DNA from: Camelus ferus
Lineage: Eukaryota
Direction: 5' to 3'
DNA: 64,000 bases
Assembly (NCBI RefSeq): GCF_009834535.1
Contig: NC_045713.1
Coordinates: forward strand, 6,758,001 to 6,822,000
In this document: positions 1-64,000 of the stretch, piece after piece
Layout: each line of letters opens with the position of its first letter
How positions within the stretch are numbered: position 1 is the first letter of the stretch
Translations under genes and position numbers: made by a program
The notes under the pieces: model-generated
Databases searched by the model: none
The model's input: the letters and a program-made list of their open reading frames with translations, nothing else
Told to the model about the DNA's origin: nothing

Positions 1-1501
1 GAAGCTGCTGCAGCAGCAGCAGGCGGTGGCCGCTGTCCCTGTGCCTCCTGCGCCCAGTTCCCCGCCCCCACTGTGGGCCGGCCTGGCCAAGCAGGGACTG
101 TCCATGAAGACACTGCTGGAGCTGCAGCTGGAGGGCGAGCGGCAGATGCACAAGCAGCCCCCGCCTCGGGAGCCGTCTCGGGCCCAGGCCCCCAACCACC
201 GTGTGGTGAGCAGGCCGGGCCCGGTCCCCACTGACCAGCACCCTGGGGCCCTGGGACACCCCTTCCAGTCCACTCCCAGGGTGACTCCAGGGTGGGCGCG
301 CACTGGTCCAGGTGGGACTCTGGACCCTCTCTTCTGTGCAGCCCTCGCCCTGCCCCCCTTTGCCGCCTGAAGGAACGTTCCCACTCAGCATTCTTGAGTG
401 TGTGTGTTCTTTTTTTGGGCCACCTTGACTTCTGCCATCTGTAGCAGCTCGGGGGCCTGGGTGCCGCCCCCCTGAACCAGTGGGTATCTGAGGCTGGGCC
501 GCTGTGGGGCGGGCCCGACAAGAGTGGGGGCAGCAGCAGCCTGGGACTCTGGGAGGACACCCTCAAGAGCAGCGGGAGCCTGGCCCGCAGCCTGGGCCTG
601 AAGAACAGCCGCAGCAGCCCCTCTCTCAGGTGGGTGCCAGGGCCTGCAGGGCCCAGGCCACGGCCCCGGGGGAAGGATACGGGACACCTGAGTTAATTTC
701 TTGCCTCTCATTCACCCTCATCCCGCTCAGTGACTCGTACAGCCACCTGTCAGGTCGGCCTGTGCGCAAAAAGACAGAGGAGGAAGAGAAGCTGTTGAAG
801 CTGCTGCAGGGCATCCCTCGGCCCCAGGATGGCTTCACCCAGTGGTGTGAGCAGATGCTGCACACGCTGAGTACCACAGGCAGCCTGGACGGTAAGGCAG
901 TGCTCCCTGGGAAGCCGGGCCAGGGGTTCCAGACCTGCGTCTGGTGGGCCCTGACAGCTGCCTCCTGTCNNNNNNNNNNNNNNNNNNNNNNNNNNNNNNN
1001 NNNNNNNNNNNNNNNNNNNNNNNNNNNNNNNNNNNNNNNNNNNNNNNNNNNNNNNNNNNNNNNNNNNNNNNNNNNNNNNNNNNNNNNNNNNNNNNNNNNN
1101 NNNNNNNNNNNNNNNNNNNNNNNNNNNNNNNNNNNNNNNNNNNNNNNNNNNNNNNNCCCTGGCCAGAGGGGGTGAGGGCTCCCAGCGCCCTCCTGACTTG
1201 CCCTCTCTCTCTGCTGCCTTGCAGGAGGCTTGGCTGAGCAGCAGCTCCCTGCAGACGGCCTTTCAGACCAACCACAGCACCAAACTCGGCCCTGGGGAGG
1301 GCAGCAAGGCCAAGAGGCGGGCACTGATGCTGCACTCGGACCCCAGCATCTTGGGTGAGTTTGGGGGTGGAGCTGGGAGAATGGTCCTCCCTCAGTGCCG
1401 GACAGGAGCTGGGTGGGAGAGCTCAAACCCAGCTTCCCCTGGCTTCAGGGTACTCCCTGCATGGACCTTCTGGTGAGATCGAGAGCGTGGATGACTACTG
1501 A
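1..1501 (+). CDS. GIGYF1: GRB10-interacting GYF protein 1, last coding exons (partial; gene begins upstream of window)
   Basis: Exons <1-205, 445-629, 731-891, [one exon inferred inside N-block 970-1156], 1225-1354, 1449-1501 (TGA); all visible boundaries GT-AG. Translation includes ...GLSMKTLLELQLEGERQ..., ...RKKTEEEEKLLKLLQGIPRPQDGFTQWCEQMLH... and ends SGEIESVDDY*, the C-terminus I recognise for GIGYF1. Confidence 0.96.
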
Positions 1502-3785
1502 CCAGCCCGTCCCACCAGCGCCCCGGGTTATAGGCCGAGGGCAGCGGCAGCAGCTTGGACCTCTGGGTCCCCAGCCTGCAGGCTCCCCACGAGGAGCATA
1601 GGAGGAAGCAGGGGCAGGGTCCCCAGCACTTGTTACAAACCACACGATGCACCTTAACTCACCCACCACGAGGCACTTTACAGATTGGGGGAAAGGGTTT
1701 TTTTTTTCTTTCTTTTTTAAAAATTTTAAACAACATTGAAGAAAACATAAGGAGATGAAAAAATTGTTTAAGAACTAGACTCTAAGCACCCCTTTCCCTT
1801 TTGGGGATAGAAGGAGTGCAGTGGATGATCCACAGAGGTTTTTTGGGGGTTTTTGTTGGATTTTTTTTTTTTTTGGATTTTTTTTTTTAAGAAAAAAAGA
1901 AAAACAATGAAAAAAATTGATTAGGAGACTGAAAGAAAAAACACACTGTTATTTTGGGGCAGTGGGGACATGGGCCCCACAGACCTGTCCTGCCTGGCCC
2001 CCGAGGCTGCACTTCCCCTCCCCACCCCACGAGGTGGGCCACTGGGGTAACTGGAAGCTGGGGTGCCAGCAGTTTGCACAGCGAGGCCCCCTCAGCCCCG
2101 CCGGCCGGACCCGCTGTGAACGGCTCCCTTGTTGCTGTGACTGTGGCAGAGGTGTCTGGGGTGGGGGCCAACGTCGCCCCTTGGCTTTGCTGCTTTGGGG
2201 AAAGTTGCACAAATGGGCTGGGCTGCCTCAGCGCCCCCGGCTGCCATCCTGCGCCGGCTGACAGGGTGGACGGAAGAGGGCCAGCGGTGCCAACCTCATC
2301 TGGCTGTCAGGCCGGCAGAACTTCCACTCTGGCCCTGGTGAGGGTCTTCCCCCACCGCTGCCATTCGGGGGACCGCCTGGGTGTGAAGCTGAAAGCCCCA
2401 GCTCCCTGCCTTGCCACATGAATGTATTCTCTGGGCCGTGAGCCCCTGCTGCGCCCCCTGCCTCAACATTGAGGAGGTGGGGGCGGAGCAGTTCCTCCAG
2501 GAGCTGGAGAGAGAGGCACCACTTAATGACTGTTGTTTTTCCTGTGAAGGGGGCAGAGGAGGGGCCCAGGAGGCCGCAGAAGTGGGCAGCTTGGGGCTTC
2601 AGGTTGCAGTACGGGCCTGCTGTTAGAAGGGAGCCCCTCACCTGCAGCTGGCTGTGTGGGATGTGGACTACCCAGCTCTGCCCCGCCCCTCCATTGACCA
2701 AATGGGAGAGGAGCAGTTGGCCTCTCCCCTCCCTGCTCCCCTGATGTTTTTAATGTTGGGTAAGGTGGGGGGTCAAGAATGGGAGTGTCTGTCTCTCCCG
2801 GGTCGGGTCGGGGGTGGGCTACCCTTTACCACCTTCTTATTCCCGATCACCTACCTGGGTTTGTCTCCATTCGTGGTTTTTTTGGTTTTTTTTTTCTTTT
2901 TTTAAATTTTGTTGTATCTTTTTGGTTTCTCATCTAACTTCTCCCATCAACCTCATTGCTCAGAGCGCGGTATTAGGGCAAGATTTCTGCCACTGCCTCC
3001 CTTCCATGAATGTATTTATCCTTCCTGCCGTGGGGAAATGGGGAGTGACCCCAGTTTTCTTTCCCCATCTAGCCCCAGAGAGATGATTTTTTTTTTGCAC
3101 CAAAGTGGCAACTGGGTCAGTGTTGGGGGGTAAAGCTGGCCTCGGGGGTGGAGGGGCCCCCTCCACCTGCTTCTCCCTGGCTTCAACAGTGTTAGCGTCC
3201 GTGAAAAGACAATATTCTCTCTAAAGCAATAAGGGGGTGATGGGCCAGGGGGAAATGTCTTGCTGCTGCTGGCCCCCCAGCTCCCCCTTTCCTCAAGCCA
3301 GTATTTGGCGGCATTAGAGGTGGGGGGGTACTGTTGTGACTGAATGTAACTGCCCCCACCCCTGCCGCAGCCAATGCAGGGGAGGGGGGATGACACTTCC
3401 CTGTCTCTTCCTTCCCCTCCCCCCCAGCTAAAGAGACTTTGAACTTGGGGGCCCTTGAGCCTGGAGAGGCCTTAACCCTGTGAGGAAGTGTAGGGGGAGC
3501 CCTCTCCCACCCCCATCCCCTTCTGAGAGTGGTCAATGTTTACAAGTCCCTGAGCCCCCCAGCCCAGGGACTCAGCCCCCTTGCTGTCCTTCCCTAGCCC
3601 ATCTTCCTGGGCCCCAGCAGCTCTCCTGCCCTTCCTGGGGTTAGGGTGGGTGCAGGGGTCATTCTGTATCCTGTTGTCTGCCTTGTACCCATAATCTCCC
3701 ATACCCTGTGTGACTCTCCTCTCTTCTACCCGCCCCTGTAAATACTCCCCTTCCCCCAATAAAACTTGGTGTGTGTTCTCCTCTC
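1502..3785 (+). other. GIGYF1: GIGYF1 3'UTR (~2.3 kb) ending after AATAAA at 3758-3763
   Basis: Follows the TGA; canonical AATAAA then a GT/T-rich downstream element (cttggtgtgtgttctc). End coordinate approximate. Confidence 0.8.
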
Positions 3786-4098
3786 TGTCTCTGAGTCTTT
3801 TCTTGGGGGAAGGGGAAGGTGGGGATGAGAGGCAAAGCTCAGAGCTGGGAACTGAGCCTTGGGCAGAGGTGGTTCTGGTCGGTCAGCCCAACAGGGCCAG
3901 GCTAGAACTGGGAGAGTTGGGGGTGTGGGGACACCTGTGACCCGCTGGGGGAGGAGGTCCTCCTGCCTGTGACTTGGCTTTAGTCTGGGGAAGAGTGAGC
4001 ACTGCCCCTGCCGGCCACTCTGTCTTCAGGGACAGAGAACTAGAGGAAGGAAGACACGAGCAAGGGTACAGACCAGGTACAGAGTTGGAATTGGTTCC

Positions 4099-4104
4099 TT
4101 TATG
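4099..4104 (-). terminator. GNB2: Variant poly(A) signal CATAAA of GNB2
   Basis: + strand tttatg; preceded on the mRNA strand by a long U-rich tract; no canonical AATAAA seen on the minus strand of this UTR. Confidence 0.65.
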
Positions 4105-4449
4105 GAAAAACTGAAAATATAATAAAAATTAAAATAAAACCAGTTTTAAAAAAGCCAGCCCCTGGAGCTTCCACCTCCTGCCTCTGGCCCTCCAGAGGGA
4201 TGAGGCCCTAACCCCAGGGCAGCAAAAGGATGAGGGCTTTCTGCCCCTCCTCTTCCCCCATTCTATCCCCATCTTAATCTCCACAGTGGGGGCCTTGGGA
4301 GGAACCAAACCTGGGTAGGGGAGCAGGGACCCAAGGCCCCGTGGCCTGGGGAGGGAGGCTTGGTATACACCCAGCCCCAAAGCTCCCGGCCTGTAGTGTG
4401 GGCACGGGCAGGGCCCCTCCTAGCCTGGGTGCAGCTGGGATTGGGGCTG

Positions 4450-6917
<2,468 letters not shown>

Positions 6918-6919
6918 CG

Positions 6920-9850
6920 GGGGTAGAAGGGGGAAAGGCGGGGTTGAAGCGCTGCCCGGAAGGGGTAAGCACCGGTCGGAGTAGGGAGGAGGAGGAGGCG
7001 GCAGCGGTGGCGTGGTCCCCGGGACAGAGCCAGGGTCTCTGGCACAGGAGAGACAGTTGCCGAGAACAGCTGACTTCCCCAATCTTCCTCCCGCCCCCCG
7101 GAAACGGAGCGGGAAGCGCAAGAGGAAGCGCAGGGGAAACCCCTCCCTCGGACAGCAGCCCGGGCGGGACACTCGCGGCAGGAACTGGGGGCCGGAGGTG
7201 GGGGGGGGGGGGGGTAGTCCCTTCGAAAACAGACCTGGCGTCTTCCCGGGCCCGCAGAGGCACCGCCCTCCTAGCGCCTAATTTTAAAAGGGGCGGTGCC
7301 TCTTTAAATGCACCCCCACACGCCGCACACCCTCCACACACACCCCCAGCTGGGGGTGGGGGAGACCAGAGGGGAAAGATGGGCTGTTCGTGGGGTTGCC
7401 TAGGCAACCGTCACCCGGACTGAGAGCACCTCATTGGTGAAGTGCCCCCACCCTAGCCCGGTTGCCAAGGCAACCGCATCCACGGCAGAGACCTGTAGGG
7501 TGGGTGACCCCACCCCCGGCCCCATCGCCCCCGCCCGACCCAGCCTCCCGCCCCTCCCCAGAACGGGCCAAGGTGGCTGTTTACAGGATTTGGGAAAAGC
7601 CGATTGGGCGCTAATAGGTTCGGGACGGCTCACCCCGGATTATCCCTGGACCGGCTGCGCCCCATTAGCCGCGCGGCGAGGGGAGGCGAGGGTGGCGGGG
7701 AAGGCAGCCCCAAGCCGTTGTTCCCTCCAGTGCCGAGGCCGCTCGCCCCGACGCGCCCGCATAAAGCCCGTGGGAGCCGCTCTCCAGTAATTAGGGCTCT
7801 GAAGACAGGTCCCCGGCCCCGCGGCGCGGAGCTGCTCTCTCCCAGACGCCGGCGGGCGGGCGGGCGGCCCCAGGCGGCCCGGCACCTGAGCCCTAGTTTC
7901 CCCAAGAGCCCAGCCCGTGGGCTCCGCGCCGGGGCCCCAGGGGCCTGGCTGGCTTCGCTCCAAGGCCTGGAGTCCTGCCCCACCTTTTGGACACCTGTGT
8001 GATCTGACCACGCACACTGCACTCTGCCGACCCAGGCGTCCCCCACCCTGCTCCCACTTCCCCCAGGCCCTGGGCGTTCCTCTTCCCCACTGACATTTCC
8101 CCTGTCAGTTCAGCTTTCTACACCAGAGCCAGAGGACGACCCTCCAAAAAAGGGAGGGGGTAGAGCCCCACGCCCCCACGCCCCAGCTCCGGACAAAGCC
8201 CCTTCCTTCCAGCCGCCAGCAGCCCAGGCCGGACGACAACGCTAGAGGCTCTGGGCAGAAGGAAACAAGCCAGGAGGAAGCCGCTGGGGGCGGGGGCGAC
8301 GCTCCCAGCCCTCAATCCCCATCACCCGCCAGGGCCCCCTCGGCGGCCCCTGATTCTGGGCATACAGCAGCAGGAGCCCTAAGGAAAAATGGGGGTGCGA
8401 CCGCCTCCCCAGGTCTGGCAGGGCGAAGGGGAGAGCACAAGAGAGGGTCCCCGGATCTGCCAGCTGGAAGGCGCGGGCCGGTGCCGCGCTGCGAAGCGCA
8501 GTGGGCCTGGCCCTCCGGCCCCCACGACCTCCATTTTGCCCAAAAGAAAACTAGGCGGGGGGTGGGGACTCCCGGGAGCTAAGCGTGGGGTTGGTTAGGA
8601 CTACTAAAGGGAATAGGGCGCCGAGATCTCCAGTCTAGGGTAATGGGGCCAGAAGACACAGGCAGAACCCAGATTGAGGGTGGAGATGAAGGGAAGGGTG
8701 GCCTCGCGGCCTTGCCTGCCTCTGAGGATTCTGGAGTTTTGCAAGGCGAATGCCGACGGGGGTGCGAAATGGAAGGACACGAGGGGCGCTACCCAGGGGC
8801 AGGCAGGAGGGTGGGGGGGGTGGAAGGGGGCGGGACGGGGCCTAGAGGAAGCCACGAATTTAGCCCCCCCAACTTTTCCGGGACCAAGAGGCAGGTAGGG
8901 CTGGGATGGGGTCTAGGGTCCGGCAAAAAAAAAAACCCCGACGATGCAGGGAACGTGTGCGTTTACTCGGGGCGAGGGTCCCCCCAGTTCCCCTTCCGGG
9001 TTTGCGAGCGACGGGGCCAGAAGAAGGGAGAGGAGGTCTGGGGAGTTACGTCCGCTCCCGAGAGGCCAGACCGGGGAGACAGGCGGAAGAGAGGTTCCCC
9101 CCATGGGAATTTGGGGCTGGGGGGGATGAGGACTCCTTTTATCAGCGGAGGTACCTGTGGCGATGGGACTCTGCAGAGGGTCGCTAGAAGAGCGCGGGAG
9201 GTCCTGTCTTCCTCCGCGGCGGAGGCGGCAGCGGCGGCAGCGGCGGCGACGCGGATGGATTTCCTCAGTCACCCAACTCAACAGTCCAGCGCTGCTCTCC
9301 CCAGAGCGGAGGGATCCCGCCCGCCAGTGACGCGGCCGGCGCCGCCGCGCCCAGGGCCCGGCTGGGCGAGACCAACTACTCCGTGGGGGGAGGTCCGAAG
9401 GAAAAATACCACTTAAGGGGTAAAGAGTGACCCCGTCGCAACCAAGATATTATCCCACACTATTTCGACGCAAAACGGACCAAAACAAATGCTTTGCTTC
9501 CCGAAAAGGTGCAAGACATCCCCCCCGGGACCGGCAGAGGTGGTACGGGCATAAAGGAGGGCGAAACCTCTTGCTGGTCACGTGACCTGCCCACCCGGAT
9601 TGGGCGGCTCCAGACTGAGAAAGGAAGCTCGACGCCCAAATTCTCAATTTGGCTCCACCCCCTGACCGGTTAGGCCACGCCCCTCGGTAGGAGGTGGAGT
9701 TACAGAGATTGCTACCCGCGCCTTGCAGGCCCGACGGCCTCTAGGCGGTGGAGGGGAAGAGCAGCGATTCCGAAGGTCCTCGAGCAGGAGCAGGAAGGAG
9801 TGGGGACTTGGGCTGGCCCCTGGGAACCCAGGTATGCTGTGAAAACAGCC
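6920..9850. promoter_or_regulatory. GNB2: CpG-rich region covering GNB2 intron 1, exon 1 and promoter
   Basis: High GC and CpG density by eye; GC boxes, CCAAT boxes, E-box palindrome 9576-9587, X-boxes 7394-7476. Confidence 0.85.
9155..9265 (-). other. GNB2: GNB2 non-coding exon 1 (GCC-rich 5'UTR)
   Basis: Minus strand ...CCCATCGCCACAG|gtacct donor at 9155/9154; GCC/GCT triplet run; inside a CpG island. TSS approximate. Confidence 0.8.
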
Positions 9851-9944
9851 CTGCCCAGGCAGTGACCTCGCGTTGCCCAGAGGGCTTTTGTAGAACTCTT
9901 TACAGAGCTGCATGACACTGTACTTACAACTCATATTTATTGAG

Positions 9945-10265
9945 TCCACACTTATTTAATCCTCACGACAATGCTCTGAAGTTAAGTACGGGCATTGAAC
10001 CCATTTTATAGCAGTGGAAACAGATTTCTAGGGCTGCAGAGTTGCGATATGAACGAAGGCAGCTTTATCGACTTTACTGTGTGTAGTGATATCAGTGCTG
10101 GCCTCTTGATGAACCCTGCTCTGGACCATCCCTGTAAATGTATTAAAATGTAAGTATAGCCCTCAGTTTCCACATCTGTAAAATGAGAGTGTTGATGGCT
10201 ACATGCCCTGCAAGTCATCTTGGACTGATGAGATCCCCGTGGGTTGTGAAAGTGCTTTGGTAAGT
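9945..10265. mobile_element. Two oppositely oriented MIR fragments
   Basis: tttaatcctcac...cccattttatagcagtggaaac (antisense MIR core) and cctcagtttccacatctgtaaaatg (sense MIR core). Confidence 0.7.
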
Positions 10266-10419
10266 TCAAGTCAAAGAATAGCTTTCATTGAATCCTCATG
10301 CAATTTAAAGGTAAAAGTATCAAAACAGACACTTTTCCTTTAGTGTCTATTAAGAGCATTACAAGTAGTTTTCAAAGCACCATTTCTTAAAGAAATAAAT
10401 GTTTTAAAAGGCACATCCT

Positions 10420-10540
10420 GGGGGAGGGTATAGCTCAAGCAGTAAAGCACATGCTTTGCATGCATGAGGTCCTGGGTTCAATCCCCAGTACCTCCTCTAA
10501 AAATAAATAAGTAAACCTAATTACCTTCCCCCCCCACAAA
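10420..10540 (+). mobile_element. tRNA-derived SINE (camelid Vic-1-like) with target-site duplication
   Basis: GGGGAGGGTATAGCTCAAGC (A-box) ... GGTTCAATCCCC (B-box), A-rich tail; flanked by gcacatcct at 10411-10419 and 10544-10552. Family name from recollection. Confidence 0.8.
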
Positions 10541-10819
10541 AAAGCACATCCTTAGTTAAGCACAAACTCAATTTATGTGCATTAACCCATTCAATGATAC
10601 ATTAGCAGTACATATTAGATGTCAATTAGAAGTTAGAATTTGAAAGGGACCTTATAGATAATTTACTTCAATTTCCTCCTCATCTGCAGATGGATAACAT
10701 GACTTCCCAAAAGTTGCTTAGAAAACTAGCAGCCTTGGACTAGAACCCAATTTTGTTCATCTCGTTAGGGCATCTGACACGACTTCCTCTCACTTTGACT
10801 TCTGTGCTAATATGCTTCT

Positions 10820-13800
10820 TTGTTTTAACTCATTCAGCAAATATTTATTGAGTCCCAGTGATGTATTAAGCACTGTCTTAGGCACTGATGATATAACCTT
10901 GAACTTGTGCACCCTTCCCTGCCTGCAGGGAGCTTACAATCTACAGAGGAAACAGATAGTAGATGACCTGGAAATAACTATTAGTACTGGCGGCTTGGAA
11001 GTGCTGTTACTGAGAGTAGAACAGTTGGAAGGAGAGACATTTGGGGAGGAAGTTCAAGAGTTTTAAGTTGGGACGTGAGGTGCTTAGGAGAGGTGCACAG
11101 AGAATACTTAGTAGTGGCTGTTGAAGCAGGTCTGGGGCTTAGCAGAAGAGCCTGGGTTGGAACAGAGCCTTGAGAAGGAATGGCATTTTAGAGCAGATGA
11201 AGTCATTAAGAGGTTCAGGGAAAAGACAAGATGGCCTAAAACCAAGCCCTGAGGAACTCCAACATTTAAAGGTCAGACAGAGGAGATCAAGCTGCCAAAG
11301 AAGCCAGAGAGCTAAAAAGAAAATCAGGAGAATGTGAAGTTCTGGACTCAAACCCAAAAGAAAAAAGAGTGTTTCCAAAAAGAAATGAGAAACTGTGTTG
11401 AATGCTGCAGAGAGAGGCAGCAAGGCTGGACTGGGAAGTGGGCGTAGGATTGACTTCTGGGGAGGCCACTGGTGATTTTGTCTGGAGCATTTGCAGTGGA
11501 TACTCTTGTTTGCTGTGGGCTTTGGGCAAGTGAGAAATGAGGCAGTGGAGAAAACCAAGGTGGCCAAGGCTTTGGGAATCTTGTCTGGGAGGGGGTGTAG
11601 GAAAGTGGGGCATCTGTGGGAGGAGAATGTGAAGTCAAGATATTTGTGTTTTGATAGGAGCTACTGAAGATTGTTTAGGTAATAATGAGGAGGACAGCAA
11701 GGAGAGAGAGATGAAGGATGCAGACCGATAGGGGACAACCAGCAGATGACCAGTTTTCTGAGAAGGCAGAAGCCCTGGAGCATATGTGGAAAAGCTGGCT
11801 CTGATGGGTCAAGGGACACTTCCTCCTTCCTCTAACAGTTCTTTCTTAGGCTTCTCCTCAGCCTCTCCTCCTCTTCAGGACACTGTAAACATTGATTTTC
11901 TCAGGATCCCAACTTCAGCCTCCTCTTCTCACTCTCCATGATATTCACTGGTGACTTCAGTCACTACTGGAACTTTAATTACCCCGTAATTGCCCATGAC
12001 TCTCAAATCTCTGTCTCCATGTGCAGGCTTGGTGTCTGTCCAACTGCAGACTGAACATCTCCATCTGGATGTTTATGGACAATGGTGTGCTAGAATCAGC
12101 TTGTGCTGGCCCAGACCAGCTCACAAGAGCCCTTGATATACCTTTCTTCCCAACAATTTGTTCAATGAAGTCATGTTGATAGTAGGAACTTGTAATCATC
12201 AGAGTGGGAGTATTTACACTGTGGAACCCAGCAAATCCTTCAGATCGAGGTTCACCTTCCCCAAAGAGCTGGTTGTTAAAACCGTTACATCACAGTTCAC
12301 AGATGTCTCACACTCAACAAAATCAAAACTAAATTAATCCTCTTCCACCCCACCCCATCCTGCCCAACCCTACCCCTGCTCTGAATCTCTTGGCCCAGTT
12401 AGCAGCACCACCATCCACCCAGGAGCTTCTCATTCCCTCATTCGCCATATCCAAAGGATGGTCAGCGGATTAAGCTACAGTCCAAGCTGTTATAACAAAG
12501 AGTTCCCAAAATTCAGTGACTTAAGTGACAGCCCCAAAATAGATCCTCCAGGGCTGCGGGGCATCTTAGCTATCAACATGTGGCTTTCATCTCTGTGTCC
12601 AGTGTGGCCCAAGCAGTTCCCACAATTGTATCTGACTCTCATCTCTTGGGAAGGGGGTTGGCATGGGAAGCATAAGATCTTTCCTGTTTGAGAACACTAC
12701 TAACTTCTTCTCAGAAGTTGGCCAGGTGCAAGGAAGGCTGGGAAATGTAGTCTTTAGCCATACACCCAGCTAAAACATTGTTCATGAAGAAAGAAGGGGG
12801 ATAGCTATTGATGTAAGGCTAGCAGTCTGTGTCATTGGTGGATACATCTTGTTGATGCTTCTTCTTGAATATTGCTTAAATCTGTCCTTTCTACTGTCTG
12901 TCAACTGCTATTACCTTGGTTATTGCCTATTACCTGGCCTTTTAGGATAGTCTCTCTCTAGTCAACCTACCAAATAGCTGCCAGAGGTATCTTTCTAAAT
13001 TGCAAGTTGAATCTCATAATTTTGCTGTTCAAAACCATGCAGTAGTCCCCTGTCAATTCCATAAGAAGGGCCAAACTTCTTTGCAAGACACACAGGCTGG
13101 GTCTTGTCCCCTCTGCTAAGAATGCCTTCCACCCACACTCCAATGCACCTTCCTTGTCAGCTGGGAACATTTTCATTTTCTCAGTCTTAGTGTAAATATT
13201 GCCTCCCTGACTACACTGTTGTTCGTGCCCCACTGCAATGCTGTCTCCATTCCTGCTGCAGCCTTTACTGGACTGTTTCTTTCTGGGCACTTGCTACCTG
13301 CACTAGGGGTTCCCTGGGAAGCCAGGGCACTTGGTTTGTCTGGCAGAGGTCTGGGTGACAGCTCACCAAGCAATGAACAGACCCTCAAAAGATGCCAAAT
13401 CATATCCAAGGTGTGGTATCTGAGGGTCATGGCCCTGCCACCTTCGACATCATTACCAGGTGCTCAAGGTTTGACCAATGGGAGAACCTCCAGATGACTT
13501 TATTGGGCTTATTGTTCAATCTTCCAAGATAGACATTAAATTCAATAAGAGTCCCATCAAATTATATGCCATTTTATCCCCAGTGCCTATCAGGCACCTA
13601 GACAACATCTGTGAAATGAATCGAAGCAACGTTTCCCCCAGAAAATCAACGTTTTCACATGCCACAGTTCAAATCTCCTCTCTGTCCCTTACCAGCTGAG
13701 TGACCTTGGGCAAGTCACTTAACCTTTCCGTGCCTCTGTTTCCACTGCAAAATGGGGATGATAATCGGATCATTATGAGGACTAAATTACTTAATATTTA

Positions 13801-14300
13801 TAAAGTATTTATATCAGTGCCTGGTACATAGCAGATACTTTGTGTCTGCTAAACAAAAGTAGGGTTCTGGCATGAATGAGTCAGTCTTTGACTATTTTTC
13901 CAGTCATATCTCCCCTTGACACTGGTCTCTGCCATCAGCTCATATCCAGCTCTCCTTCTGGACTGAACTCCTATTTCCTCATAATGCTAGAAATGCCCAT
14001 TCCTCTAGACCTTTGCTCACCCTCTTCTCTGTGTGGAAGACCTTTCCCATCTTGCTCACTGGTAAACCCCTATTCATCCTTCACAATACAGCTCAAACTT
14101 CACTGGACTCTCAGAGACAGGTAGCCCCTCCCTACCCTGAGCCTCCATTTCATCCCACTTTTACGTATGTCTCCGCTCCCCACTGCACCAAAACTCCTTG
14201 AGAGCAGGAATACATCTTATGCACCTTAGTATTCCCATACCTTGTACAATGCCTGGCACACCGTATTCATAAAAGATGTTTGAATCAATAAGTGGATGAG
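10820..14300. mobile_element. Cluster of L2 fragments with interspersed MIR and MaLR-like pieces
   Basis: L2 3'-end signatures (cattcagcaaatatttattgag at ~10830; tgcctggcaca...tgtttgaatcaata at ~14250); MIR core ctgagtgaccttgggcaagtcacttaacct at ~13696. Confidence 0.7.
12080..12296 (+). mobile_element. MER63-like hAT DNA-transposon relic nested in L2
   Basis: Begins caatggtgtgctagaatcagc; contains gtgggagtatttacac and gagctggttgttaaa; interrupts an L2 fragment. Confidence 0.6.
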
Positions 14301-16139
14301 TGAAATATCTTAATAAACTTTATCTTAACCACTTCCATCATGACAGATCCTATGACAAATGAAAACTGGCCACAGTTGACTGGGAGGTAAATCAAATCTA
14401 GTCCTGTATTAGCTGACTGTAGCTTTTCCGCCAACCATGAGCGGGGAAAAAAAATCACTTTACCTGAGAGACTCCAGATTTCTATGAACATTTTCTTAAT
14501 TATAAATTAATTATACAAATTAATCATAAATTAATAATAATATTAAAGCCTCAAAGATGCCACAGGGATTTTCTTAGGACCTGATGTTTGCTGAATAATC
14601 CTGTGTGCCCAGCTTATAGCCAGAGCTTGATTCTGGCGTCAGACTGAGTCCTCATCACCAGCTCTCCTACTGATGGGGACAGTGAAGCTTGGAGAGGGGC
14701 ACAGAGGTGTTATGAAACAAGGTCATCTGTCAGCTGGCTGATGAGAGATATGAGTTCTAGTCCTGGCTCTGCCCCCATGGGTTGTGTGACCCAAGACAGG
14801 GCCCTGCCTCTCTATCTGGAGAAATCCCTATAAATTCTAGGAGTTAGATCCATGATCAGTAAGGTTTCTCCTGACTAGGGCAGTTTCTGAATCTGACATC
14901 CTGACTGGCATGTGGGAGAGAGCAATGGGAACTGAGAAGGTGAACTTACAGGGGAAGTGAAGCAACATCATTCAATGTTAGCAAAAGGCAAGATGCAGGC
15001 CAGGAATAGAATCACTTTCACCTACAGCGTCCCTTTGATCCTCACCTCTGCATTTTGAGAGATGAAGACATGCATGCACCGGCTCATCCAATTCATCCAG
15101 GCCTCAGTTTATAGAGGTCAATGACTGATCTAGGGTCACCTTGAAATATTTCAATTTCCCAGCTCCAGAGTCAGCTCTCTCTCCTACAATTCCCCTCCCA
15201 CTGAAGCTTCCTGTCTGGGGAGATGGGCCTACACTCAGAACCAACCCTGGGCATGTGAAATGCCACTGCTGTAACAGATGTGCCAGCTCCAACCATCTGT
15301 CCTTTGGCTGGGGAAGGGTGGAGTCTCTTCCAGAGTGGGTATCTGGTGAGCAGAGAATCTTCAGGGGCATTTGGCCATCACAGAGTACCCTCTTCCTCTG
15401 CTGTCTCTGATCTTAATGCTCCCCCACCCCCAAACAAGTAGGTGGGAGTGCCCCCAACACGCACGTATTCATATGCACATATATGCATATGAACACATAT
15501 GCTGACACAAACACATACATACAGGCACACATCTACACACATGCTCACATAAGAGTCTCTCAGCTATGCCAGGCTGTCAAAGCAGCTCTTTCCTTTTTGC
15601 TATCAAAACTGTTGTGAAGGTGGCCTCATGCCAGGAGCCCAGAAGAACCTAGGAGCCTACTCGTAGAAAACCCACTTGCTCGATAAATAACTTGTGAGAA
15701 TAGAGGAAAAGAGAAGGAGAGAGAAAGGAAGCTAAAGCTGATTAGCTGAGCACCATGTGTGAACGTGTGTACATGTGTGTACACGTGTATATGTATAAGG
15801 CTCAGGCACCAGGGGATGAGCGAGGAAAAGAGGGGCCATCAGAAAGACAAAGGTGGAAACAAACAGGGAGACACACCCTATCCTGGACCTCTCCCTCTCT
15901 TTCTTCCCTTCCTTCCCTCCCCAGTGAGTTCATTCAGTCCTGGATATGGCTAAACCGTGCTCAGGAGCCTGAGAAGGGACAGCTCTCCGTGACTATGGCG
16001 CCCTCTCCTCTATCCTATTCTAAAAAGTAGGGAGCAGGGGCCCCATCGGTCATCCTGCAGAGTCCTGGTCTCCGGATGGACAAGGTCTCTATCTCTTGCG
16101 TACTCCTGCTCTCTGCCTGCCTATCCCTTAGAGCTGACC

Positions 16140-16392
16140 TCGAGGTCTTTGCTCCAGCCAATCCGCTCCCCGCCGCCTGAGGTTGAGGTGTCTGCCCCTT
16201 TAAAGCAGCTGCCCCCGGCCAGGTTATTGTCTCGCCTCTCAGCCAATCGGCGGAGCCGTTGGGGGCGGGGGATCCGGCCTCCCGATTGGCCGCCCCGCGC
16301 CCCGCCCCGCCTGGGATCGCGGGAGCTGTCCGGCCGCCCCGGTGCTGATCCCGCCGACGCCCACGGGCCGCGAGCAGCGCTGAGAGGGCACT
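16140..16392 (+). promoter_or_regulatory. ACTL6B: ACTL6B promoter/5'UTR: CCAAT boxes, GC boxes, split RE1
   Basis: CpG island; ccaat at ~16158 and ~16243, attgg ~16285, ggggcgggg and ccccgcccc; RE1 half-sites 16322-16349. Confidence 0.75.
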
Positions 16393-26493
<10,101 letters not shown>

Positions 26494-27959
26494 GCGCGCC
26501 CCCTCCCCACCCGCAGGCCTGCCTGCCTGCCTGCCGCGGTGGGGGAGGGGACGCGAAAGGCTGAAGAGGGTTTCCCCCGCCTGTACTCCGCAAGCGCAGA
26601 TCGAAGTCCCCAACGCTCCCATCGCCCCCTTTTCTTCCCCTTCCCACTCGTCCTCTTAGATTGTGATGTTTCTGGGTTAAAAGGAGTAAAAATGTTTTAA
26701 GATAAAAAAAAAAGTTTGGTCTCTTTGAGGGTGGGCAGTTGGGGCAGGGCTCTGGAGGGAAGAGAAGGGAGGATCACACCTACATCCATTCGGAATCGCC
26801 CGGTGGACGCCAGGGCAAGGTCTGCGGGCTGGGACAGAGCCGCAGGAGCCACGGTTGCCTCAGGTTTCAAAGGGAGGATCGGGCAGCGCGAACGGGTAGA
26901 GCCGTTCAATAAGGCCCCTTACGAGGAACCGAGTTGGGGCGGGATATGAGTGCGGGAGGGAGGATGGGGCAGCTGGGACTGGACGGAGCTGAAGGCCAGC
27001 CTTAGAGGCGGGGCCTGCGCGGGGCTGGAGTTGGGATCTGGCGTGGGCGGGGCCTCGGGCTTCGGCGAGGCCGCACCTAAGCACCCCCGGACCCACAGCT
27101 CAGGTGAGCCGGGACTGCGCTGTCTTTTCCCAGGGCTAGGCAGTGACAAAGTAGGGAGGGAACTAGGGCACTGGTGCCCCGGCAACTCAGAACTTCTCTC
27201 CCAACTTGGGTAGGAACCGAGGTTTGCCAGGGAGACCCGACACCCGGCCCTTGAACCCTTCTATTCTAGAGCCACTTGCCCTAGGGTCTTCCAAGGGGCT
27301 TAGGGACCTGCGCTCCCTGCCTGAAATTGTACGTAAAACTTAGCAGTTTGTGCCTGTGATGTGTTCTGAGGTCCCCAGACCCCAAAGAAGTAGAAACCCA
27401 TTGGTCCAAGTCCTTTGGTCACCAAAGAGGCACAGGTGCTCAGAGAGGACCATGACTTGTCCAGCGTTACCCAGCTTTGCCCACGCCTTGGCCAGGACTC
27501 TTTCCACCCATGGCTGGTGGGCCCTGACCTACAGAGATCCCTGACTCCAGGCAGGACCCCCTTCCTGGAGTACTCATTGACCCTGCCTGACCATGTGCTC
27601 CCTCCCACCCATGAACTTCCCTTCCCAGCAGCCAGCAGGAGCCTGGACCCCCTTTTCAGCCAGATTCCAGTAGGACAGACACCCACATGGCCAGACCAAA
27701 CTCCAGGCCACACTACTGTGGCCCCTTCAGCTAGAAACTGCACAGGGCCTGGAGTCCAGAGAGGGAAGAGCTAACATTTTACAGGGCTTGGGTACTGGGG
27801 ATCCTGCAAGCCAGATGAGGAAGGGGCAGAGATGTTCATAGTGGAGCGCTTAGGAACGGGTCCCCAAGGGCCCCGGGAGGGGAGGAAGCAGGAGGAGGGA
27901 GGGGGCATCCATATCTCTGCCCTGATCAGCCATGAGCCCTCCTCCCCCACCATTGTCGG

Positions 27960-28264
27960 GAACTAGAGGCCAAAGTCTGCCCCAAGGTCAAAAAATTGAT
28001 TGTTTTGCAGGAAGGGGGCAGGAGTGGGACCGTGGAGGGATTGGCAGGGAGGCACAGTCCCTCGTCCTCTAGCCTGGGCTGGGGGGCCACGTCTGGAAGG
28101 CTGTACTGAAGCCAGGACTGTGCCCCCACCCTGGGAGGGGGGAGGTGAGGAAGGGCCTGGGCTCAGGCTGCCTGCCAGGGCTGATAAGGGGCCTCTCAGG
28201 GCTCCCACAAACGGTTTATCACTGTAGGGGAGACAGCCTGCAGGGCTCAGGAGGGGGGACGAGC
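27960..28264 (+). promoter_or_regulatory. TFR2: TFR2 proximal promoter (HNF4-like, NR5A-like, HNF6-like and GATA motifs)
   Basis: gaggccaaagtct 27966-27978, ccaaggtca 27982-27990, attgatt ~27995-28001, TGATAA 28182-28187, TTATCA 28216-28221. Confidence 0.65.
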
Positions 28265-39563
<11,299 letters not shown>

Positions 39564-39983
39564 GGCCCCCACGTGGCCCTGACCCCTGCTGAGAGTACCT
39601 GCTCTTCTCCCTTGAGTGATTTCTGGATGATGGAGGTGCCCGTGCACCTCCCATTGCTGACTCATTTCTTATTAGCCCTTATGGTCCCTCCATGGGGCCC
39701 AGCGATGACGCCAGCGCAGACACCCACACACCCCTGGCCCTGGAATGTCAGTGAGCAGTGGGATGGTCATACTGTCAGATAATCAGAGAGCAGCTCCACT
39801 CCCTCAGTCAGAGCCCCTTCCTCTTCAGGATCGGGGGGTTCCCCCAATACCCAGCTAGAGACCACTTTGGAAGGTTTCATAGGGCCTGGGACCTGGCTAG
39901 CCTTCTTGGTGGGAAAGATGGCTGGAACCATAGCCCCTGATCAACGCATAGCCTGTGGTGGGAAGGGCTGGGATTTGGACCTC

Positions 39984-39989
39984 AATAAA
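39984..39989 (+). terminator. TFR2: TFR2 poly(A) signal AATAAA
   Basis: First canonical hexamer, ~420 nt after the stop codon. Confidence 0.8.
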
Positions 39990-41199
39990 CCACCTTGTGC
40001 CACCTGTTGTTTACAAGCAGTTTTATGTGTCTTCCTCATCCTCACCTCACCCAGTTATCCCTCCCTTAAGACCTTGGGAAGTGTTGGGCAGAAGGGACCA
40101 GAGAGGATGCAAGTGAGAATGCTGTCCCCACAGGGAAAAAAAGCTGTTCCTGTTACCTAAAGACCTAAGGAAACTGAGGAAATTAGGAGGGCCCTTCTCC
40201 AAAGACCACCATGGGGTGGGAGGCTGGCTCTGTACCTTCTCCTGAGACCAGGGATGGCTACATAATTTGCAAGGCCTGGTACAACATGAAAAATGCAGGG
40301 TTTCTTGTTCAAAAACAAGAACAAAGCTTTTTTCTTTCTTCCACTGTCTCTCAACCTGTCCTGGTGGTTTTTAATTTGTTATTTAAGGGCCAGAACCCTC
40401 AGACAAGGAAATAACCCAGAGGCACTCAGGGTTCTGCCCCTCACCTTGGTACAGATAGCACATGTGTCCAACCCGGACCCAGATCCAGACCCGGATCCTC
40501 CCTGTGTCTGCGCCCAGGTCCCTGCTGGGGAAGGAGGATGGCAGCTGTGGTTGGGTAGGGGCAGGGAGCTGACAGGTGAGAACCCATCCAGGTGAGGCAG
40601 GACCCCCAGCACATGCTCCAATGTCTCATCAGACTATACTGCCAAAACATAAGTATGAAGGTAAAATCATTAAAAATTTCAAGACAGAGGCTGCAGAGTA
40701 TTAACTCTCAAGCACAAGGCCCCCTACTTTGGTTACACAGTCATTAGATTGACCCAGCCAGGAACCTCTCTCGCCCACAGGGACCCTTTGGCCAGTCTTT
40801 GCCCAGTGAGGTGGAAGCTGCAGGAAAGCAGGGAATTACAGGTGCTGCTGGTACTGCTTTCCTTTTAATCATAGTCTCAGGAGGCTGCAGCCCTGGTTCT
40901 CACTTCCTGGCAGCTGCATAAATCCTAGGGTTCCTCAGTCCTCTCGTACGGTGTGACAGGTCCTAGCCCGCTCCTCAGGATGCTGGGAAGAGAAGGTTTC
41001 TTAGTTATGGATGCTGCTGCATTCCAGGATGAAACTGCCCCCTCCTTACCCCTTTGAGTCTGACTTGGTGGGTTCTCAGGAGCCTGGACTGAGGGTCAGA
41101 AGCCTCCTTGGCTCTTTGTTTCTCTGATACGCTGTCCAGCACAAATTCTCTGAAGTCATTTCTCAACCCTTCTCCACCTTGTCCATTTGCTCCCTGTAG

Positions 41200-42130
41200 T
41201 ATACAGAGTAAAGTTCTGGACAAAGAGATCCACATCCCAATCCCTGAAATCTGAGTGAATGTTACCTTAAATGNNNNNNNNNNNNNNNNNNNNNNNNNNN
41301 NNNNNNNNNNNNNNNNNNNNNNNNNNNNNNNNNNNNNNNNNNNNNNNNNNNNNNNNNNNNNNNNNNNNNNNNNNNNNNNNNNNNNNNNNNNNNNNNNNNN
41401 NNNNNNNNNNNNNNNNNNNNNNNNNNNNNNNNNNNNNGTGGGCCTAATCCAGTCTGACTGGTGTCCTTACAAGAAGAGAAAAATTGGATGCAAAGAGAAA
41501 CACCAGGGAAGTGTGTGCAGAGGGGAAAGACTACGAGAGGACATAGGGAGAAAGGGACTATCTGCAAGCCAAGGAGAGAGCCTTCAGGAAAAATCAAACT
41601 CGCTGACACCTTGATCTTGGACACTAGCCTTCAGACCTGTGAGGAAATTAATTTCTGTTTTTTTAAGCCAATGAGTCTGTGTCAACCTTAGCAAACTAAC
41701 ACAGGCTGATTATCCTGGATTGCAGGCGTGGGGGAGGTCATCACTAGGGTTCTTATTAAAGGAGGCAGGAGGATCAGAGACAGAGAAAGGAGATGTGACA
41801 ACAGAAGCAAAGGGTCAGAGTCAGAGAGAAATTTGCAGATGCTACACACTTTTTTTTTTTTTTGACTCAACACAACGATCATTTGTTATTTCCATGCTTG
41901 GCTTTAAAGATGAAGGAAGGGGTCACGACCCAAGGAATGCAGATGGCCTCCAGAAGCTGGAAAAGTCAAGGAAACATTCTCCCCTAGGTGCCTCCAGAAG
42001 GAACCAGCCCTGTTGACACCTTGATTTCATCCCCAGAAGACTCATTTTGGAGTTCAGACCCCTAGAACTGTAAGAGGATTAATTTATGTAGTTTTAAGCC
42101 ACCAGTCTGTGATAAACAGTTATGCAGACA
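41200..42130 (+). mobile_element. MaLR LTRs: MLT1A/B-like LTR nested inside an MLT1D-like LTR
   Basis: MLT1D-like start (atccctgaaatctgagtgaatgttacctta) resumes at ~41701 (gattatcctggatt...agaagctggaaaag...tttaagcc); the intervening 41438-41700 has its own MLT1 terminus (...agcaaactaacaca). Confidence 0.7.
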
Positions 42131-42199
42131 CAGGAAGCTAATACCCACACATCCAACTACTTGCAAGCTCAGTACTGTTTTCTAACAAATTTACTTATT

Positions 42200-43400
42200 A
42201 AAAAAAAATCTGTGTCCCAAGTCCCCTGCCACCCCCACCAGTAGCTGCCCCTACATAGCTTTGTTTCAGGAAGCCTCCTGATTCCACTGGCAACAAGGCC
42301 TTTTCACAGCAAATACTGTTAGCGGATGGAGGGACCCCTAAATTAGGAGGCCCACCAAAGTGAGTGTCCTTGCTGCCAACTGCAAAAGAATTCACACAGC
42401 GGAGGCAGACGGATGAAATGAACAGCCGCTTTATTGCTCAGAAAGGGAAATGGAAAGTGCTCATGTCGGGAGAAGGGAAGTAAAGCTCTTGAGTGAGGAA
42501 GAGGTGCTCAAGCAGGGGAGCCATCAGCCAAGATGGGTGGTGGTTGTCATGGCAATCGTCAACTGTCATGGCGCTGATGGGTGTGTCACTTAGCATGCTA
42601 ATACATAACAATGAGCGAATAATGAGGCTCAAGGTCCACTGAAGTCAAATCCTCCACCATCTTGGACTGGGTGGGTTCTAACCAGTTCTTGTTTCTTCTC
42701 TGCTGCTGCCTCCTGAGACTTAGATAAGACTAATTAATTCCTATTTGAGGGAGGAGCAGGGCTATAATCCTGAGGACAACAGCCTTGGTAACAAAAAGGA
42801 AAGTTGCTTTTAATCAGAATGCCTGCAATCTGGTGGGCCCAGCATCCTCTCAAAAAACCATCTCCAAAAATTTTGTCCAGCCGTGAGTTTTAAAGGACAA
42901 TGAAGGAATAATCTCAGTTACTCATTGAGATAGGTGGTCAGAGTCGTCGCCATCCCCCAGTGCCTGCCGACTTGTCCTCATCAACTGCTTGAGCCCGCTC
43001 TTCTGTAACTCGGGGAGGCCTGGGAGACTTCAGCTCTTCTACAAACAAGAGACGAGGCTGGGACGGGGGGTTCAAAGGGTCCTGCTCCCTTTCAATACCA
43101 GCAAAATCTCTCATGTGTGATACCTCAAGTACCTTTTTGGGATCCCGGGCACAGCCAGCCCAGTGTGAATGGTTAGCACTCAGACACACTAATTTGGTGA
43201 GGGGTTTGCTGGGCAGTGGAGAGAGCCCTCCTCACTTCCCAGACACAGGCTGCAGAGCCATTCTCTGCCCACTGGGGCCAGCAAGGGTGTGGGAGGGACA
43301 AGACTTCCAGGGCAGTGAGGCAGCTCCCAAGGCCCCTGAAGTAAGCTGGAGCGACTGATAACCTTCCAGCAGCATAACAGACTGAGTCTGCCTTAATGTT
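42200..43400 (-). mobile_element. ERV1-like LTR relic(s)
   Basis: LTR-like composition with a minus-strand AATAAA (gcttttattgc ~42430) and a second LTR-like block from ~42790; family not identified. Confidence 0.5.
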
Positions 43401-44115
43401 ATCTTGCTGATTTTTGTCCCCAATCCACAATCTGCCAGTCACTGGCTGCCCTTCTTCCTTTCCTCCCGTTTGCCCTGCATGTGAAGGAGAGCTGGAAGCC
43501 TGCCTTTCAAGGAGCCTATTCTTTGCCTTTGCCTTAATTGCTCCTGCCCGGTGAGGCTGAGGTTATGTCAGGCAGTGCCATTTCCCCCTCATCTTGGCAG
43601 GGGCCTTGGTGTTTTGGACCCACAGGGGTTGAAGTCAAAGGATGAGACAAAATAAAAGCAGATGAAGGGACAAAAGGCAGAAGAGGATTCTGGGGATGGG
43701 AAGCCTCCAGGCAACCCTGGCAAGAGGCTCTGATGGCTCAAGACCATGAGACCTGAGTTCTATAGCAGGTGGGAGCAGGTGGTATTTGTTTGTTTCTTTT
43801 TAGCTTAGGTCTGCTGGCTTTGCGACAGGACCCTATCCCTAGGGGGTAGGGCTAAGGGAGATCTTAAAAATCAACTTTCCCAATTCCCTCCTTTTAGAGG
43901 CAGAAACTGAAGCTCAGAAGAATTTAAATAACTTCCTCAAGATCACATTTTTTTTTCAGTGCAGCCCCAGGCCCAGGACCCAGTTCTTCTTAATTAACCC
44001 TCCCTGGGCCTCTTCACTGTCCCAGGTGCTGGGTCCCCTGGGAGTAGGAGGAACTGGAGAAAAGAAGTAGGAAGAAAGGGACATTTCCCTACAATTCTCA
44101 GTTCAATTTTACAAA

Positions 44116-44126
44116 TTTATTTTATT
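44116..44126 (-). terminator. MOSPD3: MOSPD3 overlapping tandem poly(A) signals (AATAAAATAAA)
   Basis: + strand tttattttatt ~170 nt past the stop. Confidence 0.8.
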
Positions 44127-44293
44127 CAACTTGGAAAATGAATACAAATCCCTGGGTTTTGGGGGTGGGGTAAGGGCAGGAAGGAGGAAGAAGGAAGCAG
44201 GAGCTGAGGCAAGGTTATGAGCATCACAGTGGCTGTCTCATGTCCAGGTCCATGTCCCTGCCCAGGGAGGGGGCTGGAGGTTAAGCTTGGAGC

Positions 44294-46148
44294 TCAGGTC
44301 CGGAGGAACACCATGGTCAGGAGGCCTGGATGGGAAGAAAGAGCAAGGTTGTATGTGCAGCCCAGGGGCTCTGTGAGCTTTCTTTCCAGCCACCACTCCC
44401 CTCTCTCTCTGGGGCTGGATCCCCTGCCACCCTGCCACCACTGTGCTTACCCAAGACGTAGGCTGCCACCAACTTTTGTCCCAGGGAGACGTGCAGGATT
44501 TGGGGCAGCTGGCTGCCGAGTTCATCCTGGAGCGGGAGAAGCAGGAAGGCCACAGAGACTATGCCCGTCAGCAAGAAGAGGAGGAAGGAGCTGGTGGCTA
44601 GTTGAGGGTGGGGATCTGGGAAAAAAAGGCCCATCAGAAGCCAGCCCCAACTCCTGTCCAGCCCAAGGCCCTCCAGGGAGGAGGCTGAGGATGGAAGGTG
44701 TACCCACTTATTATTGGACACAGGTGGTGTCCTCTCCTCCCTGGAGCCTCTGTCCTCACAGCCACAAGAAACCCTCTTCCCTTTTGTCCCTCAGCATCTT
44801 TTCTCTTTCTTCACTCTGCCCTGATTACTGGCTCCTGTGTACCAACCTGTCAGGCAGGGACCTCTGTCTTCCATATATACACACACCTTGGTACAGCATC
44901 ATGGCTCAATACAGGTTTTTTATTGGGCTGAACTGAGCTGACTTCAGGGAAGTCATGAAGTCAGAGCTAAGGGGGGAATTTTCCCTCAAGTGGAAGCCAG
45001 AAACCAAGGAAACTGCAAAGTCTGCTTTTTTCCATAACCTGATATAAAAATCTCAACTTCTAGGAATGTTTTCATCCAAACACAAAGAACTGAACCAGAT
45101 TTCTTCAACTCGAGTGGAGCTCATCTCTAGCATCATGCTAGGTCCTCCCTCCGTTAGGCTAGGTCCTCCCTCCAGGCATAACTCAAGAATTCCCATGCCC
45201 AAACTCACTTTCTGGGAAGTGTTGGGCCGTGGGTGGTGCTGTCCAGGAAGGAGGCCCTGGGTGGGGTGTTGGGTCAGGCTGTCCCTGAAGCTTAAGGGGG
45301 TATGCAGGGGCCCTCAGAACCGAGGTGATGTCCTTGCGCCCCACCACACGGCCCTCTGTTCCCTCCTCAGACAGCTCAATGCGGAAGCGGTCCTGGACGT
45401 CATAATGGCTGGGATTAGGGGCCACGTGGCGAATCACACTGGTCCCAAAGAAAGGAGAGAGGCCCATTGAGGGGCAGTGAGTGAGAGGCAGTGATCCAAG
45501 TGGATCCAGGTCCCACTCCCAGGAAATTTTCCCTTAAGGACGCAGACAGAGGGTGGGGAAAATAGGTTGAAGAGGACCGGGTCTCAGACTTAAGACCACA
45601 GCACAGTAATTCAGAGAAAGGTGGCAGCGACCCCTGGCTTCCATCAGCCTCCCCACCCTTCCAACTCACATGTCAATGCAGGATTGAGGCTTCACATATC
45701 CTTCCGCGTCAAACACTGTGTATTTGGCAGGTGCTGTGCACAGGACTGGAAAGGAAAAGACACACATAGACCGACTATTGCCTCAGAGACCCTGCACAAG
45801 CCCCGTCCCTGAAGTCCCCCTTGCCTTCTACCCCAGGGCTGGACATCCGACCATACTCATCTGACTGCTCCAGCCTACACAAGCTCCCCAGTGTTCTGTC
45901 GCCAGTCCCCAGATCCCTAGCACGAGGCGCCCATCCCCTTCACCTCGGAAGCGAAGCGCTGCTCCCGTGGGGTTATAGAGGGTCAGCAGCTGCCGGGGTC
46001 CGCTCCGCTGGTCCGCCCTGAATACTAGATCCGGGGGAAAGACGAGAACCGGGACAACAGGTCCCGAGAGAGGAGGGGCGCCCCGGGACCCCCGCCCAGG
46101 AGCCCCCGAACCCACCAGCTCCTGGTCCTGGGGCGCCCCACGGCGCAT
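44294..46148 (-). CDS. MOSPD3: Motile sperm domain-containing protein 3, 235 aa
   Basis: Exons 45944-46148, 45670-45745, 45209-45438, 44451-44615, 44294-44325 (TGA); total 708 nt. [13 protein letters not shown]...MSP domain...C-terminal TM helices LLTMVFLRT*. Confidence 0.97.
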
Positions 46149-46900
46149 GCACGCTCTGGGCGGTGGAACATCCGAGGGCAGAGCTCAAGGGACAGGGCCT
46201 GGAGTATAGAGCTGAGGGGAGAGAAGGGCGAAAGGGAACCGGATGAGATCTTAGGGCAGGGCCTGGACCGATGCCGCCGCCGCCGCCTCGGAATCCCGCT
46301 AGATGAGGCCCCCGCAGACCAGGCACAGGCCCCCCAAACTCTTTCTCTCTTCAGCTCTGCCCTAGGTCCCTTTAGGCCCCGCCCCCAACCCGTACCTCGA
46401 TGGTCACGCCCACCCCGTAAACCCTGCCCCTCGAGGCTCGCAGCCCCGGCCCTTGTCTTCAGCCCAGGTTCCAGAGCTCCATAAGCCCCGCCCCACCGCA
46501 GCCCCCGCCCCTTCCGGGCGTCCCGGGAAACCCGCCCCCTCGCTCTGGCCAGACTCTGCTGCCTGACGCAGCGGCCTCTTCCGGAGCTGCCCTTTCCGCC
46601 GAGACCTGTATCTGTCCCTCCCTGAGCTGGAGCCCACGGTCCTTCGGGCTTCCATCTCCGAACGGCCTCTTGTGCTATGAAGCTCACCTTCTGGTCACAG
46701 CATCTGCCAATCAACCTGTGGATGGACCAGGGCTGCCATCTTCCCGGGAGACCGTTTCTGCTCTTTCGCCGTACGGCCTCTGTCATTGGCCAGGACGGCC
46801 TCGTTTCAGCCGTAAGTATACTCCGATTGGTGCGCTTAAAGAAGTGATTGGCTTGATTCCAGTGACGTAAAATTTTACGAGCGTCTGTGGCTAGAACGCT
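46149..46900 (-). promoter_or_regulatory. MOSPD3: MOSPD3 CpG-island promoter with probable non-coding first exon (donor at 46688) and acceptor at 46198
   Basis: Minus-strand AAG|gtgagc donor; ctatactccag acceptor; two CCAAT boxes (~46826, ~46847) and tgacgtaa ~46863. Confidence 0.6.
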
Positions 46901-47329
46901 AACCCTGGAATAAGTAGTTGGGGGACCCTGGTGAGGCTGGGTGTTGGGCTATGTTCCTTCCTTCCCATTCTAAGACAGTCCAGATGACTAGAATCACATC
47001 TCGCAAGGGAGCCCTCTTTCTCCACTTCAATCCCAGGCTCTCTTAGAAGCCTCTGTAGCAACGAAAGCCGCTTTTTATAGTACTAGTTGGGGGTTGCTCC
47101 CTGTTGGCCTACTGCTCTTCTCCTGATTCCTTCCTGCAGGGAACTCGGAAATCAGTCACACTTGCAAATGGAATTAAGATTCAACTCTGCTACTTAAATC
47201 GTCCCACCGAATCTTCAACTCCCTTTACAGCCTAGGAAACAGCCTTGACAAGGTGAAGAATATCACTCCTGGCCCACACATTTGGTTTGCTGTGGAGGAA
47301 AACAAAGTTGTCTGAAAGCCTTCCCTGAG

Positions 47330-48100
47330 CACCCCTATCAAACGTAGAATCTCCCCTTGTCTGTCCTCTTATGCTATTGTTTTCTTCCTAACACTCTTAG
47401 GGCTACTTGACATCCTGTTTATTTTAGTTTATTTCTGCTCCTGTAGAATGTTCTTTCCACAAGAGCAGGGACTTTTGTTGTATTTTCCACACCTAAAATA
47501 GTGCCTGCCATTTGGAATGAACCAAGGAATGACTAGGAGGAACTTTTGAGCTGAGATCTGATTGAAGTTAGGAATCGAGCCAGGAGTTACCTGTGGAAGA
47601 GAATTCCAGATAGAAGGAACAGCAAAGGCAAAGCCTGGAAGCAGATGTGTACTAGAAATGGCCAAGGAGCCAGTGTGACTGGAACAGAGGTTGTAAGGGA
47701 GACAATACTCAGAGATGAGATGAGGTGAGAGAGAGGACGCAGAACCCCTAAAGCCTCAGAGCCCACAGCAGGACTTAGGATTTTATTCGGAGACTGAGAG
47801 AAACTATGGGAGAGTTGTTTTAATTTCTTTTTTTTAACAGCTTTATTGAGATATTTTTGACCCATAACAATTGTATATATTTAAAGTGTACAGCTTGATG
47901 TTTTAATATATGTATACAGTGTGAAAAGAGCACCACAATTAAGCTAATTTACATATTCGTCACCTCTACGCAGTTACCATTGTCTGTGTTTGAGTGTGTG
48001 TTGAGAAAATGGGAGAATTTTGAGCAAGGAGTTGGCAAGATTCGACTTACATTCTTCTTACTATTCTTATGGTATGGTAACTATTGAGTTTAACGAATGA
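47330..48100. mobile_element. L2 fragments interrupted by an antisense L1 3' end (~47820-48000)
   Basis: ttttttaacagctttattgagatat...tttaaagtgtacagcttgatg is an antisense L1 3' terminus; flanks are L2-like. Confidence 0.7.
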
Positions 48101-48174
48101 ATGAAAACAAATCCCCAAGATGAGCACCAAAACCATGGAAATGGAGATGTGACCCCTTCCTCAGTCAAGAAACA

Positions 48175-48180
48175 TTTATT
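48175..48180 (-). terminator. PCOLCE: PCOLCE poly(A) signal AATAAA
   Basis: + strand tttatt ~50 nt past the TAA. Confidence 0.8.
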
Positions 48181-48228
48181 TGGATAAGAAAGGGGTCCTT
48201 AGGGCCACAGTCCGAGGCTGGCCTGGGC

Positions 48229-51200
48229 TTAGGCCTGGGACCCAGCAGCCTGAACAGGCTGGGATGCGCACCTCCTCTTGCTGAGGTTGGTGAGGATCTG
48301 GTCCTGGTTGGGCCGGTAGGGAACCACGAAGTTCTCTGGAGGAAGGATGAGACCTCTGTTCTCTTCCACCTGGCTCATCAGCAGGTAACTGGCTCCTGGG
48401 GAGGGGGAGGGAGGGATTGAGAGCTCATGTTATTGAGACCTTGTAGATGAACCTCCTCACCCTAGTCCCTCAGATTCTACCTCTATCGTGTTCATGAGGC
48501 TAAGTCCCCCTCTCCATTTCCCCACATCTCCATTTCCCCACATCTCCATTACCTTTCTTCATGTGGGGGCAGTGCTTGCAGGGCACGTAAAACTTTAAGG
48601 AGGTGTCAGTGGGTGGAGATGGCAGATCCAGGCCTCCGGTTTTGTAAACACCAATGAGACTGACAGTCACCATGAGGCCCTCCCCTGGGCCCCGAACCAT
48701 GGACTTCACTGTTGCGGTCACCACTGTGAGAGAGTTGAGGTGAGAGGTGAGGAGACAGGAGGCCAGGGCAGGGCTGGAACTAGAAAGAAGGGGGACTTTG
48801 GGGACAGGAGGGGAGATTAGGGGAGCTGAAAGGGCAGAGCTGGGGATGAAGCTTCTTACCCAGGTTGCTGTTACAGAAGTTGCTCTGCAAGGTGCCTTTC
48901 CGCCGGCACTGCTTTGGGCAGGGGACACTGGCTGCACCTGGTAGGGGATGGGGGCACTGTTTGTGGAGGGTAACCTACCCAGCAGGTAGGAAGGACCACT
49001 TTCCCCACCAAAGCCTCATTGCTTTGACCATGTTCAGGGCCCTATCCAGCTTTGGGTCCCAGCACCCAGTACCAGCCCTTAGCACAGAGGCGACACTAGT
49101 GAGTGTTGTATGAACAAATGAATGAGCGCAGGAAGGACCGCTGATACAGCTCCCTTCAGTCTGAGTCCACTTCCTCTCCCTTCCCAGACTCACCGGGGCC
49201 CACCGGAGCTGCCTCTGCCTTAGGTAGGGCCTTCAGTTTTTCCTCAGGTAGGGGTTCAGGCTTGACTTTGGTCCCGGCTCCAGGCTTGGGGCCTGGGCTG
49301 AGGAGCGGGGGACTCGACCGGGAGTCCTCCCCTGGGCTCCGGGCCGGCCCTTCTTCAGTGGCGCCCCGCGGCAGAGTCCTGTAGGAGGCTGAGAAGCCGT
49401 CGGCCGTGACGCTGAGGTCCGAGACGAACTGGACAAGGAGCTCGTTCCCTTCAGAGGAGATGGGACTGCGGGCGGCGGGGCAATAGGGTGTGGCGGTGCG
49501 AGGGCGTCAGGCGGGCAGCGCATCCTGCCCCCTACCCGGGCCGGTGGCCTTTTAACCTCTGCCCATCGGTGGCTGCATTAGCTTTCCGATTTCGCCAGCC
49601 CCACTCGCCTCTTGATCTGCGGACTCCAGGCTTGGCCCCAAACCCGGCTGCCTGTCAGGCGGTCTACCTGCTCCGCCCACCCACCTGGGCGCATCCCGCG
49701 TCTTAAGCTAAGCCCCGCCCCTCCCACCAGCAGAGCGCGGTCCCCGACTCCCGCACCTGAGGCGGTGGAGACGCCCACATTCCATCGCCCACCCGGGTCC
49801 GGCCCCCTCACCCCGGGGCGGTGTCGCCGCAGAACTTCCCCAGCCGCTTGGCGTCGTCGCTCACAGCTCCGTTGAACACGCTGACTGAGTCATAGCGGCA
49901 GTAGGAATCAGGTTCCAGGTCAAACTTACCGAAGGTCAGTGAGATCACCTAGCGGCAGGGAACAGGCAGAGGCTGCGCGGCGGGATTCCGGGGCGGCCGA
50001 GGGCGAGGAGCCCCCACCTCTCACCTCCTTCACCTCGCCGCTGCCTCCGGGACGCTCGCAGCGGCCCCCTCTCTCACCTTCCGCATCCCCTCGAACCCCC
50101 TCTCTTAATGCATTCAAAACACGGCTCGGAGAAACACACCCGTGGGAACCCTGCAGTGGCGTCCGTCGCCGTAGTCCGCAAGGTCAAGTCCACTTCCACC
50201 ACCACCACATACACGTACGCAGAAATCAGTTTATATCAACATCAGGTACCTCGCTTTCGTAAGGCTCGTCAGTTGCAATTTTACATTTTTTGTTTGGATG
50301 CAAGCAGGTCTGGGTCTGTTTTTGCTCCCCACCAAGGCAAGCTCAGTGCTTGGGACATAGTAGATGTTCAACAAATCTTTGCTGGCTGCATGCTGGAGGA
50401 CACCGCCTGGGTCCCCGAGGGCGGCTCGGNNNNNNNNNNNNNNNNNNNNNNNNNNNNNNNNNNNNNNNNNNNNNNNNNNNNNNNNNNNNNNNNNNNNNNN
50501 NNNNNNNNNNNNNNNNNNNNNNNNNNNNNNNNNNNNNNNNNNNNNNNNNNNNNNNNNNNNNNNNNNNNNNNNNNNNNNNNNNNNNNNNNNNNNNNNNNNN
50601 NGCGGTGGAGACCCTCCGTCAGCTGGAGGAGAGCTCTAGGCTGGGAGCCCGTGCAGAAAGCTCAGATGTCTGGGTCTCAGGATGAGGGGGCGAGAAGAGG
50701 AGGAGGGAGGACGGGGGTAGGTTAGCAGAGAAGGGGCTCGGAGGAGCGGGGCTCAGGGAGGTCTTGGACCGCGGAGGGTATATCTCGGACTACCGGGCGC
50801 CCTGGCGGGCGGTGGAAGGGGGAAGAGGAATTGACTGGACACGCTCCCTTCTTGCCCCTCCCCCTGACCCGAGGTCACATCACTCCTCTTCCCCTGGGAG
50901 ATCCCATCTCCCCAGTCCGGCAGAGAAGTCTCCATCGTGGCTGGAGAGTCCCCATGTTGTGAGGGTGCCCTCAAATTGGGGCACAGCCCGGGAGGCTCCT
51001 TTGGGGAGGTCCCTGCCTTAAACATTTTAGGGGAGACTTCTGCCGCCAGGAGGGGGTTGATGGGACCGCAATCGGGAGCCCTGGGCTGGGTGTAGGAGGT
51101 TCCGGGTCGGGGGAATCTAGTCCCCCGGTCCGGGGGTGCCCCCTTGCGCCCGTCTGAGGGAGCCCGATTGCGGACGGGGGCGGGCAGTTACTCACCGTCC

Positions 51201-53230
51201 CAGTAACCCCAGGCCGCCCATTCCACCCGCGGGTCCGTGACCCATTTCCGCCTCGCGCCTGGGGGGGGGCCTGGAAGAGGGGTGGGTGGGAGCGGGAGGT
51301 GGGGAGAGAAGACGGGGAGGAGGGACTGAAGGGGCAGTTAGTGAGGAAAAAGGGTTAAGGGAGATAATGGGGGCCCCAGGCTCTTGGGGTGGAGGTTAAG
51401 GCTGGGGGGGGGGCCTGCGCCAGGGGCGGGCTAGGAGAAGGAGAAGGCGGAGGTGAGGGAGGTCTCACCAGTGCCTGAGGTGGCCCGCCCGCTGTACCAG
51501 AGCAGGAAGCCTCGTCCTCCCGTGCCCTCGTCGGATGTCATCCTCAGGGTCACCTGGTTGCCAGGGGCGACTAAGGGCGCTGGCCGGAAGGTCCCACAGA
51601 AGCGTCCAAGCCGCTGGCCCGAGGTTCCAGTCCCAGTAAAGACCTCCAGAGCATCGTAACGGCAGGAGGGGTGCAGCTCCAGGTCAAAGACTCGGAAGGA
51701 GAGAGTCACAGTCTGGCTCTCAGGGACCTGATGGCGGGACAGGGGTGGGGACCTGCAAAGTCAGGCCAAACACAACCAGGTGGAGGGCACCTCCCTTTCC
51801 CCAAGCATTTCCTACAGAAACTGGGCCTGAGCGGGCGGGGGCTTTGTCAGGGTGCAGAGCAAAGGGCTTGTGGCTTGCGCAGGGGACAAGACCTGAGGTC
51901 TGTGGAGAGACTAAAGTGGGTGGGCACAAAGTTGGGAAAGGAAAAGCAGGCTCTGAGTTAAGGTGTGAGGACACCTGCCACGTGTTATTGTGAGCACTGA
52001 TGCCATCAGTGACCAGAGGGGAGGGGCTTGGACTTCCCCAGGGAGAAGCTGTGGTGCTTCGGGGTGGGCAGGGGGCCCACCCTTTGGCTACCTGGACCCA
52101 GGCCTTGGAGACTTTGACAAGGGGGTAGTGGCCAGAGGGGCCTTCTCACCGTTACTGTCCAGATGCACTCCTTATTGGGGGGGTAGTGGTTAGGGAAACC
52201 CTCACTTGCCAGGTAGCCGGACTCCCCAGTCACAGACCCTCCGCACAGGAACACAGGTCTGGACAACAGAAGAGACACCAGCCATGAGTAGGGGAGTAGC
52301 GGGGAAACTGGGATAGGGTAAAGAGGATGGGGAGGCCAAGGAGGGAAACCAGGGGGATGAGGGAGAAAGGCCCAAGGGATCTGGGGTACCCTTAATCAGC
52401 CAGGACAGGACTGGGGTGGGAAACACTCCAGTAGAGGGTCAAGAAAAAGTGGGGCCAGCAACTTGGCTGTCCTTCCAGCCCCTTGGAGGCCCCACCCCCA
52501 TCCCAACAGGAATTCCCGGAATCCTCCTCAGCCCCCCTTCCTCATTCTCCCCCCTCGCCCTGCCTGGCAGTCAGAGACAGGAGCCGCCTAACTAATTCCA
52601 GATGTGGACACAGCCACGAGGCGGTTGGGAGGGGTGGGGGCGGGGAGATGAGAGAGAAACAGCGGCTTGGGCCCTTAGATTGAACCTGGAGACTGGGTTC
52701 CCTGAGCTCCCAACCTTTGCCCTGATCCAGTTACAGCTAACTACTTGAGTGCCTGACTCCCTAGTCTCCCCCCTCCCCCCCTCCCCAATCTCTCTAATTC
52801 CCTCCTAGAATCCAGATGTCCAGCTACCAGGCAAGTTCAAAGTCTTGGTGCTCTCAGGTTCCAGGCAGGGCCAAGGGTCTGAGTAGAGGGGGAGACTTAG
52901 AGGGCAGAGGACGGACTGTGGAGGAGTGAGGAGCAGTGGTGACCTGCAGGAGACAGTGATCTTGCAGCAGAGAGGGAGGACTTGGGGACCAGAGGAGGGT
53001 AGGGGCTCTGGGCGATCTGGAGGGGAGATGTTAGCAAAAGAATCCACAAAATCCATAGGCACAACACACCCCCCCACCGCCTTTTCCCAAGGAATCAGGG
53101 ACTTCAAGCTATCTGGAAGGTGCCAAGAGACCTACCTGGTGTAGTTGGGGGTCTGGCCCTGGGCGAAAGGCAGCAGAACCCAGGCAGTGAGGAGGGGCCC
53201 CAGGAGGGAGGCTGTGGCAGCAGGCAGCAT
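48229..53230 (-). CDS. PCOLCE: Procollagen C-endopeptidase enhancer 1 (signal peptide, CUB1, CUB2, NTR), ~470 aa
   Basis: Exons 53136-53230, 52150-52258, 51469-51727, [exon 4 inferred inside N-block 50430-50601], 49812-49948, 49194-49465, 48860-48937, 48553-48723, 48229-48395 (TAA). [14 protein letters not shown]...; CUB motifs CRYDALEVF and CRYDSVSVF; NTR CPKQCRR...SNFC. Confidence 0.96.
49300..51700. other. PCOLCE: Intragenic CpG-rich region in PCOLCE (exons 3-6)
   Basis: CpG density stays high through introns 3-5, away from the gene's TSS. Confidence 0.65.
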
Positions 53231-54310
53231 GGCCGGGCGGGGGGAGAGGCGCTGGGGTCCTCAAGACAGAGGCAGCAGCTGAGTTCAGCAGCGGCAGCAG
53301 CAGCAGCAGCAGAGATAATCAGTGCCAGATGAGGCAGCCTCGGGTGTGTGGGCGTGGGGACTGGCCAGTGGGGCGGGCGGTGGGGAAGGCGGGACAGGGA
53401 GAGCAGAGCTGGGACAGTAGCGAGTCCAGGGGCCTCTCTGGGTCCAGGACACATAAATACTGACCTAGTAGGGGTTGGAGCAATGAAGGGCAGAGGGAGC
53501 ATCAGGCTCTCAGCCATAATCCAGGCAATACAGTCACGTCATCTGGACCCCACTCTGTCCAGTGCCAGAGCATCCTTCCAACATAGCCTGTGGTCCTTCC
53601 CGAGGACTTTACATCCCATCCATGATCCCCCACCATTCCCGCTTCCTCAGCACCCACAAGTCATTCCCTGGACTCCCAACCCCTAATCACTTACCCTCTT
53701 CCTGACCACCCCCTGCTCCAGCTTATTTTCCACTTCAAATTTCTACTGTCTTCTCTTCATCCCGGGGCCAAACTAGGCCACAAAGAATTCTGTTCACCCA
53801 TCTTCTCTCCCAAATATTTGGAGGTATGGGTGTGGGGTAGGGAGGCAAGGTATGTGGATAAAAGGAGTGTTTTACTTATTGAGGAAGAGGAAGCTGGAGT
53901 AGAAAGGAAGGGAAAAGGACATGTGAGACCAGACCTGGAAGGTAAATGGGGGGAAAGGGGGGTTGACTTCACAGGGATGAAGGGAAATGGGTGAGAAGCT
54001 TTCTGAAGTCAGAAGGAAGCGTCTTCCTCCATCTGGTGAACAGAGCATCCAAGTAGGGAAACCAAGTAGACGTGGACTGAGTCATCTTGGAGGGCAGGGT
54101 GCCTGGTCTTGGGGTTGGGAGAGGAAAATGGGCTGAAGGATCCAGGTGCTGTCAACTCTGCAGTAAGTGACAGCTTGAGCTGCGGCTGCTCTGCCTGCCC
54201 AGTCACGCTCCTACCCTCCCTCGTCCACCAAGCGAGGCATCAGGTCCGCCAACTCCTGCCCTGTGTTCCTCCCAGGACCCAGGGTTCCAAACCAGGCCTT
54301 GCTTCAGCCT

Positions 54311-54316
54311 TTTATT
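54311..54316 (-). terminator. FBXO24: FBXO24 poly(A) signal AATAAA
   Basis: + strand tttatt ~230 nt past the stop. Confidence 0.75.
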
Positions 54317-54548
54317 GTATTTATCCATCAAATCTTTTGTCCATGATAGTCAGGTCAGGGGCCCCTCCTGGGTAGCCCCCCAAATATTTTACAAAACATT
54401 TCCCTGCCCACCCTGGCATGTCTAGCAGGCCCCACCCTCGTGTGGTCCCCCACCCCCACCCCAGTGTTCACTGCCACCACTTCATCTCTCCTTAGCCCCT
54501 GGCCCAGGGCTGGACTCCCCCTTCAGGGGTGAGACTAGGAGAGGGAGG

Positions 54549-57500
54549 TCAGCTTTCAGGGGTTGGGGGGCCTTGGCCAACCCCTCCAGCAGCCCTCTGC
54601 AGCATGTCCAGGGCCTCCCAGAAGAAATCTTTCTGCGCAGCCATCAAGGGCATCCAGCCTACGATCTCTTTCATCTTTTCCATGCGGTCCTGCAACGTGG
54701 GGCAACTGTGGATCTGGCTGAGGTACTCCTCACAGGCCCGGGCTGCCCCTCCGGGGTCCTCAGGCACTCCGGCCCCCAGGCTGGGCTCGGGGGTCCCCAC
54801 CACCCTGCTGGCTGGGAGGTCCCTGTAGGCGGGATGGTGCTCGATGTCATGGCTGGACAGCATGTAGAGGCACTCTCGGGTCGAGCAGAGAGAGCAGGCA
54901 CACAGAGGGACCTTGGAGGACAGACGCGGCGTGGCTGAGTGGGGCCTTAGTGAGGGGTTCCCAGGAAGCCCCAGCTGTTGTGTTCCTCCCACTCAGACCA
55001 GCCCTGAGCCAGCAAGTGAGCTGGCTGGCTGAGCCCCAAGGTTGTGCGAGGTCAGAGAGGACCAGCAAGGTCAGCTAAGGGAGAGCCAAGTGCCATGGTA
55101 CGTGGCAGGACTGGGAGGTGGGTGGTGCTGGGGAAGCGGGCCCTGCGGGAGTCCCAGCTACAGTCCTAGGGGCCACCTGGCTCTGTGGCCCCGGCCCTCC
55201 CTGGTTGCTGGCTCTGCTCTGACCTTGACATGGAGCTTGACGAAGGAGGCGCTCCCCTTAGGCCAGCCAGGGAGGCGGCCTCCGGCCCCACAGCCACAGC
55301 CCAACAGCTCCTTGCTGAAGTCCGAGCCCTGGCTTAGCACCAGGGAGTGGTTGAGGCCACACCACAGGGCGATGGGGCGTTGCAGATAATGTACCTGAGG
55401 ACACAGGGCCGGGGTCCCTGAGCAGGGAAAGCCAAGGGACTGGGGGGCCCAGGTTGGAGATGGGTGACAGAAAGGCTCAGGGCAGCATCTCAGGAAACTA
55501 GGGGATGGAAGAGATGGACCCAGAATACTTCCCCCTCCCCTAAGAGATCTGACTGCAGACTGGCAGCCATCTCCCCTTCCTTTGTTCCCTGGCAGCCCTA
55601 GACTGAGCACAAGAGCTCTAGCATGTCTGTGGGTTCCTCCTCCTGGCTCCCTGGAACACAGGCTTCTTGCCTGAGTCCAGGGCCCACTATCTGCTCCCTC
55701 ATCTGGGCCCCCGCAGGCCTGGGCCAGTCCATCCTCTCATCCTGCCTTCCAGCCTCGAGGGAGGAAGAGCCTTCCTCTTGCTCGCTGTGCAATTCCAGGT
55801 CAGGGCCCAGGAAGGATCTGCCTTCCCCTTATTCCTTCCTTCCCTCTCTAGTATTTTCAACTTGTCTTATCTTTCCAAATGGCCACCCTGTTTTGGAAAA
55901 ACATTACCATCTGATTCCTGCTGCTTCCTACCTGTATTTTAGGCAGCAGGACTGGCTATGCGATCAGTCTGAGGTGGACCACGTTCTTGTTCTCACCACA
56001 GCCAGCCTCTCCTGAACCTTCTGTGATTTGGCTTCTCTCCCTGCTACACTATGATGTGTTCTCTCCAAAGGCACTTGACCTCCCAGCTGCCAAGTCCCAG
56101 GGCCTCCCCTGTACACTTTCTCCTGAGACTGTGAGCGCTTTAATTCAGAAGACATACATAAGTAATTGATGGTCTTTATAGAAATAAAGTTATAAACTAT
56201 TGGCAAGCAAAAATTAATTTAAACAATCACTGGAAATCCCACCACCCACTATTGCTGTCTGGCTGGATATTCTTCCTCACTGTTGCCTGTATAACCATAC
56301 ACACGAAAGTTGTCTATTTTTAAACAAAAATGGACTGTGTTCTGTAAACCATGTCATGATTTTTTTTTCACTTAAAAATATGGCCTGACCATCTTTCCAT
56401 GTCAGTGAGTATATTCCTACAGTGAGTATATTCATCACTGTCACCATTAACCACCCCCTCCTTTTTGAAACTTTCTGTGCTCATGGCTTTGGGGATGTGG
56501 CATTTGAGGGCGTGTCTCTGTCTCAGAGACAATTCTGTCAGTCCCTCTGCCTACAATGGCGGCTGCCACCCAGGTTTGCTCCTCTATCTCTGCTTTTGTG
56601 GTTTCAACCTCGTTCAACATGGAATCCAGCTAGACATTTCTACTTTAGTGTTTTACTCTCACTGCAAAAAAAAAGTCCAAATTCACATTATTTTCTCAAA
56701 CCAGCATTCCTTTCCAACTCACAGGTGTACTGGTGATACCATCTATTGTCACAGCCACCTATGTCCTAGGTCACTAGGTCCTAGTTTCCAGAACCTGTTC
56801 ATTTTCTTTCAAAACACCTCACAAATCCATTCCTTTCTGTCCTCACTGCTGCTGTACCAGCCACAGGTCCTTGTCTCAGGTGCTCGAGTCACTCAGCAGC
56901 CTCGCTGGGCCTCTCACTGGTGGCCTCCTGTGCCCCCTGGCCGGGTGATCTATTCTCAGTCATCTGGGGGTTGCCTTCTCCTGCTCCAGAACTTGCCATG
57001 ACTCTTTTCCAAATCTGTACGTCTATAGATTCACAGCCACCTATATCGCCTCATATTTACCAGTTTCCAAAACACACTCTGCTCTAGTCAAGCCGGTCTT
57101 TCCACTGTCTCAGGGATGTGCAAGCTTCCTCCCCATCTCCATTACACAGGATGCCTTTCCTGGTACCCACCTGAATCCTATCTAACCCACTGGGCCCTGC
57201 TCGCATCTCACCTCTTCTAGTTACTTTGCTCCCTGCCCACCTCCCTACTCCACTCAGTTCCTACTGCACTTACAGCTCCCACCTCGTGGGGCCCACCCTG
57301 GGTGAGGCATGCCACAGTAGCACAGGCATTACGTACTGGTTGGCTTAACTTCCTGGGGAGTTGGAAGTGGATTCTATGGAAACTAGAGAAGTGAAGAGAT
57401 CCAGGGGTTAGGGAATTAGAGGAAGGAAGGGGCTCAGGATGAGAGTGGCTGGGAAGCAGTCTCACCTGTGTGGGTTCCCCTCGGTCCATTTTGTCCCCTG

Positions 57501-60500
57501 TTCCCAGCTGCCCATATCTGTTATTTCCCTGCATAAAGATTCGGCCAAATTCATCCACCAGGCCAAGGTGATTGTAGCCAAGAGCACAGAATAGGATCTA
57601 GGAGGTAAGGTTGAAAAGGGAGATGAGCATCCAGTTGTCTCCAGAAGAACTCAGAGCTCCAGACTCTCCCAACTGCGAACCTACCATCGCCAGCTGATCA
57701 CTTTCGGTCTTGCCCACTAGGTCACCCCTCTCCCTGGGTCCCCTGACCCTCCCTGATCAATTATTTGATTCCTGATCATATTTCAGAGTTTCAGTACCTT
57801 GCAGTCTCAAAGGCCCCACCCCCTCTGGTCTGCCCTGCCNNNNNNNNNNNNNNNNNNNNNNNNNNNNNNNNNNNNNNNNNNNNNNNNNNNNNNNNNNNNN
57901 NNNNNNNNNNNNNNNNNNNNNNNNNNNNNNNNNNNNNNNNNNNNNNNNNNNNNNNNNNNNNNNNNNNNNNNNNNNNNNNNNNNNNNNNNNNNNNNTCAGC
58001 TCAGCAGCTTTGGGCACCCATTTCCTAGGGGTAAGGCCCTACCTGGGACAAAAGATGCAAGGTCTGGGGAGCCTCACACCCACTATGCACCAGATATGAC
58101 GTCTGGGCACCTAAACACACCTCTTTACTAGGATGCCCTATGGGTCCACCACAGAGCTGGACCAAGGATAAGGAGGGGTGTCTGTATCTGGAAGGTCTGT
58201 CCACAGTTGGGATCTGTGGAAGAAGGGAGGTGGTTCTTACCCGTGATGTACAGAGTACTGCTCTGGTTGGAAGCCATGCAGGCCACACGCAGGTGAGGGA
58301 GGCAACGGGACACCTTCCTCAGGGCCAGCTGAACTGTGTAGGAGCGTGGCTGATCCAGCTGGGTTTCATTCACTACCAAAGAGTAGATCTTTCCTTCCTC
58401 TGGGGGAGGGGGCAGGGAGGTAGACAATTGTGCGGGTGAGGGGACCCTCCAACATCTGCATTAACTTCCCAAGAAACTCCCTAAGACATAACAGGACAAA
58501 ACATTCACTGGCCCAGAGTAGGGTTGGAAGAAAAAGGGTAGAGGTGAAAAAGGGAAGTTCCCTTGACTCCATCCCTTACTACCAAAACTAAATCAGGGAA
58601 GTTCTTCAGTGTGAGAGATGAGTAGAGAGAAAGCCGAGCAGTTGGATGTGACGGAATCCAATTTGAGTGCTGGGAAGGGTGATGTCTAGGGATTTAGGGT
58701 CCTGCCTAGCATTAAGAAATCTGGAAGGTCTCAGGCTTGGGCATGTGGTCGTCGAGTACAGGGAACACAGAAAGTAGGGGACAGTTTGGGGTATAAAGTG
58801 CCTGGCACGAAGGTTGGGGAGATCAGAATTTAAAATATCAGGTGTTCACTAGAACAATGGTTTCCAAACGATTTTTTGTAGCAGGACTTCTGAAACATTA
58901 TGTGGAATCCTAGGCTAGGAGACAGACAAAAGCAGAGCTGTTTGGTTTGAGAGCAGGACAAGGTGGCATGTAGAACCCTTGGTGAGAGGCTTCCCTCCTC
59001 ACCTCCCACAGCAGGTTCTGAAGAATCTGCAGGAAACAGTTTGCAAACCACTGCTCTAAGCCCTACCTGTGAGGAGCAGCAGAGCCCGTTGGGTCTCCTG
59101 ACCGACCAGCACAATCTGCTTGAAGTTCATGGAGTGGTGGAAGGTCATCTTGAAGACCCGCTGCCCACTGGACTGCAGGTAGACCTCCACACAGTCGCAG
59201 GCCCGGCTGCCGGTTGTCCCCGTCACTCCCGGCTGCTCCCGAGTGGCCAACACATAGAGGTATTTCCGGTAAACTGTGTCACATCTTGGGTCTGAGGCAA
59301 ACTGTAGGAGAAGATGAAGGTGTCTGGGACCTAGGGACTTGTAGTGGGATGAGGCTGAGGGAGCTGGACCGTTGGGTAGGGGATGATATACTTGGGTCCA
59401 GGGCTCGGAAATGAGGACTTGGTTTCTGGTTCCTGGTATGGGAGGGCGACTGTCCTGAGGGGGACACCTCAGGACTGCTGTGGGCCCTGGGTTCCCGGAG
59501 GAGAGGTGGGGTCTCAGCTTCCAGGGTCCTGATACTCACATCCTTGGCTCCGCGACACAACACAACATAGCGGCAGGCCCGCTTCCACTGGATCTGGCCA
59601 AGGGTGGAGGAGACCAGGGCATTTTTGAGGAAGAAGAGGGTCCCTGCATAGTCAAGAATGAAGACGTGGTCCTTGGTGGGCAGGAAGCGACGGTAGCCAT
59701 GGGCTAGCAGGGGGGCTACGCTCTTGCTGAGACAGCGGCGGCGGCCCCCAAATGCCTGGAAATACAGGCCCTTTGTGTCTGGAAAAGGGAAAGGAGAGGG
59801 AGGTTTAAGGAGGCGAGAAGGTGCAGGCAGATGAATCAGAACTTGGGCCAACTGGAGTTCTCAGATCCCATGGGCTTTAGCTCCTCTCCTTCCCCAAGCC
59901 TGGGGAACAGACCCCTTCCAAGGGGCATTTGGGAAGCTTAGACAATACCCAAAATTATACCCCATGCCTGAACTTCAGTTGTTTGCCCCACCTCAGGCCA
60001 GGGCCATACACATGCTTCTAAGTGGGCACTTCTCTGGTCCAAACTTGCATAAGAGACATCAAAGGAAATATCAGAATTCACAAAAAAGCAGAAGGAGGAG
60101 TGAAAAGGAATGAAGGGAAAGGCCAGGAACCCTTCCTCACCCCTTGCTCTGGACCTGCTATCTGGATCTCAATCTCTGATGTGTGAGGTAAAGTTATTGG
60201 ACAGGTGCTCCCTGGGAAGGGAGGGAGTTAGAGCATGTTTCTCAACCTGGAGGTGATTTTTGTCCCTCAGGGAACATGTCACAAATGGAGAAGGTGCTAG
60301 TGGCCTCTAGTGGGTAGAGGCCAGGGATGTTGCTAAACATTCTACAATGCAAAGGACAGCCCCTCCCTCCAAAGAATTATTTGGCCCAAAGTTTCAACAG
60401 TGACAAGGTTGAAAAATCCTGGTTTAGAAAAGTGAGAACTCCAGGTCTGGAGAGAGGAGGACGTCTCAAGGTAAGATTTGGAAGAGTTTGAATATGGAGG

Positions 60501-63303
60501 GAGACTTGGCAGGGATGCGTGTGGAGGCTCTGGGTGATATGTCTATCAGAGAGCGGTTCTAGAGACGTGGAGTAAGTCCTTAATGGAGTATGTTTAAATC
60601 TAACACATTTCTTGCAGAGAAAGGGGCCCTGGAAGGTTGGTTGGGAATACTGAGGTCATCGGGCAACTTTAGGGAGCAGGAGGGATCCCAGAATAAGGTA
60701 GAACAGAGGCAAAGAGGAGAGGTTCTGGGGAAGGTGTACAGTTAAGAATGGCAGCTCTCTTCCAGGGCCGGACCCCAGATCCCTGCTCTCGAAGGCGAGG
60801 ACTGAGCCGGTGACAGATGCGTCTCCATACGCCCTCGGCATCGCACACTTTGTGGAAGTAGTGGCAGGTCTGGCCAAGAGCCACTACATCTCTGACCGGG
60901 AGGAATGAGATGATATGCTCCACCTGCGGGGGCGGGAGGGGGAAAGCAGGGGTCATGGGGGCCTGGCCCCCAGTCCTTTATTCTTAACACCAACTCTTGC
61001 CAAGGACTCACCAGCTCTGGGGGAAACAGCTGCACAGAAATAGGGTTTCCTCTCCCCTTCTTCTCTTCACCCCTAGGCTCTGGGCCACACGAAGGGCAGC
61101 TGCGCTTCACCTACCCAAGAAGGGGGCGCATAGGGGTTCCATAAGGGTCATGCCTCTTTCTCCCTTCTGTTAACTACTGTCGCAGGGGCTCATAGCTCTA
61201 ACTTCTGGCTCTGTGCTGTCACATCCTCCCATCTTTCTCTCTAGGTCCATGGGTTACCCCTCCCTGTCTGCCTTGTTCTTTGTCCAACTCCTTCAAATGA
61301 TCCCTCCCCTGATCTCTTGCTGCCATCCCTTGCCTTGCCGTCCCCACCCCTCACCCTGAGACCCTCCTCCCGTCCGCACAGCCCGGTGAATTTTTGCAGC
61401 TTCCGTCTCCGGCTTCTCCTCACCATCCTGACTGCCCCCTCCCTGCTCCAGCCCTCATCTCTCCGGGCCCCTTGGCCCCTCGTACTCAGCTCCCTGGCCC
61501 CCGTCCCAGCTGCCTTTCCCACACCATGTTCCCTGCCTGGGCTTGGGGGACCTCTGGGGCCCCTCTGCCTCCTAGGCCCCTCCCCCATGGAGTCTGGGGT
61601 AGACAAACCTCTGTGACCTCACTGCCCAGCCACTGTGACCTATTTTCCCCAACCTTGCCCCGGATTTTCTCTCTCAGCTCCTTGGCTCTACCTCAGTTCT
61701 AGCCACCCAGTGGCTTGTGGGATATGCATGACAGGAGAAATAAAGTGTGAACAACTTGGTAGATGAGACCTTTACTTTCAGGGAGTAGTAGTAGGTTTTT
61801 CCACTTGATGCCCTTTTAGCACCAACTCTGTAGAGAAACAGATGAATTCTTCATACCTCAGCAGGCCAGAGCCTCCAGGGGGTTTGTAGCTTGCAGATAT
61901 AAACTCAAAAAAAAAAAAAAAAAGTATAAACTCAGTTTGACAGGTGAGGGGGAAGAATGACTCCATTAATTAGACCATCTATCTCCTGAAAGCATGCACC
62001 AGATGAGACTGAAAACAACTGAGCACAAACTCTACAGTTTCATGAAACACATCCAAAAACAAACCACTCTCTTGGGACAGTAACATGATTGCATGTAGGA
62101 AGAGCAACCTATTAAGGTGGAAGAAAGGGATAGATTTACTCTGAAAGCTTAGGGTATCTCCCAGAGTCTAAGCTATTAATGTAGTCTCATGGGGACAGGG
62201 GGTGACATGGATGAGAAACAGTAGGAGTTGGGGCTGTGTCTGTCCACGTAGGGGGCAAAGGATCTTCACCAATCCATCCAAGGAACAGCTGGCTCTTCCA
62301 GGAACTCCAACGAATCCAGGCCTGGATAATCAGCCCTCAGCTCCACAGTATGACAGACTCATTGATTTACTGTGCTAGCTAACAGACTGTCAACCGTCCA
62401 ATCAAACTCCCATACTCAGGGGGACTAGTAAACAGCTAGTTTGGGATACATATGATGGAATTTTAATAATTCAATAAATGTTTAAGGAATATCAACATCT
62501 GAGATGTGACTTACGGGAAAGAACCTTCAGCTGTTTGTGGCTAGGCAACTATTAACCAGTTAAGTGTATTATATTATATTAGGTCTTTTTGCCCCCTAAC
62601 AGGATGTTAAGATCTCTCAGCGGACTGAACAAGTATCGGCAGCTTCCTCTTGTATCTGGGTCCCCTTAACCACCCCATTTCACCTCGGGAGGCGAACAGA
62701 AAAAAGCCCATCGCAAAAGCTGATGCAGGGGGGAGCCTGGCTTTTACTGCGACCTGTCGGTAACTTGCTGTTTGATCTTGACAGCTCATCAACTTCCCTC
62801 TGCCTCAGTTTCCTCATTTGTAAAACAGAGGATTTCTTCTAGATGCGGTGGTCCCTCTAGACTAACCCCCGCCTGGCCCCGCCAGGTCTGATCATCACAG
62901 TTGGGGCGGTATTTTCGAGGCTTTCCCCATCTCCCGTAACCCTCCCTCCAGGAGTTGAGCTGGGCATCTCCAGTCTCTGAGAAGCCGCCTGTCCGCCCGC
63001 CCGGGATCCAGAGACTGTCATGGGGTCCTCAGCCTCCGCAGCTGGAATGGCGGGTTCCTGCTGCTGCAACGACCCCCCGTGCAGTGGCCTCAGGCGTCGC
63101 CTTGCCTCCCTCTCCCCCAATCCCCACGGTCTCCCTGGCGCCTTCAAAGCTGCCTCGCTCCCTAACAAGTCTAGCTCGCATACACTAATGCAGTCGCCGT
63201 ACTGCTTCCAGCCGACCCAGCGCACCGCGGTCACATTCTTCACCTCAGTCTCAAAGTTCTAGCTCACCCGCCTCCTTAGCGAAGGGGCAGCCTTCTCGCC
63301 CAT
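54549..63303 (-). CDS. FBXO24: F-box protein 24 (F-box plus RCC1-like repeats)
   Basis: Exons 63268-63303 (MGEKAAPSLRRR), 61012-61110, 60740-60923 (F-box: VEHIISFLPVRDVVALGQTC), 59540-59778, 59067-59301, 58241-58399, [exon 7 inferred inside N-block 57840-57995], 57466-57597 (GNNRYGQLGTG), 55224-55394, 54549-54911 (TGA). Phases consistent. Confidence 0.95.
56140..57210. mobile_element. Old L1 and L2 fragments in FBXO24 intron 8
   Basis: Decayed L1ME-like (tttttttcacttaaaaatatgg...ctttccatgtc) and L2-like (ccatctatt...aatccattcctttctgtcc) segments. Confidence 0.55.
58855..59053. mobile_element. Short hAT/Charlie-type MITE with terminal inverted repeats
   Basis: Left CAATGGTTTCCAAAC versus right (reverse complement) CAGTGGTTTGCAAAC. 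Confidence 0.7.
60233..60421 (+). mobile_element. MER20 DNA transposon
   Basis: tttctcaacc...ctagtggcctctagtgggtagaggccagggatgttgctaaacattctacaatgca...ggttgaaaaatcctg. Confidence 0.85.
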
Positions 63304-63819
63304 GCTACTGGTAGGTAGACCCATCCTTCAGAGAAGAGGCCAGGCCAGGTTCCCTTTGGAGGATCTAACTGGCCTTTTTGACAGTCATTCGCCTGCATCT
63401 GAGTTGCGATTGGCCTTCGTTGGAAAAGGACCGGGGCTTGAGTTTCTTGGCCTCAATCCCTTCTAGTTGAGTGCCGGCGTCCCCGCCTCCTGATTGGACT
63501 TGATTGGCTTCATCTCCAGTCCCAAGGTTTGTGATTGGATGCGGTTGCGCGGGGCGGGCCGGCCTGGAGCGTCTGCAGTTGGCGATCGCTCGAGTCTATT
63601 CCCCCTCCCTTCTCTCGCCTCACTCCAGCACCGCAGTCTCCACCCTCTCGGCAGGTTCTGATTAGTCAGTTCCGACGAGCCTCGAAACCGCGATTGGTCC
63701 GCCGAGTCCCTGAGCCCGCTTCCTCCCCCTAGAAGCGACTACGGCGGCTCCGAGGAGGGGGAGGGGAAAGGAGGGACGGCCAGCCCCGTCAGTCAGGCAG
63801 CGGGAGCCGCCGGGAGCGG
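63304..63819. promoter_or_regulatory. Head-to-head FBXO24/LRCH4 bidirectional CpG-island promoter
   Basis: 516 bp between divergent ATGs; five ATTGG boxes and a GC box (ggggcgggc). Confidence 0.8.
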
Positions 63820-64000
63820 ATGGCGGCGGCAGTAGCGGCCCCACTCGCCGCCGGGGGTGAGGAGGCGGCGGCCACGACTTCCGTTCCAGGCTCTCCGGGT
63901 CTGCCCGGGAGCCGCAGTGCAGAGCGAGCCCTAGAAGAGGCCGTGGCCACCGGGACCCTGAACCTGTCTAACCGACGTTTGAAGTACTTCCCCCGGGGCG
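63820..64000 (+). CDS. LRCH4: Leucine-rich repeat and calponin homology domain protein 4, first coding exon (partial)
   Basis: ATG at 63820: MAAAVAAPLAAGGEEAAATTSVPGSPGLPGSRSAERALEEAVATGTLNLSNRRLKYFPRG..., open to the window edge. Confidence 0.93.
   Translation, partial: MAAAVAAPLAAGGEEAAATTSVPGSPGLPGSRSAERALEEAVATGTLNLSNRRLKYFPRG

Follow-up and report, generated by a model that had tools for sequence, protein, structure and literature searches.

The DNA analysed here (the window, 64,000 nt) is a stretch of the Camelus ferus contig NC_045713.1 (positions 6,758,001 to 6,822,000 of the forward strand) that carries PCOLCE on its minus strand. The peptides encoded by the PCOLCE exons of the window were 99.5% identical to PCOLCE isoform X1 of Camelus dromedarius. 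Exon 1 encodes a hydrophobic, signal-like N-terminus, and the gene product, PCPE-1, is a secreted glycoprotein (PMC8377038). The donor of exon 3 at 51469 was read from the sequence as ...GGCACTG/gtgaga (here and below, a slash marks the exon border). Exon 4 presumably lies under a run of N, since outside this run no reading frame for the start of CUB2 was found from 51195 to exon 5, the first base of which is 49948. A sequence-only reading had proposed an in-frame, Trp-rich cassette exon in intron 3, between CUB1 and CUB2. The elements on which it was based were seen as described, namely a 75-nt open phase-1 interval followed by a strong donor, the heptamer CACTAAC, and a pyrimidine tract ending ctcttccag, which measured 53 nt and was about 90% pyrimidine. 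The interval is referred to as exon 3a (Table 1).

Table 1 Features of PCOLCE intron 3 and its surroundings in the window.
Feature	Position	Strand	Remarks
PCOLCE exon 3	51469..51727	-	Second half of CUB1; ends in phase 1 (...ATSGT + one G; translation)
CACTAAC	51337..51343	-	Candidate branch point of the optional exon; putative role
C-rich polypyrimidine tract	51273..51325	-	5' of the optional-exon acceptor; near-identical in four eutherians
Exon 3a (optional cassette exon)	51196..51270	-	75 nt, phase 1-1; (G) + 24 residues; acceptor AG 51272-51271
Exon 3a donor, gtgagtaa	51188..51195	-	If unused, G-E and then a TAA stop (51190-51188)
Predicted RNA hairpin, ~108 nt	51066..51173	-	Begins 23 nt past the exon 3a donor; putative role in splicing control
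Masked run of N	50430..50601	.	Presumed to cover exon 4 (CUB2 start); no readable exon 4 elsewhere

When read with the single G contributed by exon 3, exon 3a had no stop and encoded 25 residues. It is bordered by a C-rich acceptor ending cag/G and by the donor GGGACG/gtgagtaa, with the GT at 51195-51194. The acceptor scored 9.1 bits and the donor 10.0 bits with an approximate splice-site weight matrix, values equal to or above those of most genuine PCOLCE sites in the window, and only 12 AG..GT pairs (30-300 nt apart, both strands, whole 64-kb window) reached both scores. The alignment with the window showed CACTAAC in canid, warthog, and Peromyscus as well. Two further acceptors had been pointed out from the sequence. 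The second AG, at 51260-51259, is present, but the 63-nt variant that it would define was unsupported and was rejected, because echidna and the sauropsids lack this AG; all catalogued isoforms retrieved use the AG at 51272-51271. The upstream AG (51327-51326), which precedes the polypyrimidine tract, is also present and is conserved, and its use would give a 130-nt out-of-frame version with 51325 as the first base. A poison (NMD-triggering) exon was rejected, since inclusion of the 75 nt leaves the reading frame open and truncation arises only via the unannotated 130-nt acceptor or donor read-through.

The exon is indeed absent from the canonical nine-exon model, as the sequence-only reading had it, but it is not new. 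The exact 25-residue insertion at the CUB1-CUB2 junction is annotated as isoform X1 in C. dromedarius (XP_064334727.1), C. ferus, and Vicugna pacos, and identically in Weddell seal X1 (XP_030884477.1, 480 aa). The same 25 residues are found in mouse (XP_006504621.1; UniProt D3YUE2), and the insertion is annotated in about 25 further mammals. In turtles, birds, and one snake, the annotated insertion is diverged and 26-27 residues long; the catalogued pcolce-a protein of coelacanth has a plain junction without the insertion. The RefSeq X1 and D3YUE2 entries are automatic, unreviewed predictions. As for transcripts, the human cDNA FLJ55126 (BAG60606.1) joins exon 3 to exon 3a, which indicates use of the acceptor; this cDNA, the single one identifiable, is the truncated read-through form and not the cassette form. 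Its product and those of pig A0A8D1RY96 and platypus A0A6I8PBN7 end in ...WGYWDGE-stop, with the acceptor used and the donor read through, and thereby represent a second catalogued output consisting of CUB1 and a 27-residue tail closed by an immediate stop.

Full cassette inclusion was seen in predicted models only, and skipping was abundant: public mRNA assemblies overwhelmingly skip exon 3a, and all Logan full-length products listed were canonical. A region-restricted search of a set of 5.8 billion proteins matched NCBI, UniRef, and EukProt entries only and gave no Logan transcript-assembly protein with the insertion, whether full-length or fragmentary, an absence that is weak evidence. No Logan match was obtained with a 60-residue junction fragment as the query. 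A search of the PCPE-1 literature found no description of exon 3a or its function. Two papers list Pcolce in screens of differential exon usage or splicing, the exon being unnamed in the accessible portions of their text. In a PCPE-1 review (PMC8377038), the words 'exon' and 'alternative' are absent and the sole 'splice variant' is that of BMP-1/mTLD. Exon 3a is already catalogued, camels included, yet uncharacterised.

Next, preservation of the splice sites and frame was examined in nine genomes, namely the window, canid, warthog, Peromyscus, echidna, turtle, alligator, eagle, and lizard, a DNA-level sample of four eutherians, one monotreme, and four sauropsids. Exon 3a was found in intron 3 with cag/G and G/gtgagta in all nine, including canid, echidna, and Lacerta, in which it is intact and whose retrieved catalogue entries are canonical only. 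Its lengths were 75, 75, 75, 75, 84, 81, 75, 78, and 81 nt, respectively, every one a multiple of 3, with in-frame indels of 3, 6, and 9 nt. The PCOLCE frame was the only one of the six without a stop in every genome. The exon thus persists, with both splice sites and an open frame, in each of the five amniote lineages sampled (mammal, bird, turtle, crocodilian, and squamate). The identity of exon 3a to the window was 98.7, 97.3, 94.7, and 77.4% in canid, warthog, Peromyscus, and echidna, respectively, compared with 93.4, 94.5, 88.3, and 75.4% for exon 3, indicating that in mammals exon 3a is more conserved than the constitutive exon preceding it. In comparison with the three other eutherians, the 195 nt upstream were 73-93% identical and the 200 nt downstream 76-91% identical, a conservation of flanking intron typical of regulated exons; beyond +200, the Peromyscus flank was at background (54% versus 47% for shuffled sequence). 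A stop immediately after the donor (gtgagTAA or TAG) was kept in all five mammals examined, whereas donor read-through in sauropsids is not stopped at once (GEY...).

The changes within exon 3a fell mostly at third codon positions. The variable sites at codon positions 1, 2, and 3 numbered 0, 1, and 5 in eutherians and 4, 2, and 10 in mammals, and the excess of synonymous change was significant by the binomial test (P = 0.004 for eutherian events; 0.001-0.03 for deeper pairs). The dN/dS comparison that had been suggested across mammals gave values of 0-0.24, with 0.13-0.20 between mammal and turtle. The encoded peptide is accordingly under purifying selection, a signal that appears weak or absent in archosaurs, where dN/dS was 0.5-1.0; the four sauropsids pooled had no codon periodicity. 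The 3' 39 nt of exon 3a contained no synonymous change among eutherians, suggesting that the constraint may in part concern the RNA and not the protein.

In the downstream flank, the basal stem of the predicted hairpin comprises 11 bp, in which CCGCAAUCGGG pairs with CCCGAUUGCGG. This stem was invariant in the four eutherians, and only two pairs covary. An Rfam search of both strands of 50610-51480 gave no family; the sub-threshold miRNA-like matches (E about 0.5) were due to the hairpin alone. Folding of exon 3a with its flanks was unexceptional for the composition (z = -1.15). No polyadenylation signal was present in the 594 nt after the exon 3a donor, indicating that the forms reading through this donor represent intron retention. 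The block 49200-51300 was CpG-rich, with observed/expected ratios of 0.6-0.86.

The 25-residue insert starts Pro-rich and includes a PPP run, the basic cluster RRK, and a W-x-x-W-x-x-W run; it contains four Trp and no Cys. AlphaFold2 modelled residues 151-177 of mouse X1 with pLDDT values below 50 and no secondary structure, and the insert is predicted to be disordered. When the insert was used as the query for a feature search of the ESM Atlas, only generic CUB clusters were obtained, with scores below the 0.9 threshold. The native CUB1-CUB2 linker (7 residues, human 151-157) is itself flexible, and crystallography of CUB1CUB2 bound to the procollagen III C-propeptide showed it as disordered (PMC6372009; PMC6829435). 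WAAWGYW in the insert forms two overlapping WxxW sequons (WAAW and WGYW) in a protein that enters the ER; birds have WHYF in place of WxxW. In W-x-x-W/C, C-mannosylation takes place at the first Trp, on unfolded nascent chains (PMC8433626, PMC10154233). PCOLCE is unmentioned in the iPSC C-mannosylome paper.

These results were weighed against other readings of the locus. Exon 3a could be conserved mainly as a regulatory switch, in which use of the acceptor without the donor leads to intron retention and a stop two codons on, yielding either a CUB1-only protein or an unstable mRNA, both of which would lower PCPE-1 output. Since activity requires both CUB domains (PMC3234718), a CUB1-only protein could not enhance cleavage. 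The three WGYWDGE-stop products fit such a switch, as do the mammalian stop directly past the donor, the conserved downstream hairpin, a nucleotide conservation exceeding coding needs, and the assignment of the read-through forms to intron retention. However, protein-level constraint and strict frame-keeping reach the sauropsids, where read-through meets no immediate stop; the in-frame indels and the third-position bias would be unneeded for a pure RNA switch; and the retained-intron cDNA may be an unfinished transcript. We therefore regard the switch as the main reason for conservation as unlikely, although this reading and that of a long protein are mutually compatible.

Far less probable are two readings in which the PCOLCE frame has no function. 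The overlap of human PCOLCE by an antisense lncRNA, together with the CpG-rich block and one antisense frame open in eight of the nine genomes, might point to conservation due to the opposite strand, for instance through an antisense transcript or exon, or to a DNA-level function such as that of a CpG island or promoter inside the gene, the PCOLCE frame being incidental. In alligator, that antisense frame is interrupted by two stops, and both remaining antisense frames carry stops in mammals, so that antisense coding was rejected, no antisense frame being open in all nine genomes. Furthermore, the conservation peak coincides with the interval between the sense-strand splice signals, the variable sites track the sense codon phase, and neither strand matched an Rfam family, all of which makes this explanation very improbable. 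Least credible of all is a chance pseudo-exon in a GC-rich intron, made by a gene predictor and then spread between annotations by protein alignment. About half of 25-codon windows would be stop-free at such composition by our estimate, the supporting proteins are mostly automatic predictions, and no transcript-assembly product has the insert; but the exon is intact even where the retrieved entries are canonical only, the splice sites are invariant in nine of nine genomes with lengths all multiples of 3 and a single frame open throughout, mammalian conservation is above that of constitutive exon 3 with a synonymous excess, and a human cDNA uses the acceptor. This pseudo-exon reading is already contradicted by the comparative data.

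We thus conclude with good confidence that exon 3a is a conserved coding alternative exon of PCOLCE, in agreement with the central proposal of the sequence-only reading. On inclusion, exon 3 (phase 1) would be joined to 51270 and 51196 to exon 4, keeping the frame and adding 25 residues to the CUB1-CUB2 linker. Although its splice sites are strong, the exon would normally be kept silent by the conserved flanking intron, the repressing elements probably being the upstream C/CU-rich tract and about 200 nt downstream including the hairpin, and inclusion may be limited to certain cells or states. Clamping of the procollagen C-propeptide is probably retained in the long isoform, because the linker reportedly tolerates lengthening. 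The insert would add an interaction or modification site, in that its WxxW sequons would fit Trp C-mannosylation in the ER, and its cluster of basic and aromatic residues could be a binding site for glycosaminoglycans or some other partner. Taken together, these functional suggestions on exon 3a are possible rather than probable.

PCPE-1 is a fibrosis biomarker and a drug target under study, and in its mechanism the procollagen C-propeptide is clamped by CUB1 and CUB2, which a short flexible tether connects. A natural isoform with a tether four times as long would be a ready-made experiment on whether length or composition tunes enhancer activity, localisation, or partner choice, and the sequence concerned has hardly changed between camel and mouse and can still be recognised in turtles, birds, and lizards. 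We tentatively propose that a second form of PCPE-1, dating back at least to the amniotes, has been overlooked, with a disordered, basic, Trp-rich, and possibly C-mannosylated tether module. In particular tissues, this module might direct the enhancer to a different partner in the matrix or at the cell surface, or alter its selectivity among procollagens and BMP-1/tolloid proteinases, with inclusion under the control of the flanking intron and hairpin. What is added to the existing catalogues is the comparative evidence and the reading of the motifs only.

Compared with known systems, exon 3a of the window is the same exon as that of RefSeq isoform X1 of camel and mouse, with the same 25 residues at the same junction and no sequence difference. 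CUB1, CUB2, and NTR of canonical PCPE-1 are unchanged in X1, and both linkers are disordered (that of X1 by prediction), whereas the linker is about 7 residues long in the canonical form and about 32 in X1, which also has the four Trp, the RRK cluster, and the PPP run. The insert shares W-x-x-W/C sequons with thrombospondin type-1 repeats and cytokine receptors, its own modification being a candidate only. Identity with a thrombospondin type-1 repeat was rejected, because such a repeat has about 60 residues, six conserved Cys, and a Trp-Arg ladder fold, whereas the insert has 25 residues, no Cys, and predicted disorder (pLDDT below 50). A further parallel is an engineered long-linker PCPE-1, which carries extra residues at the same position as the exon 3a insert. 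Kronenberg et al. reportedly lengthened the CUB1-CUB2 linker artificially in 2009 with no loss of enhancer activity or substrate binding, which argues against simple attenuation by exon 3a, one of the two effects, with re-targeting, that the sequence-only reading had suggested. Unlike that artificial insert, the one encoded by exon 3a is natural, highly conserved, and distinctive in composition, suggesting a specific role beyond length.

The end of exon 3, CACTAAC, a pyrimidine tract, 75 nt, and a strong donor, which had been described in the sequence-only reading of PCOLCE intron 3, were all present on the minus strand. The exon-3 G followed by the 75 nt encodes 25 residues with no stop codon, and one G of this optional exon is passed on to exon 4. 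Using an approximate weight matrix, the acceptor and the donor scored 9.1 and 10.0 bits, respectively, equal to or above most genuine PCOLCE sites in the window, and just 12 AG..GT pairs spaced 30-300 nt apart reached both scores on either strand of the 64 kb. The sole other intervals with scores at least as high, a length divisible by three, and an open frame, 57466-57597 (minus strand) and 40388-40591 (plus strand), are probably exons of neighbouring genes. The upstream AG, located 11-12 nt past CACTAAC, is conserved in eutherians and echidna; as an acceptor it would give an out-of-frame optional exon of 130 nt, and none of the retrieved catalogued isoforms uses it. A masked N run at 50430-50601 occupies the expected place of exon 4, the start of CUB2, and outside this run no frame for the CUB2 start was found from 51195 to 49948, where exon 5 begins.

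Features of PCOLCE intron 3 around the optional exon
Feature	Position	Strand	Basis or remark
PCOLCE exon 3 end, ...CACTG/gtgaga	51469	minus	reading of 50900-51700
CACTAAC	51343-51337	minus	reading of 50900-51700
Upstream AG	51327-51326	minus	reading of 50900-51700
53-nt tract, ~90% pyrimidine, ending ctcttccag	after upstream AG	minus	reading of 50900-51700
Optional exon, 75 nt	51270-51196	minus	reading of 50900-51700
Optional-exon donor, GGGACG/gtgagtaa	adjoining 51196	minus	reading of 50900-51700
Predicted hairpin, ~108 nt	51173-51066	minus	begins 23 nt past optional-exon donor

The PCOLCE exon peptides of the window were 99.5% identical to isoform X1 of Camelus dromedarius, with every other retrieved protein far lower. 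Queried by HMMER with the peptide that exon 3 encodes, a set of 1.84 billion representative proteins yielded XP_030884477.1, the Weddell seal isoform X1 (480 residues), which carries exactly the proposed 25 residues at the point where CUB1 (...ATSGT) gives way to CUB2. This protein was used as the next query, followed by a scan of the CUB1-CUB2 junction of every retrieved protein. The insert was observed with two or fewer substitutions in seals, walrus, jaguar, colugo, warthog, a phyllostomid bat, desman, camels, alpaca, blue and pygmy sperm whales, water buffalo, titi monkey, guinea pig, deer mouse, vole, Apodemus, and mouse (XP_006504621.1, UniProt D3YUE2). The 25-residue wallaby insert had five substitutions, and diverged inserts of 27 residues (two turtles and a snake) and 26 residues (four birds) were also found. 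X1 and X2 are 495 and 470 aa, respectively, in both C. dromedarius and C. ferus, and the alpaca X1 is 495 aa. The exon, correctly said to be missing from the canonical 9-exon model, is already catalogued, including in the genus Camelus, in RefSeq as predicted X1 models, and is not undiscovered. Separately, the walrus X1 (P0164, 520 aa) has about 40 more residues elsewhere in addition to the 25-residue insert, and the Leopardus geoffroyi X1 (P0192, 506 aa) has a plain CUB1-CUB2 junction with its added length elsewhere; these longer models may reflect further optional segments or mispredictions.

The PCOLCE locus of the window was then compared with those of eight further genomes (Peromyscus, a canid, echidna, terrapin, sea eagle, warthog, sand lizard, and alligator), none of them human and none camelid. 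Retrieved catalogue entries for the canid, echidna, and sand lizard were all canonical. Intron 3 contained the optional exon with cag/G and G/gtgagta in all nine genomes, and its length was 75 nt in the window, canid, warthog, Peromyscus, and alligator, 84 nt in echidna, 81 nt in turtle and lizard, and 78 nt in eagle, each divisible by three. The PCOLCE frame was the sole one of six free of stops across the nine, the other five each being broken in at least one genome. Variable sites at codon positions 1, 2, and 3 numbered 0, 1, and 5 among four eutherians and 4, 2, and 10 among five mammals. The dN/dS ratio (Nei-Gojobori) was 0-0.11 among eutherians, about 0.2-0.3 to echidna, 0.13-0.20 to turtle, and 0.5-1.0 in archosaur comparisons, and the synonymous excess was significant in several independent comparisons (P 0.001 to 0.03). 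In all four mammals compared, the optional exon was closer to the window in nucleotide identity than constitutive exon 3: 98.7% versus 93.4% (canid), 97.3% versus 94.5% (warthog), 94.7% versus 88.3% (Peromyscus), and 77.4% versus 75.4% (echidna). About 200 nt on either side was conserved in eutherians, and the Peromyscus downstream signal fell to background farther out. The main claim of the sequence-only reading, an in-frame cassette exon between CUB1 and CUB2, is backed by both the catalogued isoforms and this comparison, in which splice sites, frame, and low mammalian dN/dS were all maintained. From this pattern, the interval is very likely a regulated alternative exon that codes for protein, and the genomes date it to the amniote ancestor or earlier.

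Transcripts are where the case is weakest. Many full-length PCOLCE products of Logan, the assemblies of public runs, were present in the protein database, and every one listed was the skipped form. No assembly-derived product with the insert came out of that database, whether the search was restricted to this region or made with a fragment spanning the junction, so inclusion is probably minor in commonly sequenced tissues. In the human full-length-cDNA product FLJ55126 (BAG60606.1 / B4DPJ4, 181 aa), the end of exon 3 is joined straight to the 25 residues, followed by G-E-stop: the transcript was spliced at the acceptor but not at the donor, and the frame runs on into gtgagTAA. The pig A0A8D1RY96 and platypus A0A6I8PBN7 models end identically, as does read-through in the window. 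No polyadenylation signal was found within 594 nt after read-through in the window; therefore, the read-through products are retained-intron forms. The products of Logan contigs of 1-8 kb (P0078, P0062, P0065, P0076, and the cluster P0165-P0173) continue past exon 3 directly into intron 3 (...ATSGT-GE...), and their source is unspliced RNA or genomic PCOLCE reads of several mammals.

The retained-intron forms bear on a possible regulatory switch for which the unit could be conserved: splicing to the acceptor while keeping the downstream intron would shorten the product or make it unstable. Such a switch, which can coexist with the coding reading, would explain the FLJ55126 read-through, the post-donor stop preserved across mammals, and the absence of any synonymous difference among eutherians over the last 39 nt of the exon. 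However, it leaves frame-keeping and amino-acid constraint in sauropsids unexplained, where read-through meets no immediate stop, and we regard it as rather improbable as the whole account. An antisense or CpG-island function is very unlikely: the region 49200-51300 (PCOLCE introns 3-5) is CpG-rich (observed/expected 0.5-0.86, against 0.1-0.3 elsewhere in PCOLCE), with a G+C content of 65-69% for most 300-nt windows, and might represent a CpG island inside the gene or an antisense promoter, but antisense frames are interrupted among the nine genomes and the constraint tracks the sense codon phase. A chance pseudo-exon or annotation artefact is scarcely credible, being excluded by the comparative data.

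Because its splice sites are strong yet it is mostly skipped, the coding exon is probably actively repressed. Candidate repressing elements would be the conserved CACTAAC, the upstream C-/CU-rich tract, and the predicted downstream hairpin. The 11-bp basal stem of the hairpin is invariant across camelid, canid, warthog, and Peromyscus. With almost no covariation among these four sequences, no matching Rfam family, and an unexceptional fold energy, the hairpin is accordingly a lead rather than a finding.

In PCPE-1, the PCOLCE product, cooperative binding by both CUB domains while tethered is required (PMC3234718), and human residues 151-157, the native linker between CUB1 and CUB2, are flexible and unseen in the crystal of CUB1CUB2 with the procollagen III C-propeptide trimer (PMC6372009; PMC6829435). 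In an AlphaFold2 model of mouse X1 from a 56-sequence alignment, CUB1, CUB2, and NTR were confident, whereas the insert (residues 151-177) had pLDDT < 50 without secondary structure. Given the flexible native linker and the predicted disorder, a disordered tether of about 7 residues would grow to about 32 on inclusion. Kronenberg et al. in 2009 reportedly found activity and binding unharmed by a longer CUB1-CUB2 linker; if right, this counts against the attenuated isoform suggested in the sequence-only reading. The insert composition is distinctive and conserved, with a basic cluster (ARRK; RGRPK, GRRR, RRRR, and KGRRK in sauropsids) followed by aromatics ending W-x-Y-W/F-D. The mammalian WAAWGYW forms two overlapping W-x-x-W sequons, a motif whose first Trp is C-mannosylated on nascent chains in the ER (PMC8433626, PMC10154233). 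The insert may be a C-mannosylation substrate, or may bind glycosaminoglycans or a partner. A thrombospondin repeat was ruled out by the lack of cysteines and of a predicted fold.

In a detailed PCPE-1 review (PMC8377038), "exon" and "alternative" are absent and the sole "splice variant" is BMP-1/mTLD; our literature search gave no description of a PCPE-1 splice variant, a Pcolce cassette exon, or D3YUE2. Two differential exon-use/splicing screens list Pcolce, the accessible text of which does not name the exon. New here are the comparative proof of a genuine coding exon that every examined amniote lineage shares, the truncated read-through form, the predicted disorder of the insert, and its reading as W-x-x-W plus a basic cluster.
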